The notes under the pieces: generated by a model
The model's input: only the letters and a program-made list of their open reading frames with translations
Told to the model about the DNA's origin: nothing
The model's database searches: none
DNA from: Candidatus Omnitrophota bacterium
GTDB taxonomy: Bacteria > Omnitrophota > Gorgyraeia > 2-01-FULL-45-10
Direction of reading: 5' to 3'
NCBI GenBank assembly: GCA_041648975.1
Contig: JBAZNZ010000004.1
Coordinates: 1,779 to 65,778 of the forward strand
Length of the DNA stretch: 64,000 nucleotides
Part shown: positions 1-64,000 of the stretch, piece by piece
How positions within the stretch are numbered: the first letter of the stretch is position 1
Layout: every line of letters starts with the position of its first letter
Made by a program: the position numbers and the translations under genes

Positions 1-512
1 TGCTCTTCCGGCTTTGAGCCGGATATGGATTTGAGACCGTCAAGTTCGCCGGATATCTTCTGCAGGCGGTTCCTCTGGTCGGTTAGATTACCCTTCATCG
101 TCTTGATGAGCTGGTTTATCTTTTCGGCGAGGCTCATTAACTCGTCGCCTTTCCTGAGGATAAGATATGCGCTAAAATCGCCGTATGTCATATTGTTTAT
201 GAAACGTTCGATCCTGACGAGCGGGCCGGCTATCTTATGGGACAGGAAAATTCCTATTACGGCCACTAACGGCGTCACTATCAAAAGGCTAAAAAATATC
301 TTAAGGTTTATTGCCTTCATTATTGAGACAAAACGGCCCTGGGGATATATGAGCGCAAGCTTTTCACCGAAACTCGCCAGGCTCGTCTGGTATACGGCAT
401 ATGAGCACAGGGCCGCCGTGCAGAACATGAATATCAATATCATCCCCACATATTTAAGCTGGAACTGCCTTGATACGAGATACTGTTTCCTTTTAACAGC
501 GGATATCGGCAT
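1..512 (-). CDS. Sensor-type membrane protein, N-terminal 170 aa only (two TM helices + HAMP-like linker); C-terminus lies beyond the window start
   Basis: Minus-strand reading frame open from the ATG at 510-512 to position 1 (MPISAVKRKQYLVSRQ...IAGPLVRIERFINNMTYGDFSAYLILRKGDELMSLAEKINQLIKTM). Hydrophobic helices followed by a HAMP-like amphipathic segment. Not in the ORF track because it has no stop inside the window. Confidence 0.5.
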   Translation of the reverse strand, partial: MPISAVKRKQYLVSRQFQLKYVGMILIFMFCTAALCSYAVYQTSLASFGEKLALIYPQGRFVSIMKAINLKIFFSLLIVTPLVAVIGIFLSHKIAGPLVRIERFINNMTYGDFSAYLILRKGDELMSLAEKINQLIKTMKGNLTDQRNRLQKISGELDGLKSISGSKPEE

Positions 513-1496
513 TTAGTCGCTCCTCCACATTATAATTTCACGCCTTAACGTAAACCTGGCCGTGTCTCTCTTCGAATCCTTTATCATCCCAACAGCGTCA
601 TTAATCGGCATATAACGCGTAGGCCGGCCATCTATCGCGGTGACGAGGTCGCCTTTCTTCAGGCCCGCGCCGGCCGCGGCCCCTTTCCTGTCAACCTCTG
701 TAACCGTCAATCCATCGAATTCCATCCCGAACGACGCGCCCATAAGAGACTTGATGCTCGACAGGAAGTTCCTGCGCGGATTTATCATGACGTCCACAGT
801 CCGCTCGATGGAGCACTTTATTTCAAGGGCCGGCTTATCGAGAAGCAGGTCCATTATCTCTTCCTCCTGCATATAACCCGTCAGTTTGCCCCATATCGCG
901 ACAAGGGCGTCGCCGGGCTTTATGCCGGCTTCGGCCGCCGAGGATCTCGGCGCGACCTTTTCTATTATAATAACACCGTCTTTCGACCTGAGGGTAATGC
1001 CGAGCGTCCTCTTTGTTTTCGCCGCTTTTTCGGCGAGCCCTTCCCTGTCGCCTTTGTCTTTTGCCACAAAACCGCCTGTGCGCTCTATAACCTGCTGCCT
1101 CTCCACGCTGTCCTCTTTGCCGCCTTCCTCTTTGCGGAAAAGATAGCCGTCCAGGAAGATCATCCCGTCCCTTGCCGCTTTGAAATTTGGATTCAGGCCG
1201 AGAGCCATCTTGTAATACGCGTAAGCCCTGTTATAATCGCGGCGCGACCACGCCCCTTCAGCCAGCCTTACGAGGTTGTCCTCGGGATTGTCGAAACGCA
1301 TTTCGCGTATCGCCGATTTCAGGACGGCAATCTCGCCTTTCTCCGTAGAGAGCACAACCCTGTCTTTATATTCTTCGACGACTATCCCCTTAAGCTCATT
1401 CCCGTCACCGGTATAAATGGTGTCGGCAAGCGCCAAGCCGCAGGCCGCGGCCCCGACACCTGTAATAATAATTAGCGCTGCCAGCATCAGACGCAT
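513..1496 (-). CDS. Secreted or periplasmic protein with two PDZ domains and an N-terminal TPR-like segment
   Basis: N-terminal signal-like hydrophobic stretch. Two GLxxGD-type PDZ motifs (KPGDALVAI, LKKGDLVTAIDG). Confidence 0.7.
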   Translation of the reverse strand: MRLMLAALIIITGVGAAACGLALADTIYTGDGNELKGIVVEEYKDRVVLSTEKGEIAVLKSAIREMRFDNPEDNLVRLAEGAWSRRDYNRAYAYYKMALGLNPNFKAARDGMIFLDGYLFRKEEGGKEDSVERQQVIERTGGFVAKDKGDREGLAEKAAKTKRTLGITLRSKDGVIIIEKVAPRSSAAEAGIKPGDALVAIWGKLTGYMQEEEIMDLLLDKPALEIKCSIERTVDVMINPRRNFLSSIKSLMGASFGMEFDGLTVTEVDRKGAAAGAGLKKGDLVTAIDGRPTRYMPINDAVGMIKDSKRDTARFTLRREIIMWRSD

Positions 1497-1505
1497 AGTA
1501 ATCCC

Positions 1506-2687
1506 CTAAATTTTTACCGCCCTCTTCGCCTCATCGTAAACAGACTTTAACGGAACTTTCTTTTTGCGCGCGAGCTTCACGCATTCGTCGTATTCGGGCG
1601 ACGCCGTGAGGATGCCTTCCGGGCCGCTCGACAGCTTCACCGTAATATTGCCGTATTTTGTCTTTACAGAGGTGGATGCGCGCTCAAGCTTTAGCCTGTC
1701 CGCTTCATAATATCGAAGGCCTATGGCGGTACTCTCACTGAATATCGCCGACGATATACGCCCTATCAGGCGAGGCTCAGCCAGGACAGTCAACTTGAAC
1801 GCCGGTCTCGTTTTCTTCATCTGGATCGTCGTCGTGTAGACATCCAGCGCGCCTTCTTTGAACAATTTTTCAAACAGATATTCGAAACTCTGGGGGCTCA
1901 TGTCATCGATATTAGTTTCTATAACGAATATCCTGTCTTCAATGAAAGATGGCTGGGTCTCGCCTATGAGGACGCGAAGCATGTTCGGCCTCGTCTCCAA
2001 CACCCTCGTCCCGGCGCCGTAACCTATACTCGAGATCTTCATCTGCGGTATACTGCCGAAACCTTTCGAGAGCGTCTTCAATATGCCGGCCCCGGTCGGC
2101 GTTACGAGTTCGGCTTCTATCTCTGAAATATTAAGAGGGACGCCTTTTAGTAGTTCCAGCGTCGCCGGCGCCGGTATCGGCAGGACGCCGTGCTTAGAAT
2201 TGACGAATGTCCTACCCAGACTTATCTTCGACGAATAGACGGCTTCTATGCCGAGTTCATCGAGTGCTATCGCGGCGCCGACGATGTCTATAATGGAATC
2301 GATGTCGCCGAGCTCGTGCAGCCGCAAGTCGCTCGACTTACTTACCCCGTGGATCCCGGCCTCGGAGCTTCCTATATTTGTGAATATCGCTTTCGCGCTA
2401 TCTTTGACCTTCGCGCCCAATGAACTGTTGTCGATTATCAAGAATATCTCTTTTATGGAACGGTGCGAATGGCCCGCCGATCCGGTTACAACGCATTCAA
2501 ATCTTGTCCCGCTGATCCCGCCCCGCATCGCCTTAGTCTTCTTTAACTCATAACCCCTAAGCTTAAGCTTCCCGAGAGCTTTGGTAAGAGCGTCGAAATT
2601 GAGCCCGGCGTCGAGTAACGCAGCGATGGTCATGTCGCCCGATATGCCCGAGAAACAGTCGAAATAAGCAACTTTCATAATAAACAT
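1506..2687 (-). CDS. larC: Nickel-pincer cofactor biosynthesis protein LarC (nickel insertase, DUF111 family)
   Basis: N-terminus MKVAYFDCFSGISGDM and overall length are typical of LarC/DUF111. Confidence 0.85.
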   Translation of the reverse strand: MFIMKVAYFDCFSGISGDMTIAALLDAGLNFDALTKALGKLKLRGYELKKTKAMRGGISGTRFECVVTGSAGHSHRSIKEIFLIIDNSSLGAKVKDSAKAIFTNIGSSEAGIHGVSKSSDLRLHELGDIDSIIDIVGAAIALDELGIEAVYSSKISLGRTFVNSKHGVLPIPAPATLELLKGVPLNISEIEAELVTPTGAGILKTLSKGFGSIPQMKISSIGYGAGTRVLETRPNMLRVLIGETQPSFIEDRIFVIETNIDDMSPQSFEYLFEKLFKEGALDVYTTTIQMKKTRPAFKLTVLAEPRLIGRISSAIFSESTAIGLRYYEADRLKLERASTSVKTKYGNITVKLSSGPEGILTASPEYDECVKLARKKKVPLKSVYDEAKRAVKI

Positions 2688-2691
2688 CCCT

Positions 2692-2741
2692 TGAATGTTA
2701 CGTAAGGTTATAGAACGTTAATTAAGGTTACGTAAGGTTAC
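2692..2741. repeat. 10-bp-period repeat array, left arm (GTTACGTAAG-type units x5) flanking the Avd-like gene
   Basis: gttacgtaag|gttatagaac|gttaattaag|gttacgtaag|gttac. Confidence 0.8.
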
Positions 2742-3187
2742 TTTCGAAATTTCTCTCCCGGTACCTTCCATGTCCCTTCCCGTTCCATCTTATATAGCGA
2801 TTTCATAAATTGATTTGCCATATATGTAGCACTCTGAAACATTCTTGAAAACTCATCAAACTCTTCATTTGATATCAGACCATCTTCAAGGCAATCTTCG
2901 ATATCGCCACTTAACTCTTCTAATGATCCAAGGCTAATTTTTATGCTATGACTATATTCTCCTACAGTTCCCTTTCTGTAACCTTCGCGTATATTTTGTT
3001 TTGCACTTCTAGCGGCGTCTCGCATCTGAGAAACCAATCTAAAATGATTCTTAGAAAATCTTTCTGTTAAATTATGAATAATCTTGCGTATTTGACAAAT
3101 ATCCTGATAAAATTTCAAATTTTCATAAGCTGGCTTTCGCCATCGTCGCTGTAACCTTACGGAACCTTCTCTAACCTTACGTAACAT
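2738..3187 (-). CDS. Four-helix-bundle protein (23S rRNA intervening-sequence protein / Avd-like family, TIGR02436)
   Basis: The YENLKFYQ...IREGY motif pattern is typical of this family. The Arg-rich N-terminal 19 aa are encoded by the flanking repeat array. Confidence 0.8.
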   Translation of the reverse strand: MLRKVREGSVRLQRRWRKPAYENLKFYQDICQIRKIIHNLTERFSKNHFRLVSQMRDAARSAKQNIREGYRKGTVGEYSHSIKISLGSLEELSGDIEDCLEDGLISNEEFDEFSRMFQSATYMANQFMKSLYKMEREGTWKVPGEKFRK

Positions 3188-3197
3188 TATGTAACCT
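3151..3197. repeat. 10-bp-period repeat array, right arm (inverted AACCTTAC-type units), overlaps the start of the Avd-like CDS
   Basis: gtaaccttac|ggaaccttct|ctaaccttac|gtaacattat|gtaacct, which is the reverse complement of the left-arm units. Confidence 0.8.
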
Positions 3198-3936
3198 ACC
3201 TATTGACCAGACTCGCGAAATACGCCGCTCCAAAACCGTTATCGATGTTCACTACCGCCACCCCCGGAGAGCAGCAGTTCATCATCGTAAGAAGCGGCGC
3301 GAGCCCGCCGAAAGAAGCGCCGTAACCCACGCTCGTCGGGACCGCTATGACCGGCTTAGAGACGAGCCCGCTCACTACGCTGGCCAACGCGCCCTCCATC
3401 CCCGCTATCACTATGATCACGCTCGAGCGCTCCAGTTCGGCCTTCTTATCGAGAAGCCTGTGGAGGCCCGCCACGCCAACGTCATACAACATCTTAACCC
3501 TGTTGCCCATAAGCTCGAGAGTGACTCTCGCTTCTTCGGCAACCGGCATATCGGCAGTGCCCGCTGTTATCACCAGCACCTCGCCTTTTTTAAACACAGG
3601 CCTGGCCCTGCAATAGCTTATCGCGTTCGCGTCTTTATCGAATCTGGCTTTGGGGCACGTCTTCTTGAGCAGGCGATAGACTTCTTCGTTTGTGCGGGTC
3701 ACGAGCAGGATGCCGTCGTGGGCTATAATGCGTTTGGCTATTTTAATAATCTGGGCCGGCGTCTTCCCTTTACCGAACACTACCTCGGGAAAGCCGCGGC
3801 GAAGGCTCCTGTGGTTATCGATCTTGGCAAATCCGAGATCCTGGTAGGGAAGGTCCTTCAAGCGCGCGAGCGCCTCGCATACGGAGACGCGGCCCGACTT
3901 CAAATTATTCAAAACCTTACTGATCTTTTCGGTCAT
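3196..3936 (-). CDS. larB: Nickel-pincer cofactor biosynthesis protein LarB (PurE-like carboxylase/hydrolase)
   Basis: PurE/AIR-carboxylase-like C-terminal half (VIIVIAGMEGALASVVSGL...PVIAVPTSVGYG) plus a LarB-type N-terminal domain. Confidence 0.85.
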   Translation of the reverse strand: MTEKISKVLNNLKSGRVSVCEALARLKDLPYQDLGFAKIDNHRSLRRGFPEVVFGKGKTPAQIIKIAKRIIAHDGILLVTRTNEEVYRLLKKTCPKARFDKDANAISYCRARPVFKKGEVLVITAGTADMPVAEEARVTLELMGNRVKMLYDVGVAGLHRLLDKKAELERSSVIIVIAGMEGALASVVSGLVSKPVIAVPTSVGYGASFGGLAPLLTMMNCCSPGVAVVNIDNGFGAAYFASLVNR

Positions 3937-3942
3937 TATATT

Positions 3943-4341
3943 TTATCTGAAGATAAGAAACATCAATACGCCTATTATAAGGAAGGAAAGGATGTAGAAA
4001 TCGTTGAAATAGAAAAAATCTTTCACCCTTTCGACCGTAGTATAGTCGTATTGGCCCGTCACAGGCTCCCTGCGCTTTATCTCCCTCTCCATGTCCGTGT
4101 ATGGATGGCCGGGGGCATTTTTGCCGGCCGGCGCGGCTGGGCCCTGCCCGGCGGGAACGCCCTCCTCGATCTCGGAGATATCGAGCTTTATGGCGTCAAT
4201 CTGCTCTTTCCTGAACCGCAGGAAGGAGCCGCCTATCTTGTATGCCGGTATCTCGCCGATATCCACGAGCCTCATGACCTCTTCTTCGGATACCTTAAGA
4301 TAATCCGCGACCTCTTTTATACTCATTAATTTCTCGGGCAT
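3943..4341 (-). CDS. Tail-anchored protein with an N-terminal excisionase/MerR-type HTH and a C-terminal transmembrane helix
   Basis: SIKEVADYLKVSEEEVMRLVDIGEIPAYKIG matches the HTH_17 pattern. C-terminal FYILSFLIIGVLMFLIF is a hydrophobic helix. Confidence 0.6.
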   Translation of the reverse strand: MPEKLMSIKEVADYLKVSEEEVMRLVDIGEIPAYKIGGSFLRFRKEQIDAIKLDISEIEEGVPAGQGPAAPAGKNAPGHPYTDMEREIKRREPVTGQYDYTTVERVKDFFYFNDFYILSFLIIGVLMFLIFR

Positions 4342-4351
4342 ATGCGCTCTC

Positions 4352-4891
4352 TTATTTGATCTTCTCCGACGCCACCCATTCGTCTATCTTCGAGCGGTCG
4401 AACCTCCAGCTGTCGCCGTCCTTCATGCCCGGCAGCTTTCCGGAGTTCACCCACTCTGCGATCATGGCGGAATCCACCTCCAGATATTTGGCCAGCTCAT
4501 CCGGCGACATGGTATTCAGCCTATGTGCGTGTTCGGCTTTTGCTTTTGACATCATATTGCAGTTCCCCTCAAATACCGCGCCCTCGGCTACACTCAAGAG
4601 CGGCGTCTTTATATCGCCTACCACAACGGCAGGGGCTATCAATTTCAATTCCTTCAGGGCGCTAATATTGCCGTTGACCTTGCCGGCGATGACGATAGAT
4701 TCTCCGGTGATATCGGCGATCACCGCGGCATGTTCGCTTATCATGAGATTTCCCTTGGTATGGAGCGTGCCTTCGAACCTGCCGTTGATCTTCAGATTTA
4801 CAGGATCCTTGAATACGAGCGACCCTTGCATCGAAGCGTCAACATCCAACACCCTCTCCCCTTCATGCCTTCTATCCTTTTTTCCCATCAT
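4352..4891 (-). CDS. Bactofilin-domain protein fused to a C-terminal excisionase-type HTH
   Basis: Central bactofilin beta-helical repeats (GxxxGxVxG-like: INGRFEGTLHTKGNLMISEHAAVIADITGESIVIAGKVNGNI...). C-terminal MSPDELAKYLEVDSAMIAEWVNSGKLPG is an HTH_17-like motif. Confidence 0.7.
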   Translation of the reverse strand: MMGKKDRRHEGERVLDVDASMQGSLVFKDPVNLKINGRFEGTLHTKGNLMISEHAAVIADITGESIVIAGKVNGNISALKELKLIAPAVVVGDIKTPLLSVAEGAVFEGNCNMMSKAKAEHAHRLNTMSPDELAKYLEVDSAMIAEWVNSGKLPGMKDGDSWRFDRSKIDEWVASEKIK

Positions 4892-4920
4892 ATCTCACCT
4901 CCTGATTTTGCGAAGCAAAA

Positions 4921-5601
4921 TCAATCCGTCTCCCACTTCACGTTCCTGACTCCGTCCAGATGGCTTATCTCCGTTAATATCTGGTCGGCAAATTTCGTCT
5001 GATAAAATTTCAAGCCGAGTTTCAATATCATATTGGAGCCGTCCTTGGAACGCTCAACTTCGAAATCGGTTATCTCGGTCCTGTATTCCGCCAATATCTC
5101 CCTGATGATCTTCAACTGCTCTATACCGTCTTTTGTGTCAATGATTATATTCCTGTACCAATCCTTCCTGATCATCGCGTGTTCAAGGCGCGAAAATATC
5201 ATCAGCGCTATCAGGGTCAATGCCGCCGTTACCACCGCGCCGAAATATAATCCCGAACCTACGGCAAGCCCTATGCCGGCCGCGACCCACAGGCTCGCCG
5301 CTGTCGTAAGGCCTCGCACTGAAGAACGGTAATGCATTATCGCGCCCGCCCCCAGGAATCCTATACCCGTGATGACACCGGCCGCGATCCTTGCCGGATC
5401 GATGGGAGCCTTGGATGAATATACGTCGAACATGTGTATCGACGTCAGCATCACAAGCGTCGATCCTACACAAAGCAGTATGTGCGTCCTGAACCCCGCG
5501 GCCCTGCCGTGGAATTCGCGCTCAAAACCTATTGCCCCGCTCAATACCGCTGCCAGCACAAGCCTGAATAGCATCACCCAATTCGTCAACATACGCAACA
5601 A
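4921..5601 (-). CDS. mgtC: MgtC/SapB family membrane protein
   Basis: N-terminal MgtC signature ...LAAVLSGAIGFEREFHGRAAGFRTHILLCVGSTLVM. Confidence 0.85.
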   Translation of the reverse strand: MLRMLTNWVMLFRLVLAAVLSGAIGFEREFHGRAAGFRTHILLCVGSTLVMLTSIHMFDVYSSKAPIDPARIAAGVITGIGFLGAGAIMHYRSSVRGLTTAASLWVAAGIGLAVGSGLYFGAVVTAALTLIALMIFSRLEHAMIRKDWYRNIIIDTKDGIEQLKIIREILAEYRTEITDFEVERSKDGSNMILKLGLKFYQTKFADQILTEISHLDGVRNVKWETD

Positions 5602-5629
5602 CCCTCCGGCGAAGTTAAAAGATACACTT

Positions 5630-6637
5630 TTACCTTAATTCTAAATTCGGTTCAGCGCTCAGATAAAGATCGGACTTATAGCCTTTCTTATATAATGCCT
5701 CACCCAGGACCCCGACCATGGCCGCGTTATCGACGCAATATTCCATTTTCGGAAAATAGACCTTTACGCCAAAGTGCTCCGAATCTATAAGAAGTTTCTG
5801 CCTGAGCCTTTTGTTCGCGGCCACGCCGCCGCCTATAACTATCCTGTTGGTCTTGCAAAACCTTGCGGCGCGGTACGCCTTCTCGACCAGCACATCCAGG
5901 ATCGCCTCCTGGAATTCATAACATATATCATTGACGAGCGCCTTATCCGGCTTTTCCTGCCTTGCCCTTACATAATATAATACCGCAGTTTTGACCCCGC
6001 TGAAACTAAAATCTAAAGAATCTTTTCCGAGATAACTTCGCGGAAAAGAGACATTGGTTTTGCCCGTCGCAAGGCCTGCCGCCTTTTCGATGACCGGCCC
6101 GCCCGGATATCCCAGGCCCAGCAGCTTCGCCACTTTGTCGTAAGCCTCACCCACAGCGTCGTCCTGCGTCTGCCCGAGGAGCTTCTGCTTATCCACGTCT
6201 TCACAAAGGAAGAGCGCCGTGTGGCCGCCCGATACAACAAGCCCCACAAAAGGGAATTCAGGCCTGTCATCCTCATTCAGGAACGAGCTGTAAAGATGCG
6301 CGAGTATATGGTTCACTCCTATGATAGGAAGATCGAGGCAGTAACTCAACGATTTGGCCATCGATATTCCTATTAATAGAGCCCCGACCAGGCCGGGCCC
6401 GTTCGTTACGGCAATAAGTTTTATATCTTTAAGCCCTTTGCCGGAATCCTTCAGCGCTCCGGCCATCACCTCGGAGATATATTCCACGTGGTACCGTGAG
6501 GCTATCTCGGGAACAACGCCGCCGTATTTCTTATGAAGGTGGACGCTCGATGATACCTCATTAGACAGGACAGATCTGCCTTCCGACACCGAAACGCCTG
6601 TTTCATCGCATGAAGTCTCTATACCGAGCGTCAACAT
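5630..6637 (-). CDS. tsaD: tRNA N6-adenosine threonylcarbamoyltransferase TsaD
   Basis: MLTLGIETSCDETGVSV start and Kae1/TsaD family motifs throughout. Confidence 0.95.
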   Translation of the reverse strand: MLTLGIETSCDETGVSVSEGRSVLSNEVSSSVHLHKKYGGVVPEIASRYHVEYISEVMAGALKDSGKGLKDIKLIAVTNGPGLVGALLIGISMAKSLSYCLDLPIIGVNHILAHLYSSFLNEDDRPEFPFVGLVVSGGHTALFLCEDVDKQKLLGQTQDDAVGEAYDKVAKLLGLGYPGGPVIEKAAGLATGKTNVSFPRSYLGKDSLDFSFSGVKTAVLYYVRARQEKPDKALVNDICYEFQEAILDVLVEKAYRAARFCKTNRIVIGGGVAANKRLRQKLLIDSEHFGVKVYFPKMEYCVDNAAMVGVLGEALYKKGYKSDLYLSAEPNLELR

Positions 6638-6647
6638 ATATTCGATA

Positions 6648-7496
6648 TCACTCCATCATCCTGGAAAGAGGCACGAAGATTATGCCTTCCCTGCGCATCT
6701 CGGGCATCATCTTCGCAAGGACCGAGATCGTATTCTTCCTGTCATGGCAGACCGCTATAGCCCTGCCGTTCCTGAGCGCCGATCTCTTAAGCTCCATTAG
6801 CTGCTTTTCTATATACGCGGGATCGTTCGAATTGTCCAGGAAGACGTCCCTCCTCGCGTAACGGATCCCCGCGGCGGCTGCCGCTTGCCGGCATATGGAA
6901 TTCTCCGAAGTAAGGCTGTCAAAAAAATACAACCCATGCTTTTTTAAACGCTTGAATACGGCCGACATGACCTTCACATCTTCGGTAGCCTTCGAGCCCA
7001 TATGGTTCGACACGCCCTTTATCCCGGGAACACTCGCTATCTCCTTGTCAACCACCGCGAATATCTCCTCCTGAGTCATCCCGGACTTTATCGTATCCTG
7101 TTCTTCCCTGACGTCTTTCCGGTGAGGCTCTAACGGCATATGCAAAATAACTTCCTGGCCGCGCAGGTTCGCCAGCCTCGCTATCTCGGAGGAGTAACGC
7201 AGGTTCGGCAGCACCGATAATGTTATCGGCTCTTTTATATCAAATAGATCGTCCAGATTGGACACATTGTAACCGAAGTCGTCCATCACTATGGCGACTT
7301 TGGGGCCGCCTGCTTTCTTCTTCGCGGCAGTGGCCGCGGAAGCCGCCGGGGCTCTCTTCTTCGCGGCCGGAGCGGCGACGCGTATCCTCGGCGTTTCCTG
7401 TTTCGGCCGGAAGAGATGCGTATTCCGCCAGTATATTACTCCTGCGATTATGACCAATGCCGCTATTACCGCAAATCTGATTAATCTGGTATTCAT
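6648..7496 (-). CDS. Divergent polysaccharide deacetylase family protein (YibQ-like)
   Basis: Signal anchor, then VAIVMDDFGYN...ILHMPLEP...NHMGS, the YibQ/DUF610 pattern. Confidence 0.75.
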   Translation of the reverse strand: MNTRLIRFAVIAALVIIAGVIYWRNTHLFRPKQETPRIRVAAPAAKKRAPAASAATAAKKKAGGPKVAIVMDDFGYNVSNLDDLFDIKEPITLSVLPNLRYSSEIARLANLRGQEVILHMPLEPHRKDVREEQDTIKSGMTQEEIFAVVDKEIASVPGIKGVSNHMGSKATEDVKVMSAVFKRLKKHGLYFFDSLTSENSICRQAAAAAGIRYARRDVFLDNSNDPAYIEKQLMELKRSALRNGRAIAVCHDRKNTISVLAKMMPEMRREGIIFVPLSRMME

Positions 7497-8788
7497 TTTT
7501 CCTGTGGTTTATATATTTTAAAGGCCTTTATCAAATTCACCGCCATATCTAGCTGGTTATCCATCTCGACCTTATCCTGATCGAGCGCCTCTTTCGGGCG
7601 CGGCGCGCCTTCTCTTTCGACCTTCTCAAAGACGTCGGAACCATCCGGTTTCTTTTCATCCCTGGACTCTTCTCTATCTATTACCACGTCCGGCACAACA
7701 CCGGCATTCTTGATAAGCTTGCCGCTCGGCGTTAGATATAAGGCTGTTGTGAACCTGACAGCCGAATTATCCCTTAGCGGGACCACCGTCTGGACAGACG
7801 CCTTGCCGAACGTCTTTGTGCCGAGGACTATCCCCCGCTTATTATCCTGGACCGCTCCGGCGACTATCTCCGAAGCGCTTGCCGACCCTTCGTTCACCAT
7901 CACGACAAGCGGATAGTCCGGGTGCGTAGACTTCCCGCTCGACTTGAATACGGCGTCATTCTCGGAGCTCCTCGATTTTATCGATACAATGACCTTATCC
8001 TTAGGCAACAATCTTTCGGACACTCCTATCGCGCCCTCCAGGAGGCCTCCCGGATTATTGCGAAGGTCCAGTATGAGCGCGTTCATGCCGTCGGCTTCGA
8101 GCCTCTTCATAGCCGCCTCAAGATCGCGCGCAGTATTCTCCTGGAACTCTACAAGCTTTATATACCCTATCTTATCCTCGAGGAAAACGGCTTTCTTTAT
8201 GCTCTGTATCTTTATCACCGCTCTCTTAAGCGGCACCTCAAGGATCTTCTGGTCTTTCTCCCTCCATATCGTAAGGGCAAGCGGCGTACCCGGCTTGCCG
8301 CGCATCTCTTTCACAGCCTCATCGAGGGTCATCTTCTTCGTAATCTTGCCGTCTATCTTAACTATCTTGTCGCCCGGTTTTATGCCGGCCGTCTCCGCGG
8401 GAGTGCCGGATATGGGCGCGATCACCGTAAGTATCCCGTCCTTCATCGATATCTCTATGCCTATCCCGCCGAACTCGCCTTTAGTCTCAAGCCTCAGGTC
8501 GTTGTACTCGTCCGGCTCGAGGAACTGGCTGAAGTCGTCCATTGACGAAAGCATCCCCTTCAGCGCGCCGTAAACAAGTTTTTTTGAATCCACTTCTTCG
8601 ACGTAATCGCTCCTTAAGATGCTTATGGCGTCGGCAAAGAGTTCCAGCTGCGCGTACAGGTTGTCTTTGGACCTCTCTTTATCCGGTTTGCCTTTTTCGA
8701 ATCCGCCCGTCGCGATCGACGTTACAAGGACCAGCAATATCATGAAAAAGAATATCTTCCAACGCCTTGATATCGTCATTATCTTCAT
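7493..8788 (-). CDS. C-terminal processing peptidase, S41 family (CtpA/Prc-like) with PDZ domain
   Basis: PDZ (GIKPGDKIVKIDG) followed by the S41 catalytic region (LILDLRNNPGGLL, serine/lysine dyad context). Confidence 0.85.
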   Translation of the reverse strand: MKIMTISRRWKIFFFMILLVLVTSIATGGFEKGKPDKERSKDNLYAQLELFADAISILRSDYVEEVDSKKLVYGALKGMLSSMDDFSQFLEPDEYNDLRLETKGEFGGIGIEISMKDGILTVIAPISGTPAETAGIKPGDKIVKIDGKITKKMTLDEAVKEMRGKPGTPLALTIWREKDQKILEVPLKRAVIKIQSIKKAVFLEDKIGYIKLVEFQENTARDLEAAMKRLEADGMNALILDLRNNPGGLLEGAIGVSERLLPKDKVIVSIKSRSSENDAVFKSSGKSTHPDYPLVVMVNEGSASASEIVAGAVQDNKRGIVLGTKTFGKASVQTVVPLRDNSAVRFTTALYLTPSGKLIKNAGVVPDVVIDREESRDEKKPDGSDVFEKVEREGAPRPKEALDQDKVEMDNQLDMAVNLIKAFKIYKPQEK

Positions 8789-10215
8789 TCCCCCAGGACC
8801 TTTTTAAGAATCTTATTCACGACCGCGGGATTCGCTTTGCCTTTCGTCTGCCTCATGACCTGCCCAACGAGGAAAGTGAACGCGTTCTTCTTCCCGAGCC
8901 TGTAATCATCGACTGATTTTTTATTAACCTCCAGAACAGCCTTCACCGCTTCCTCCAGCTTCCCGGCGTCGCTTATCTGAGACATCCCCTTGCTCTTCAC
9001 GATCTCATGCGGTTCTGTTCCGGTCTCGATCGCCTCCGCAAGAACCGACTTCGCCATCTTTCCGCTTATAGTGCCGTCGTCGATCATCTTTATCAGGCCC
9101 ACCAGCCCTTCAGGCGGAACCTTCAGTTCCTTTATCGATATTCCCTTCGTATTCAGGTGGGCCATGATATCGCCCGTAATCCAGTTCGTCAGCGCCTTTG
9201 CGCCGGTATATAGTTTTACGCATTCTTCAAAATAATCGGCCAGGTCTATCTCGCTCGTCAGGACATTGGCGTCGTACTCGGAAAGGCCGAGATCCTTCTT
9301 ATACCTCTCTGACCTCGTCTCCGGCAGCTCGGGCATCTGGTCGAGAGCCTTCCGGACGACCTTAGCGTCGACTACAAAAGGGACAAGGTCAGGTTCGGGA
9401 AAATACCTGTAATCCTCGGCGTACTCCTTGGAGCGCATCGATACGGTGACCTGCTTTTCCGCGTCCCACAACCTCGTCTCCTGGACGATCTTCTCGCGGT
9501 CCGCCATTGCCGAGACCTGCCGCTTCGATTCATGCTCGAGGGCGAGCCTCACGCCTTTGAATGTATTCATGTTCTTGACTTCGACTTTCGTGCCGAGGAC
9601 CTTCTCACCCTGCGGCCTGATCGATATATTCGCGTCACACCTGAGCGAACCCTTCTCCATATCGCAATCCGACACCTTTAGATACTGCAGTATCGATTTC
9701 AGCCGCGTCAGGTAATCATAAGCTTCGTCCGGCGCGCTCAGGTCGGGTTCCGTCACTATCTCCAGAAGCGGCATTCCGCTGCGGTTATAATCGACGAGGC
9801 TGTAACTCTCGCCTTCCGGATGAATAAGCTTGCCCGCGTCCTCTTCGAGGTGGACGCGCTTTACCCTGATGCGCTTCTTCGCGCCCCGGGGGGCTATGTC
9901 GACGTATCCGTCGTAAGAGAGCGGCATATCATACTGCGATATCTGGAAATTTTTCGGCAGATCCGGATAGTAGTAGTTCTTCCTGTCGAACTTAATAAGT
10001 TTCTGTATCTTGCAGTTAAGGGCAAGCGCGACTTTTATCGAATAGAAGAACGCCTCTTCGTTCAACACGGGCAGGCTTCCCGGAAAACCCATGCATACCG
10101 GACAGACCTGAGAATTCGGCCTCTGTCCGAATTTCGTCGCGCATCCGCAGAACGCTTTAGTCTGCGTCGCAAGCTGCAGGTGGACCTCAAGCCCTATTAC
10201 TGTCTCGTATGTCAT
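8785..10215 (-). CDS. gatB: Asp-tRNA(Asn)/Glu-tRNA(Gln) amidotransferase subunit B
   Basis: MTYETVIGLEVHLQL...CGC...CPVCMG GatB signature, full length. Confidence 0.95.
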   Translation of the reverse strand: MTYETVIGLEVHLQLATQTKAFCGCATKFGQRPNSQVCPVCMGFPGSLPVLNEEAFFYSIKVALALNCKIQKLIKFDRKNYYYPDLPKNFQISQYDMPLSYDGYVDIAPRGAKKRIRVKRVHLEEDAGKLIHPEGESYSLVDYNRSGMPLLEIVTEPDLSAPDEAYDYLTRLKSILQYLKVSDCDMEKGSLRCDANISIRPQGEKVLGTKVEVKNMNTFKGVRLALEHESKRQVSAMADREKIVQETRLWDAEKQVTVSMRSKEYAEDYRYFPEPDLVPFVVDAKVVRKALDQMPELPETRSERYKKDLGLSEYDANVLTSEIDLADYFEECVKLYTGAKALTNWITGDIMAHLNTKGISIKELKVPPEGLVGLIKMIDDGTISGKMAKSVLAEAIETGTEPHEIVKSKGMSQISDAGKLEEAVKAVLEVNKKSVDDYRLGKKNAFTFLVGQVMRQTKGKANPAVVNKILKKVLGE

Positions 10216-10221
10216 ATCATA

Positions 10222-10280
10222 ATTGTGTAATGTTTATTGTGTAAAGTGTAATGCAAGTTTAATGTTTTATTGTGTAACGG
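10222..10280. repeat. TGTGTAA heptamer array, left arm flanking Avd-like gene 2
   Basis: tgtgtaa tgtttat tgtgtaa agtgtaa ... tgtgtaacgg, then GGAAAATT. Confidence 0.8.
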
Positions 10281-10284
10281 AAAA

Positions 10285-10656
10285 TTATACAGACGCTATA
10301 AGCTTCCCGAGCATATTACATATATGGATACAATTTTGTCTCAGTCCCGTGTGGCGCTGTTCTGAAATAATATTTTGCCTGGCCAGTATAGTCAGCATAG
10401 GAATACATTCTCGTGCAGAATTCAAAGAGATGCGATAGAATTGAGTCTTTTCTCTCTTCGATAATTTACCACTGCCCTCTGCCATATTATTAACTATCGA
10501 TAGAGATGCTCTGCGTAATTGATCCGCCAGGGAGAATTGGTAATCCCGCGGCAATTCTTTTGTCACATTAAATATATCCTGCACAAATTCTAATCCCATC
10601 CCATACACTTTTAATCTTTCAAAATCAAATATATATAGTTCTTTTTCATTATACAT
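10285..10656 (-). CDS. Four-helix-bundle protein (23S rRNA IVS / Avd-like family), second copy
   Basis: Family pattern (FERLKVYGMGLEFVQDIF ... NMAEGSGK). Sits exactly between two inverted TGTGTAA arrays. Confidence 0.8.
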   Translation of the reverse strand: MYNEKELYIFDFERLKVYGMGLEFVQDIFNVTKELPRDYQFSLADQLRRASLSIVNNMAEGSGKLSKREKTQFYRISLNSARECIPMLTILARQNIISEQRHTGLRQNCIHICNMLGKLIASV

Positions 10657-10667
10657 AGCAACATTCC

Positions 10668-10704
10668 ACCATCATTACACATTACACCTTACACATTACA
10701 CAAA
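10668..10704. repeat. TTACACA heptamer array, right arm flanking Avd-like gene 2
   Basis: cattacac attacac cttacac attacac aaat. Confidence 0.8.
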
Positions 10705-12146
10705 TCTGGCTTTCTTCTATGGTGTTCTGTCGACTGCTCAAACGCGTACGCCGCGCGCAATATCGTCTCTTCATCGAACGCCTTCCCTATCACCTGCAGC
10801 CCTATCGGGAGCCCCGCCTTAGTGAAACCGCACGGCACCGATATCGCGGGAAGCCCCGCCAGGTTCGCGGGAATAGTAAATACGTCCGAGAGATACATGC
10901 TTATCGGGTCTTCGGACCTTTCTCCGATCTTAAACGCGGCTGTAGGCGACGTCGGAGTGACGATGCAGTCGCAGTTATTCTCAAAAGCCTTCTCAAAATC
11001 CTCTTTAATCTTCGTCCTGACTTTCAAGGCTTTCACATAATACGCGTCGTAGTAACCCGTCGAAAGGCAATAGGTCCCGAGAAGGATCCTGCGCTTAGCC
11101 TCATCGCCGAAACCCTGCGAGCGCGTTTTGATATACATATCTATCATGTCTTTCGGGTCTTCCGCGCGGAGCCCATATTGGACGCCGTCGAAACGCGCGA
11201 GGTTCGAGCTCGCCTCTGCCGGACCGATAATATAGTAAGTGCTGACCGCGTATTCGGTGTGCGGCAGGCTTATCTCTACGATCCTGGCGCCGAGGCCTTT
11301 CAACACCTCAATGGCTCCCCTCACGCCTTTTTCTACCTCTTCCTCGATACCCTTTATGAAATATTCTTTCGGGACGCCGAGGCGCATCCCTTTTATGTCT
11401 TTGACGAGCGACTTCGTGTAGTCAGGCACCGGCGCGTCGACAGACGTTGAATCCATCTCATCGTGGCCCGCGATCACGCCAAGGAGAAGCGCGGCGTCCT
11501 CCACGTCCTTTGTTATCGGCCCTATCTGGTCTAGGCTGGAGGCGAACGCAATGAGCCCGTAACGGGAGACCCTGCCGTATGTCGGCTTCATACCGACGAC
11601 CCCGCAGAGGCTCGCGGGCTGTCGTATAGATCCGCCCGTGTCGGAACCGAGGGCGAGTATCGTCTCATCGGAGGCGACTGCCGCGGCGCATCCTCCGCTC
11701 GAACCGCCGGGGATCCTGTTAATATCCCACGGGTTCTTCGTCGGACCGTAGCAGGACGTCTCGCATGACGAGCCGAACGCGAACTCGTCCATGTTCGCCT
11801 TCCCTATCAGGATCGCGCCCTCTTCGTTCATCTTCCTGATCACGGTCGCGTCGTACGGCGGCTTGAAGCCTTTCAATATCCTCGAGCAGCAAGTCGTCTC
11901 TTCTCCCAGGACGCACATATTGTCTTTTACCAGGACCGGGATGCCGGAGAGCCTCCCGCGCTTATTGGCCTGGGTCTTTGCGCGCTCGACCGCCTTCTCC
12001 TTGCCCGGAAGCGCGAATGCCCTGATGCTCGGCTCGACAGCGCTTATCCTGTCGAAAAGCTCGTCGACTATCTTAGACGGCTGCAACCCTTCGCCGCTGA
12101 TCAGTTTTTTCAGTTCATGGGCCGTCAATGAATACAATTTTTCCAT
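10689..12146 (-). CDS. gatA: Glu-tRNA(Gln) amidotransferase subunit A
   Basis: Amidase signature GGSSGG...SLDQIGP, full length, between gatC and gatB. Confidence 0.95.
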
Positions 12147-12497
12147 CTATTTGCCTTCTATCCTTCGACGGGGCTCAGGATAGAATCCTGAGCTTTTGCC
12201 GAAGGATTCTATTATCTGCGGAACTTTAAAAAAGTCGCCTTCTTTCGATGGCGCGTTCTTGAGGGCCTCTTCCGGCTTTAACGATCCCTTAGGCGCGTCT
12301 TTCCTGAAGACGTTCTTAAGGCTCGCCAAAGGGTGGCTTGTAGGCTGGACGTTATCGGTGCTTAATTGATTTAATTTGCTTATATAAGATAATATAGATT
12401 CCAATTGTCCGGAATAAGAGCTAAGCTCTTTGTCGCTAAGACGAAGCCTGGCGAGAAGAGCGACATGTTTTACGGTCTCTTTGTCAATCTTTGGCAT
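12147..12497 (-). CDS. gatC: Glu-tRNA(Gln) amidotransferase subunit C
   Basis: ETVKHVALLARLRLSDKEL GatC pattern; start of the gatCAB operon. Confidence 0.9.
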   Translation of the reverse strand: MPKIDKETVKHVALLARLRLSDKELSSYSGQLESILSYISKLNQLSTDNVQPTSHPLASLKNVFRKDAPKGSLKPEEALKNAPSKEGDFFKVPQIIESFGKSSGFYPEPRRRIEGK

Positions 12498-12545
12498 AAT
12501 ATTATTACCTTTTGATATACCTTACCACAGTATATCGAGAATGTC

Positions 12546-12563
12546 AAATTTGCGTGCAAATTT
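12546..12563. promoter_or_regulatory. Palindromic operator-like site 1 upstream of gatC (AAATTTGC-GT-GCAAATTT), overlapping a TTGACA -35
   Basis: Perfect 8-bp arms with a 2-nt spacer. Minus strand reads ...aaatTTGACAttc. Confidence 0.4.
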
Positions 12564-12568
12564 GATAC

Positions 12569-12607
12569 TGAGGCATCGAAAAAAATGCGACTAGCGAGAG
12601 CATTTTT
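12569..12607 (-). terminator. Hairpin between the two operator-like sites (possible rsmA terminator or attenuator)
   Basis: ggcatcGAAAAAAATGCgactagcgagaGCATTTTTAgatgcc: 8-bp inner stem plus 6-bp outer stem. Weak U-tract. Confidence 0.25.
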
Positions 12608-12626
12608 AGATGCCGAAGTATCTTTA

Positions 12627-12646
12627 AAATTTGCGTGTAAATTTGG
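12627..12646. promoter_or_regulatory. Palindromic operator-like site 2 (AAATTTGCGTGTAAATTTGG), near-direct repeat of site 1, 80 bp away
   Basis: aaatttgcgtgtaaattt differs from site 1 (aaatttgcgtgcaaattt) by one substitution (C to T). Lies at the rsmA stop. Confidence 0.35.
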
Positions 12647-12648
12647 TA

Positions 12649-13488
12649 TCAATCGATTGAGTTCGCGATCCGCGCGAAGTCGGCGAGGCTTAAAGATTCC
12701 GGCCGGGAGGCCGGATCTACGGCTATCTTTTCTAATATCGAGGAAAGGCGCTCTTTTGGGATGCCGAGGACCTCTTCCCTGGAGAGGGAATTTATTATCG
12801 ACTTGCGCCTCTGGTTAAAAGATCCTCTTATGACCTTAAAAAGCGCTCCGTCATCCTTCGCCTCTACGGAAGGCCTGTCCAGGATATCGAGCCTTACCAG
12901 GCTTGAATCGATGTCAGGCGACGGATAAAAAGACGTCCTCTTTATTTTGTATATATGCTTTGGTCTTGTATAGTATTGGATAAAACAGCTGAGCGAGCTG
13001 TAATCTTTCGCGCCCGGTTCTGCCAGGATGCGGTCGGCAAACTCTTTCTGGACCACCATCACCACATATTTTATCGACAATCTGTTATCGATCAGGCACT
13101 CGATGATCGGGGTCGTGATATAATACGGCAGGCACCCCACCACTTTAAGCTTGCCCGCGGCGGAGGCCTTTTTGATGTCGAATTTCAATATGTCTTCGTT
13201 AAAGATACGCAGGCTGGGAAAGTCGTCTCCGATTATCTCTTCAAGTATGCCGTATGCCTTCTTATCCTTTTCCACCGCGGTCACGGCCGCGCCGGAACGC
13301 GCGAGGTCTATCGTAAGCGCGCCAAGCCCCGGGCCTATCTCCAGGACTCTATCGCCGGATAAGGCGCCCGCCTCGGATATTATCTTATCCCTTATATTCC
13401 CATCGATGAGATAGTTCTCTCCAAGCCTCTTCAAAGGCCTGAATCCGTATTTCGCAAACACTTCTTTTAGCTGAGTCTTGGTTAACAT
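12649..13488 (-). CDS. rsmA: 16S rRNA (adenine1518/1519-N6)-dimethyltransferase
   Basis: KRLGENYLID...LEIGPGLGALT KsgA/RsmA motifs. Confidence 0.95.
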   Translation of the reverse strand: MLTKTQLKEVFAKYGFRPLKRLGENYLIDGNIRDKIISEAGALSGDRVLEIGPGLGALTIDLARSGAAVTAVEKDKKAYGILEEIIGDDFPSLRIFNEDILKFDIKKASAAGKLKVVGCLPYYITTPIIECLIDNRLSIKYVVMVVQKEFADRILAEPGAKDYSSLSCFIQYYTRPKHIYKIKRTSFYPSPDIDSSLVRLDILDRPSVEAKDDGALFKVIRGSFNQRRKSIINSLSREEVLGIPKERLSSILEKIAVDPASRPESLSLADFARIANSID

Positions 13489-13507
13489 GTTTTAGTTCAA
13501 ACAACTT

Positions 13508-13648
13508 TGTGCAATGTGTAAAGTTTAATGTGTAATGTTGGTGTAAAGTAATCATGTGTAATGGAAAATTCGCTCAATTCAATCTTTTTTCATTACACAA
13601 TAATCCATTAAACCTGCTTTACACATTACACATCTAACATTACACAAA
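13508..13648. repeat. Palindromic TGTGTAA/TTACACA array with no gene at its centre (empty site), between rsmA and pdxA; supplies the pdxA stop codon
   Basis: About 8 TGTGTAA-type units, centre ggaaaattcgctcaattcaatctttttt, about 8 TTACACA units. The last unit ttacacaaaagtg contains the pdxA TAA. Confidence 0.85.
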
Positions 13649-14614
13649 AGTGTTATGCGTACAAAGCCGGTATGCCAGGAGAATCGCCTCGATCATCGAT
13701 GATGGGTCGGCCGTCCCTTTGCCCGCTATGTCAAACGCCGTCCCGTGGTCGGGGGAGGTCCTGACGAACGGCAAGCCTATGGTCAGATTAACGCCATCCT
13801 TAAAATATAGCAGCTTGAACGGTATAAGGCCCTGGTCGTGGTACATGGCAACGACCGCGTCGTACTTCCCGTTCATTAGATCGGCAAATATCACGTCGGC
13901 CGGGATCGGGCCGCTTATCCGGCCGACCTTTGCCGTGGCTTTCTCTATGGCGGGGATTATCGCCTTATCTTCTTCGTCGCCAAAGGCGCCGTTCTCGCCC
14001 GCATGCGGATTTAATCCCGAGACCCCTATGCGTGGATCTTTTATGTTGAAATATTCGCGCAGGTATTTATGGGTTATGCATATCGTCCTGCATATCGGCT
14101 CCACTGCAAGACTTCCAGGCACGCGCCTTAACGCGATGTGTCTGGTCACGAGCGTGATCTTAAGCCTGCCGCCGACGAACATCATCGCGAAATTCTTCGA
14201 GCCCGTCTTTTCAGCGAGATACTCGGTGTGTCCCTCGAACTTTTTAATTCCGGCCATCCTTATGGACATCTTGTTTACGGGAGCGGTTACGAGAGCGTCG
14301 GCTTCGCCCTTACGCAGGAGCCGGATGGCAGCGTCCAGATATCCTATCGCGGCTTTTCCAAAGACCGGGCTCTGAACGCCGTATTTAAAAGAGGCTGCAG
14401 GTACATTGGCTAGGTCTAAGAGCTCACACTTAAACTTCAGGGCCATGTCGCCCGCCGTCCTGTCCAGGGCGGCCCTGTCCCCTATAAGCAAAAAATCGGC
14501 AAGCCCTTTTATCTTTGGACTTGCCAGCGCCTTGAGGGTCACTTCCGGCCCTACGCCGGACGGGTCACCCATAGTAATGACTATCTTTTTTTTATTTGAA
14601 CGCGATGTATGCAT
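13640..14614 (-). CDS. pdxA: 4-hydroxythreonine-4-phosphate dehydrogenase
   Basis: IVITMGDPSGVGPEV PdxA N-terminus; surA-pdxA-ksgA synteny. Confidence 0.9.
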   Translation of the reverse strand: MHTSRSNKKKIVITMGDPSGVGPEVTLKALASPKIKGLADFLLIGDRAALDRTAGDMALKFKCELLDLANVPAASFKYGVQSPVFGKAAIGYLDAAIRLLRKGEADALVTAPVNKMSIRMAGIKKFEGHTEYLAEKTGSKNFAMMFVGGRLKITLVTRHIALRRVPGSLAVEPICRTICITHKYLREYFNIKDPRIGVSGLNPHAGENGAFGDEEDKAIIPAIEKATAKVGRISGPIPADVIFADLMNGKYDAVVAMYHDQGLIPFKLLYFKDGVNLTIGLPFVRTSPDHGTAFDIAGKGTADPSSMIEAILLAYRLCTHNTFV

Positions 14615-15560
14615 TCTTCTTGAGGCCTTCTATCCACCCCTTTACCTTTTCATTCGTCTTCTCCCTGTACAGAGCCTCCTCCACGTCCCGACGGGCTTCA
14701 TTCAGGGTAAGCGTCCTGGCAGGCCTCTTCTCGTCGATCTTGAATATATGATAACCGAGGCTCGTCTGGATGACATCAGAGACCTCGCCTTCGTTCATAT
14801 TGAAGACCGCTTTCTCTATTTCCGGGAGCAGGTCTCCTCTCTTCACATATCCCATGAGCCCGCCCTCTTGCGCGCCCGGGCCTTCCGAGTAGGAACTCGC
14901 CAATTCCGAAAAATCTCCGCCCTCTTTAAGCTTCCCGGAGATCTCCCTGGCCAGTTCCAGCGCCTTATTGATATCGGTCCCCTCCTTGACCCTTATAAGT
15001 ATATTACGAAGCTTCAAAGCTTCTTCCTGGGAAAAATCGTCCAGGTGGTTGTTGTAATAATTATTCACCTCGACGGGCGTAATAGATATTGTGCTTCCGA
15101 CCTTCATGTCCATCATCTTCCGCGTCATTATCTGTTCCCTGTACCGGCCCTTAAGCTCCTTCAATGTAAGGCGCTGGCTTGCCAGCGCTTCCTCGAAGAC
15201 CTCCTGAGAACCGAAACGCCTCTTCGCGTCTGCGACCTTCTCCTCTACCTCCCTGTCATCCACTGTTATGTTCTGTTTTTTGGCCTCGCTGAGGACGAGG
15301 CGGTCTTCTATCAGGCGTTCTACCGCTTTTTGTCTGGCATCTTCCAACTTTGCCATGAGCGCTTCGCCGCTGTATACCGTCTTGAATTTATCATATACGG
15401 GGACGAGCATGCCCTCTATCTCGCTGTCACAGATTATCTCGTCGTTCACCACTATCGCTATCTTATCCACGACCTCGGCATATCCCGGGTTCGCCGCGCA
15501 TATGGCCGATCCGATAATTACGGCCGGCAGAATCAGCATTTTAGCATTAATTTTTCTCAA
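14592..15560 (-). CDS. surA: SurA-like periplasmic chaperone / PpiC-type peptidyl-prolyl isomerase
   Basis: Signal peptide, SurA N-domain and a parvulin domain (VSDVIQTSLGYHIFKI). Confidence 0.75.
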   Translation of the reverse strand: MRKINAKMLILPAVIIGSAICAANPGYAEVVDKIAIVVNDEIICDSEIEGMLVPVYDKFKTVYSGEALMAKLEDARQKAVERLIEDRLVLSEAKKQNITVDDREVEEKVADAKRRFGSQEVFEEALASQRLTLKELKGRYREQIMTRKMMDMKVGSTISITPVEVNNYYNNHLDDFSQEEALKLRNILIRVKEGTDINKALELAREISGKLKEGGDFSELASSYSEGPGAQEGGLMGYVKRGDLLPEIEKAVFNMNEGEVSDVIQTSLGYHIFKIDEKRPARTLTLNEARRDVEEALYREKTNEKVKGWIEGLKKNAYIAFK

Positions 15561-16431
15561 GCTTCTCGCCTTCTTTCTCGCTCACGTCTTCAAGGGACTT
15601 GAAGACATCCTCTTTAATCTCGACTCCGTATTTTTTCTTGAGGTCCATAACGAAGGTATCGAAAAGCTCGCTGCGTTTCTTCTTCTTGAGCTCGCTTTCG
15701 ACAAAACGCCTGGTCTCTTCGTAACTCTGTATCTCCGGCTCTTTCTTGTCCGTCAGCTTTATTATGTGATAGCCGAACTGCGTATGGACGACATCGCTCG
15801 TCTGACCGACCTCAAGTTTCAAACAGGCTTTCTCGAAATCCTCGACAAGCTGCCCCTGCCTGAAATAGCCTACGTCTCCGCCGCGGTCCGCCGTCGCGTC
15901 CATAGAACGCTCTTTCGCGAGGTTCTCGAAGTTAGCGCCCTTGGTAAGCTCATCCAGGATCTCTCTTGCCTCTTTCTCTGTCGTAACCAGGATGTGAGAA
16001 GCCCTCCACATCGCGGGCCCTTTAAAACTCTCCTTATTCTCCTCGTAAAATTTCTTCATCTCGTCTTCCGAGACCTTCGCCTTATCCTCTATCTCGTTCT
16101 TTATAAGCTTGGCTATGAGTATCTTCTTCTTCGCGGCCTCGACGACCTCCTTCACCTCTTTATCATTCTCGACGCCTTTCTTTACGGCTTCCTCATAAAA
16201 CATCATCTCTACTATCGTCTCGTCGAGGAACCTCTTCCTGTTCTTTTCTACCATATTCCTGTAATAGGGAGGCATCTTGGCTATTCTCGACTGCAGCTCT
16301 GCCAGGGTAATGACTTTATTGCCCACCCTGGCGAGTATCTTGTCGCCTGCCGGCGGTTTCTTTGCGCACCCCGCCATAGCCGCTGACGCGATGACGACCG
16401 CAACCGATATATATATAATTATTTTCTTCAT
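15547..16431 (-). CDS. Parvulin-type peptidyl-prolyl isomerase, second SurA-like paralog (likely lipoprotein)
   Basis: N-terminal AMAGC lipobox-like sequence; parvulin core (ASHILV...QFGYHIIKL). Confidence 0.7.
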   Translation of the reverse strand: MKKIIIYISVAVVIASAAMAGCAKKPPAGDKILARVGNKVITLAELQSRIAKMPPYYRNMVEKNRKRFLDETIVEMMFYEEAVKKGVENDKEVKEVVEAAKKKILIAKLIKNEIEDKAKVSEDEMKKFYEENKESFKGPAMWRASHILVTTEKEAREILDELTKGANFENLAKERSMDATADRGGDVGYFRQGQLVEDFEKACLKLEVGQTSDVVHTQFGYHIIKLTDKKEPEIQSYEETRRFVESELKKKKRSELFDTFVMDLKKKYGVEIKEDVFKSLEDVSEKEGEKLEKN

Positions 16432-16482
16432 ATAACCGTTATTGTAGCATTTTAAACGGATTTCTTCAAGGATGTTCCGCTC

Positions 16483-18387
16483 TTACTTTGCCTTGCCATG
16501 TTTTAATCCGTCGATAGCCGATTTCAGGAACCTGCAGTACAGGTCAAATCCTACGGCGTTAATATAACCATGCTGCTCTAACCCTAAGAGGTTACCAGCG
16601 CCCCTTATCTGCAGGTCCTCCATAGCAAGCTTAAAGCCGCTCCCCAGCTCCTGGAACTTCTTTATCGCGTATAGCCTCTTCTGGGATTCCGCGCTCATAA
16701 CGAATTTTTTCGGTATCAATAGATAGGCGTAGGCCTTTTTCGTGAACCTCCCGACTCGGCCGCGCAGTTGGTACAGCTCTGAAAGGCCGAAGGCGTCGGC
16801 CCTGTTGATTATTATCGTATTCGCGTTAGGTATATCTATGCCCGATTCGATGATGGTGGTCGATACGAGGCAGTCGATCTTGCCGTTGATAAATTTCATC
16901 ATCGTATCTTCCAGGGCTTTCTCCGGCATCCTGCCGTGGGCCACCGATATGCTTACGCCGGGCGCCAGGCCGGCGACCGATTTAGCGAGAAGCTCTATGC
17001 CCTTTATCCTGTTATTTACGAAAAATATCTGCCCCGACCTCTTCTTCTCCCTCATGACGGCCTGCTTTATCAACGCGTCGTCGTAGTGCGTGACAACCGT
17101 CTCTACGGGAAGCCTCTCCGACGGCGGCGTGTTAATGACGGATATGTCTCTGCCGCCCATAAGGGCCAGATAAAGCGTCCTCGGTATCGGGGTAGCCGTA
17201 AGCGTAAGGACATCCACGCTGAAACGGAGTTTCTTAAGATATTCCTTATTATGGACGCCGAAACGCTGCTCCTCGTCGATTATCACAAGCCCCAGGTCTT
17301 TGAAAGAGATGTCGCCGGAAAGGAGGCGGTGCGTTCCTATTATTATGTCGACGGTGCCGTCGGATATGCCTTTTATTATGGCCCCCTGTTCCTTATCCGT
17401 CCTGAACCTCGACAACATCTCCACCGTTACGGGGAAATCCTTCATCCTGCCGCTGAATGTATTAAAATGCTGCTCGGCCAATATCGTCGTGGGAACGAGT
17501 ATCGCGACCTGTTTATTGTCCATGACGGCCTTGAACGCGGCCCTGATAGCGACTTCTGTCTTCCCGTATCCGACGTCGCCGCACAAAAGCCTGTCCATCG
17601 GTTTCGCGGATTCCATGTCTTTTTTAACATCCATCGTAGAACGCGCCTGGTCGGGAGTCTCTTTGTACGGGAATTTCTTCTCCATCTCCTTCTGCCAGTC
17701 GGTATCAGCCGAGAATTTGAATCCCGAGACCGTCGAGCGTTTTGCCTGCAGTTCCAAAAGCTCGACAGCTACCTGATGGATACCCTTCTTCGCGTTCTCT
17801 TTCGCGCGCTTCCACAGCTTGGCGCCAAGCTTATGGGTCTTCGGGAGGCGCTTTTCAAACCCGAGATATTTCTGCACTTTATCAAGGTCTTCGAACGGAA
17901 CATAGAGCTTATCGCCGCCGGCATATTCTATGACTAAGTGCTCGACATACTTACCGGCTGTTTTTAGCCTCTCCAGGCCAAGGTACTTCCCGATACCGTG
18001 GTCTATATGGACGACGTAATCGCCGGAGTCAATATCGACGAAGTTGTCTATGGGCGATTCTTCTTCGGTTTCTTCAGACCGCTTCCTTATCTTCCTCCTG
18101 GATATGCCTTTTATCGGCAGTATGATGGCTACGTTATGCTCCTCGACGATCTCATACGTGAGCGGGTCGAGACTCCTTATCTTGCCGACTTTGTCATGCG
18201 AAAATTCGATTCTGAGCGGGTATTCGAACGTTACGGGATATATAGTCAGGGAGTCCCCGATACGGGAAAAGTCGCCTTCCTCGGCGACTCTCTTGCAGGC
18301 GCGGTAACCGAACTCTACGAGCCTTGCGGCAAGAGATTCGATATCAATATCGTTCTCATCGACGCGGATTTTTATTGAGTCAAACAT
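16483..18387 (-). CDS. mfd: Mfd-like transcription-repair coupling factor, short form (RNAP-interacting domain + SF2 translocase, no D1a/D3/D7)
   Basis: RID-like GDYVVHIDHGIGKY...KLYVP; PFEETPDQ-like linker; helicase motifs GDVGYGKTEVA, DEEQRFG, TATPIPRTL, QLRGRVGR. Protein ends right after motif VI. Confidence 0.8.
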   Translation of the reverse strand: MFDSIKIRVDENDIDIESLAARLVEFGYRACKRVAEEGDFSRIGDSLTIYPVTFEYPLRIEFSHDKVGKIRSLDPLTYEIVEEHNVAIILPIKGISRRKIRKRSEETEEESPIDNFVDIDSGDYVVHIDHGIGKYLGLERLKTAGKYVEHLVIEYAGGDKLYVPFEDLDKVQKYLGFEKRLPKTHKLGAKLWKRAKENAKKGIHQVAVELLELQAKRSTVSGFKFSADTDWQKEMEKKFPYKETPDQARSTMDVKKDMESAKPMDRLLCGDVGYGKTEVAIRAAFKAVMDNKQVAILVPTTILAEQHFNTFSGRMKDFPVTVEMLSRFRTDKEQGAIIKGISDGTVDIIIGTHRLLSGDISFKDLGLVIIDEEQRFGVHNKEYLKKLRFSVDVLTLTATPIPRTLYLALMGGRDISVINTPPSERLPVETVVTHYDDALIKQAVMREKKRSGQIFFVNNRIKGIELLAKSVAGLAPGVSISVAHGRMPEKALEDTMMKFINGKIDCLVSTTIIESGIDIPNANTIIINRADAFGLSELYQLRGRVGRFTKKAYAYLLIPKKFVMSAESQKRLYAIKKFQELGSGFKLAMEDLQIRGAGNLLGLEQHGYINAVGFDLYCRFLKSAIDGLKHGKAK

Positions 18388-18409
18388 ATATCATGCAGGA
18401 AACACCTTT

Positions 18410-18536
18410 GTTTAATGTGTAAAGTGTAATGTGTAATGCCGGTGTAATGTATGCATGTGTAATGGAAAATTCTCTTCCATTACACAATTAACCCTTACAC
18501 CCACTTTACACATTACACATCAAACATTACACAAAG
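18410..18536. repeat. Palindromic TGTGTAA/TTACACA array with no gene at its centre (empty site), between mfd-like and argS
   Basis: Centre catgtgtaatggaaaattctcttccattacacaat, flanked by inverted heptamer units. Confidence 0.85.
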
Positions 18537-18557
18537 GAATCATTTTTAGCGGTCACA

Positions 18558-20243
18558 CTACATCTTCTTAGGGAGAGAGACGCCGAGCAAACGAAGCCCG
18601 TTTGCAAGGACTATCCTTACGCAATCCACAAGCACCAGCCTGGATTTTGCCAGGCTGTGGTCATCGCTTACGACCCTGTGTTTGGTATAGAAGGAATGGA
18701 ACACAGCAGCCACGTCCTGAAGGTATTGCAGCACGACGTACGGATCGAGTAATTTACCGCTCATGTTCACTATCCAGGGGAACTGCCGCAATAGTCTTAT
18801 CAGGTCCATCTCTTCCGGCTCCACCAGCAGTTTTGAATCGAACTTCGCCGCCAGATGGGCTGACTTACCGTATTCCATAATAGACCATATGCGCGCGTGC
18901 GCGTACTGTATATAGTAAACCGGGTTTTCGGATGATTCTTTCTTGACTGCATCTAGATCGAAATCGAGATGGCTCGATATCCTGCGCATTATAAAACAGA
19001 ACCTGGAGACGTCCTTGCCGACTTCATCCATCACCTCGCGCAATGTGATAAATTCGCCGGCCCTGGTTGACATGGATACCACCTGTCCGCTCCTATAAAG
19101 GGTCGCAAGCTGGACGATCAGCACAGAGAGGGAGTCTTCGGAAAAACCCAGCGCCCTTATGGCCGCCTTCATACGGGGTATGTAGCCGTGATGGTCCGGC
19201 CCCCATATATCGACTATCTTCTTGAAACCTCTCCTGTATTTTTCCAGGTGAAAGGCTATGTCGGGGGCGAGATATGTCGCGGAGCCGTCGGATTTAAATA
19301 CGACCCTGTCCTTATCATCGCCAAACTCGGTCGATTTGAACCAGACGGCGTTGTCTTTTTCGTATATATACCCCTTCTCCTTCAACAACCCTATTGCCTT
19401 CTCTACCTTGCCCGACCTTCTCAGGGACTTCTGGCTGTACCATACGTCGAATTTCACTCCGAAATCTTTAAGGTCGCGCTTTATGTCATTCAATATCCAG
19501 CGCAGACCGAATTCCCTGAAGACCTTAATATCTGTCGTCCCGGCGAATCTCTTTCCGTATTTTTTTTTGAATGCCCTGGCGATATCCGATACGTAGGAAC
19601 CTTTATAACCGTCTGAAGGAAATGCTTCTGTACCGCCGAAGAGTTCAAGGTAACGGGAGTGTATGGACTTGCCCAGTATATCCATCTGGGTGCCCTCATC
19701 GTTCAGGTAATATTCGCGGGTGACTTTATAACCGAGAAAATCGAGGATGTTGGCGAGGCTGTCCCCTATAGCGGCCTGTCTTCCGTGCGCGATTGTTAAA
19801 GGGCCTGTCGGGTTGGCGCTGACGAACTCCACCTGCAGCTTTATCCCTCTGCCTACACTGGCCTTGCCGAAATTGTGCCTCTTTCTCTTTATCTCAAGGA
19901 GGACTTTGCAGAGATATTCTTTGCTGAAAAAGAAATTGATGAACCCCGGAGCCTTCGTTTCGATGCGTTCTATTATGCCTTTAAGGCGGAATGTAGCGAT
20001 ATCCTGCTCCAGCTTGGACTTTATTACATCGGCCAGTTCCATCGGTTTCAAGCCGCGAGCGAACTTGGAGGCCTTCATAGCTACATTCGACGAAAGGTCG
20101 CCGTTCTGCTTGTCTTTAGGTATCTCTATCTCGGGTTTTATCTCGTGGGCTAGAGGAAGGCTCAGGTCCAGATCCACAAAAACTTCTTTTGCGGCTCTTT
20201 CTAAAAGGGAAATAACGTTCTTTTCGATCTCACCATGGCGCAT
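18558..20243 (-). CDS. argS: Arginine--tRNA ligase
   Basis: Class I HIGH region (ANPTGPLTIAHGR) and typical ArgS C-terminus. Confidence 0.95.
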   Translation of the reverse strand: MRHGEIEKNVISLLERAAKEVFVDLDLSLPLAHEIKPEIEIPKDKQNGDLSSNVAMKASKFARGLKPMELADVIKSKLEQDIATFRLKGIIERIETKAPGFINFFFSKEYLCKVLLEIKRKRHNFGKASVGRGIKLQVEFVSANPTGPLTIAHGRQAAIGDSLANILDFLGYKVTREYYLNDEGTQMDILGKSIHSRYLELFGGTEAFPSDGYKGSYVSDIARAFKKKYGKRFAGTTDIKVFREFGLRWILNDIKRDLKDFGVKFDVWYSQKSLRRSGKVEKAIGLLKEKGYIYEKDNAVWFKSTEFGDDKDRVVFKSDGSATYLAPDIAFHLEKYRRGFKKIVDIWGPDHHGYIPRMKAAIRALGFSEDSLSVLIVQLATLYRSGQVVSMSTRAGEFITLREVMDEVGKDVSRFCFIMRRISSHLDFDLDAVKKESSENPVYYIQYAHARIWSIMEYGKSAHLAAKFDSKLLVEPEEMDLIRLLRQFPWIVNMSGKLLDPYVVLQYLQDVAAVFHSFYTKHRVVSDDHSLAKSRLVLVDCVRIVLANGLRLLGVSLPKKM

Positions 20244-20257
20244 AATCTATTATTCGC

Positions 20258-20671
20258 TTATTTCTTTCTGGCCTTCTTTTTTTTGCGAGAGACCTTCTTC
20301 TTTGCGGCCGGAGCGCGGCGCTTTGCGGGGATTTTTCGGGCTTTGGAGGCGGTCAGTTCCCTGAAGCGCTCTTTGGGCGCGTCGCGCCAGAGTCGTTCCA
20401 GGTCATAAAAGCGGCGCGTCTCTTCCAGGAATACATGCACAACAACGTCGCCGGAATCGAGAACTATCCATAACGCTTCCCTCTCACCTTCCGACCGCCT
20501 GAGCTTTTCGCCTTTATCCCTTAAAACCTTTATGATATGGTCGGCTATAGCCCGAACTTGAGTAGTTGAAGCGCCGCTTGTTATAACAAAATAGTCACAA
20601 ACGCTCGACACTTTATTCATCTTTATCAAAACTGTGTCGAGCGCTTTTTTATCAGAAGCCGCGCCGGCCAC
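20258..20671 (-). CDS. rsfS: Ribosomal silencing factor RsfS (Iojap) with a Lys-rich C-terminal tail
   Basis: CDYFVITSGASTTQVRAIADHI...WIVLDSGDVVVHVF RsfS core. GTG start. Confidence 0.85.
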   Translation of the reverse strand: MAGAASDKKALDTVLIKMNKVSSVCDYFVITSGASTTQVRAIADHIIKVLRDKGEKLRRSEGEREALWIVLDSGDVVVHVFLEETRRFYDLERLWRDAPKERFRELTASKARKIPAKRRAPAAKKKVSRKKKKARKK

Positions 20672-20737
20672 AACCAGCGCTTTTGCCTTGGAATTTATGA
20701 CTTACCCCTTCTTAAGCTGCGGGATTATCTATTAAGA

Positions 20738-20881
20738 TTACTTCATTATCTTATACATACCAGTGCCACAAGACGAGCATTTGCCCTTCATAGCCTGTCT
20801 TCCATTTTTCATTGTGACTTTCTGGGTGTCCTTCATATCTTTCTTCGCTTTACACTTTACGCAATATCCGATTTCTGCCAT
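20738..20881 (-). CDS. DUF5679-like tiny zinc-ribbon protein (47 aa)
   Basis: MAEIGYCVKCKAKKDMKDTQKVTMKNGRQAMKGKCSSCGTGMYKIMK, a CxxC...CxxC ribbon. Perfect SD (AAGGAGGTG) and a consensus promoter upstream. Absent from the ORF track (shorter than its cutoff). Confidence 0.6.
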   Translation of the reverse strand: MAEIGYCVKCKAKKDMKDTQKVTMKNGRQAMKGKCSSCGTGMYKIMK

Positions 20882-20910
20882 TTAATTCACCTCCTTAAAT
20901 ATTTGAATGA

Positions 20911-20939
20911 ATTATACACTAAAAAACTCTCCCGGTCAA
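20911..20939 (-). promoter_or_regulatory. Consensus promoter for the DUF5679 small gene (TTGACC-17-TATAAT)
   Basis: Minus strand reads cTTGACCgggagagttttttagtgTATAATtcattcaaatatttAAGGAGGtgaattaaATG. Confidence 0.5.
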
Positions 20940-20964
20940 GGGGAATAGAGAATATTCTGTCCCT

Positions 20965-21546
20965 TTAAGTATATAGCTTACCCTCCAATATGTAGTCCCT
21001 TACCTTTGCCGGGACCAGATACCTTATGGACCTGCCCTCTTTCAGGCGTTTCCTTATGTCTTCTGAAGACACCTCTATCGGGGTTATGACAACGGTCTCA
21101 ACGTCCTCGGGGACCTCTTTCACCGGATATCCGGGCCTGTTGGCCACTATGAACTTCGACATCTTGAATATACCGTCTATATCCTTCCACGAAAATAGGT
21201 CTTTCAGCAAGTCCGAGCCTGTTATGAAATATAGCTGCGCTTTATCCCCGTAGATCCTCCTGAACTCCTTTAATGTATCTATTGAATACGATTTTTTCTT
21301 GGAATCGATCTCAAAAGTGGATACTTCAAAGGCGGGATTGCCCTCGATGGCAAGCTCGACCATCTTCAGTCGGTCCTGCGGCCGTATCTTCACATCCATA
21401 TTCTTGTGCGGTGGTATAAAAGCAGGGACGAATATGACCTTATCGAGCTTTATCTTATGGAGGGCGTCTTCAGCCAATATCAGGTGCCCCATATGTATAG
21501 GATTGAATGTGCCGCCGAGTATACCTATTCTCATAGCTAACTCCAT
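20965..21546 (-). CDS. nadD: Nicotinate-nucleotide adenylyltransferase
   Basis: GILGGTFNPIHMGH nucleotidyltransferase motif. Confidence 0.9.
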   Translation of the reverse strand: MELAMRIGILGGTFNPIHMGHLILAEDALHKIKLDKVIFVPAFIPPHKNMDVKIRPQDRLKMVELAIEGNPAFEVSTFEIDSKKKSYSIDTLKEFRRIYGDKAQLYFITGSDLLKDLFSWKDIDGIFKMSKFIVANRPGYPVKEVPEDVETVVITPIEVSSEDIRKRLKEGRSIRYLVPAKVRDYILEGKLYT

Positions 21547-21550
21547 TATA

Positions 21551-21652
21551 GTTATAAGTTGTAAGTCGTAAGTTGTAAGCGAATTGTATATAACTTATAA
21601 CTTATAACTTATAACTTACAACTTATAACTTATAACTTATAACTTACAACTA
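21551..21652. repeat. Palindromic TTGTAAG/CTTATAA heptamer array between nadD and proA; supplies the proA stop codon
   Basis: ttataag ttgtaag tcgtaag ttgtaag cg | aattgtatat | aacttat aacttat aacttac ... aacttac aac TAC(tag stop). Confidence 0.85.
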
Positions 21653-22906
21653 CTTTCTCACCTGCCCGCTGCCGTACACCACATACTTATATGACGTCAG
21701 TTCCTCAAGTCCCATGGGCCCTCTGGCGTGTATCTTATCCGTAGATATGCCCATCTCCGCGCCTTTGCCGAATTCGCCGCCGTCGGTAAAACGCGTCGAC
21801 GCATTGACATAGACGCAGGCTGAATCCACTTCCCGCAGGAACTTATCCGCTCTGGCCTTGTTCCTCGTGACTATGGCGTCGGAATGGTATGAGCCGTACT
21901 TCATTATATGCCGGATGGCCTCATCCACATCCCTGACCACCTTTACCGAGAGTTTCAGATCCAGATACTCCCTGTACCAGTCATCCTCTGTAGCCAGTTT
22001 CACGCAGTCTACCAGATCTTTGACTTCTTTAGAGCCCCTTATCTCGACACCGGAATTTTTGAGCCTTCTTATCATTTTGGGGAGGAAGCTGCCGGCGATC
22101 TTCCTATTCACAAGCATGCATTCCATGGCGTTGCATACCCCGGGCCTTTGGACCTTTGCGTTATAGCATATCTCTTCCGCCATCTTGAGATCAGCGCTTT
22201 CATCGACATAGGTATGGCACACGCCTTTGTAATGTTTGATGACCGGTATCCTCGAATTTCTCGTAACTTCCCTTATCAAAGACTCTCCGCCTCTTGGTAT
22301 GACAAGGTCTATCAGGCCTTCCTGTTTAAGCAGCCGATCGACGAGGCCCCTGTCCTTATCCTTGATCATCGATATCGAGTCCGCAGGTATATTGCATTTA
22401 ACAAGCGCCTTCCGCAGGACGTCGAATATCGCTATGTTAGAATTAAGCGACTCGCTGCCGCCGCGCAGTATGACAGCGTTAGAGGACTTCAAACACAACC
22501 CGATACAATCGCTGGTAACATTAGGTCTCGACTCATAGATGATAAGAATGACGCCTATAGGGACCCTGACCTTCTTTATCAGGAGGCCGTTAGGCCTTCT
22601 TATGGTATCTATGATATCTCCGACGGGATCCTTAAGCTTCGATATCTTCAAAAGCGAATCTGCCATCGACCTTATCCTCGCGTCCGTAAGCGTCAATCTG
22701 TCTATAAGCGCGGAAGACATTTTTTTTGCGCGGGCCATGGCCAGATCCTTACGATTCCGGGAAATAACGAATCTCGCGTTCTTTACCAACGCCGCGGCCA
22801 TAGCCTCAAGCGCCCTATTTTTGGACTTCGTATTCGCAAGCGCAAGGGCTCTGGAAGAAGCCTTAGCCTTTTCACACAATCTTTTTATATCGTTATTTTT
22901 TGCCAT
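21650..22906 (-). CDS. proA: Glutamate-5-semialdehyde dehydrogenase
   Basis: ProA family length and motifs; proB-proA synteny. Confidence 0.95.
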   Translation of the reverse strand: MAKNNDIKRLCEKAKASSRALALANTKSKNRALEAMAAALVKNARFVISRNRKDLAMARAKKMSSALIDRLTLTDARIRSMADSLLKISKLKDPVGDIIDTIRRPNGLLIKKVRVPIGVILIIYESRPNVTSDCIGLCLKSSNAVILRGGSESLNSNIAIFDVLRKALVKCNIPADSISMIKDKDRGLVDRLLKQEGLIDLVIPRGGESLIREVTRNSRIPVIKHYKGVCHTYVDESADLKMAEEICYNAKVQRPGVCNAMECMLVNRKIAGSFLPKMIRRLKNSGVEIRGSKEVKDLVDCVKLATEDDWYREYLDLKLSVKVVRDVDEAIRHIMKYGSYHSDAIVTRNKARADKFLREVDSACVYVNASTRFTDGGEFGKGAEMGISTDKIHARGPMGLEELTSYKYVVYGSGQVRK

Positions 22907-22915
22907 ATAATATTA

Positions 22916-24007
22916 TTATAGTATCACCAGGTTATCTTTGTGTACAATTTCGTCCTTACCTTTATAGCCCAGAGCGGCCTTGAACTGCGCCGTCTTCATA
23001 CCTTTTATCTTCGACAACTCTGCCGATGAATAGTTTACGACGCCCCTGCCTATTTCGACGAGGGCGTTATCTACTATGCTGACCACGTCCCCGGAAACGA
23101 AATGGCCGCTGACAGCGGACACGCCCGATGCGAGCAGGCTCTTGTCTTTCTTCTTCAGAGCTTCTCGTGCGCCGTCATCTATGCGCAGAGTACCTTTTGG
23201 CTTCGAAGAAAAACCTATCCATCTCTTCCTGGCAATAAACCTCTTCTCCCTGCGTCCGAAGACTGTCCCGACGTCTTCACCTGACATTATCCCTAGAAGG
23301 ACGTCTTTCTTCTTACCGTTTGCTATAACGCATTCTATCCCGGCCTGGGCGCTGTTCTTCGCGCATTCCAGCTTCGTCGACATCCCGCCCGTTCCGAGGT
23401 CGCAGGAACTGGCCCCTGCCAATTTCAATATCCTGGGCGTTATCTCGTCGACCGCGCTTATCACATTGCCATCCTGGTCCAGCAGCCCGTCGACATCCGT
23501 CAGGATAATAAGCTTATCGGCCTGGCATAAGTCGCCGAGCAGGTTTGAGAGCCTGTCGTTGTCGCCGCATCTTATCTCGTCGGTCGCGACCGTATCGTTC
23601 TCGTTGATTATGGGAATGACGTTATGTTTCAGCAGGGCATCTACCGTATGCTTTATATTAAGATATCTTTTCCTGTCGTTAAAATCTTCTTGAGTAAGAA
23701 GTATCTGCCCTACAAGATAACCCCTATCCTTAAAATATTCGCTGTAAAGGTGCATGAGATAGCCCTGGCCTATGGAAGCCGCGGCCTGAAGCTCGGCGAT
23801 GCGGTCAACGGGCCGCTTTTTAATGTTAAGAAGCCACATGCCCGCCCCGATCGCTCCAGACGTCACCAGGAGCACCTTTACACCCTTATCCTGGATATCC
23901 GATATCTGCCGGACAAGATCCTTCACCTTGTCCTTGTCAAGAGCCCTGTCCTTGGACGTTATGACTTTTGTTCCGACCTTTATGACTATCCTGCTACACT
24001 CTTTCAT
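22916..24007 (-). CDS. proB: Glutamate 5-kinase with PUA domain
   Basis: IVIKVGTKVITS... amino-acid kinase fold plus C-terminal PUA. Confidence 0.95.
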   Translation of the reverse strand: MKECSRIVIKVGTKVITSKDRALDKDKVKDLVRQISDIQDKGVKVLLVTSGAIGAGMWLLNIKKRPVDRIAELQAAASIGQGYLMHLYSEYFKDRGYLVGQILLTQEDFNDRKRYLNIKHTVDALLKHNVIPIINENDTVATDEIRCGDNDRLSNLLGDLCQADKLIILTDVDGLLDQDGNVISAVDEITPRILKLAGASSCDLGTGGMSTKLECAKNSAQAGIECVIANGKKKDVLLGIMSGEDVGTVFGRREKRFIARKRWIGFSSKPKGTLRIDDGAREALKKKDKSLLASGVSAVSGHFVSGDVVSIVDNALVEIGRGVVNYSSAELSKIKGMKTAQFKAALGYKGKDEIVHKDNLVIL

Positions 24008-24980
24008 CTTTAGACGCTTCCTTGAGCCTTTTGCATATTTCGTTAAGCAGTTCCTTTATCCCATCCCCGGCAACGGCCGATATAGGGAACAACTTCCTGC
24101 GGCCAAACCTCTTTTTAAACGCCGCCAGATTGGCCTTGCTCTCCGGACAATCTATCTTATTCGGCGCTATAACCTGCGTCTTTTTCGCAAGCTCTTTTGA
24201 ATATTGCTTCAATTCTTCGTTAAGTTTTATATAATCTTCGTACGGGTCTCTTCCGTCGATAGCGGAGATATCCACGAGGTGCACCAGTATCTTGGTCCGC
24301 TCTATGTGCCTCAGGAACTTATGGCCGAGGCCCTTGCCTTTATGGGCGCCTTCTATTAAACCGGGTATATCGGCAACTACGATGCTGTAATCTTCATAAA
24401 GCCTTACGACGCCCAGATTCGGTTCTTTCGTCGTGAACGGGTAATTTGCTATCTTGGGCCTTGCGCTGGAGATCTTGGAGATGAGCGTCGATTTGCCGGC
24501 ATTAGGATAGCCTACTATCCCTACGTCGGCCATGAGTTTTAATTCCAGCAAAATGGTCTTCTCTTCGCCCTGAGCGCCGGGCTCGGCCTCGCGGCCTCTC
24601 GAGTTCCCTTTCCCTCCCTTGCCGCCCCTGGCTATGATAACGCTGTCGCCGTTATTAACGAGGTCCCTCAATACGAGCCCCTTAACGGCATCTTTTATCA
24701 ATGTGCCTGCCGGGACCTTTATGCGGACATCCTCGCCTCTGCGCCCTTTTTTATGGTTAGAGCTTCCGTGAGTGCCGGAGTTGCCTTTGAAGTGCTGCCT
24801 GAATTGGAAATCTAGTAAGGTGTGGATGTTGGGATCGGCCTCGAATACTATATCGCCGCCGTCGCCGCCAAATCCGCCGTCAGGCCTGCCTTTCCTGTTG
24901 ATTATATCCCGGTACAGGCTGTTGCAGCCGTCACCGCCGTCACCGGCTTTGACATATATCCTGACTTCGTCTATAAACAT
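23994..24980 (-). CDS. obg: GTPase Obg
   Basis: MFIDEVRIYVKAGDGGDGC Obg fold N-terminus; G-domain GYPNAGKST. Confidence 0.95.
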   Translation of the reverse strand: MFIDEVRIYVKAGDGGDGCNSLYRDIINRKGRPDGGFGGDGGDIVFEADPNIHTLLDFQFRQHFKGNSGTHGSSNHKKGRRGEDVRIKVPAGTLIKDAVKGLVLRDLVNNGDSVIIARGGKGGKGNSRGREAEPGAQGEEKTILLELKLMADVGIVGYPNAGKSTLISKISSARPKIANYPFTTKEPNLGVVRLYEDYSIVVADIPGLIEGAHKGKGLGHKFLRHIERTKILVHLVDISAIDGRDPYEDYIKLNEELKQYSKELAKKTQVIAPNKIDCPESKANLAAFKKRFGRRKLFPISAVAGDGIKELLNEICKRLKEASKDERV

Positions 24981-24984
24981 TGCG

Positions 24985-25215
24985 TTACTTGGAGGCTTTT
25001 ACAATATTGACGATCTTGCCCGGAGTGAAATTAACCTTGCCGTCGACCAACGCGAATAGCGTGCCGTCCCTGCCGATACCTACGTTCCTGCCGGCCTTAA
25101 AGACGAAACCGCGCTGCCTCAATATGATATTGCCGGCCTTCACAGACTGGTTCCCGTACTTCTTTACGCCTAACGTCTGCGGCTGGCTGTCTCTGCCGTT
25201 AACTACGTGAGCCAT
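24985..25215 (-). CDS. rpmA: 50S ribosomal protein L27, N-terminal tail about 6 aa shorter than canonical
   Basis: [23 protein letters not shown]..., versus canonical MAHKKG(G/V)GS(T/S)RNGRDS. SD AAGGA 8 nt upstream confirms the start. Confidence 0.9.
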
Positions 25216-25233
25216 GTTGTCAGTCCTTTCAAT

Positions 25234-25284
25234 TCAAATGTTACGTAATGTTATGTAAGGTTCATTAAGGTTACGTAACGTTAC
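25234..25284. repeat. 10-bp-period GTTAC-type array (single arm, 5 units) between rpmA and rplU, abutting the rplU stop
   Basis: caaatgttac|gtaatgttat|gtaaggttca|ttaaggttac|gtaacgttac|tag. Confidence 0.8.
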
Positions 25285-25607
25285 TAGCTCCCTTTTCCTG
25301 CTTCTATTTCCTTAACCTTCAGCTTCAGGACATTCTGCCTGTGGCCTATCTTCTTCTTCTCGCTCTTGCGCTTTTTGTATTTAAACGCGACTACCTTATC
25401 CTGTCTTATCATGCCAAGGACCTCGCACACCACATGAGATCCCTTAACATGAGGGTTCCCTATATGGAGCGAGTTGCCGTCCTTTACCATCAATACCGTG
25501 TTAAGCTTTACCTCGCCGCCCTTCTTAGCGGCCAGTTTCTCAACCAGGATTATGTCGTTCTTGGCTACTTTGTATTGCTTACCGCCTGTCTCTATCACTG
25601 CGTACAT
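25284..25607 (-). CDS. rplU: 50S ribosomal protein L21
   Basis: MYAVIETGGKQYKV start. Confidence 0.95.
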   Translation of the reverse strand: MYAVIETGGKQYKVAKNDIILVEKLAAKKGGEVKLNTVLMVKDGNSLHIGNPHVKGSHVVCEVLGMIRQDKVVAFKYKKRKSEKKKIGHRQNVLKLKVKEIEAGKGS

Positions 25608-25717
25608 AGAACCCCCCGATTTGCTGTAATCTCACCCGGGGCAAATCGTCCCGAGGAGCTGTAATCTCACTCATGGTAACGAGGGACTACATCCGAAATA
25701 CCCCGTTTAGGACGATT

Positions 25718-25747
25718 AATATATCACAGCGCCGATTACTCCGTCAA
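25718..25747 (-). promoter_or_regulatory. Candidate promoter for rplU-rpmA-obg (TTGACG -35, TATATT -10), about 110-nt leader with a direct repeat (GTGAGATTACAGC x2)
   Basis: Minus strand reads TTGACGgagtaatcggcgctgtgaTATATTaat. Confidence 0.4.
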
Positions 25748-25780
25748 GGGAAAAAGGGAGGCCCCCATTCCGGCTCACTC

Positions 25781-27652
25781 TCAGGGCTCTTCCGCATGGC
25801 GCGTGCTGATATGTCGCCCTATAGTGGTAAATTGCATCAATTTTTCCCAAACATCATGATATCTCATATATCTCTTCACATCCGGGTCTTCGACCCTGGC
25901 GTAAGAACCCATATATTCCCTGAATTCCTCTTCCAGCGCAGGAAGGTCTTTTCCAAGACAGCCAAGCAATATATTAAGATCATCGGCGCCGCTATCCCTG
26001 CCCTTCTTCTTCGCGTCCATGCGTTCGCTCATCTTGACCTGATAATCCATGAACTGCTCATGGTACCTGTTCATGAGAAAAGAGGTAAATGCCCAGCTCT
26101 CGCCGTAAGAGGCAAACGCCGCTTTGTTGACCAGGCCCACAAAACTACCTATCTTAAAATTGGTAAGGAACTCTATCGGGTTGAGCTCATTCTTCCTCAC
26201 CGCTTCCTGGTATGAGAAGAGCCATTCTTCGTCGACGGATCCGATCGGATCGGTCCCGCAGTAAGTCGCGATCCCCTCATTCAGCCAGGATTGGGCGCTC
26301 GATTCGTTTATAATATCCTCTCTCTTGATCTTCTCAAGGTCCTTCGATGTCTCCCTCCTGATCTTCATGATCTCTTCCAGGATCTCTTTCTTCTTCTTCC
26401 AGTCTTTCTCCGCCATCAGCTCTTTCTTCTTTTCCGCCAATTTCTTGTCGTCCATATCGGGTTTCATTATCACGATACTCTGCAGGCCGTAATTATGGAA
26501 TACCTCGTGGGTAAATTCATGGCGCAGGACATCAAGGGACCCGTAAAGAAGTTCGCTCTTATATATACTGTGCATCTCCCAGAATATGTCCGTAAATTCC
26601 TTCGCCTGGCCTTCGAGAAAGATGTGGTAACTCTTAACCACGTTATCTTTCACCTTGTCTATCACCTCTTTATTGAAGGCGCCGGTCTGGCCTTCCACTA
26701 TCTCAAGGACCCATTTCTCCATCCTATTGCCGAACCCGTTATACGTATAAAGCACTTTGTTCAGCGGACTAAAATAGCCTACTACAAGCCATCCGGGCAC
26801 ACCGTCCGTAATCGCATATGTCCAGTAATCTTCTATGTCATCGAACATGACCAGAAAATTCTGGCACCCGGCGGTCCTACCCTTAAATATCTTGAAGAAC
26901 TTGAAATAGATATCGGTATGAGCCTGCCTGACCGTCTTGACATAAAGGTCGATCGATTTTGCGTAAGAATCGGAGAATAGCACTATGTCCCCTTCTTTAT
27001 ACATCTTCATCTTGGGGAACTGCTCCTTCAGGCGTCTCTCTATATCGTCGGATTCTTTATTCAGGGCGGGAGCGAAGATAAGGTAGTCGATATCGGCGCG
27101 TTTTACGGTCATCTCGAGTCCGCCGCCGCCTTCATCAAAAGACATCGTCATCTCATCACCCGTTATATCCGTTATCTTTCCGTCGAGGACCACGCCGTTG
27201 GTCCTCTTCGCGACAATGTCGTTCTTATACGGCCACTGGGCCTCCTTCCGGCTCTTGCGCTCTTCCCGGACCACCTGTTTGGCGCTCACTGCAAATTTCT
27301 CGTTATCCCATTCCACAATATATTCATCGGCTTTCTTTTCCAGCAATCTGCCGTTTATCACCCCTCCGTGTTTGAGGTATAAAGTTATTCCGTCATCCTC
27401 ATCGTCTTTTTTCAAGACATCCGGAAGTTTTACGGACTTCGTCACTTTCCTGATAAACTTTTCCTGCTCTCTGTTCATTCCGGTAATAAGACCGCCTGCC
27501 CGGTCGCCGACGCCTTTAACAAAATCGACGACTCTTGCAACCCTGGTATTAAGCGCGAGATTTGTCCGCAACTCGGACCTGAAGTGCCTGTATCCGTCGA
27601 CTGCCGCCGCGATAAACCCTATCACAAAAAATAATATTATAAGCCTTTTCAT
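25781..27652 (-). CDS. Secreted hypothetical protein with an HEXXH zinc-metallopeptidase-like motif
   Basis: Signal peptide; HEFTHEVFHNY (HExxH) with a downstream NEGIATY that could supply a third ligand. No confident family assignment. Confidence 0.5.
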   Translation of the reverse strand: MKRLIILFFVIGFIAAAVDGYRHFRSELRTNLALNTRVARVVDFVKGVGDRAGGLITGMNREQEKFIRKVTKSVKLPDVLKKDDEDDGITLYLKHGGVINGRLLEKKADEYIVEWDNEKFAVSAKQVVREERKSRKEAQWPYKNDIVAKRTNGVVLDGKITDITGDEMTMSFDEGGGGLEMTVKRADIDYLIFAPALNKESDDIERRLKEQFPKMKMYKEGDIVLFSDSYAKSIDLYVKTVRQAHTDIYFKFFKIFKGRTAGCQNFLVMFDDIEDYWTYAITDGVPGWLVVGYFSPLNKVLYTYNGFGNRMEKWVLEIVEGQTGAFNKEVIDKVKDNVVKSYHIFLEGQAKEFTDIFWEMHSIYKSELLYGSLDVLRHEFTHEVFHNYGLQSIVIMKPDMDDKKLAEKKKELMAEKDWKKKKEILEEIMKIRRETSKDLEKIKREDIINESSAQSWLNEGIATYCGTDPIGSVDEEWLFSYQEAVRKNELNPIEFLTNFKIGSFVGLVNKAAFASYGESWAFTSFLMNRYHEQFMDYQVKMSERMDAKKKGRDSGADDLNILLGCLGKDLPALEEEFREYMGSYARVEDPDVKRYMRYHDVWEKLMQFTTIGRHISTRHAEEP

Positions 27653-27671
27653 GGAACTCCCGGAGGGATAA

Positions 27672-27719
27672 GCCCTTCATAAAAATAGGGCCACGCCCGT
27701 TAAAGACATGGCCCTATTT
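27672..27719 (-). terminator. Rho-independent terminator after rng
   Basis: AAATAGGGCCA-cgcccgttaaagaca-TGGCCCTATTT hairpin, 13 nt after the rng stop, followed on the minus strand by TTTTAT. Confidence 0.5.
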
Positions 27720-27731
27720 CGTTAAAACGGT

Positions 27732-29249
27732 TTATACTTTCCCTTCCTCAATTTTAATATCCTCTATGTGAAGATTGGGATCCTCGATAACGCGGATAGT
27801 CTTCCTGAAACGCCTTTCCAGCGGCCTTATCATGTTCTTTTCCGGGGCCGCGATATTATACGCCACTTCCGGATGAAGGGAGACGAAGACCTCTCTCTTG
27901 CGGGAATCCTGCAAAAATCTCTCAAGTTTCCGCAACAGCTCTATCGACACCGTCGATATAGACTTGACAATCCCCCTGCCGCTGCAGTACGGGCACCTCT
28001 GATAGCTCTTCGACTCTATACTCTTCCTGACACGCTGCCTGGTCATTTCAATAAGGCCGATGCTGGAGATGTTTAGTATCTTAGTCTTTGCTTTATCGCC
28101 CTCAAGGTGCTTTTCCAGAGTTTTGTATATAGTCTTCCTGTGCTGGGGGATCTCCATGTCGATGAAATCTATAATTATTATCCCGCCGAGGTCGCGCAAC
28201 TTCAACTGCCTGGGCACCTCCTCCGCCGCTTCGATATTAGTTTTGAACGCCGTGTCCTCGAGGTTGCGCTTTCCCACAAATTTTCCCGAGTTGACGTCGA
28301 TGGCGACTAGCGATTCCGTTTGATCGAATATGAGGTATCCGCCGCTTTTCAGCTGCACGATCCTGTTGTATATCTTTTCTATCTGGCGCTCGATGTCGTG
28401 CTTCTCGAAAAGAGGTATCCTGTCCGTATGAAGCCTCAGCCTTGGCCTGAGATGCGGGGCAAGGATCTTCAGGAATCTCGATATCCTCTTAAATTCATCT
28501 CTTGAGTCTATATCCAGTTTCGACACATCATTGGTGAAGATGTCCCTGGCCACTCTCAGTATAATATCGTATTCCTGGTGTATAAGGCACGGTGGTTTGG
28601 CCTTTCTCGCCCTGGACTTTATATTGTGCCACAGGTTGGTGAGATACCTCATCTCCCTGAAAAAATCCTTCTGGCTGGCGCCCTGGGCCGCGGTCCTGAC
28701 TATCACGCCCATATCCTTTGCTATCTTCAATTCCTCAAGTATCTTCCTTATCCTGTCCCGCTCTTCTCTCGATTCGATCCTCCTCGAAAGGCCTATATGG
28801 TTATCGAACGGCATGAGGACAAGGAACCTCCCCGGTATGCTGACATGAGTGGTAAGCCTGGGCCCCTTCGTGCCTATCGGTTCTTTCACTACCTGGACAA
28901 GCACATCATCGCCCTTCTTAAGCAGCTCGCCTATGGAAGGAAGCGGCTTTTTCGGCTCGCCCCTTTCATGGCTTTCCTCTATAGGCCCGCCATCAAGCAG
29001 TTTCTCGTAACCCAGGGGATCCGACACGACGTCGGTCACATACAAAAATCCGTTCTTCTCCAGCCCGATGTTTACAAATGCGGCGCCCATTCCGGGCAAC
29101 ACAGATTCGACCTTGCCTTTGTAAATGTTGCCGAACAGGCTTTTCGCGCTGTCCGGCCTTTCAATATAAAACTCTTCTATCCTCTTATTCTCCATGACAG
29201 CGACGCGTTTTTCGTGCTGCGTCACATTAATATATATCTCTTTTTGCAT
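27732..29249 (-). CDS. rng: Ribonuclease G/E family endoribonuclease
   Basis: S1 domain N-terminus (GNIYKGKVESVLPGMGAAFVNIG) and RNase E/G catalytic core. Confidence 0.9.
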   Translation of the reverse strand: MQKEIYINVTQHEKRVAVMENKRIEEFYIERPDSAKSLFGNIYKGKVESVLPGMGAAFVNIGLEKNGFLYVTDVVSDPLGYEKLLDGGPIEESHERGEPKKPLPSIGELLKKGDDVLVQVVKEPIGTKGPRLTTHVSIPGRFLVLMPFDNHIGLSRRIESREERDRIRKILEELKIAKDMGVIVRTAAQGASQKDFFREMRYLTNLWHNIKSRARKAKPPCLIHQEYDIILRVARDIFTNDVSKLDIDSRDEFKRISRFLKILAPHLRPRLRLHTDRIPLFEKHDIERQIEKIYNRIVQLKSGGYLIFDQTESLVAIDVNSGKFVGKRNLEDTAFKTNIEAAEEVPRQLKLRDLGGIIIIDFIDMEIPQHRKTIYKTLEKHLEGDKAKTKILNISSIGLIEMTRQRVRKSIESKSYQRCPYCSGRGIVKSISTVSIELLRKLERFLQDSRKREVFVSLHPEVAYNIAAPEKNMIRPLERRFRKTIRVIEDPNLHIEDIKIEEGKV

Positions 29250-29542
29250 TACACCGTCTCCTCTGCCTTTATAATCCTTACCCCCTCAGGCAATTGTTCA
29301 TTGATTTTCCCGATAAATTCCTGCGGCGACAATCTCTTATCCATATGGAAAACAGCCTCCTGATCCATGCCCTCTACGCCGAGCTTGAGGGCTCTGGTTA
29401 TACTTATCTTAAGGTGGGGACTGAACCCTTTTGTCACGCTTACCGGAAGCGCCGCTCTCCGGGACGCCCTTTGGAAAAGCCTCATGAGATCCAGATGCGA
29501 AATAAAACGCGCGTTGCCGGTCTTGGAAAACGTTACTTTCAT
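29249..29542 (-). CDS. DUF2344 / TIGR03936-like radical-SAM-associated protein (short, 97 aa)
   Basis: RFISHLDLMRLFQRASRRAALPVSVTKGFSPHLKIS matches the DUF2344 core. Stop overlaps the rng start (ATGA). Confidence 0.65.
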   Translation of the reverse strand: MKVTFSKTGNARFISHLDLMRLFQRASRRAALPVSVTKGFSPHLKISITRALKLGVEGMDQEAVFHMDKRLSPQEFIGKINEQLPEGVRIIKAEETV

Positions 29543-29543
29543 A

Positions 29544-31220
29544 TTACCAGAATTTTTTATTCGGCCTCTTCTTGGCGGTCACGTCTTTCTGCTGAGTGAT
29601 CGTATACATAGGCACATAAGCCTTGTTCACATCCGGCAGGTCCTTGATTACACGCCCCTTATTCATAAGATTGACCGTGATAAAGAAAATAAGTTCCGTC
29701 TTCTGTTTTGTTATCTCTTTCTTAGTAACCAGGAGTCCCAAGTACGGCACATCGCCGAATATGTCTCCCAGGAACGGAAGCTTCTTTCGCGTATCGATAA
29801 TGTTCTCCTTTATCAATCCGCCGATAAATATCGTGTCCCCGTCTTTTACCATGACCTGCGTCTTGGCCTGCCGCACCGAGAAGACAGGCGCGACTACTCC
29901 GCTTGACTTATCAAGCGTATCGTATCTCAACAGGTCGCTTATCTGCGGCGTCAGGTCTATTACTATCTCATCCTTGTCGTTGACATGAGGGACAACCTTA
30001 AGCATTATGCCAAGATCTTTCGGTTCATACCCCGTTATCTCCATCTTTCCGGTAGTTGAACTCCTCTCGTATTTAGGCATATTAAGCGTATTTCCGACAT
30101 TAATGAAGGCTTCGTTGTTGTTAAGGGTAGTAATCCTGGGATTCGATATGAGGTCGGTGTTGGACCTTGATTTTATCATCTCCAGGACAGCCGAAAATTG
30201 GCTGAAATCAAGAGTGCCGAACGTGAACTGGTCTGTTCCGGCATAAGGAAATCCGAAACTCCCTGATTTTCCCCCATTAGCAGGGAACTCGCTGGCCGTT
30301 TCCGAAGCTACGCCTCCGCCCGAGGTAGTGGTCGTTGTCGACGGGCTGGAGCTCAAGACCTGCGGGAAAAATATCATACTATCCTGCGCCGAGTTAAACG
30401 GCATCTTGAAATAGTCAAAGGGAAATGTTGTCGGCCTCTTGGCGCCGCTGACGGAGAGCTTGACGTTCCAGTCAATGCCCAGTTTTTCGCTGTCATCCAG
30501 CGCGGTCTCTATTATCCTGGCCTCTATGAGGATCTGGTCGGTCTGTTTGTCGAGCCTCTCAACGACCTGGCCGATCTTGTATATGTTAGTGGGGATATCG
30601 GTAACGAGGACTGTGTTGGTCCTTTCGTCGTATGTGACCTTGCCCCTTTCGCTGACTATATCCTTTATCGATGTGGCGACATCCTTTGACTTGCTGTAAT
30701 TGAGATTGAAGGCCTGTGTTGTCAGCTCTTCCGCCTTGAGCTTATCGACAGTCACCACCCTTATTATATCCCCCTCCCTTTCGTAGGCAAACCCGTAGTT
30801 CCTTAAGATGATATCGAGCGCTGTCTTCCATGGCTTATTCGTCAATTTCAGGTCTATGGTGCCTTTTACATCGGGCGCAGGCACGATATCCACTCCGGAG
30901 ACTTCCGATATGTACGCCAGTACCGTCTTGATATCGGCGCCCTTAAAGTTGACCGTCACGTTGCCGGGTTCGACTCTGGCTGCCGGAACATCGGGTTCTT
31001 TCGGCTCTTCCGGTTGAACCGCGGCTGCTGGGACCACAACCGGCGTCATCATCTCATTCTCCTGGGGCCTATATGCCTGATCCTGGCCGATGGGGACCGC
31101 CTCCTCTACCGGCGGCTCTTTATAATTCTTTTCCTGCGCGACCGACACCAACGAGGAATCAAACAATAGACATAAAGAAATAGTCAAGAAGCCGACCAGA
31201 CAGATCTTTTTATTATTCAC
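29544..31220 (-). CDS. pilQ: Type IV pilus secretin PilQ
   Basis: Signal peptide, N-domains, C-terminal secretin domain (…LPFLGDIFGDVPYLGLLV…). Confidence 0.85.
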   Translation of the reverse strand: MNNKKICLVGFLTISLCLLFDSSLVSVAQEKNYKEPPVEEAVPIGQDQAYRPQENEMMTPVVVPAAAVQPEEPKEPDVPAARVEPGNVTVNFKGADIKTVLAYISEVSGVDIVPAPDVKGTIDLKLTNKPWKTALDIILRNYGFAYEREGDIIRVVTVDKLKAEELTTQAFNLNYSKSKDVATSIKDIVSERGKVTYDERTNTVLVTDIPTNIYKIGQVVERLDKQTDQILIEARIIETALDDSEKLGIDWNVKLSVSGAKRPTTFPFDYFKMPFNSAQDSMIFFPQVLSSSPSTTTTTSGGGVASETASEFPANGGKSGSFGFPYAGTDQFTFGTLDFSQFSAVLEMIKSRSNTDLISNPRITTLNNNEAFINVGNTLNMPKYERSSTTGKMEITGYEPKDLGIMLKVVPHVNDKDEIVIDLTPQISDLLRYDTLDKSSGVVAPVFSVRQAKTQVMVKDGDTIFIGGLIKENIIDTRKKLPFLGDIFGDVPYLGLLVTKKEITKQKTELIFFITVNLMNKGRVIKDLPDVNKAYVPMYTITQQKDVTAKKRPNKKFW

Positions 31221-31593
31221 TCTTTACCCCTCCTTCTTCGGATAACTTCACCGTATGTTCGTTACCGTCTAAATGTAATATTATAGAGTTCGGGCCGATC
31301 TTCTTTATCACAAGCTCCCCCGTTTTCTCACTTTCCCTGATTATCTCTCCGTTCAATATGGCCAGTCTCTTTCCGTCGGCTCCCATAGCTATTCCTTCGA
31401 GGTTGATCTCATATATCGACGTCACGTCTTTAAGTTTCGTAGTGACGCTCTTCTCCTGGCCTACAAGCGGCACAAGAGGGTCACGTCTCCCGTGCGCATC
31501 GTACCTTATGGCCTCCATGCCATGAAGATACGTGGCCGCCACAAGCGCCGCGAGGGCTAAACCGCTGATCTTACAGGCTCTGAAAAAAAACAT
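31213..31593 (-). CDS. pilP: PilP-like pilus assembly protein
   Basis: Small signal-anchored protein between pilO and pilQ. Confidence 0.55.
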   Translation of the reverse strand: MFFFRACKISGLALAALVAATYLHGMEAIRYDAHGRRDPLVPLVGQEKSVTTKLKDVTSIYEINLEGIAMGADGKRLAILNGEIIRESEKTGELVIKKIGPNSIILHLDGNEHTVKLSEEGGVKSE

Positions 31594-31616
31594 TTAAATA
31601 TCCACCTCACGGGCGG

Positions 31617-32195
31617 TTAGCCGCCCTTCTTCATTTTATAAGTCATGACCACCAGCTCGATATCATGTTTTTTCGGGTTGGAGCTGTTCGACTTCACGGC
31701 TATATCGACTATCTTCATGAATCTTTCGCCACCCTCAAGGCGGGCAAGAAAATTCCCGAGCTCATGGTATCCCGACTTTGCGCTTATGTGGATAGGTATC
31801 TCCTGAAAAGGGGTGTCTTTCCGCGCTTTATCCTCTTTTACGATATTCGGAGTTATGGCGGTGATCTTTACATTGGAGCTCTTTGCGACCGCATTAAGGT
31901 TCTCAAGCAGACCGGATATCGGCTGTTCGGCAGGCAGCATCTTCTCGTAGAGATCCATCTTTTCTTGTATGGCCGCCAGGTCGTTCTTAAGTTTGTCTAT
32001 CCTGGCTATGTCTTCTTTGGCCTTGGCCAATTCAAAACGAGCCTCATTCATTTTGACGAAACTGCCGAAGACCCCCACTAACTGCGGTACAAGCAGGAAA
32101 TTCAAATAAAATATGAATGCGATAACGGATACCAGGACGATCAATATCATCGTTTGTTTCTGGTTCTTATCGAATGTAAAAGGCAATTTTATCAT
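31617..32195 (-). CDS. pilO: Type IV pilus assembly protein PilO
   Basis: N-terminal TM helix then coiled coil. Position between pilN and pilP. Confidence 0.7.
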   Translation of the reverse strand: MIKLPFTFDKNQKQTMILIVLVSVIAFIFYLNFLLVPQLVGVFGSFVKMNEARFELAKAKEDIARIDKLKNDLAAIQEKMDLYEKMLPAEQPISGLLENLNAVAKSSNVKITAITPNIVKEDKARKDTPFQEIPIHISAKSGYHELGNFLARLEGGERFMKIVDIAVKSNSSNPKKHDIELVVMTYKMKKGG

Positions 32196-32215
32196 ATTTT
32201 CCGGCGATCCGGTTT

Positions 32216-32896
32216 CTATTCTTTGCTGTTAAAGAGGCAAGCTATCTTAAAATTCATTACCTCCTGGTCATCGAACTTGCTGCTTTTCATCGACACAAGT
32301 TCAATCTGCTGAAAATCTGAATAAAAAGAGGCGTTATCCTTAAGGCTGCTCATGAACTTGCCTATAAGCGCCGTTCCCTGCCCTCCTAGACTCGACGCGT
32401 AACCCGTCAATACAAGATATTTGAGCACAGAGCTTTCCGGCGGCTTTGTGGTATCTTTTTTTACCTTTGCGCCCGCCGGTGGAGGAGCTTTTTCCTTTTG
32501 CCTCTCCTCGTAACCGAAATCGGACAACCAGATACCCGATGTCATTGAATCGCTCAATTCGTTCAGCTTCGCTGCCCAGCTGAACCGCCCGTCCACAAGC
32601 TCATCAATAGCCCTCACCTTTTGATCTTTCAGCTGGATAAGCGTCTTTAAAGACTCCGCATATCTCTTTTCAGGCATCACCGACTCCAACTTCATCGATA
32701 GCGAGGCAAGCGTCGACTTACTGTATACGCCGCCAAAGAATAGCGCTATATGCATTACTGCCAACACGGCAACGAAACCTATAGCTATGTTCATAACAGG
32801 AATATTCTTTAAAAAATTAAGGTCGGCCAGGCCGATCTTCTTATACGCCGGTTCTCTTTTCCTGTATTCCTGCGGCAATAGATTAATCTGTACCAT
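32216..32896 (-). CDS. pilN: Type IV pilus assembly protein PilN
   Basis: MVQINLLP N-terminal signature and TM helix. Confidence 0.75.
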   Translation of the reverse strand: MVQINLLPQEYRKREPAYKKIGLADLNFLKNIPVMNIAIGFVAVLAVMHIALFFGGVYSKSTLASLSMKLESVMPEKRYAESLKTLIQLKDQKVRAIDELVDGRFSWAAKLNELSDSMTSGIWLSDFGYEERQKEKAPPPAGAKVKKDTTKPPESSVLKYLVLTGYASSLGGQGTALIGKFMSSLKDNASFYSDFQQIELVSMKSSKFDDQEVMNFKIACLFNSKE

Positions 32897-33017
32897 AAGC
32901 CCTGTGGTTGTCCTCGGCCGATAGGCCGTTGTCTTACTCGGGGCAATACTTAAGCGGCTATTGCATTACCGCTCTGCAGTTAACGCCTTGTTCTGGCCGC
33001 GAATGTATATCTTCCGC

Positions 33018-34049
33018 TCATCTCAACGCCAATCCTGCGGCGACGCCGTAAGAACCTTTCGATCCTTCCAGGAGTTTCGCGTCTATTCCGGAGGCGCTTT
33101 TATCTAAAAATGCGAGCGGATCCCAGGCGAAAGGCCGGACGCCGAAATATTCCTGAAACAGGTCTTCCAATCCGGCCAGGCCCGAACTGCCGCCCGAAAT
33201 ATAGATCTCGTCGACGCCCCTGCCGTTCTGGTTCTCGTAATAATTGAACGACAACTTCACTTCGTCGAGAAGATTATTGACTACGGGTTTCACCGCATCT
33301 ACTATCGACTGCCGTTTGTCGTGAGGTGATTCCTTGATCTTATCGGATGCCGCATTGTCCACGCCCAGGACCTTTGATATAGCGGCGCTGAACTCATTGC
33401 CGCCTATTGCCAGGTCCCTGATAAAATATGCCGTGCCTTCCCGCACTATGGCCAGATTGGTGAACCTGGCGCCAATATTCAGGATCGCAAAACTCTTATC
33501 CGCGGCGGCATCCGCCTTGTTCCTGGAAAATGAGCCCGCCAGAGCCAGGCTGTCCACATCTACTGCCGCCACCGACAGGCCTGAAGCCTCCGCTGCCTTT
33601 ATCCTGTCTTCGATCATATCTCTTTTAGCGGCTACCAGTATTAAATCTGTCTTGCTCCCGGCCTTGTCCGTACGCAGGACCTGAAAATCCACAACACACT
33701 CGCTTATATTAAAAGGTACGACCTTTTCCGCTTCGAACCTTACCGCGCTCTTCAGCTCATCGTCTTTCATCTTCGGCATCGTCACGAATCTCGCTACGAC
33801 AAACGGACCCGAGACGGAGATATTGGCTTCTTTAGCCGAAAATTTCGATTCCTCGACCAACCGCGTAACCGTTTCTGCCATCTCTATGCGGGAAGCGCCT
33901 CTTACCTTCTTCATCCCTAAGGATATCAATGACGGCGAAATGCCGCCGGATACCTCGACCGCCTTGACGAACGAGCTGCCGATATCAAGCCCTACGATCT
34001 TTTTCGCGCTGGGGCCGTGTCCGGTCTTTCCGAAAGGAGTTTCCGCCAT
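33018..34049 (-). CDS. pilM: Type IV pilus assembly ATPase-fold protein PilM
   Basis: Actin-like fold (IVGLDIGSSFVKAVEV ... DIGARFTNLAIV). Confidence 0.9.
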   Translation of the reverse strand: MAETPFGKTGHGPSAKKIVGLDIGSSFVKAVEVSGGISPSLISLGMKKVRGASRIEMAETVTRLVEESKFSAKEANISVSGPFVVARFVTMPKMKDDELKSAVRFEAEKVVPFNISECVVDFQVLRTDKAGSKTDLILVAAKRDMIEDRIKAAEASGLSVAAVDVDSLALAGSFSRNKADAAADKSFAILNIGARFTNLAIVREGTAYFIRDLAIGGNEFSAAISKVLGVDNAASDKIKESPHDKRQSIVDAVKPVVNNLLDEVKLSFNYYENQNGRGVDEIYISGGSSGLAGLEDLFQEYFGVRPFAWDPLAFLDKSASGIDAKLLEGSKGSYGVAAGLALR

Positions 34050-34549
34050 TATCGTGCCGCTTTATCGTTTGGGCGCTTCGCGCCGGGCTTATAATTAAAC
34101 TCTATCGATACGAGCTTCTTCAACGACTCGGACATCGCCAGCAAATTTTTAGACTTCTTATCATACGGATTCACTTTAAGCGCCTCTTTGCAGCTTTCGA
34201 TCTTATTATCCAATCCATCCATAAATTTTTTCTTGTCTTCAGGGCTTACGTTGGCCCAAGTTTTTACCATATTTACACCGACGTCATCTTCCGGATAATC
34301 CTGATATAAGGTTTGCAGGTCGGGAGGAATCCCTTTCTTTTCCAATGTCCGGTCCGTCCCTGTTCCGGCTTTGTGCCCATAAGCAGGAATGGCTGCGCCT
34401 GGAACCGTCTCTTCCGGCACTATGGCGCGCGCCGGGGCCTTCGTCTCTTTAGCGGAAGTGAAACGAAGCGTCCTGATAAAAAACACAGCCAATGCTATTA
34501 ATATTATAAAGAGCGCTGTATTTATATACACAAGATTCCTGTCTTTCAT
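34049..34549 (-). CDS. Hypothetical membrane-anchored protein inside the pilus locus
   Basis: Single N-terminal TM helix, no recognisable domain. Translationally coupled to the pilM start. Confidence 0.4.
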   Translation of the reverse strand: MKDRNLVYINTALFIILIALAVFFIRTLRFTSAKETKAPARAIVPEETVPGAAIPAYGHKAGTGTDRTLEKKGIPPDLQTLYQDYPEDDVGVNMVKTWANVSPEDKKKFMDGLDNKIESCKEALKVNPYDKKSKNLLAMSESLKKLVSIEFNYKPGAKRPNDKAAR

Positions 34550-34561
34550 ATTATAAGGTCC

Positions 34562-35929
34562 TCAGTTCTGCTGCCATATCGGCTCGAATTCCGTAGCCTC
34601 GTTCTTAATCCTGAACAAAAGAGATATCCTGTTATAACCCGGGGGCAGTCCCAGGGGCCAGTTCGCCGGATCGGACCAATCGACGTCGCCTCTGTTAATG
34701 TCCCTGTTCAGAAGCCCGGGTATGGGTAATACGGTGTCTATGTCCACATCCCCTTTGGCAAAGATAGCGCCGTCTGTCCTGCCTCCAAATAATGCGTTGA
34801 AATCGCCGTTAGCGTATATGACAATATTGCCTCTAACGCCTCCGAACGCCCTTATGCCGCCGGTATTGACATCGCCATACGACACTATGGTCAGCGTATC
34901 GTCCAAGCCGTTCGTCGGCTGAACTACAGTGACATCCCCCGTAGCTATGATGGTGTGGCTCGAGTCGCCTCCCCACCATGCTGTATCGCTAAAAAGTATA
35001 TCCACACTACCGTCAACAAATATTACAGGCGTACCCACGGGAACACTCCATGGATCGAATGTCTGGGAGCCTGTGTAATAATTTTCTTCGCCGGGCGTTA
35101 TCCCAAGGTCAACCCCCAAAGAGTTATTAGCGGCATCGTCCAGATATGTTGTATAATAATATGTAAAAGCGTCTTTATCATTTATCACGCCGTCGCTGTT
35201 GACATCGTCCGCGCTGAATATCGTTTCCTGCCCCTCTGGGATATCCGCGACGGTTACGCTGCCGTCGCTGTTTATATCCGTTATGAGACTGCCGTCGTTA
35301 TTGGTATCGTATGTATCCCCAAGCCAGAATGAGGGCGCGGAAAAACTCTGGTTCTCCAATGTCTCTCCCGATACCTGCACAAAATTATTTGTCGTAACCG
35401 TCGAACCGCTCGCCAGGGGCCCCTCTGCCCTTACCCATGACCTGAATCCCAGCAATTTCGCACCGGATAAGGACATCGGCCCTATACAGCCAAGCGGATA
35501 ACCGCTGTTAAACGGCGAATCGAAACCATACCTCACTATGACCCTTGACTTACGGCCGTTAACGGTCCCCTCTGACACTATCCCGAATATATCAGTAGTA
35601 ACTACATCGGCACTGGCGGTAAATGTCCCTACGGTCTGGCCTCCCGCGTTTCTCGTCTTCACAACGCTGTCTGCCGACGGCACGGCCAGAGGCCAGATAA
35701 CAGTCTGGCCTTCTTTCGATTTCATCAGGGCATACATTATCTCAGCGCCTGATCTCGCGGCGTAACGCGCGGACATAAGATCATTAGCGATCTTCGTCTG
35801 CAGTATCTCGCCGGACCCCATGCTGACGACAACTCCCGCTATCAGGACGAGCATTACAAGAAACGCGACGACTATAACTATGACAAAACCTTTATTATGT
35901 TTCATATGATACTCTCTGTCAGCTCGCAA
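34562..35929 (-). CDS. PilX-like N-terminal-domain protein with dockerin/EF-hand-like Asp-rich repeats (candidate pilus tip or adhesin component)
   Basis: KGFVIVIVVAFLVMLVLIAGVVVSMGSGEILQT PilX-like N-terminus. Repeats DTNNDGSLITDINSDGSVTV and DDVNSDGVINDKD. Confidence 0.5.
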   Translation of the reverse strand: MRADREYHMKHNKGFVIVIVVAFLVMLVLIAGVVVSMGSGEILQTKIANDLMSARYAARSGAEIMYALMKSKEGQTVIWPLAVPSADSVVKTRNAGGQTVGTFTASADVVTTDIFGIVSEGTVNGRKSRVIVRYGFDSPFNSGYPLGCIGPMSLSGAKLLGFRSWVRAEGPLASGSTVTTNNFVQVSGETLENQSFSAPSFWLGDTYDTNNDGSLITDINSDGSVTVADIPEGQETIFSADDVNSDGVINDKDAFTYYYTTYLDDAANNSLGVDLGITPGEENYYTGSQTFDPWSVPVGTPVIFVDGSVDILFSDTAWWGGDSSHTIIATGDVTVVQPTNGLDDTLTIVSYGDVNTGGIRAFGGVRGNIVIYANGDFNALFGGRTDGAIFAKGDVDIDTVLPIPGLLNRDINRGDVDWSDPANWPLGLPPGYNRISLLFRIKNEATEFEPIWQQN

Positions 35930-36524
35930 CGTTCTTTAATGACACTATATCGCTGTACTCGGCTTTGATATGCTGTCCGCCCGGCCTTGTGCCGGCGATA
36001 TCTTTCTCCACCGTTGCCGTGACTTTGATAAGATTACCGCACCCCAAATATTTCTCAAATTTCAGGTCCGACAATCCGATAGTGGCCATTATCTCATGGA
36101 CAGTTCCGTCATTATCCATATAATACAGCGCGTTCAGCCCGGATGCGGCATCAATGCCAAGATAAAAAGACCTTTCGTTCGAACCATCCGGCTCAAGAGC
36201 GTAATTTATCCTCTGGAGCGAAGGGATATCCGGCTCGGCTATCGCGTTAGCTATACCGTTCCTCCTTTTAAATGTAACCGCGCCCACACTGAATGTCCCA
36301 ACCGTATCATCCATACTGCCTTCCCGGATCGCCGAAAGGGCGATCCTCGCGATCCGCTGGGCTTCGATACGGGGCGACATCTCGTAAAACCAGGACCAGC
36401 TCATCACATATATCGACCATGCCGCCAGAAATATGAACATGGCGATAAAACTTGCCGTCAAAAGCTCTGTTAAAGTGAATGCGCGCCCGGTCCCGGCGTC
36501 AGGAAGACGTATGGTATGCGACAT
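35919..36524 (-). CDS. Prepilin-type minor pilin (PilW/GspJ-like), non-canonical leader
   Basis: GRAFTLTELLTASFIAMFIFLAAW, a class-III-signal-like N-terminus with Glu at +5-equivalent. Confidence 0.55.
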   Translation of the reverse strand: MSHTIRLPDAGTGRAFTLTELLTASFIAMFIFLAAWSIYVMSWSWFYEMSPRIEAQRIARIALSAIREGSMDDTVGTFSVGAVTFKRRNGIANAIAEPDIPSLQRINYALEPDGSNERSFYLGIDAASGLNALYYMDNDGTVHEIMATIGLSDLKFEKYLGCGNLIKVTATVEKDIAGTRPGGQHIKAEYSDIVSLKNVAS

Positions 36525-36999
36525 AGCAAACCGCCCTTTCGCTGCATGCCTGGCCGTTCATATCTTCATTCCATGTTACGACGAAGCCGACGATTTTAAA
36601 AGGAACCCCGATATATGTTATCTGCGTGCCATCGGCATTTTCCACATTATCCGGAAAATAAGGATCCGGAACCAGCGAGCCAACCAGGTCATCGGACGTA
36701 TCGGCCGTACCCCGAGTATCTATCGTAACGGGTGTCGGATCTGCCGAGGATATCGTTTCGTAATAATCGGCTTCGCCTCCGATCCCGCCGTCATATCCCG
36801 CGCGCAATTCCTGTTCCATGTAACCGCTGATGACGTTCATCGCCGCAAGCCTGTGCCTCGCGCGCGAGGCCCCGAGGTTTGAGATGGTAAAAGCGCCGAG
36901 GACGCTTACCAAAAGCGTGCCCAGAAGCACTATACTGATAAGGCTTTCGACCAACGTGAGGCCTTTATTGCCGCGTAAAAAAAATGGCCGCAGTATCAT
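36499..36999 (-). CDS. Prepilin-type minor pilin (PilV-like)
   Basis: NKG|LTLVESLISIVLLGTLLV, a canonical prepilin cleavage/methylation motif. Confidence 0.65.
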   Translation of the reverse strand: MILRPFFLRGNKGLTLVESLISIVLLGTLLVSVLGAFTISNLGASRARHRLAAMNVISGYMEQELRAGYDGGIGGEADYYETISSADPTPVTIDTRGTADTSDDLVGSLVPDPYFPDNVENADGTQITYIGVPFKIVGFVVTWNEDMNGQACSERAVCYVAYHTSS

Positions 37000-37352
37000 G
37001 GCAGTGTATGCCCCTCGCTCTCTTTACTGCATCTCACTTGAGGTTTGTCTCCGACAGGATAGATGGTATATACACCCTTGGAAGGACAAGCCGGCTTGCC
37101 GCCGTCGATGTAGACATAGATCACTTCTTCCTGTTCGATCGAAGGCTGCGTACCGCTCTGGATAGTATTGTCCAGAGCCCACTGTTCAATGGCTCCGTCA
37201 ATCTGTTTCAGGTTATTTATACAGGCATTCTTTGCAGCGGCCCTGCCTGTTTTGAGATAATTAGGGACAACGATTGCGAGGATGATTGCGATCACTAAGA
37301 CCACTATCATCAATTCTACCAAAGTGTAGGACTTGCGGTGGAAGAAGATCAT
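36996..37352 (-). CDS. Pilin paralog with Ser instead of Gly at the -1 cleavage position
   Basis: HRKS|YTLVELMIVVLVIAIILAIVVPNY; shares KNACINNLKQIDGAIEQWALDN and a C-terminal C...GHTLP with the upstream pilin. Confidence 0.6.
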   Translation of the reverse strand: MIFFHRKSYTLVELMIVVLVIAIILAIVVPNYLKTGRAAAKNACINNLKQIDGAIEQWALDNTIQSGTQPSIEQEEVIYVYIDGGKPACPSKGVYTIYPVGDKPQVRCSKESEGHTLP

Positions 37353-37382
37353 TATTATTATATATATTATTTCTTTTGATAT

Positions 37383-37411
37383 AATTTATCATAATAGTGG
37401 TAAGTTGTCAA
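37383..37411 (-). promoter_or_regulatory. Candidate promoter for the pilin paralog (TTGACA -35, weak -10 TAAATT)
   Basis: Minus strand reads cTTGACAacttaccactattatgaTAAATT, downstream of the pilA terminators. Confidence 0.35.
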
Positions 37412-37427
37412 GCTATAGTGCTTATAT

Positions 37428-37483
37428 ATTGAGAAAAGGACCTACGAGGTGCGACGAGTTTAAGTGATCGCTCCTCGTAGGTC
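37428..37483 (-). terminator. Second terminator-like hairpin after pilA
   Basis: GACCTACGAGG...CCTCGTAGGTC (11-bp stem), followed on the minus strand by CCTTTTCTC. Confidence 0.4.
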
Positions 37484-37504
37484 TATCATAGATCATTGGT
37501 TAAC

Positions 37505-37562
37505 TACAATAAATAACCCCGCGCTTTCCTGCAAGGAGTTCCTTGCATGTAAAGCGCGGGGT
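37505..37562 (-). terminator. Strong rho-independent terminator after pilA
   Basis: Minus strand reads ACCCCGCGCTTTacatgcaaggaactccttgcaggAAAGCGCGGGGT then TATTTATTG. 12-bp GC-rich stem with a nested inner hairpin. Confidence 0.6.
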
Positions 37563-37599
37563 CGCTTGTATCATTATGTGCTACAGCCAAACACGGACC

Positions 37600-37968
37600 T
37601 TATAATGTGTGGCCCGTTGTGCTATTCGGACATACCGGAGCAGCAGCCACTGTTGCAGGTGTGGCATACGCAGTAGTTCCGCATGTAGGCCATTTCTTCA
37701 GGTAATCAGGAACAACACCGATCGTAGCGCCGTCTGTATCCTTCACTACGGCATCCGTATCGTTCTTGCCCTGATCTATGGCCCACACCTGGATCGCTCC
37801 CTGTATCTGCTTCAGGTTGCCGATGCAGGCGTTCTTCAACGCAGTCTGCCTTGCTCTGACGAAGTTCGGAATGGCTATCGCCGCCAATAGACCGATAATT
37901 GCGACTACTATCATAATTTCAACAAGCGTAAAGCCTTTCCTGTTCATCTTTATCATCATATATATCAC
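37600..37968 (-). CDS. pilA: Type IV major pilin (PilA-like)
   Basis: NRKG|FTLVEIMIVVAIIGLLAAIAIPNF canonical class III signal. Own consensus promoter; two downstream terminator hairpins. Confidence 0.75.
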   Translation of the reverse strand: MIYMMIKMNRKGFTLVEIMIVVAIIGLLAAIAIPNFVRARQTALKNACIGNLKQIQGAIQVWAIDQGKNDTDAVVKDTDGATIGVVPDYLKKWPTCGTTAYATPATVAAAPVCPNSTTGHTL

Positions 37969-38084
37969 CTTCCTTTCTCCCAGGATTGGGTGCTTTTTTA
38001 TGGTATAGGAAAGTATAAAACTTTCCTATTTTAATATATAATACCTATAAACCTACTTGCCTCCACCTCAACCTTTCTTTTATT

Positions 38085-38113
38085 AATATACCATACAATA
38101 CAGCTATTGTCAA
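38085..38113 (-). promoter_or_regulatory. Consensus sigma70-type promoter for pilA (TTGACA-17-TATATT), about 116-nt leader
   Basis: Minus strand reads cTTGACAatagctgtattgtatggTATATTaat. Located just downstream of the pilC stop. Confidence 0.55.
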
Positions 38114-38125
38114 GACCATGGAACC

Positions 38126-39340
38126 CTACACTCCCATGACAGCGGTTATTTTGAATATCGGCAGGAACATACATATAACAATCGACCCTATAACAATACC
38201 CAAAAATGCTATTATAAGGGGCTCTATAAGGCTTGTCAGGGCGCTTACCGAAGAATCTACCTGTTCATCATAAAAATCGGCTATTTTTGACAGCATTTTC
38301 TCCAACTGACCTGATTGTTCGCCCACAAGGACCATCCTGGTAACCATAGGAGGAAATATCTTTGACCTTGCCAATGGCTGAGCTATACTTTCTCCTTCCT
38401 TAACACTCGTTCGAACATCATCTATGGCCTTTTCAACTACCTTATTTCCCGATGTTTTGCTGACTATTTCAAGCGACGCAAGTATTGGGACACCCGATTT
38501 TATAAGAGTAGCGAGAGTCCTGGTAAATTTGCTTATGGCAACCTTTCTGAACAGGATGCCAAAGATCGGCATTTTTAGCATAAATGAATCGAGCCGGAAC
38601 CGCCCTTTTTCTGTTTTAAGGAACTTGTTAAGCATAAATCCGCCGGCAATCAATCCTATAAATATCACCGCCGCGAATTTCTGGAGCGCATCGCTGATAC
38701 TGAGCAGGATACGGGTCGGCATTGGCAACTCTGCCCCAAATCCTTCAAATATGGTCCTGAATACAGGCACCACCTTCCATAGAAGAACGAAAGTAATACC
38801 AATAGCCATTAAACTGACTATAGCCGGATAGACAAGAGCTGATTTCACCTTCTTTTGAAGAGAGCTCGTCTTTTCCAGGTATTCCGCAAGTCGGTCGAGT
38901 ATCTCGTCCAACATACCGCTCGATTCGCCGGCTTTTACCATATTCACAAACAGGGACGAGAAGATGTTTTTCTGCTTTGACATGGCGTCTGAAAGGCTGG
39001 CGCCCGCCTCCACGTCGCTTCGCACATTAACGACGATGGCGGCAAAGGCCTTGTTGTCCATCTGCTCACCGAGAATATCAAGCCCTCCTACAAGAGGTAT
39101 GCCCGCATCCACCATAGTGGCAAGCTGCCGCGAGAATATCACTATATCATCCAATTTTACTTTCTTCTTGCCGCCGAGCAGGGAGGGAAATTTAAAACCG
39201 GAAACCTGTTCGCTGACCGAAACTATAATGACATCTTTTTTCCTGAGTATATCTATGACTTCCGCGCGGTTCTTTGCCTCAATGGTCCCGGTTACCGCAT
39301 TCCCGCTATTGTCTTTTGCCGCATATTTGAACTTTCCCAT
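38126..39340 (-). CDS. pilC: Type IV pilus inner-membrane platform protein PilC (GspF family)
   Basis: Two GspF repeats, about 400 aa, adjacent to pilB. Confidence 0.9.
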   Translation of the reverse strand: MGKFKYAAKDNSGNAVTGTIEAKNRAEVIDILRKKDVIIVSVSEQVSGFKFPSLLGGKKKVKLDDIVIFSRQLATMVDAGIPLVGGLDILGEQMDNKAFAAIVVNVRSDVEAGASLSDAMSKQKNIFSSLFVNMVKAGESSGMLDEILDRLAEYLEKTSSLQKKVKSALVYPAIVSLMAIGITFVLLWKVVPVFRTIFEGFGAELPMPTRILLSISDALQKFAAVIFIGLIAGGFMLNKFLKTEKGRFRLDSFMLKMPIFGILFRKVAISKFTRTLATLIKSGVPILASLEIVSKTSGNKVVEKAIDDVRTSVKEGESIAQPLARSKIFPPMVTRMVLVGEQSGQLEKMLSKIADFYDEQVDSSVSALTSLIEPLIIAFLGIVIGSIVICMFLPIFKITAVMGV

Positions 39341-39341
39341 C

Positions 39342-41066
39342 TCAATCCTCCGAAGTGACTCTCAAGACCTCTTCGAACGTCGTGACACCGTTCACAAAAT
39401 TCTCTATGGCATTATCCCTCAGTGTCTTCATATGGAGCTCTTTTACGGCGTAATTTTTTATATCGTCACTGCCGCTCTTTTTCATTACCATATCGCGTAT
39501 AGAATCATCAAGAAGGAGGGCTTCGAGAATACCTATCCTTCCATAATATCCCGTATCGCTGCATTTAGGGCAGCCCCTGCCCTTAAAAAATACCTTTCTG
39601 TCTTTTTTAACCACTTCATCGATATTAAAGCCTGCCCTTTCAAATACGTTCTTCGGGATCTCGACTTCCATTTTACAATTAGGGCATATCTTCCTCATGA
39701 GGCGCTGCGCCGACGACAAGACAAGGCTCGACGCGACAAGGAAAGGCTCGACTCCCATATCTATCAGGCGGGTTATCGCGCCCGCTGAATCGTTAGTGTG
39801 CAGGGTGCTGAGGATCAGCTGCCCGGTAAGCGAGGCCTTGATAGCGATATCCGCGGTCTCAAAATCCCTTATCTCTCCCACCATCACTATGTCCGGGCTC
39901 TGCCTCAATACGGACTTAAGGCCGTTTGCGAAAGTCAACCCTATCTCGGACCTTGCCTGTATCTGAGTAATGCCTTCCACCTCATACTCGACCGGATCCT
40001 CAAGAGTAATTATATTGCGTTCCGGCGTGTTAAGCTGCGTTACTATCGAATAGAGCGTCGTCGATTTTCCGCTGCCTGTAGGGCCGGTAACAAGTATCAT
40101 ACCGTACGGCCTTTCAAGCGCGGTCTTAAAGGTGCCAAGCGGGCCCGGCAGGAATCCGAGCTTATCCAGCCCGATGCTTAGGCTCGATTTGTCGAGCGCC
40201 CTTAAAACTATCTTTCCGCCGAACGCCACGGGAAGAACCGACACCCTGAAGTCTATCTCGTTCCCCAGAAAGTTTATCCGGAAACGTCCGTCCTGCGGCA
40301 TCCTCGTCTCGGTGATGTCGAGCCTTGACAGGATCTTAAGGCGCGCCAGGACGGCGTTCTGGTTCTTCTTAGGCAGTGAAAATACATCGTGCAGGCTGCC
40401 GTCTATCCTGTATCGTATCCTCAGGTTCTTCTCGCACGGTTCGATATGTATATCGCTCGCGCGGCGTTTCAAGGCTTCATTCAATATCAGGCCCACCATC
40501 TTTACGATCGGCGCGCTTTTCGATTCTTCGGCTACCTCGCTTATATCGACCCTGTCTTCCTCTTCCACCTTCTCTATCTCTACGGCCTCCGAAGAGACCT
40601 CCTCCAGGAGCTTTGTTATCTCCTGCGCATGGCCCCCGTAATAGTTATGTATCCCCTGCATGATGTCGTTCTCTGTGGCTATCACAGGGTCTATCTGGAA
40701 ATGGGTAAGCATCTTTATATCGTCTATCGCGAGTATATTAAGCGGGTCCGACATAGCTATCGTAAGGACGCCGCCGATCTTCGATACGGGTATTATCGAA
40801 TACTGCCTGGCCATCTTCTCCGGGATCAGCGGGATAAGCGACTTATCTATCTTATATTTCGTCAGGTCTATAGGAGGCATGTTAAGCTGGCGGCTCATCA
40901 CCACCATGAGGTCCTTTTCCGATACGAAACCGTTCCCGATCAATATCTTTCCAAGACTTCCTCCGGATTTTTTCTGTATCTCGAGGGCGCGGTCAAGATC
41001 CTTCTGCTTTACCATCTTACCGTTAACCAGAAGGTCTATGAGCTTATATCTGAATGATTCTATCAT
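39342..41066 (-). CDS. pilB: Type IV pilus assembly ATPase PilB (GspE family), copy 1
   Basis: Two N-terminal GSPII_E_N domains, Walker A GPTGSGKSTT, Asp box, His box, tetracysteine CPNC...CPKC. Confidence 0.9.
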   Translation of the reverse strand: MIESFRYKLIDLLVNGKMVKQKDLDRALEIQKKSGGSLGKILIGNGFVSEKDLMVVMSRQLNMPPIDLTKYKIDKSLIPLIPEKMARQYSIIPVSKIGGVLTIAMSDPLNILAIDDIKMLTHFQIDPVIATENDIMQGIHNYYGGHAQEITKLLEEVSSEAVEIEKVEEEDRVDISEVAEESKSAPIVKMVGLILNEALKRRASDIHIEPCEKNLRIRYRIDGSLHDVFSLPKKNQNAVLARLKILSRLDITETRMPQDGRFRINFLGNEIDFRVSVLPVAFGGKIVLRALDKSSLSIGLDKLGFLPGPLGTFKTALERPYGMILVTGPTGSGKSTTLYSIVTQLNTPERNIITLEDPVEYEVEGITQIQARSEIGLTFANGLKSVLRQSPDIVMVGEIRDFETADIAIKASLTGQLILSTLHTNDSAGAITRLIDMGVEPFLVASSLVLSSAQRLMRKICPNCKMEVEIPKNVFERAGFNIDEVVKKDRKVFFKGRGCPKCSDTGYYGRIGILEALLLDDSIRDMVMKKSGSDDIKNYAVKELHMKTLRDNAIENFVNGVTTFEEVLRVTSED

Positions 41067-42790
41067 ACCGTATCCAGGTCCTGTTCCCCGACTGTTACCC
41101 GAAGCACCTCGTCCAGGGTTGTCACGCCGTCGAGCGCGTTCTGCATCCCGTTCTCCCTGAGAGTCTTCATGCCTTCACGCCTGGCCTCTTCCCGTATCTT
41201 ATATTCCTGGGCTTCTTCCAGTATAAGGACCTTTATTCTTGAAGTTACCGGCAAAACTTCAAGTAACGCCGTCCTTCCCTTATAACCCGTGCCCAGGCAT
41301 TTATTGCACCCTTTGCCGCGATAGAACTTAACGCCCTTCTTATCAGTATCTATCTTAAGCTTTTCGGCCATATCTTTGCCGAGTTCGAAAGGCTCTTTGC
41401 AGCTCAGGCATATCTTGCGGACAAGCCTCTGCGCGCCTACCATTATTAAGGATGAGGTTATTAAGAACGGTTCGACGCCCATGTTAATAAGGCGGACTAT
41501 GGAACCGGTAGCCGTCGTCGTATGCAGTGTGCTTAAGACCAGGTGGCCCGTCAAGGCCGACTTGATCGCTATATCGACAGTCTCGAAGTCCCTTATCTCC
41601 CCTATCATTATAACATTCGGGTCCTGGCGCAATATCGAGCGTAAGACACTCGCGAAAGTAAGCCCGATATCGGGTTTTGCGGCGACCTGATTTATGCCTT
41701 CGATTATATACTCCACAGGATCTTCGACAGTGACGATATTCTTTTCGGGAGAATTCACATGCTGCATTACCGAATAAAGGGTGGTGGTCTTGCCGCATCC
41801 GGTCGGCCCGCATATCAGGATCATACCGTGCGGCTTTGAATCGGCTTTCTTTATCTCCTCCAGGGACCGGGTGTCAAATCCCAGCTTCTCTATATCAAGG
41901 GTAGCCTGGGACTTGTCCAGGATCCTCAACGCGACTTTTTCCCCGCGGCTGGACGGAAGAACCGAGACCCTGAAGTCCACTTCCCTGCCGCTCAACTTTA
42001 CCTTAAACCTTCCGTCTTGAGGCAGTCGTCTTTCCGCTATGTCCAGGTCCGACATTACCTTTATCCTGGATATTATGGCGTTCTGGAATGCCTTCGGCGA
42101 CCGCTTGCCTTCGCGCCATATGCCGTCAACGCGGTATCTTATACGGACCTCGGTGTCGAGAGGCTCGATAAGTATATCGCTGGAACGCATTGAAACGCCT
42201 TCCGCGAGAAGCATATTGGTGATCTTGACCACAGGCGCATCCTGGGTCATCCTCAATATGTCTGTGGAACTCTGCGATTCTTCGCCGGAGAGATTATCAA
42301 TAAGCTTCAGGTCATCGATATCGCCCACTATCTTCTCTATCGCCGCATAAGCATCCTCGTCATAATAATGGCCGAGCGCCTCCCTGATATCCTTTTCATA
42401 CGCGATGACCGGGCTTATTTTATATCCCGTGAGCGTCTTTATATCGTCTATCGCGAATATATTAAGAGGATCAGCCATGGCTATCATCAAGGTGTCTCCG
42501 ATCTTCGATATCGGCAGGATCATGTAATTTCTCGCTGTCTTTCTCGGCACCAATTTTATGACAGCGGGATCTATCTTATAGCGTGAGAGGTTTATAGGAG
42601 GTATGCCGAGCCCCTGGCTAAGTGTAACCATCAGGTCGCTTTTCGATACAAGGCCCAGGCTGATAAGTATATCGCTTAAAGACCCGCCCTTTTCCTTCTG
42701 GAATGAAATGGCCTTTTCGAGATCGGCAGGTTTAATGAGCTTCTTATCGACCAGTAATTTCGCAAGTTTCTCTTTTAATTCTGTAGCCAT
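41063..42790 (-). CDS. pilB: GspE-family pilus/secretion ATPase, tandem paralog of pilB (copy 2)
   Basis: Same architecture as copy 1 (GPTGCGKTTT, CLSC...CNKC). The two proteins are clearly divergent paralogs. Confidence 0.85.
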   Translation of the reverse strand: MATELKEKLAKLLVDKKLIKPADLEKAISFQKEKGGSLSDILISLGLVSKSDLMVTLSQGLGIPPINLSRYKIDPAVIKLVPRKTARNYMILPISKIGDTLMIAMADPLNIFAIDDIKTLTGYKISPVIAYEKDIREALGHYYDEDAYAAIEKIVGDIDDLKLIDNLSGEESQSSTDILRMTQDAPVVKITNMLLAEGVSMRSSDILIEPLDTEVRIRYRVDGIWREGKRSPKAFQNAIISRIKVMSDLDIAERRLPQDGRFKVKLSGREVDFRVSVLPSSRGEKVALRILDKSQATLDIEKLGFDTRSLEEIKKADSKPHGMILICGPTGCGKTTTLYSVMQHVNSPEKNIVTVEDPVEYIIEGINQVAAKPDIGLTFASVLRSILRQDPNVIMIGEIRDFETVDIAIKSALTGHLVLSTLHTTTATGSIVRLINMGVEPFLITSSLIMVGAQRLVRKICLSCKEPFELGKDMAEKLKIDTDKKGVKFYRGKGCNKCLGTGYKGRTALLEVLPVTSRIKVLILEEAQEYKIREEARREGMKTLRENGMQNALDGVTTLDEVLRVTVGEQDLDTV

Positions 42791-42825
42791 ATTTATCCGG
42801 TCCTATGATCGCGCAAAACCGCGTC

Positions 42826-43275
42826 TCAATGGCGGTTATAGTTCTTGCTTATCGCGTTAGTCACGTCGGTCATCGTGCTCACGAAGACCTGGACCTTGCA
42901 CTTCGTAAGCATCTCTATATCCTCAACTGCCTGGAAATTCAGCGGATTCGACATCGCTATCGTAAGGAGGTCGCCTATTTTATCTATAGCTATAAGGTTA
43001 TATTGTTTAGCGACGTGCTCGGGTATCATCTTGACGGCTTCGCTATTCACCTCATAAAATTCCAGAGGAAGATAGGGGAAACCGTATTGGACGGTCAGGG
43101 CCTGCGCTATCTCCTCTTCCTTGGCGAAACCCATCGCGACCATTATCTGGCCTATCAGGCCGCCCTTCTCCTCCTGAACCTTCAAGGCCTTAGCCAATTG
43201 CGACTCGTTTATCACGCCTCTTTCCAGTAGAAGTTCACCCAATTGTTTCGAGACAATACGTCTTATTGGAGACAT
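42826..43275 (-). CDS. Stand-alone GSPII_E N-terminal (MshEN-like) domain protein
   Basis: Two tandem N-domain repeats and nothing else. First repeat QLGELLLERGVINESQLAKALKVQ fits the MshEN c-di-GMP-binding motif except R to Q at position 1. Confidence 0.6.
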   Translation of the reverse strand: MSPIRRIVSKQLGELLLERGVINESQLAKALKVQEEKGGLIGQIMVAMGFAKEEEIAQALTVQYGFPYLPLEFYEVNSEAVKMIPEHVAKQYNLIAIDKIGDLLTIAMSNPLNFQAVEDIEMLTKCKVQVFVSTMTDVTNAISKNYNRH

Positions 43276-43296
43276 CGGAAACCTTTACTATCACGC

Positions 43297-44361
43297 CTAC
43301 TTTTTAAATATCCTCTTAAGATCATCGACATCAGTGGATCTCTCAAGTGCCTCTTCGTAAGATATAAGCTTCTTCTGGTATAGTTCATAAAGGGCCTGGT
43401 TCATTGTCCTCATGCCCTCTTTCTGCGAGGTCTGCATGACGGAATATATCTGATGGATCTTAGACTCCCTGATCATGCTGCGTACAGCGGCCGTGATCAA
43501 TAAAATCTCTACAGCCAGGACGCGGCCGTGGCCTCCGACCTTCGGCAGCAACTGCTGGGCCATAACGCCTATAAGGACAAATGAAAGCTGCGTCCTTATC
43601 TGGGCCTGCTGATAAGCGGGAAAGACGTCTATGAGCCTGTTTATCGTCTGGACGCAATCCGATGTATGGAGCGTGGCAAAAACGAGGTGGCCTGTCTCTG
43701 CGATTATAAGCGCGGATTCTATCGTCTCGAGATCCCTTAATTCCCCTATTAATATTACATCGGGATCCTGGCGCAGGACATGTTTAAGGGCCCCGGTAAA
43801 TGAATAGGTGTCGCTTCCAAGCTCGCGCTGGTTGACAATGGCCTTTTTATTCCTGTGAAGATACTCTATAGGGTCTTCGACTGTTACAATGTGACACGGC
43901 CTTGCGGCGTTTATCGAATCTATCATCGATGCCAGGCTCGTCGATTTTCCGCTTCCGGTAGCGCCTGTGACAAGCACGAGCCCTTTCGGACGGTTACATA
44001 AGTCCTTCACGACATCGATAGGCAGGCCGCATTCTTCTAACGGCCATATGTCGTGCGGTATCACCCTTATCGAGCACGCGATAGAGTCCCTCTGCTTGAA
44101 GACATTCACCCTGAACCGGCCCAGGCCGGATACTCCGAAAGCCAGATCAAGCTCCAATTCGCGCTCGAACTTCTCTTTCTGCGCGTCGTTCAGCAACTTA
44201 TAGGTCAGCTCTTTCGATTCCACCGGGGTGAGGATACCTCCTTCAACCGGGATGAGTTTTTCGTCTACGCGTATAACGACCGGCGCTCCCGCGGTAATAT
44301 GGATATCCGAAGCGCCTTTCTCTACCATCATCTTCAATAGCTTATTCATGTCGTGAGGCAT
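43297..44361 (-). CDS. pilT: Twitching motility ATPase PilT
   Basis: PilT length (354 aa), Walker A GATGSGKST and PilT-type N-terminus. Confidence 0.9.
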   Translation of the reverse strand: MPHDMNKLLKMMVEKGASDIHITAGAPVVIRVDEKLIPVEGGILTPVESKELTYKLLNDAQKEKFERELELDLAFGVSGLGRFRVNVFKQRDSIACSIRVIPHDIWPLEECGLPIDVVKDLCNRPKGLVLVTGATGSGKSTSLASMIDSINAARPCHIVTVEDPIEYLHRNKKAIVNQRELGSDTYSFTGALKHVLRQDPDVILIGELRDLETIESALIIAETGHLVFATLHTSDCVQTINRLIDVFPAYQQAQIRTQLSFVLIGVMAQQLLPKVGGHGRVLAVEILLITAAVRSMIRESKIHQIYSVMQTSQKEGMRTMNQALYELYQKKLISYEEALERSTDVDDLKRIFKK

Positions 44362-44392
44362 CTATCGTTCTCCTCTCAAAAAAATTTTAATT

Positions 44393-45808
44393 TTAAGCGA
44401 AGACCCTGTTCTTCCCGGCCGTCTTCGCCTCTTTGAGTAAATTCATGGCCTTTTTATATAATTCGTCTCCGGTCGCCCCGTCGATCGGGTTTTCGCTGAC
44501 ACCGCATGAAACGGTAAGCGCGGCCTTACCTACTCTTACGAGATTCGCGGCTTCTATCCTTTTCCTAAGGTCTTCGGCGATATCGGTCGCCTCTTTCTTG
44601 TTCTTCTCCGGCATGAGGACAGCGAATTCATCCACGCCGACCCTCGCCGCCTTGCCTACCGGCGGGATATTGTCCTTTATCAGCTTGGCCATCTTATTCA
44701 GAGCCTCTTCTGCGGCCAGCTCACCGTGCGTCTCCCTGAAGTTCTTGAAATTGTCGATATTAAATACGATGAACGCGCAAGGCCTCTGATAGAATATCGA
44801 GCGCTTTATCTCTTCCTCGAGCCGTGTGACGATAAAATTCTTATTATAAAGGTCTGTCAAATCGTCTTTTATCGAAAGCTCTTCGGTCTTCCTGTTCAAT
44901 ATGTCGCTCTCGATAGCTATCGTTATCTGTTTTGCGAATACCTTGATCATCTCTATATCGTCGTTCTTGAATTTGAAATCATCGGCCCTGCTGCCGACGA
45001 TAAAAAGCCCCAGGTTATTTCGTCCGGAAAACAAAGGGACGGCTATGATATTCTTTAATCCGTATCCGGCCTTCAACTCTTCCACCTCTTTCGACGGCTT
45101 CATCCCTTTATCCAGGACAAAAATAGCGCGTTCCTGCACGGCCCTTTCCAGGACACTGCGGCCGGTCTTCCTGATCACCAGGTTATCGAGGCTCTCCTTA
45201 TCGAGGTTGTAAGAGGTCTTTACCGAAAAATCCCCATTCCCCGCCTTGGGCATGTACAGCGCGCCGAAACCTGTATCGAATACCAGCGAGGACTTTTCCG
45301 TTATCATCTCCAGCAGCGGGTCGAGCTGTATGGAGCCTGCCGAGATCATGTCCCCGACCTGCAGGAGGCTCGACAATGCCAGGACCTTTTTGTTTATGTC
45401 TACATTTATCTCCCGCATCCTCTGTCCGTAATTCTTCAGTTCATCCAGGTTCGATCTTATCTTCTGGGTCATGGTGTTTATCGAATATGCCAGGTTGCCT
45501 ATTTCGTCTTCGCTCGACACAGACAGTTTCCTGTCATATTCGCCGTTGGCCATTATCTTGGCCTCGATAGCCATATCAATTACGGGATCCACCAGCCCCT
45601 TAGCCAGGGCAAGGCCCAGAATAGCTATTATTATCGAAGAGACCAGCACGACACTTATGGTAGATATTCCGTCGAGATTCGGAAAAACATAAGTCGAGAT
45701 AATATACATCGAAGCGAGGAGAGGTATGATAGACATCAGGCTGAAGGCGAGAAGAAGTTTGTATCTCAAACCCTTGTGGACTATGGTTAAACGCTTGAAG
45801 ATATTCAT
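44393..45808 (-). CDS. Membrane HAMP-GAF-GGDEF domain protein with degenerate GVDEF motif
   Basis: TM helix, HAMP, GAF-like region. GGDEF fold where the RYGGEEF position reads RVGVDEF and no RxxD I-site is present. Confidence 0.75.
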   Translation of the reverse strand: MNIFKRLTIVHKGLRYKLLLAFSLMSIIPLLASMYIISTYVFPNLDGISTISVVLVSSIIIAILGLALAKGLVDPVIDMAIEAKIMANGEYDRKLSVSSEDEIGNLAYSINTMTQKIRSNLDELKNYGQRMREINVDINKKVLALSSLLQVGDMISAGSIQLDPLLEMITEKSSLVFDTGFGALYMPKAGNGDFSVKTSYNLDKESLDNLVIRKTGRSVLERAVQERAIFVLDKGMKPSKEVEELKAGYGLKNIIAVPLFSGRNNLGLFIVGSRADDFKFKNDDIEMIKVFAKQITIAIESDILNRKTEELSIKDDLTDLYNKNFIVTRLEEEIKRSIFYQRPCAFIVFNIDNFKNFRETHGELAAEEALNKMAKLIKDNIPPVGKAARVGVDEFAVLMPEKNKKEATDIAEDLRKRIEAANLVRVGKAALTVSCGVSENPIDGATGDELYKKAMNLLKEAKTAGKNRVFA

Positions 45809-45898
45809 AATATCCTCCTAAATGAGATTATATCCCTAATATATTAATTTTATGGAAAGTATACTATATATATGGCAGTTTGTCAAACAGGGGGCGCT

Positions 45899-47587
45899 TC
45901 AAGATGTTATGATGATAAAATCCCAGGGCAATATTTCATCGGAAAGCCGGGCCCTGCCGGCATAGAACGAGTGGTCGACGCCTGCCTTCTCGAACGCCGC
46001 CATCCAGAGATCGAAATTGAACCTGTCTTTCCATCCGTCAAAACGCGCGCCGGACTTCCAGGCCTCATACACAACAGCGGCAAGAGCCCTGTCCCCTCTC
46101 GAAAAGACAGCTTCAAGATAACTCATCTTGACGGAATGAAAATCCATTTCGACCATCTTTGACCTCATCGACTTCCGCAATAAGTCGATCTTTTTATTCA
46201 GGATAGCGGCGCTGTCCATGGGCTCTCTCTGAAAAGGCGTGTGCGGCTTCGGGACGAAGGCATTTATGCTGGCGGTGATGTGGGCGGACTTTCCGTCAAC
46301 CTCCCTCTTAAGGTCGGAGATCTTGTATATCATCTCAGATATCGAGAGCAGGTCTTTCTCGGTTTCGCCCGGCAGTCCTATCATAAAATATAGTTTTACG
46401 TGCCGCCACCCGGCCTTATAAGATTCCAGCGCGGCGTGAAACAGTTTTTCTATGTCGATACCTTTATTAAGCGACTTCCTCAATTCGGGAGTTCCGGCCT
46501 CCGGCGCGAACGTAAGGCCCGCCTTCTTAACATTCGATATCAGGAGCGGCAGGTTTTTAAGCGCATCCTCTATCCTGAGCGACGGCACGGATATGGACAC
46601 GGACCGAGGGCCGAACTCTTCGTTAAGGCGCGCCATGATCTCCGGCAGGCGGGAATGGTCGACGCTGGAAAGAGAGAGAAGAGATATCTCGTCGTAGCCC
46701 GTCCGGGCGTAAGATTCCCGGGCAAGCTCCAGGATCTTCCCTACCGACCTTTCGCGGCAGGGCCTGTACGTAACCGTAGCCTGGCAGAATTTACACCCGT
46801 GTTTGCATCCGCGCATTATTTCAATTATCAGCCTGTCGTGGATTATCTGGATATTCGGGACTATCTGCTTGACCGGATAATACGCGTCATCTAGATTTCC
46901 GACAAATCGTTTTATTATCTTTGCCGGAGCGTCTTTCTCGATAATGGAAAATTTCTTCGGCGTTCCGTCTTCATTATATTCTGTATTATAAAATGACGGA
47001 ACATAAATACCTTTTATTTTGGAAAGGCGCGTCAATAATTCTTTTCTCGACTCTCCGGCCTTGTACGCATCCACGATCTCCGAGATGACCTCTTCCCCGT
47101 CGCCGATAACGAATGCGTCGATAAATTCCGCTATCGGCTCGGGGTTGTAACAGGAAGGGCCGCCCGCTATGATCAGCGGATCCTCATCCGTCCGTTCCGG
47201 CGCCCTCAGCGGGATCCGCCCAAGGTCCAGCATGTTCAGCACATTGGTATATCCGAGTTCATAGGTAACGCTGAACCCTATTATGTCAAAATCTTTAATG
47301 GGCCTTCTCGTCTCAAGACTAAAGAGGTCGAGATTATTTTTTCTTAAAACATCTTCGAAATCGCCCCATGGAGAAAAAACTCTTTCGCAAAGGCAGTCAT
47401 CCCGGTCATTCAGTATCCCGTATAATATCTTTGTCCCGAGATAACTCATCCCCACTTCATAGAGGTCGGGAAACGCGAGGAGCACCTTAACCTTATCGTC
47501 CGTCCACTCCTTCCGGACAGAGTTCCACTCCCCTCCGCAATACCTCCCGGGCTTCTGCACCGTCAGCAATAATTCTTCAAGATTCAT
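45899..47587 (-). CDS. Radical SAM protein, TIGR03960-like (B12-binding-like N-domain + radical SAM core)
   Basis: CKHGCKFC (CxxxCxxC) motif and family-typical N-terminus LLTVQKPGRYCGGEWNSV. Confidence 0.8.
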   Translation of the reverse strand: MNLEELLLTVQKPGRYCGGEWNSVRKEWTDDKVKVLLAFPDLYEVGMSYLGTKILYGILNDRDDCLCERVFSPWGDFEDVLRKNNLDLFSLETRRPIKDFDIIGFSVTYELGYTNVLNMLDLGRIPLRAPERTDEDPLIIAGGPSCYNPEPIAEFIDAFVIGDGEEVISEIVDAYKAGESRKELLTRLSKIKGIYVPSFYNTEYNEDGTPKKFSIIEKDAPAKIIKRFVGNLDDAYYPVKQIVPNIQIIHDRLIIEIMRGCKHGCKFCQATVTYRPCRERSVGKILELARESYARTGYDEISLLSLSSVDHSRLPEIMARLNEEFGPRSVSISVPSLRIEDALKNLPLLISNVKKAGLTFAPEAGTPELRKSLNKGIDIEKLFHAALESYKAGWRHVKLYFMIGLPGETEKDLLSISEMIYKISDLKREVDGKSAHITASINAFVPKPHTPFQREPMDSAAILNKKIDLLRKSMRSKMVEMDFHSVKMSYLEAVFSRGDRALAAVVYEAWKSGARFDGWKDRFNFDLWMAAFEKAGVDHSFYAGRARLSDEILPWDFIIITS

Positions 47588-47705
47588 CTTTTCAACTCCA
47601 TTAAGCCTCGCCTAAACCTAAGCACTGAAAATATTTCCCATTAATTTTTCGGGTCCCCGCCTGCCAGCGAGAGACTGCTTCAGGCGGGCAGGCTGCCGCG
47701 GCTTG

Positions 47706-47740
47706 GACTTTTTCTTTTAAAGGGCTCGTATGGGTTTACA
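47706..47740. repeat. Outer inverted repeat, left copy (IR-L), of the DUF3800 segment
   Basis: GACTTTTTCTTTTAAAGGGCTCGTATGGGTTTACA is the reverse complement of 49222-49257 (33/35 identical). Confidence 0.85.
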
Positions 47741-47747
47741 AACTGTA

Positions 47748-47779
47748 GTCGTAGGGGAGGTTTAAACCTCCCCTACGAC
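47748..47779. repeat. Perfect 32-bp palindrome (14-bp stem, TTAA loop) immediately inside IR-L
   Basis: GTCGTAGGGGAGGTTTAAACCTCCCCTACGAC. Confidence 0.9.
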
Positions 47780-47828
47780 ATAAGCGCGTATCTATATGCC
47801 CGAACTATTCTCTTCTGTATTCGGGACA

Positions 47829-47935
47829 CCCCATCCCTGCCCGCCAGACTTAGCTTGCTGCGATCAGGCGGGCATACTTCGCCCTTTATCGAGAAAAAGT
47901 CTGGAAGGAGCGTCACCCGTAAAAAATTCCCACCC
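47829..47935. repeat. Inner repeat copy B: GC hairpin (TGCCCGCC...GGCGGGCA) plus core motif CGCCCTTTATCGAGAAAAAGTCTGGAAGGAGCGTCACCCGTAAAAAATTCC
   Basis: Direct-orientation copy of the core motif shared with IR-R. A related hairpin (CCCGCCTG...CAGGCGGG) lies at 47655-47690 next to IR-L. Confidence 0.75.
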
Positions 47936-48152
47936 CACTTCCTTTTGCCGGCCAGGTTCGCTTTTCGCTCACCTGGCCGTCCTCCAACCTGCTTCCCACA
48001 AAGACCTAATATTATTCCCGCCCGGAAACATACGCGGGGCGGGATCCCGCCTCGCGTTAGATTCTAGGCGGGACAATGTGCTCACATAACGTCGGCTTAG
48101 GTTTTTAGCACTAAATTAACGTCCTTATAGGTCATCCCTACGAGATCATATT

Positions 48153-48947
48153 TCAATTATTGCCTATAGTCTTTTGCTCAATGTTTTCTGCTTGAGTAAA
48201 ATATTTTGATAAATTTGCAGTAAAAAATCTATTATTTTTTTGAAATATCTTTTTGAATTCGCTCTCTTTATCCTTTTTATAATATTTTCTGAATCCATTT
48301 GCGAGAGAATGGGCCATCTTCACGCAATATTCTGAATCATCTGCTTCTGAGATACTAACTACTAGCGCTTCTTCGCCCTTAAAATAAGGGGCGTTTGCAT
48401 ACCTGTTAACAGCTTTTGATACCCCCCGCAGTCTTTCATCTATCCACCTTCTCGCTTGCTCCTCAATTATTTCACGTTCTCTAATTTTTAATGAATATCT
48501 GTCGTATTTTATAAAAATATTATTTATTCTTTCTTTACAAGACACAATATCAAATATTGAATGTACAAGCGTCAAGCCATACGAAACTAGCCATACATAA
48601 TTATTTAAGGATGATATTTCTTTATTATTAAGCAAACTACTATTTTTTCGAGCCTCATATGCCTTGATAATAATATCACGGATTTTAGAATCGCTAAAAT
48701 TATAATATACGACATTAGCATACAATCTATGTCTCGTTAATATATCATTTAACATAATAAGATCATTATAAGAAGCTCCGCTTTTTCGTTCACAAAATTT
48801 ATATTGTTCTTTTTCTAATAACTCAACGTTTCCCCCGAGGTGACTTATTACAGCAAAACAAAAACAATTATCCTCTTGCTCTAACTCCTTATATCCTGAT
48901 TCATCACTAAAACAATATAGAGGATTACCTACGATCGCATCATTCAT
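48153..48947 (-). CDS. DUF3800-like hypothetical protein on an AT-rich insert
   Basis: N-terminal PLYCFSDESGY resembles the DUF3800 hh.DESG start. Composition is strongly AT-rich relative to flanks. Own promoter-like TTGATG-16-TATTAT. Confidence 0.55.
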   Translation of the reverse strand: MNDAIVGNPLYCFSDESGYKELEQEDNCFCFAVISHLGGNVELLEKEQYKFCERKSGASYNDLIMLNDILTRHRLYANVVYYNFSDSKIRDIIIKAYEARKNSSLLNNKEISSLNNYVWLVSYGLTLVHSIFDIVSCKERINNIFIKYDRYSLKIREREIIEEQARRWIDERLRGVSKAVNRYANAPYFKGEEALVVSISEADDSEYCVKMAHSLANGFRKYYKKDKESEFKKIFQKNNRFFTANLSKYFTQAENIEQKTIGNN

Positions 48948-49012
48948 TATTATTCACCATATCTTAATTGTACACCGTCTTTACTAAAATATTTAACCAG
49001 TTATTTGGATAA

Positions 49013-49040
49013 ATAATATCTATTACTAAGAAAGCATCAA
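49013..49040 (-). promoter_or_regulatory. Candidate promoter of the DUF3800 gene (TTGATG-16-TATTAT)
   Basis: Minus strand reads cTTGATGctttcttagtaatagaTATTATttatcc, with an AT-rich leader and SD GGTGA. Confidence 0.35.
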
Positions 49041-49060
49041 GTTCGCGCTGCTTCTATATG

Positions 49061-49140
49061 AAAATTTTTACGGGTGATGCTCCTTCCAGACTTTTTCTCG
49101 ATAAGGGCGAAGTTTGGGATGGGGCAGTACAGATACGCGC
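49061..49140. repeat. Inner repeat copy D, an inverted and partly deleted copy of the 47780-47935 segment
   Basis: aaaatttttacgggtgatgctccttccagactttttctcgataagggcgaag...gggatggggcag..agatacgcgc is the reverse complement of ...gcgcgtatct...ccccatccc...cttcgccctttatcgagaaaaagtctggaaggagcgtcacccgtaaaaaatt. Confidence 0.8.
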
Positions 49141-49221
49141 ACAGAATATACCTTAATGTCATGACTTCAGTGTCAAGTTAGACCGTTATCTACACCTTTT
49201 AGTATAAAGAAATAGGGAGAT

Positions 49222-49257
49222 TGTAAACCCCAAACGAGCCCTTTAAAAGAAAAAGTC
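49222..49257. repeat. Outer inverted repeat, right copy (IR-R), of the DUF3800 segment
   Basis: TGTAAACCCCAAACGAGCCCTTTAAAAGAAAAAGTC. Confidence 0.85.
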
Positions 49258-49330
49258 GAAGGAGCAGCAGGACCCGTAAAAATTTGATTCCACATAGGCA
49301 ACTGCCCGCAAGTTCCACGCGGACTGAGAT

Positions 49331-49365
49331 GCGAAAAATTAAAACGTCGAGCGGCGCATGCCGAC
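49331..49365 (-). terminator. Terminator-like hairpin overlapping the rodA stop codon
   Basis: Minus strand reads CGTCGGCATGCGCCGCTCGACG then TTTTAATTTTT. Confidence 0.4.
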
Positions 49366-50427
49366 GTTCAGCAAGAGCCCGATCGCGATGAGCGTAGTGA
49401 TGAGGCTCGATCCGCCGTAACTCACCAGAGGAAGCGGTATGCCGACGACAGGCATAAGCCCTATCGTCATCGATATATTTATTATCACCTGAAGCGATAA
49501 CATCACGCCGATGCCGGTAGCTATCGCCTTCCCGTACATATCGTTTGTGAGCGCGGCTATATTGAACGCGCGTTTTACGATGATAAAATACAATAGGATC
49601 AGCAGCACGGCTCCTAAAAATCCCCACTCTTCGCCGATCACCGAAAATATGAAATCGGTATGCCTTTCGGGTAGAAAATTCAACTGGTTTTGAGTGCCGT
49701 TCATCCATCCCTTTCCAAAGAATCCCCCCGAACCTACAGCTATCTTCGACTGAATAATAGTATATCCTGCCCCTAAAGGATCTATATTAGGATTAAGGAA
49801 TACCAGGAGTCTCTGCCTCTGGTATTCGCGTAAGCCGTGCCAGAAGAAAGGAAGCCCGGCAAGGCCCAACATGATCATGCCTGCCACATATTTTAAATTA
49901 ACTCCGCTTACGGCCAGTATAGAGAAAAAAACAGGGATCAACAGAAGCGCGGTCCCAAGGTCCGGTTGGAGAAGGACGAGAACGAACGGCACGGCCAGCA
50001 ATACAGAAGGGCCGACGATCCCCGTAAAACCGCTCATGGAATTTTTTCTGGTGCCCGCGTAATTCGATAGAGCGAGGATAACGCTTAACTTCATGAACTC
50101 AGACGGCTGGAACGCAAACCCGCCGATGGAGATCCATCGCTGGGCGCCAAGCCTGGCGTGTCCTAATACAAGCACCAGCACCAGCAGTATAATATTTATC
50201 CCGTAAAATATATATGACAGGTCGATAAATTTCTGGTATGAGACAGATACGCATATTATTAAAAAGACGATCCCGATGATCACGAAATTGGCTTGCCGGA
50301 ACAGATAGCTTTCGGCGAACGGTAGCGCCTTCGCCTGCGTAGCGCTGAATACGGACAATAGGCCTATTATCAAGATAAGGAACGTTACGGTAATGAGCGT
50401 CTTGTCAAGGTCCTTAAAGATCCTCAT
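49339..50427 (-). CDS. rodA: SEDS-family peptidoglycan polymerase RodA
   Basis: FtsW/RodA polytopic pattern, immediately downstream of mrdA. Confidence 0.85.
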   Translation of the reverse strand: MRIFKDLDKTLITVTFLILIIGLLSVFSATQAKALPFAESYLFRQANFVIIGIVFLIICVSVSYQKFIDLSYIFYGINIILLVLVLVLGHARLGAQRWISIGGFAFQPSEFMKLSVILALSNYAGTRKNSMSGFTGIVGPSVLLAVPFVLVLLQPDLGTALLLIPVFFSILAVSGVNLKYVAGMIMLGLAGLPFFWHGLREYQRQRLLVFLNPNIDPLGAGYTIIQSKIAVGSGGFFGKGWMNGTQNQLNFLPERHTDFIFSVIGEEWGFLGAVLLILLYFIIVKRAFNIAALTNDMYGKAIATGIGVMLSLQVIINISMTIGLMPVVGIPLPLVSYGGSSLITTLIAIGLLLNVGMRRSTF

Positions 50428-52149
50428 TTACAGATACCCCTTCTTTTTCGCTTCCTCGAATATTCCGTGCGCGATCGCGGCAGGCTCTATTCCGCCCTTG
50501 CCCCCATGTTCGAGAAATACTACTACACAGATCCTGGGATCGTCGTACGGCGCGAATCCGGCAAACCAGGCATGCGTCTTTCCCAGAGGATTCTCTGCCG
50601 TGCCGGTCTTGCCCGCGGCGACCACACCCTCTGCCCTTGCGCGCTTGGCCGTCCCGTTCGGGTCATTTATGACATCGAACATCCCTTCCCTTATGCGCTG
50701 GATCGTCGAGGTCCTAAGGCCTATCTTCTTCTTTTTCTCGGAGCGCATCTCATCTCCGTTTATCTTTTTCACTATATACGGCCTGACGAGACTGCCGCCA
50801 TTCGCAATAACAGAGGTCATGCAGAGCACCTGTATGGGCGTTACCATAAGATAGCCCTGGCCGATCGCGTAGTTCACCGTCTCACCTTCATACCATGCGC
50901 CTTTCCCCGCGGAGCGTTTCCATGCTTTTCCGGGGACCAGCCCTTTCACCTCGTCCGGCAGGTCTATGCCCGTAAGCGCGCCGTATCCGAAAAGCCTGGC
51001 ATACGACTCCATGGCGTCGACTCCCGCCGCTCTTCCCGCGCTGTAGAAAAAGAAGTTGCAGGAATTCATTATACCCTTACGCAAGTTCTGCGGCCCGTGC
51101 CCCGTCTCTTTCCAGCAATTGAACCTCGCGGAACCCAGCTTATAATACCCCGGGCAGGTAAAGATAGTATCCGGAGATATCTTTCTCGTTTCAAGGGCGG
51201 CGGCCGCGGTCACTATCTTGAATACTGAGCCGGGTGGATACAATCCCGATATCGCCCTGTTTGACATGGGTCTTCCCGCCTTGTTCGTGAATAAAAATTC
51301 CCTCCGGCCGGATGTATTCGGTTTCACGAAGATGTTCGGATCGAACGGCGGATGGCTGGCGAGAGCAAGCACCTCGCCGCTCCTTGGATCCATGACTATG
51401 ACCGCGCCCCTATGCTCTCCCAACAATCTGTCGCACGTAGACTGCAGGTCGGCATCTATGGTCAGATACAGGTCTTTCCCGACGGAGGGTTCTTTCAAAC
51501 CAAGCACCCGTGTCTGACGACCCTTACTGTCGACCTCTATCTGCGTGCCGCCGTCAACCCCCTTCAGGTAAGATTCATAATATTTCTCGAGACCGGAGCG
51601 GCCCATAAGGTCTCCCATGCGGTAACCGTACTCCCTTAAGCCCTCTAATTCCTCTTCGGCAACCTCTCCTAAATAACCGAATATGTGGCTGCCGTCTTTG
51701 CCGAGCCTGTAATCGCGCTTGGACTTTGTCTCGACCACGAGTCCGCCTATATTAAAGCTTGCCTCTTCGAGCATGACGGCTTTGTCCTTGTCCACATCTT
51801 CCGCTATCGTCACCGCGGTGTAAGGCCCGAGGCTCGCCTTTTCCAGGGAATTGATTATTTCGATGCCGGACATCCCTAGCGTCTCTTTCAATACGCGGAC
51901 GAGCTTTGCCCTGTCGCTCAACTCGCGGTAGATTACAGCCGCGTCAAACGAGAGCCGGTTCGACACAAGCGGTATCCCGTTCCTGTCGAATATTATGCCC
52001 CTTGGCCCGTCTATGGGTATTATGCGTATGGAGTTATTCTTGGAAAGCTTCGTATAGTATGGACACCTGATTATCTGCGTGTAAAATAGGCCGACCGCCA
52101 GCATAATGAAAAAAGCGGAAATTGCGGAAGTCAATATCCTGTCTCTCAT
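50428..52149 (-). CDS. mrdA: Penicillin-binding protein 2 (elongasome transpeptidase)
   Basis: PBP dimerisation domain plus transpeptidase SxxK/SxN/KTG motifs; mreBCD-mrdA-rodA order. Confidence 0.9.
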   Translation of the reverse strand: MRDRILTSAISAFFIMLAVGLFYTQIIRCPYYTKLSKNNSIRIIPIDGPRGIIFDRNGIPLVSNRLSFDAAVIYRELSDRAKLVRVLKETLGMSGIEIINSLEKASLGPYTAVTIAEDVDKDKAVMLEEASFNIGGLVVETKSKRDYRLGKDGSHIFGYLGEVAEEELEGLREYGYRMGDLMGRSGLEKYYESYLKGVDGGTQIEVDSKGRQTRVLGLKEPSVGKDLYLTIDADLQSTCDRLLGEHRGAVIVMDPRSGEVLALASHPPFDPNIFVKPNTSGRREFLFTNKAGRPMSNRAISGLYPPGSVFKIVTAAAALETRKISPDTIFTCPGYYKLGSARFNCWKETGHGPQNLRKGIMNSCNFFFYSAGRAAGVDAMESYARLFGYGALTGIDLPDEVKGLVPGKAWKRSAGKGAWYEGETVNYAIGQGYLMVTPIQVLCMTSVIANGGSLVRPYIVKKINGDEMRSEKKKKIGLRTSTIQRIREGMFDVINDPNGTAKRARAEGVVAAGKTGTAENPLGKTHAWFAGFAPYDDPRICVVVFLEHGGKGGIEPAAIAHGIFEEAKKKGYL

Positions 52150-52658
52150 AACAGCTCTTCGATCTCCCTCGGGTCATACATGGCGATGAATCTCGAAAAT
52201 ATGGGAACTGCCACAAGGCTTGTGTAGATACCGGCGGGTATTATAGAAGTGAAGAGGTACTCCGAAAAACGAAGGTCGAGCCATTTTGAAAATACTGAGA
52301 CGAGGACATAATGCATTGTCATGGAAAATATGGTAAAAAATAATACAAGCAAGCCCTGAGTCCTCTTCGATTCCCTGAAAAAATTAGTACTAAGCATGCC
52401 GGCCAAAAGGCCGGTGAGCGCGAATACGAAAGTATTTATCCCGAAGAAGTCCAGGCTGTAAAGGTCTTTCATTAAACCAGCGGCTATACCGCTCTCGAGG
52501 CCCATGCCCGCTCCTGCGAAGAGGCCGAAGAAAATGACGCATGCCAGCATTATGTCCGGCTTTGCGCCGAATATCTTCACATAGTCCAGGACGGTGAGGT
52601 GGATGAACAACGCTATCAGCAATATAACATAGACGTATATCCTGTTTATTTTATACAC
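52146..52658 (-). CDS. mreD: Rod shape-determining protein MreD
   Basis: Small polytopic membrane protein between mreC and mrdA. Confidence 0.75.
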   Translation of the reverse strand: MYKINRIYVYVILLIALFIHLTVLDYVKIFGAKPDIMLACVIFFGLFAGAGMGLESGIAAGLMKDLYSLDFFGINTFVFALTGLLAGMLSTNFFRESKRTQGLLVLFFTIFSMTMHYVLVSVFSKWLDLRFSEYLFTSIIPAGIYTSLVAVPIFSRFIAMYDPREIEELL

Positions 52659-53425
52659 AATACCTCTTCTAATTTCGAAAGGTCGTCCGTCGTCCTGACG
52701 ATCGCCGTCTTATAAAGCCTGCCGGGTTCCTTACTTATGCCCGTTACTTCGCCGACAAGTATGTCTTTAGGGAATATAGGGCCGAATCCGGCCGTTATTA
52801 TCTTATCGCCCTTGGCTACATCGGAATCAAGAGCGATGTATATCATCTTGCACATGCCGTCCGGCCTGCCGACCAGTATGCCGCCCTGCCTGTTCTTCTG
52901 TATCAATACACCGACCTTGGAATTCGGGTCTGTTATCAGCAGGATCCTGCTCGAACGCCTGCCCGCCTCGACCACCCTGCCGACCAACCCTTTAACCGAC
53001 AGGACAGCCCTGTCCTGCCTGATGCCGTTAGAGAGCCCTTTATCGATTATGATCGAGTTCGACCAGTTGGCGGGATCCCTGCCGATAACCTGGGCGGGAA
53101 TAGTCGTATGCGGAACGGCCTTCCTGAAATTTATAAAAGATTTAAGCCTCTCATTCTCGTCGTATACCATCTTTGCCTCTTCCAGCTTCCTGGACAGCAG
53201 GCTGATCTTATCGCGGAGGATGCCGTTCTCTTCCCGTAAACAGGCGAACGGTACGATCCTTTTGAACGCGGAAAAAAATCCATGGGAATATTTCAGGGGT
53301 CTTGAAACGGCATCTGTCACTTTAATACGCGCGGGGCTTATTATATTCTTGGAATTCGCTATCAGGAGTACCAGCAGGACGGCTATTAGCGCAAATTTCA
53401 GGATGTTGTTTTTTGAGGTGTGCAC
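52646..53425 (-). CDS. mreC: Rod shape-determining protein MreC
   Basis: Signal anchor, coiled coil and C-terminal beta domains. Confidence 0.8.
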   Translation of the reverse strand: MHTSKNNILKFALIAVLLVLLIANSKNIISPARIKVTDAVSRPLKYSHGFFSAFKRIVPFACLREENGILRDKISLLSRKLEEAKMVYDENERLKSFINFRKAVPHTTIPAQVIGRDPANWSNSIIIDKGLSNGIRQDRAVLSVKGLVGRVVEAGRRSSRILLITDPNSKVGVLIQKNRQGGILVGRPDGMCKMIYIALDSDVAKGDKIITAGFGPIFPKDILVGEVTGISKEPGRLYKTAIVRTTDDLSKLEEVLCIK

Positions 53426-53436
53426 ATCTTAATTTT

Positions 53437-53464
53437 AGCTATCAGCTATCAGCTAAAAGCTATT
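53437..53464. repeat. AGCTATC heptamer array (4 units) between mreB and mreC, abutting the mreB stop
   Basis: agctatc agctatc agctaaa agctatt a. Confidence 0.75.
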
Positions 53465-54536
53465 ACCTTTCGAGCCTGGGTGTAACGGTCACCTTCTTCA
53501 GATATTTTATCTCGCTCAATACCTTGCCTGTGCCGAGAGCTACCGCGGTCATCGGGTCTTCCGACAGGTGGACGGGGAGCCCCGTCTCTTCCGAAATAAG
53601 CTTATCTATGCCCCTCAAGAGAGAGCCTCCTCCCGCGAGGACTATGCCCTTCTCTATAAGATCCGACGAAAGTTCGGGCGGCGTGCGTTCAAGAGTTATC
53701 CTTACGGCTTCAAGTATCTGCGCTATAGGCTCTGCCATCGCCTCTCTTATCTCTTCGCTGGTTATAGTGACCGTCTTCGGCAATCCCGCGACAAGGTCGC
53801 GTCCCTTGACCTCAAGTTTAAGCTCTTCTTCCAGCGGATATACTGAGCCTATCTTTATCTTTATGTCTTCTGCGGTCCTCTCACCAATCATGAGGTTATA
53901 ATTCTTTTTCATGTAATTTATGATCGCCTCGTCCAGTTCGTCCCCGCCGACCCTCACAGATTTGGAGAAAACAACGCCGGCCAGGGATATGACGGCCATT
54001 TCGGTCGTCCCGCCGCCTATATCTATTATCATATTACCGGACGGGTCCTGTATCGGCAAGCCTACGCCTATAGCCGCGGCCATCGGCTCTTCTATCATGA
54101 AGACTTCTCTTGCGCCCGCATGCAGGGCCGAATCCTTCACCGCCCTCTTTTCCACCTCTGTTATGCCGGAAGGGATCGCTATAACTATCCTTGGACGGAC
54201 GAGAGGTTTCGCCTTATTAACTTTTTTTATAAAATACCGCAGCATCGCCTCTGATATTTCAAAATCCGTTATTACGCCGTGCCGCATAGGCCTGATCGCG
54301 ACTATGTTGCCCGGCGTGCGGCCGAGCATCCTCTTGGCCTCTTCGCCGACGGCAAGGACGTTCGTAGTGCCGGCCTGGACCGCGACGACTGAAGGCTCGC
54401 ATAAAACGATACCCTGGTTTTTTAGATAAACCAGGGTCGTAGCTGTGCCAAGATCGATGCCCATGTCGTTAGCAAACAGGCCAAGAACCTCATTATATAA
54501 TTTCGACGCTGTGCTTATAATATTCTTTATATTCAT
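53463..54536 (-). CDS. mreB: Rod shape-determining actin homolog MreB
   Basis: [13 protein letters not shown]... actin-fold motifs. Confidence 0.95.
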
Positions 54537-54555
54537 ATTATCTCTCTGTTAGGCG

Positions 54556-54584
54556 ATATTAACAAAAAAACAACATATTGTCAA
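54556..54584 (-). promoter_or_regulatory. Consensus promoter upstream of mreB (TTGACA-17-TAATAT), short leader
   Basis: Minus strand reads TTGACAatatgttgtttttttgtTAATATcgcctaacagagagataatATG. Confidence 0.45.
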
Positions 54585-54598
54585 ATAGAAACTGCGCC

Positions 54599-55870
54599 CT
54601 ATTTTTTTATCTTCTCCAGCATCCCGAAGAAATCCGGAAAGGATTTACTGACGCATGCGGTATCATCGATAACGCTTGAGCCCTTGGCGGCCAGCGCGGC
54701 TATTGCCATTGCCATGCAGGTCCTGTGGTCCCCGAAACTGCGTAGTCCCGCGCCTTTAAGCTCTTCAACGCCGTCAATGACGACGTCGGTCCCTTCGACC
54801 GTTATCCTCGCGCCCATAGCCCTGAGGTTCTCCGTCATAGACTTTATCCTGTCGGTCTCTTTGACCCTCAATTCGCCGGCGCCTTTTACAACTGTCCTAC
54901 CGCTTGAGAGAGACGCAAGCACGAATATTACAGGGAGTTCATCTATGATGCCGGGTATTGTTTCTTCTTCTATTATTATGCCTCTGGTCCGGCTATACTC
55001 TGCCTCAATGTCTCCCACGGGCTCGAAAGATCCTTTCTTATCAGATATCACGACCTTTGCGTCCATCTTTTCCAATATATCGAGTATCCCCGCCCTGGCA
55101 GGGTTTACGTTTACATTAAGTATCTTGACTCTTGAACCTTTTAACAGCATCGCGCCGGCTATAAAAAAGCTGGCGCTCGAGATATCGCCGGGGATCTCCA
55201 GAAACTTTCCGCTGAGGGCATGTCCGCCTTCCAGCGAAACATTGGTTCCTTCGGTTTTAACAACCGCGCCGAAATATTTCAACATTCTTTCGGTATGGTC
55301 CCGGGATGCGAACTTCTCGCTCACCGTAGTTACACCGTCGGCGTAAAGCGCGGCTAAAAGAATGGCGGATTTAATCTGCGCGCTCGGCACAGGAAGAAGA
55401 TAGTCGACAGGCATTACGACGCCGCCCCTTATCGTCAGCGGCGCATACCCTCCGGGGCCGGTCTTTATGTTCACCCCCATCATCGATAGAGGCTCGACGA
55501 CCCTGCCCATAGGCCTCTTCGATAACGACGGATCGCCTTTAAGAACGGTATCGAAATCCTGCCCTGCCAGTATCCCGGCAAGAAGTCTCATGGTCGTCCC
55601 GGACTCACCGACATCTATAGGCCCTCTGGGCTTCTTCAGCCCTTTCAGGCCTTTTCCTTCTATCGTCGTTCGGCCGCCTTCTTTCGATATGGCTATCCCC
55701 ATATCTTTGAACGCCCTGATAGTGTAGTTGCAATCGTCGCAATCCAAAAGGCCTTTTATCTCTGTCGTGCCGACGGCTATCGAACCGAGCATAACCGCCC
55801 TGTGCGATATGGATTTATCTCCGGGCATCTCTATGCTGCCCGATAGTTTTTGTACGGGTTCTATCTTCAT
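54599..55870 (-). CDS. aroA: 3-phosphoshikimate 1-carboxyvinyltransferase (EPSP synthase)
   Basis: PGDKSISHRAVML EPSP synthase motif. Confidence 0.95.
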   Translation of the reverse strand: MKIEPVQKLSGSIEMPGDKSISHRAVMLGSIAVGTTEIKGLLDCDDCNYTIRAFKDMGIAISKEGGRTTIEGKGLKGLKKPRGPIDVGESGTTMRLLAGILAGQDFDTVLKGDPSLSKRPMGRVVEPLSMMGVNIKTGPGGYAPLTIRGGVVMPVDYLLPVPSAQIKSAILLAALYADGVTTVSEKFASRDHTERMLKYFGAVVKTEGTNVSLEGGHALSGKFLEIPGDISSASFFIAGAMLLKGSRVKILNVNVNPARAGILDILEKMDAKVVISDKKGSFEPVGDIEAEYSRTRGIIIEEETIPGIIDELPVIFVLASLSSGRTVVKGAGELRVKETDRIKSMTENLRAMGARITVEGTDVVIDGVEELKGAGLRSFGDHRTCMAMAIAALAAKGSSVIDDTACVSKSFPDFFGMLEKIKK

Positions 55871-55892
55871 TTATTCCCCGCTGTATCTACGC

Positions 55893-55986
55893 CGTAATTA
55901 AGCGATTCTATGATCAAACCGACTTTGGCGATTAAGTGATTAAGTCTTACTTAATCACTTAATAACTTAATCGCTTAATCACTTAC
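55893..55986. repeat. Palindromic GATTAAG/CTTAATC array between aroA and rluD
   Basis: cgtaattaagcgatt ... gcgattaag tgattaag tc ttac ttaatca cttaata acttaatc gcttaatc acttac. Confidence 0.85.
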
Positions 55987-56006
55987 ATGTTGCCATACTG
56001 ATAATA

Positions 56007-56918
56007 TCACAAATGCCCCCTTGATATCAATTCCTTCATATCGTCGGGCAACTCGCTGGTGAATTCCATATGTTTCGATGTAGCGGGATGAGTGAAGCCG
56101 AGAGTCTTGGCGTGCAGCGCCGGGCGGAAAAGCTTTCCTTTGGTCCCGTACTTCTCGTCGCCCAATATAGGGTGGCCTATGTATGCCATATGCACTCTTA
56201 TCTGGTGTGTTCGGCCTGTGCCTAGAGTGACTTCCATCACGGTGAAATCCTCGAATCTTTTCAGGACCTTGTACCTGGTTATCGCTTCCCTGCTGTCCAC
56301 AAAATTGACCGCCATCTTCTTCCAGTCCCTCGGGCTCCTCCCTATCGGAAGCTCTATGATATCGTTATCCAGCTGGACGACGCCTTTGACAAGCGCTATA
56401 TATACCCTGCTTGCCGCCTTGGCCTTGAACTGCTTCGACAGGCTCCTATGCGCGCGGTCGTTCTTTGCCACTACCAGTAGCCCCGAAACATCCTTGTCTA
56501 TCCTGTGAACTATCCCCGGCCTGAAAGCTCCGCCCTCCCCTGAAAGATTTTTACAATAGCCGAGGAGGGCATTGACGAGCGTGCCGCTGTAATTGCCGGG
56601 CGCGGGATGGACTACAAGGCCTGAGGGCTTATTCACGACGAGGAGGTCTTCGTCTTCATAAACGATGTCAATGGGTATGTCTTCGGCCGATATCAGGGAG
56701 ACTTTCTGCTCGGGTATTGTAATTTCTATAGATTGGCCGGCCTTCATCTTGAAGTGGCTTTTTGCGCTCTCTCCGTCGAGCAGGACATGCCCTCCCGCAA
56801 TAAGCTTCTGCAGGAAGGCCCGTGAAAACGTTTTGGGAAGTTTCTCTACAAGAAACTTATCCATCCGTTTCCCTTTGTCTTCCAAATTTACTTTGAGGCT
56901 GATCTCTTCTTCTGCCAC
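56007..56918 (-). CDS. rluD: RluA-family 23S rRNA pseudouridine synthase (RluD-like) with S4 domain
   Basis: S4 domain (RMDKFLVEKL) and catalytic HRIDKDVSGLLVVAKN. Confidence 0.85.
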   Translation of the reverse strand: MAEEEISLKVNLEDKGKRMDKFLVEKLPKTFSRAFLQKLIAGGHVLLDGESAKSHFKMKAGQSIEITIPEQKVSLISAEDIPIDIVYEDEDLLVVNKPSGLVVHPAPGNYSGTLVNALLGYCKNLSGEGGAFRPGIVHRIDKDVSGLLVVAKNDRAHRSLSKQFKAKAASRVYIALVKGVVQLDNDIIELPIGRSPRDWKKMAVNFVDSREAITRYKVLKRFEDFTVMEVTLGTGRTHQIRVHMAYIGHPILGDEKYGTKGKLFRPALHAKTLGFTHPATSKHMEFTSELPDDMKELISRGHL

Positions 56919-57652
56919 TCTATCCCCTTATATATGAACAAAAGGAGTGATAACGCGAATATAAGAACACTTATGCCCTGTGATATGGTGAGCCCAAATA
57001 CTATCCTGGGATTATCGCCGCGGTAAAATTCCATGGCAAATCTCTTCGCGGAATAAAGAAGACAATAGGCAAGGAATATCTCTCCCGTAAGGTGTTTTGT
57101 ATCCTGCCATAACCTTAGAACGACGAAGATGAGAAACAAGACGAGCGCTGAATAGAGTTGCGACGGTTGCCGTAAAGCAACCTCAGCGGGAAAACATATG
57201 GCGAAAGGATTGGCCGCGGATGTTATCGCCCCGTAACAACAGCCGTTCAGGAAACATCCTATCCTCCCGAATGATTGCGCAAGGGCAAGGTACGGAGCTA
57301 ACAGGTCTGCGACCGCCCAGAAATCCAGCGACTTTCGCGCAATATACACAATCAAGGCAGCAAGCGAAGCGATAAACCCGCCGTACCAGACCAGGCCGCC
57401 CTTTGACAGGTTGAGCATCTCTAACGGATCGGCCATGTAGTATTTATAGTTCAGTAATATGTAAAATACGCGCGCTCCGATTATGCCGGACACCAGTATC
57501 AGGATGGCAAGGTCCATCACCTTGTCCCTATCGATCCCGAAGCTGGGGGCGCGTCTGTAGACAAGTAAAGCGGCCAGGCCGAAACCTAGAGCAACCATAA
57601 CGCCGTAGGAGTAGATAGTGATTGAGCCGAATTGCAGGATAATGGGATGCAT
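56888..57652 (-). CDS. lgt: Prolipoprotein diacylglyceryl transferase
   Basis: Lgt signature and polytopic profile. Confidence 0.9.
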   Translation of the reverse strand: MHPIILQFGSITIYSYGVMVALGFGLAALLVYRRAPSFGIDRDKVMDLAILILVSGIIGARVFYILLNYKYYMADPLEMLNLSKGGLVWYGGFIASLAALIVYIARKSLDFWAVADLLAPYLALAQSFGRIGCFLNGCCYGAITSAANPFAICFPAEVALRQPSQLYSALVLFLIFVVLRLWQDTKHLTGEIFLAYCLLYSAKRFAMEFYRGDNPRIVFGLTISQGISVLIFALSLLLFIYKGIEWQKKRSASK

Positions 57653-57658
57653 GAGAAG

Positions 57659-58105
57659 TTAGACGACCTTACCTTTAGTCTTATGAGTAAACAGCTTTAT
57701 CATCAATATCGCCGCCCCTATAGTTATAGCGGAATCAGCGATGTTAAAGACCGGCCAGATCCTGAAATCGAGAAAATCTGTTACGTGGCCGTACCATGCC
57801 CTGTCGACCAGGTTCCCAGCGGCGCCGCCGAGGATGAGCCCCAGCGCAAGAGATAATAATGCGTCCATGGACCGGTTTTTTATTGTATACACTACGATGA
57901 ATACGATAACGACGATAGAAAATACGGCAAATAACGCGGCCTGCCCCTTAAACAGGCCGAAAGCTGTGCCGTCATTCAAGACAAGGGTAAAATGGAAGAT
58001 CCCGGGCAATACTTTGACTGACTGGCCCTCTGCCAGATATGTCAGCGCTATAAATTTAGCCAGCCTGTCTAACGCCAATATGGCTAAGGCCGTCAAAAAT
58101 GTCAT
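57659..58105 (-). CDS. lspA: Lipoprotein signal peptidase II
   Basis: LspA family motifs (NxGxAFG-like NDGTAFGLF, FNIADSAI). Confidence 0.9.
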   Translation of the reverse strand: MTFLTALAILALDRLAKFIALTYLAEGQSVKVLPGIFHFTLVLNDGTAFGLFKGQAALFAVFSIVVIVFIVVYTIKNRSMDALLSLALGLILGGAAGNLVDRAWYGHVTDFLDFRIWPVFNIADSAITIGAAILMIKLFTHKTKGKVV

Positions 58106-58575
58106 TTGCCCTCATTGGATTTTTTACACTCTATGCATAATTCGGTATAAGGCAGGGCCTTCAAGCGCTTTTTCGCTATGGGCTTGTTGCATTGAAGGCA
58201 GTTCCCGTAAGTCCCGTCTTTTACGCGTTTCAAAGCCTCATCGATAAAGTAGAGCATCTTCTGCTCCTCAGTGGCGCGGTTAAGGGAAAAATCGCGTTCG
58301 TAGTCATCGCTTGCCATGTCGGCCATATGGAACGAATAACCGGAGAGATCGCCGGAGGCGTCGCGCTGGGACTTATTCAGTGTATTCTCCGCTATGTGCG
58401 ACAGCTCTCCTCCTACCTTGTTCCGCTCCGCTATGAGTAATGTTTCAAAAATTTTTAGCTCGGCTTTCGGCATCCTTTTGAGCTTCACAGCCTTTGGGCG
58501 AGCCGTTCTTTTTTTTCCCGCGGCCTTGATCTTTTTTATCCTTTTGATCTTTCGAGCTTTTTTAACTTTTGCCAT
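58102..58575 (-). CDS. DksA/TraR-family C4 zinc-finger protein with Lys-rich N-terminal tail
   Basis: C-terminal CLQCNKPI...CIECK zinc finger after a coiled-coil region. Between ileS and lspA. Confidence 0.7.
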   Translation of the reverse strand: MAKVKKARKIKRIKKIKAAGKKRTARPKAVKLKRMPKAELKIFETLLIAERNKVGGELSHIAENTLNKSQRDASGDLSGYSFHMADMASDDYERDFSLNRATEEQKMLYFIDEALKRVKDGTYGNCLQCNKPIAKKRLKALPYTELCIECKKSNEGK

Positions 58576-58590
58576 TTCCTTCTCCTTAAG

Positions 58591-61410
<2,820 letters not shown>

Positions 61411-61413
61411 TTT

Positions 61414-62289
61414 TTAGTTTATGTACTTTCCTATGATAAGGTTAAGCTGTTTCTTCGTCTTCGCCGGGATCGCGCCGGGCCTCGTTATTATCGAATCCTT
61501 GAGAGCCGAGCCGCACTGGCAAGGCCTATTACCTTTAAGCGCCGGTATTACTTTCTTCAATATATTCTTCGATGTCTCCACATTCTTACACAGGTTCTGT
61601 ATTATCATCTCCACCGAAACCGTTTCCCCTGATTCGTCGGAATGCCAGCAGTCGTAATCCGTGACGCAGGCAAGAGTCGCGTAACAGATCTCGGCTTCCC
61701 TGGAAAGCTTTGCTTCGGCAAGATTCGTCATACCTATGATATCCATCCCCCACGACCTGTAAAGTCTCGACTCGGCCTTGGTGGAAAATTGGGGCCCTTC
61801 CATGTTCACGTAGGCGCCTCCCATATGCATCGACGCTCCCAGAGAGCATCCGGCGTCATAAAGGGCCTTCGACAGATGCGGGCAGACCGGGTCGGCAAAC
61901 TGTATGTGCGCGACGACACCGTCGCCGAAAAAAGTCATTCGCCTTCCGCAATTCGTCCTATCGACGAACTGGTCGGGCACGACTATATGGAGAGGCTTAA
62001 GCTCCATCTTCAGGCTCCCGCACGCCGATACCGATATGATGCGCTCAACGCCCAGCTTCTTCATCCCGTAGATATTTGCCCGGTAATTTATTTCGCCCGG
62101 TAATACGTTATGGCCTTCACCGTGGCGCGCCAGAAAAACTACCTCTGCCCCTTCGAACGAGCCTGTAACGAAATCGTCGGATGTTTCTCCGAACGGCGTT
62201 TCGACTTTGACCTTCTTGACTTCCTTTACGCCTTCTATATTATAAAAACCGCTTCCGCCGATAATTCCGATCTTTCCGCTCATGATCAC
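61414..62289 (-). CDS. mtnP: S-methyl-5-thioadenosine phosphorylase
   Basis: KIGIIGGSG...PNP/MTAP fold motifs. GTG start (ATG two codons downstream is an alternative). Confidence 0.85.
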   Translation of the reverse strand: MIMSGKIGIIGGSGFYNIEGVKEVKKVKVETPFGETSDDFVTGSFEGAEVVFLARHGEGHNVLPGEINYRANIYGMKKLGVERIISVSACGSLKMELKPLHIVVPDQFVDRTNCGRRMTFFGDGVVAHIQFADPVCPHLSKALYDAGCSLGASMHMGGAYVNMEGPQFSTKAESRLYRSWGMDIIGMTNLAEAKLSREAEICYATLACVTDYDCWHSDESGETVSVEMIIQNLCKNVETSKNILKKVIPALKGNRPCQCGSALKDSIITRPGAIPAKTKKQLNLIIGKYIN

Positions 62290-62307
62290 CTCTTATAAAT
62301 GGAGGTT

Positions 62308-62410
62308 CCGTAAGGTTAGCGAAAGTTAATTAATGTTACGTAAGGTTACATCTCTAACTATATTTAACCTTACGTAACCTTCTCTAACTTTACGTAACAT
62401 TACGTAACCT
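62308..62410. repeat. Palindromic 10-bp-period array (4 GTTA-type units + 6 TAAC-type units) with no gene at its centre, between mtnP and yggT
   Basis: ccgtaaggtta|gcgaaagtta|attaatgtta|cgtaaggtta|c atct ctaac|tatatttaac|cttacgtaac|cttctctaac|tttacgtaac|attacgtaac. Confidence 0.85.
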
Positions 62411-62416
62411 CATTAC

Positions 62417-62755
62417 TTACCCCAACCTCACCGCGATACCAAACAGCGTCCTTATCAAGAATAACTTCAGGAACCAGATAAATATCAGAGCGAATATAGG
62501 CGAGATATCAAGACCTATAGAATAGGCCGGTATGATCCTCCTGAACGGCGCCAGAAGCGGCTCGGTAGTCTTGGTCAGGAATTGGACTATTACGTTATAC
62601 GGGTCAGGGTTGACCCAGCTTATCAATGCCCTTATGATTATCAGCCAGTTAGCTATAGTCAGTATGTAATCTAATATGGTAGTCACGGCAAATAAAAGGT
62701 TACCGACAGCGAACATATACATCACCTCCTGGATAGCTCTTTGGAGCGCTTGCAT
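62417..62755 (-). CDS. yggT: YggT-family membrane protein
   Basis: YggT pattern (LLxxLLxxYxxLIIIRALLSW). Annotated start overlaps proC by 34 nt; the real start is probably the internal Met (MYMF). Confidence 0.7.
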   Translation of the reverse strand: MQALQRAIQEVMYMFAVGNLLFAVTTILDYILTIANWLIIIRALISWVNPDPYNVIVQFLTKTTEPLLAPFRRIIPAYSIGLDISPIFALIFIWFLKLFLIRTLFGIAVRLG

Positions 62756-63534
62756 GCTTTCTTCAGAGCGTCTTTAACTGTGTTTTTTAACTTCTTTGCG
62801 TCGAATACCGATAATGCCGCTTCCGTAGTGCCGCCTTTCGACGTCACCTTTTTCCTCAGGACAGCGGGGTCCTCATCCAGTATTTCAAGAAGCTTCGAAC
62901 TGCCGCGCGCGGTCTGCAGTACAAGTTCCCGGGCCATATCCCTATCCAGGCCTAAGTCGCGGGCTCCCTCGATCATGGCCTCAATAAGATAGAAGAAATA
63001 CGCGGGCCCGCTGCCGCTAACAGCCGTTATCGCGTCAACCATCTTCTCATCGACCTCGATGACCTTCCCGACCGTAGAAAATATCTGCTTCGCCGTCTCG
63101 GCGTGCTCGTTCCCGGCGGCGCTGCCCCGGCTTATGCTCGATATCGCCTCGCCTACCGTCGCGGCCATATTCGGCATGACCCTTATCACAGGGACGTCTG
63201 CGCCCACGACCTTCTCTATGTGCCTGGTCGCTATACCGGCTACTATCGATATCAAAAGCTTTTTTTTCGATACGCCGCAACAGATCTCCTTGCTGAGGAC
63301 CTCGTCAAGGTCCTTTGGCTTGACAGCCAGGATAATGACATCGGAAAATTTGACCACAACGTTATTGTCTATCTCCACGATCATCCTATACTTAGTCTGG
63401 ATATAGTCCCTTCGCGCGGCGTCCATCTCGCTGACCATTATAGAAGTGCTCTTTTCCATGATCTCGGATAAACGTCTCAGGAGCGCCTCACCCATGTTCC
63501 CGCAGCCTATTATCCCGATTTTTTTAGTCATCAT
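62722..63534 (-). CDS. proC: Pyrroline-5-carboxylate reductase
   Basis: IGIIGCGNMGEAL Rossmann N-terminus; ProC dimerisation domain. Confidence 0.9.
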   Translation of the reverse strand: MMTKKIGIIGCGNMGEALLRRLSEIMEKSTSIMVSEMDAARRDYIQTKYRMIVEIDNNVVVKFSDVIILAVKPKDLDEVLSKEICCGVSKKKLLISIVAGIATRHIEKVVGADVPVIRVMPNMAATVGEAISSISRGSAAGNEHAETAKQIFSTVGKVIEVDEKMVDAITAVSGSGPAYFFYLIEAMIEGARDLGLDRDMARELVLQTARGSSKLLEILDEDPAVLRKKVTSKGGTTEAALSVFDAKKLKNTVKDALKKACKRSKELSRR

Positions 63535-63552
63535 GTAAATACCTGTCTCTTT

Positions 63553-63616
63553 TAAGTCAGCGATTAAGTATTAATTTTTATCACTTAATCGCTTAATTGC
63601 TTAATCACTTAATCAC
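63553..63616. repeat. Palindromic GATTAAG/CTTAATC array between proC and yggS
   Basis: gcgattaag tattaa ttttta tcacttaatc gcttaat tgcttaatc acttaatc ac. Confidence 0.8.
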
Positions 63617-63627
63617 AAAACTACGCC

Positions 63628-64000
63628 TCACTCCCCAAAAATCGCCCTTCCTATCCTAACCATTGTCGACCCCTCTTCTATGGCAACCTCGAAGTCATTG
63701 GTCATGCCCATGGATAATAGCTGTAAGCTGTAAGCTGTAAGCTGTAAGTTATTGATTTGGTCGAGCAACTGCTTGAGAGCGCGAAAATAAGGTCTTGCCT
63801 TCTCAGGATCGTCCGAATCCGGCGCTATTGTCATAAAACCTCTAACATTTATATTAGGATATAATAATAGAGTTTTAAAAAACTCTATTGTATCCTCAGG
63901 CCTTATCCCGAATTTCGTTCCTTCGCCCGACACATTAACCTGTATCAATATATCCTGGACCTTGTCCAGCTTAGACGCCTCTTTGTCTATTTCCTGGGCG
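63628..64000 (-). CDS. yggS: YggS-family PLP homeostasis protein, C-terminal part (N-terminus beyond the window end)
   Basis: ...ILIQVNVSGE...LSMGMTNDFEVAIEEGSTMVRIGRAIFG matches the YggS C-terminus. Frame stays open to position 64000. Confidence 0.8.
   Translation of the reverse strand, partial: AQEIDKEASKLDKVQDILIQVNVSGEGTKFGIRPEDTIEFFKTLLLYPNINVRGFMTIAPDSDDPEKARPYFRALKQLLDQINNLQLTAYSLQLLSMGMTNDFEVAIEEGSTMVRIGRAIFGE
63721..63748. repeat. Perfect (CTGTAAG)x4 heptamer tandem repeat inside the yggS coding sequence
   Basis: ctgtaagctgtaagctgtaagctgtaag, which encodes LQLTAYSLQL on the minus strand in place of the usual short G-L-x-L-D linker. Confidence 0.9.

Follow-up and report, generated by a model that had tools for sequence, protein, structure and literature searches.

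The 1,751-bp spacer between rodA and a radical SAM gene in a Candidatus Omnitrophota genome is most likely a mosaic of dispersed, non-coding repeat modules within which one foreign gene landed. The repeats on either side of this gene, designated A+B and C+D, are two self-contained palindromic elements of one family. Because each element is palindromic and their subtype arms are related, one element per side of the gene produces a nested inverted-repeat appearance (-,+,gene,-,+). The original prediction had taken the four repeats as the bounds of a single cargo or invertible unit, but A+B and C+D each occur alone at at least 18 other intergenic sites. The analysis covered a stretch of 64,000 nucleotides, referred to here as the window.

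Layout of the rodA–radical SAM spacer

Windowed GC was 0.26-0.36 over positions 48050-49249, compared with 0.45-0.56 on both sides, and the ORF at 48153-48947 (minus strand) had a GC of 0.31, the lowest among 59 large ORFs in a window with a mean of 0.49. The predicted AT-rich compositional break is therefore borne out. On the radical SAM side (start codon at 47587), the spacer begins with the leader of that gene (47588-47635, minus strand), which contains AAACCTAAGC at 47615-47623. This motif occurs in the window only at 47615 and 48095, and the leader module that carries it is also found beside repeat ends at other loci, with a 93% match to locus L092 (10480-10509) and matches, by eye in an alignment, to the flanks of L094 and L111. 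The long-type palindromic terminal-inverted-repeat (TIR) element A+B follows (47636-47944), a 309-bp deletion derivative with hybrid arms. Next is a stretch with partial copies at other genomic sites (47945-47996; 47910-47996 corresponds to L088 1789-1875 at 86%, and 47910-47960 to L084 at 78%), and then a second dispersed repeat module, X (47997-48105), composed of AAAGACCTAATATT, a double GC hairpin (48016-48073), and CAATGTGCTCACATAACGTCGGCTTAGGTTTT.

Beyond module X lies an AT-rich, locus-specific segment of ~0.9 kb (48106-49025, minus strand, boundaries within ~25 nt either way), which occupies the place of a 54-58-nt spacer and encodes ORF264 (WC592_01860, MFA4981203.1; 48153-48947, minus strand), a 264-aa divergent protein of the DUF3800 superfamily. 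The 228-bp short-type TIR element C+D (49059-49286) comprises arm C (49062-49108), a central region, and arm D (49238-49285), and is followed by the rodA 3' flank (49287-49338, minus strand), which holds the first ~44 nt of a further module, Y.

Alignment of the four repeat copies defined a common unit of ~48 nt, GCCCTTTA..GAAAAAGTC..GAAGGAGC..ACCCGTAAAAATTT, in the order -,+,gene,-,+, with copy A split by a 37-nt hairpin. The outer inverted pair (47693-47737 and 49226-49270) is 87% complementary over 45 nt, with a core (47706-47734 and 49229-49257) that is 96.6% identical, while the inner pair (47883-47928 and 49062-49107) reaches 93% over 46 nt. Further pieces of the inner pair (47873-47886 with 49103-49116, and 47784-47796 with 49128-49140) are collinear, so the left copy carries insertions. 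In these respects the alignment agrees with the arrangement originally described. A 19-mer core of the unit had 2 exact matches compared with 0.07 expected by chance, and no further unit copies were found in the window outside the rodA–radical SAM spacer.

Within A+B, arm A (47641-47740) contains hairpin H1 (47655-47692) and is followed by a perfect 32-bp palindrome (47748-47779), a hairpin at 47799-47825, hairpin H2 (47838-47874), and arm B (47881-47928). Hairpins of the form CCCGCC...GGCGGG are present at 47656-47688, 47840-47872, 48017-48043, and 48046-48072; all four lie in the spacer, and the rest of the 64 kb has none, against an expectation of 0.17. The latter two had not been listed previously. 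Both A+B and C+D self-fold into long hairpins (z = -6.0 and z = -7.8, respectively). Arm A is a CAAGCCGCG variant and arm B a GAAGGAGC variant, making A+B a hybrid. Such hybrids account for 2 of 16 complete elements, the arm variants matching each other in the other 14.

A dispersed family of palindromic elements

A degenerate pattern covering all four units matched 31 loci, of which ~20 lie on at least 13 contigs of a single metagenome (Ga0265297). The same MAG contains at least 18 further copies of the element, all intergenic and without ORF264, 89-97% identical and 228 to ~480 bp long; their full-length correspondence to A+B or C+D was established by BLAST and nhmmer. Genes adjoining these copies carry accessions in the series MFA49811xx-MFA49823xx and the tag WC592_, the same as rodA and ORF264 of the window, which places the copies in the window's own genome. 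The core motif is thus scattered through the genome, a result that the original prediction had itself named as grounds for rejecting it. The neighbouring genes are unrelated and include queA, rluA, oppB, pgk, a T2SS ATPase, glycosyltransferases, and ilvE. Paralogy of neighbouring genes was considered as a cause of the repeats and rejected, with 1 paralogous pair among 27 flanking ORFs compared.

Every complete copy is a (-)(+) doublet of units, and the fetched loci have one doublet per site, with the exception of L104, where an extra lone arm lies ~4.4 kb from the doublet. The window is the sole retrieved locus with two complete elements less than 1.6 kb apart. Members of the family share imperfect terminal inverted repeats of ~48-55 nt with the termini AAATTTTTACGGG...CCCGTAAAAATTT. 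In alignments, the internal GC hairpins and the 32-bp palindrome are optional modules, present or absent by copy. The palindrome and hairpins noted in the original prediction are therefore real, although they are internal modules of a dispersed family rather than boundary marks of this locus.

C+D has full-length matches of 89-95% in L084 (4095-4321), L089 (8627-8855), L092 (9986-10232), L094 (3492-3720), and L108 (2544-2752). A+B is 92-98% identical, in two pieces, to elements in L085, L095, L102, L105, L106, and L112, which hold ~165 extra nt between two TGGGTTTA repeats; A+B itself has a ~170-nt deletion between these repeats. Module X is 88% identical to L089 (slice positions 84-192), occurs without the double hairpin in L092, and also lies beside elements in L108, L112, L085, and L102, in either orientation.

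A sister strain (L126, GCA_028715235.1) matches the window at 99.57% identity over 58420-49296 and departs from it there, continuing into module Y sequence that is 95% identical to L084 3835-4018. The point of divergence lies at the margin of the repeat block, 10 nt beyond the D terminus. The sister-strain contig stops 195 nt after rodA and so shows no true empty allele, and the radical SAM gene is absent from its MAG. The deletion between the TGGGTTTA repeats, the hybrid arms, and this strain polymorphism at the block edge support the earlier view that the repeats bear footprints of rearrangement.

Inspection of the sequence flanking 8 short-type and 6 long-type copies revealed no consistent direct repeat outside AAATTTTTACGGG...CCCGTAAAAATTT that would represent a target-site duplication. 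A possible TTCCC duplication at the long copy of the window is weak. No filled and empty versions of an orthologous site were found for any element. With neither a target duplication nor a filled/empty site, we infer the mobility of the elements from their dispersal alone.

Searches for a mobilizing enzyme were likewise negative, as the original prediction had stated for recombinases in the window. No Phage_integrase, Resolvase, or DDE domains were present in the ~45 kb of the window with Pfam annotation, and seeds for an integrase, an IS4 transposase, RAYT, and Hin gave no match among all window ORFs of at least 80 aa. Neither a transposase with the family termini nor a RAYT was detected in the window and ~213 kb of other contigs. 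A single IS4 was found (L111), and its flanks are unrelated to the repeat family. Rfam contained no family similar to the elements and nothing relevant in the spacer, and two pattern matches on viral contigs lacked similarity beyond the pattern and were taken as chance.

Our literature search found no description of such Omnitrophota repeats. The repeat family is new for Omnitrophota, and of an ordinary MITE/REPIN-like kind. Bacterial MITEs and palindromic repeats include Correia/NEMIS in Neisseria, ERIC/IRU in enterobacteria, and RUP in S. pneumoniae. Like these, the Omnitrophota elements are small (228-480 bp), non-coding, bounded by imperfect TIRs, and present in tens of copies per genome; all copies are intergenic, often near gene starts, with size variants generated by internal indels and long hairpins expected if they are transcribed. 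They differ in having no visible target-site duplication and no cognate IS found with the same termini, as well as in their unusually long arms (~48-55 nt) and a mosaic interior of optional GC hairpins and the 32-bp perfect palindrome.

REPs are ~20-40 nt long, lie a few nt apart, and have a GTAG-type head, and BIMEs are mosaic REP clusters of E. coli. The Omnitrophota elements resemble the REP/REPIN-RAYT and BIME systems as intergenic inverted doublets that form mosaics with X, Y, and GC hairpins and make no target duplication. Moreover, a relative (L007) has MazG and a RAYT-like Y1 transposase gene in the same rodA–radical SAM spacer, the latter flanked by its own inverted repeats. In contrast, the Omnitrophota units are ~48 nt long and 130-330 nt apart, without a GTAG-type head; the gene flanked here has an RNase H fold rather than HUH; and a tblastn search with the L007 RAYT found no match in the window or the loci (~277 kb of the MAG).

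The elements would then be non-autonomous DNA of the MITE/REPIN-like kind, dependent for their spread on a factor encoded elsewhere. Since no target duplication is visible, a single-strand, hairpin-recognizing (HUH/Y1-type) or recombinational mechanism would fit better than a DDE transposase. If co-transcribed with neighbouring genes, the elements would fold into long hairpins that could terminate, insulate, or stabilize transcripts, and the A/D-type end may serve as an outward promoter or leader for the adjacent gene.

The AT-rich insert and ORF264

In L089 and L092, module X is joined to the short element via 54-58 nt, whereas 944 nt separate the same anchors (48105 and 49050) in the window. 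No terminal repeats or target duplication of the AT-rich insert were recognized, the only similarity being a weak and unconvincing one between TTTAGCACTAAAT and TTTAACCAGTTATTT. Because ORF264 has a GC of 0.31 and AT-rich relatives, and the relatives L009, L010, and L012 have rodA and the radical SAM gene directly side by side, the gene is, judging from its sequence, compositionally foreign and probably acquired horizontally, as had been proposed. Repeat-rich spacers of this kind may tolerate or attract gene insertions. Expression of ORF264 would be driven by the AT-rich sequence upstream of it. Promoter-like hexamers are present there, although their number (9, compared with 4.7 +/- 2.3 expected) does not clearly exceed what AT-rich DNA yields by chance.

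The ORF264 protein is a diverged member of the DUF3800 type and has an RNase H type-2 fold. Direct family searches returned nothing significant in Pfam, PADLOC, PHROGs, or NCBIfam, and ORF264 did not match the DUF3800 (PF12686) HMM even at E <= 10. Its relative P0003 (phmmer E = 3.5e-36 with ORF264) scored 22.3 bits against PF12686, passing the gathering score of 21 bits, while P0008 and P0002 scored 17.0 and 14.6. Since P0003 passes and ORF264 does not, membership of ORF264 is transitive and holds at the superfamily level only. The proposed DUF3800 likeness is thus upheld by motif, fold, and the P0003 link, but not by a direct PF12686 match.

The ORF264 N-terminus reads ...LYCFSDESGY, where FSDESGY matches the N-terminal DE motif that PMC7736814 describes at the end of the first strand, and D15, E16, and G18 are invariant in an alignment of the 8-member family. 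The C-terminal QxxD motif is absent, with KMAH in ORF264, QLAH in P0003, and K/R-x-x-D in the six others (K/R-I-A-D in most relatives); retron-linked DUF3800 proteins likewise lack the Q of QxxD (PMC7736814). A PDB profile search by sequence with ORF264 gave only noise, while the best fold matches were to RNase H2/H3 (templates 1EKE and 3PUF) and not to transposases. DUF3800 proteins are described as combining the DE motif with an RNase H2 (1EKE/3PUF) fold and as partners of type VII retrons and Cas12a2 (PMC7736814, PMC10910872). ORF264 resembles these proteins (PF12686; retron type VII effectors and Cas12a2-associated TPR-DUF3800) in its hh.DE(S/A)G motif, length of ~250 aa, RNase H2-like fold, and the mobile or defence-type contexts of its family. 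It differs in being solitary, without a retron RT, a Cas12, or a known DUF3800 RNA motif.

Members of the family are very rare: 8 clusters were found in 1.84 billion representatives, and in a set of 5.8 billion proteins ORF264 formed a cluster by itself. A word-indexed protein search returned only the query itself; P0008 was added with a family profile. All relatives have a GC of 0.30-0.32 in hosts of 0.41-0.49, and no conserved flanks were found among the family genes. The island around P0004 includes a tyrosine integrase, HTH/excisionase genes, an N6/N4 methyltransferase, and DUF5677; P0002 adjoins an ORF judged by eye to be a tyrosine-recombinase fragment; and P0003 is wedged between oppA and oppB. 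We consider ORF264 a putative accessory nuclease that is probably defence-related.

Alternative readings of the locus

We consider it improbable that the two elements instead bound a mobile unit of 1.65 kb (47636-49286) with which ORF264 entered the spacer. Outer arms A and D are of the same subtype and face outward with the family terminal sequence, their complementarity extends over 45 nt, and the sister strain departs from the window just outside the D terminus, all of which a composite transposon would explain. In another species, small palindromes sharing a GTAAAATTT motif likewise flank the homologue P0003, and the orthologous oppA-oppB spacer of the window's MAG (L104) holds a TIR element. 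However, A+B and C+D each stand alone elsewhere, no other A...D block with ORF264 was found, and ORF264 is a singleton. Module X and the short element are already adjacent without the gene in L089 and L092, no target duplication surrounds 47636/49286, and the flanking elements are non-coding, with no transposase found in the window and the ~213 kb of other contigs. Other members of the ORF264 family lie beside tyrosine-recombinase genes without these motifs.

By analogy with RAYTs and REPINs, a DUF3800-type nuclease could recognize, cut, mobilize, or process the hairpin elements, or the flanking structures or their transcripts could be its nucleic-acid component, a role that has been proposed for the DUF3800 RNA motifs. 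The geometry is RAYT-REPIN-like, with a single-copy gene between palindromic doublets that are dispersed in intergenic regions, and no other mobilizing enzyme was found. Structured RNA motifs of 11 kinds are known to accompany DUF3800 genes, lying to either side of the gene and pointing in either direction (PMC5737381). Palindromes and pieces of module Y also surround P0003, and a second AT-rich gene of the MAG (WC592_06400, in L111) lies among these repeat modules; given these two cases, which count against the preferred reading, the link between gene and repeats may not be accidental. We nevertheless regard this functional coupling as a slim prospect. Family members in L120, L121, and L123 lack hairpin-repeat motifs nearby, two of them (L120 and L121) adjoining tyrosine-recombinase genes, and none of the DUF3800-I to -XI RNA motifs, which are frequent but not obligatory neighbours of DUF3800 genes, was detected in 47400-49500 or in seven family loci (Rfam 15, E <= 1). 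The gene is foreign in composition, while the repeats resemble the host in GC and were already in place without it, and the fold of the protein points to RNase H2/H3 rather than to transposases. If true, coupling would supply a concrete substrate both for DUF3800 proteins and for their association with structured RNA, which has long gone unexplained, and would define a new non-HUH class of repeat-mobilizing nuclease.

A phase-variable segment, in which recombination between opposed units flips ORF264 or the radical SAM promoter region, is very unlikely. Inverted repeats of 45-46 nt, 1.1-1.5 kb apart, bracket the gene and promoter-like sequences as in invertons of the Hin, Fim, or Bacteroides type, and relative to the module Y remnant the short element is opposite to the arrangement in L084 (module Y, then C to D), which is compatible with a past inversion. 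Unlike invertons, the locus has no adjacent invertase, and no recombinase was found in the window; its repeats are 87-93% identical with indels, making them poor substrates for a site-specific switch, and the same inverted doublets are dispersed at many loci that offer no segment to be switched. One orientation is shared by the NCBI/window sequence, the ENA contig, and the Logan contigs, so the second orientation was not observed in any available assembly. The sister strain differs by replacement and not by a flip: a flip would leave the rodA-side terminus unchanged, and this terminus changed. Integron cassette and site-specific att-site readings were also dropped, as each doublet is a dispersed stand-alone element.

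Inverted duplication through chimeric assembly or amplification has a negligible chance of being correct: although this is a metagenome assembly and Logan contigs break at 48015, 49091, and 49256, as expected of multi-copy repeats, the copies are diverged (87-96%) rather than identical, the same elements lie on many contigs, and an ENA assembly made independently agrees at 100% identity over 13 kb.

The preferred reading, a repeat mosaic in which a foreign gene landed, corrects a tempting misreading, as a palindromic repeat on either side of a gene mimics nested terminal repeats or an inverton. The inserted gene also adds to DUF3800 a subfamily that is very rare and AT-rich throughout, whose members are lone operon inserts or lie beside tyrosine-recombinase genes, one within a restriction-modification island. 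These contexts fit an accessory or defence role, with no new mechanism shown. For the lineage itself, the repeats break assemblies at predictable places and mark strain-variable spacers within otherwise conserved rows of cell-wall and housekeeping genes.

Layout of the rodA-radical SAM spacer

ORF264, a 264-aa DUF3800-like gene (48153-48947, WC592_01860), lies between rodA (49339-50427, MFA4981204) and a TIGR03960-type radical SAM gene (45899-47587), with PBP2 (50428-52149) and a GGDEF gene as further neighbours; ORF264 and every neighbouring gene are on the minus strand. GC content falls to 0.26-0.36 across approximately 48050-49250, compared to approximately 0.5 in both flanks, bearing out the compositional break of the original prediction. 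At 0.31, ORF264 has the lowest GC of the 59 large ORFs in the window, which averages 0.49.

The nested inverted repeats proposed for this segment were also recovered by repeat search, with the outer pair at 47693-47737 and 49226-49270 (45 nt, 87%), the inner pair at 47883-47928 and 49062-49107 (46 nt, 93%), and a perfect 32-bp palindrome at 47748-47779. Extra collinear pieces in the inner pair indicate insertions in the left copy. Alignment of all four copies yielded a single unit of ~48 nt, the common core expected, in the order minus, plus, gene, minus, plus. We refer to these arms as A and B (47636-47944) and C and D (49059-49286). A 37-nt GC hairpin breaks up copy A, and the four CCCGCC...GGCGGG hairpins found in the 64 kb all fall within 47656-48072. 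No repeat unit was detected elsewhere in the 64-kb window.

A dispersed family of palindromic elements

A degenerate pattern covering all four units, scanned over JGI metagenome contigs, matched 31 loci, approximately 20 of them on at least 13 contigs of a single metagenome, Ga0265297. BLAST showed these to be whole elements, 89-97% identical to A+B or C+D, rather than short motif matches. Exact-sequence look-ups found the genes adjoining the copies annotated in the window's own NCBI MAG (accessions MFA49811xx-49823xx, locus tag WC592_). The core motif is therefore dispersed genome-wide, an outcome that the original prediction itself named as counting against it.

Using an nhmmer profile of the unit, we observed a minus-plus doublet in every complete copy. 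Each fetched site carries one doublet, except that locus L104 has a further lone arm ~4.4 kb from its own. In alignments, the copies share the termini AAATTTTTACGGG...CCCGTAAAAATTT and fall into two size classes, a short form of 228 bp, of which C+D is a typical member, and a long form of ~480 bp that carries several GC hairpins as well as the 32-bp palindrome. A+B corresponds to the long form minus ~165 nt between two TGGGTTTA repeats. The GC hairpins are optional modules of the family: H1 sits in the A arm of most long copies and in the D arm at L108, while H2 is absent from L104. Each window element alone folds into a long hairpin (z = -7.8 and -6.0). Left and right arms agree in their centre variant, GAAGGAGCA or CAAGCCGCG, in 14 of 16 complete elements (L084-L112 and the window); the remaining two, the window long copy and L106, have hybrid arm centres and are recombinant hybrids. 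This agreement may reflect selection for pairing or, since the copies share descent, two sublineages.

All copies are intergenic, and the housekeeping genes next to them are unrelated, comprising queA, oppB, pgk, ilvE, glycosyltransferases, a pseudouridine synthase, and a T2SS/T4P ATPase; a comparison of 27 flanking ORFs turned up a single paralogous pair. In approximately 11 of 17 copies (among them L084, L092, L094, L102, L104, L105, L106, L108, L111, and the window copy at 47636), a start codon is located 9-215 nt downstream of the A/D-type end, and a shared leader, GTGCTC..ATAAC..GGCTTAGGTT, often comes after that end. The A/D-type end could possibly act as an outward promoter or leader, or its placement could reflect an insertion preference. 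No target duplication was visible at the repeat elements, and neither a RAYT nor a transposase with the family termini was found in the ~277 kb inspected.

ORF264 and its relatives

ORF264 itself had no match in Pfam, PADLOC, PHROGs, or NCBIfam, and an exhaustive phmmer search of 1.84 billion representatives returned only seven relatives (25-32% identity), with D15, E16, G18, C30, F31, N116, and W119 among the invariant alignment columns. One relative, P0003, exceeded the DUF3800 gathering score (22.3 versus 21 bits) and two more gave sub-threshold DUF3800 matches, so the DUF3800 assignment in the original prediction holds for a relative and not for ORF264 by direct match. The AlphaFold2 model of ORF264 (pLDDT 79, pTM 0.81) matched RNase HII 1eke in Foldseek (E = 1.1e-4); 1EKE and 3PUF are also the templates reported for DUF3800, which has an N-terminal DE motif and a C-terminal QxxD motif (PMC7736814). 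The QxxD position in ORF264 reads KMAH. Our conclusion is that an acquired accessory gene here encodes a divergent nuclease-fold protein of the DUF3800 superfamily, ORF264.

DUF3800 occurs with retron type VII, as its partner (PMC7736814), and with Cas12a2 (PMC10910872), and it has been associated with 11 unexplained structured RNA motifs (PMC5737381); Rfam detected none of these motifs in the spacer or at the family loci. All family members have a GC of 0.30-0.32 in hosts of 0.41-0.49. The relative P0004 lies in an integrative island (L121 312-6351, Ga0598272_0000143) that appears to be of defence type and also contains a tyrosine integrase, two HTH genes, DUF5677, a nuclease-like ORF, and an N6/N4 methyltransferase, and P0002 adjoins an ORF that, judged by eye, resembles a tyrosine-recombinase fragment. 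From the genomic contexts of the family, we infer a defence role for ORF264. P0003 sits between oppA and oppB, surrounded by small palindromes sharing GTAAAATTT and by pieces of module Y, a dispersed repeat module. The orthologous oppA-oppB spacer in the window's MAG holds a repeat element (L104 9004-9394), while a genome ~74% identical has P0003 there instead (L115 4754-5771, L116 1-1120); both spacers are 0.8-1.2 kb and have the motif GCGAAAAATTTTACC in common.

A mosaic, strain-variable spacer

The remainder of the spacer is largely repeat-derived. Module X (47997-48105, including a double hairpin at 48016-48073) is found again next to elements, in one orientation or the other, and the 43 nt immediately downstream of the rodA stop make up the beginning of module Y, which at L084 and L094 likewise comes after a stop codon. 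At L089 and L092, a composite of module X, 54-58 nt, and a short element is intact; the window has 944 nt of AT-rich DNA, including ORF264, between the same anchors, 48105 and 49050. This AT-rich segment showed neither terminal repeats nor a convincing target duplication. L089 also shares the window's gene geometry, running from the upstream gene stop through short element and module X to the downstream gene start.

The likely reading is that the two palindromic elements are independent copies of a multi-copy intergenic repeat and that the mosaic predates the gene between them. ORF264 would have landed inside the mosaic as a single foreign gene, and the nested-repeat appearance would be a by-product of having a palindrome to its left and another to its right. 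That A and D delimit a composite cargo element is improbable. Functional coupling between a DUF3800-type protein and hairpin repeats is slightly less probable still. Coupling, or a landing pad, is kept in play by the window being the only retrieved locus with two complete elements 1.1 kb apart, by P0003 lying among related modules in another species, and by a second AT-rich gene, WC592_06400, between an element and module Y beside IS4.

WC592_06400 (12050-12682, GC 0.31; L111 11643-14176, same MAG, Ga0265297_10001367) has an R-x4-H (HEPN-like) motif and no Pfam match, and its neighbouring IS4-type DDE transposase spans 13010-14176. The window has two other AT-rich single genes wedged in housekeeping rows, at 10285-10656 (GC 0.37) and 2738-3187 (GC 0.36), both PF05635 23S_rRNA_IVP, one separating gatA from gatB and the other separating purE from a Ni-insertion gene; neither has repeat units next to it.

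Over 9.1 kb, as far as 49296, which is 10 nt outside the D terminus, the sister MAG GCA_028715235.1 (L126) shares 99.57% identity with the window; from there on, full-length module Y (L126 9090-9284) takes the place of the short element, and the contig then stops. The sister MAG has no contigs for the radical SAM gene and ORF264, so it did not yield a true empty allele. The two strains thus show a replacement polymorphism at the repeat-block edge, and the spacer is strain-variable. Because arm-to-arm inversion keeps the rodA-side terminus unchanged, the difference is not a flip, and an invertible switch is very unlikely. An assembly artefact is hardly credible, with 13 kb of an independent ENA contig matching the window exactly.

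In more distant Omnitrophota (L009, L010, and L012), rodA and the radical SAM gene are ~30-90 nt apart. The spacer of L007 (6876-8000, JAGVGJ010000003.1) holds MazG and a Y1_Tnp (RAYT-like) gene with its own 34-65-nt inverted repeats (7262-7327 and 7912-7976, 82-96% complementary), resembling the textbook layout of a RAYT, here in an Omnitrophota genome; the rodA-radical SAM spacer is therefore a recurrent landing place.

The locus combines known kinds of repeat and gene, with no new mechanism demonstrated. Logan contigs of SRR8542065 (L001, L083) end at 48015, 49091, and 49256, all at repeat modules; such repeats break up the short-read assemblies of this lineage, and bins can lose the ~1-kb piece carrying ORF264 in this way. 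ORF264 belongs to a rare DUF3800-like subfamily, and the repeats, which are MITE/REPIN/BIME-like, are to our knowledge undescribed for Omnitrophota, a literature search having returned no earlier account of them.
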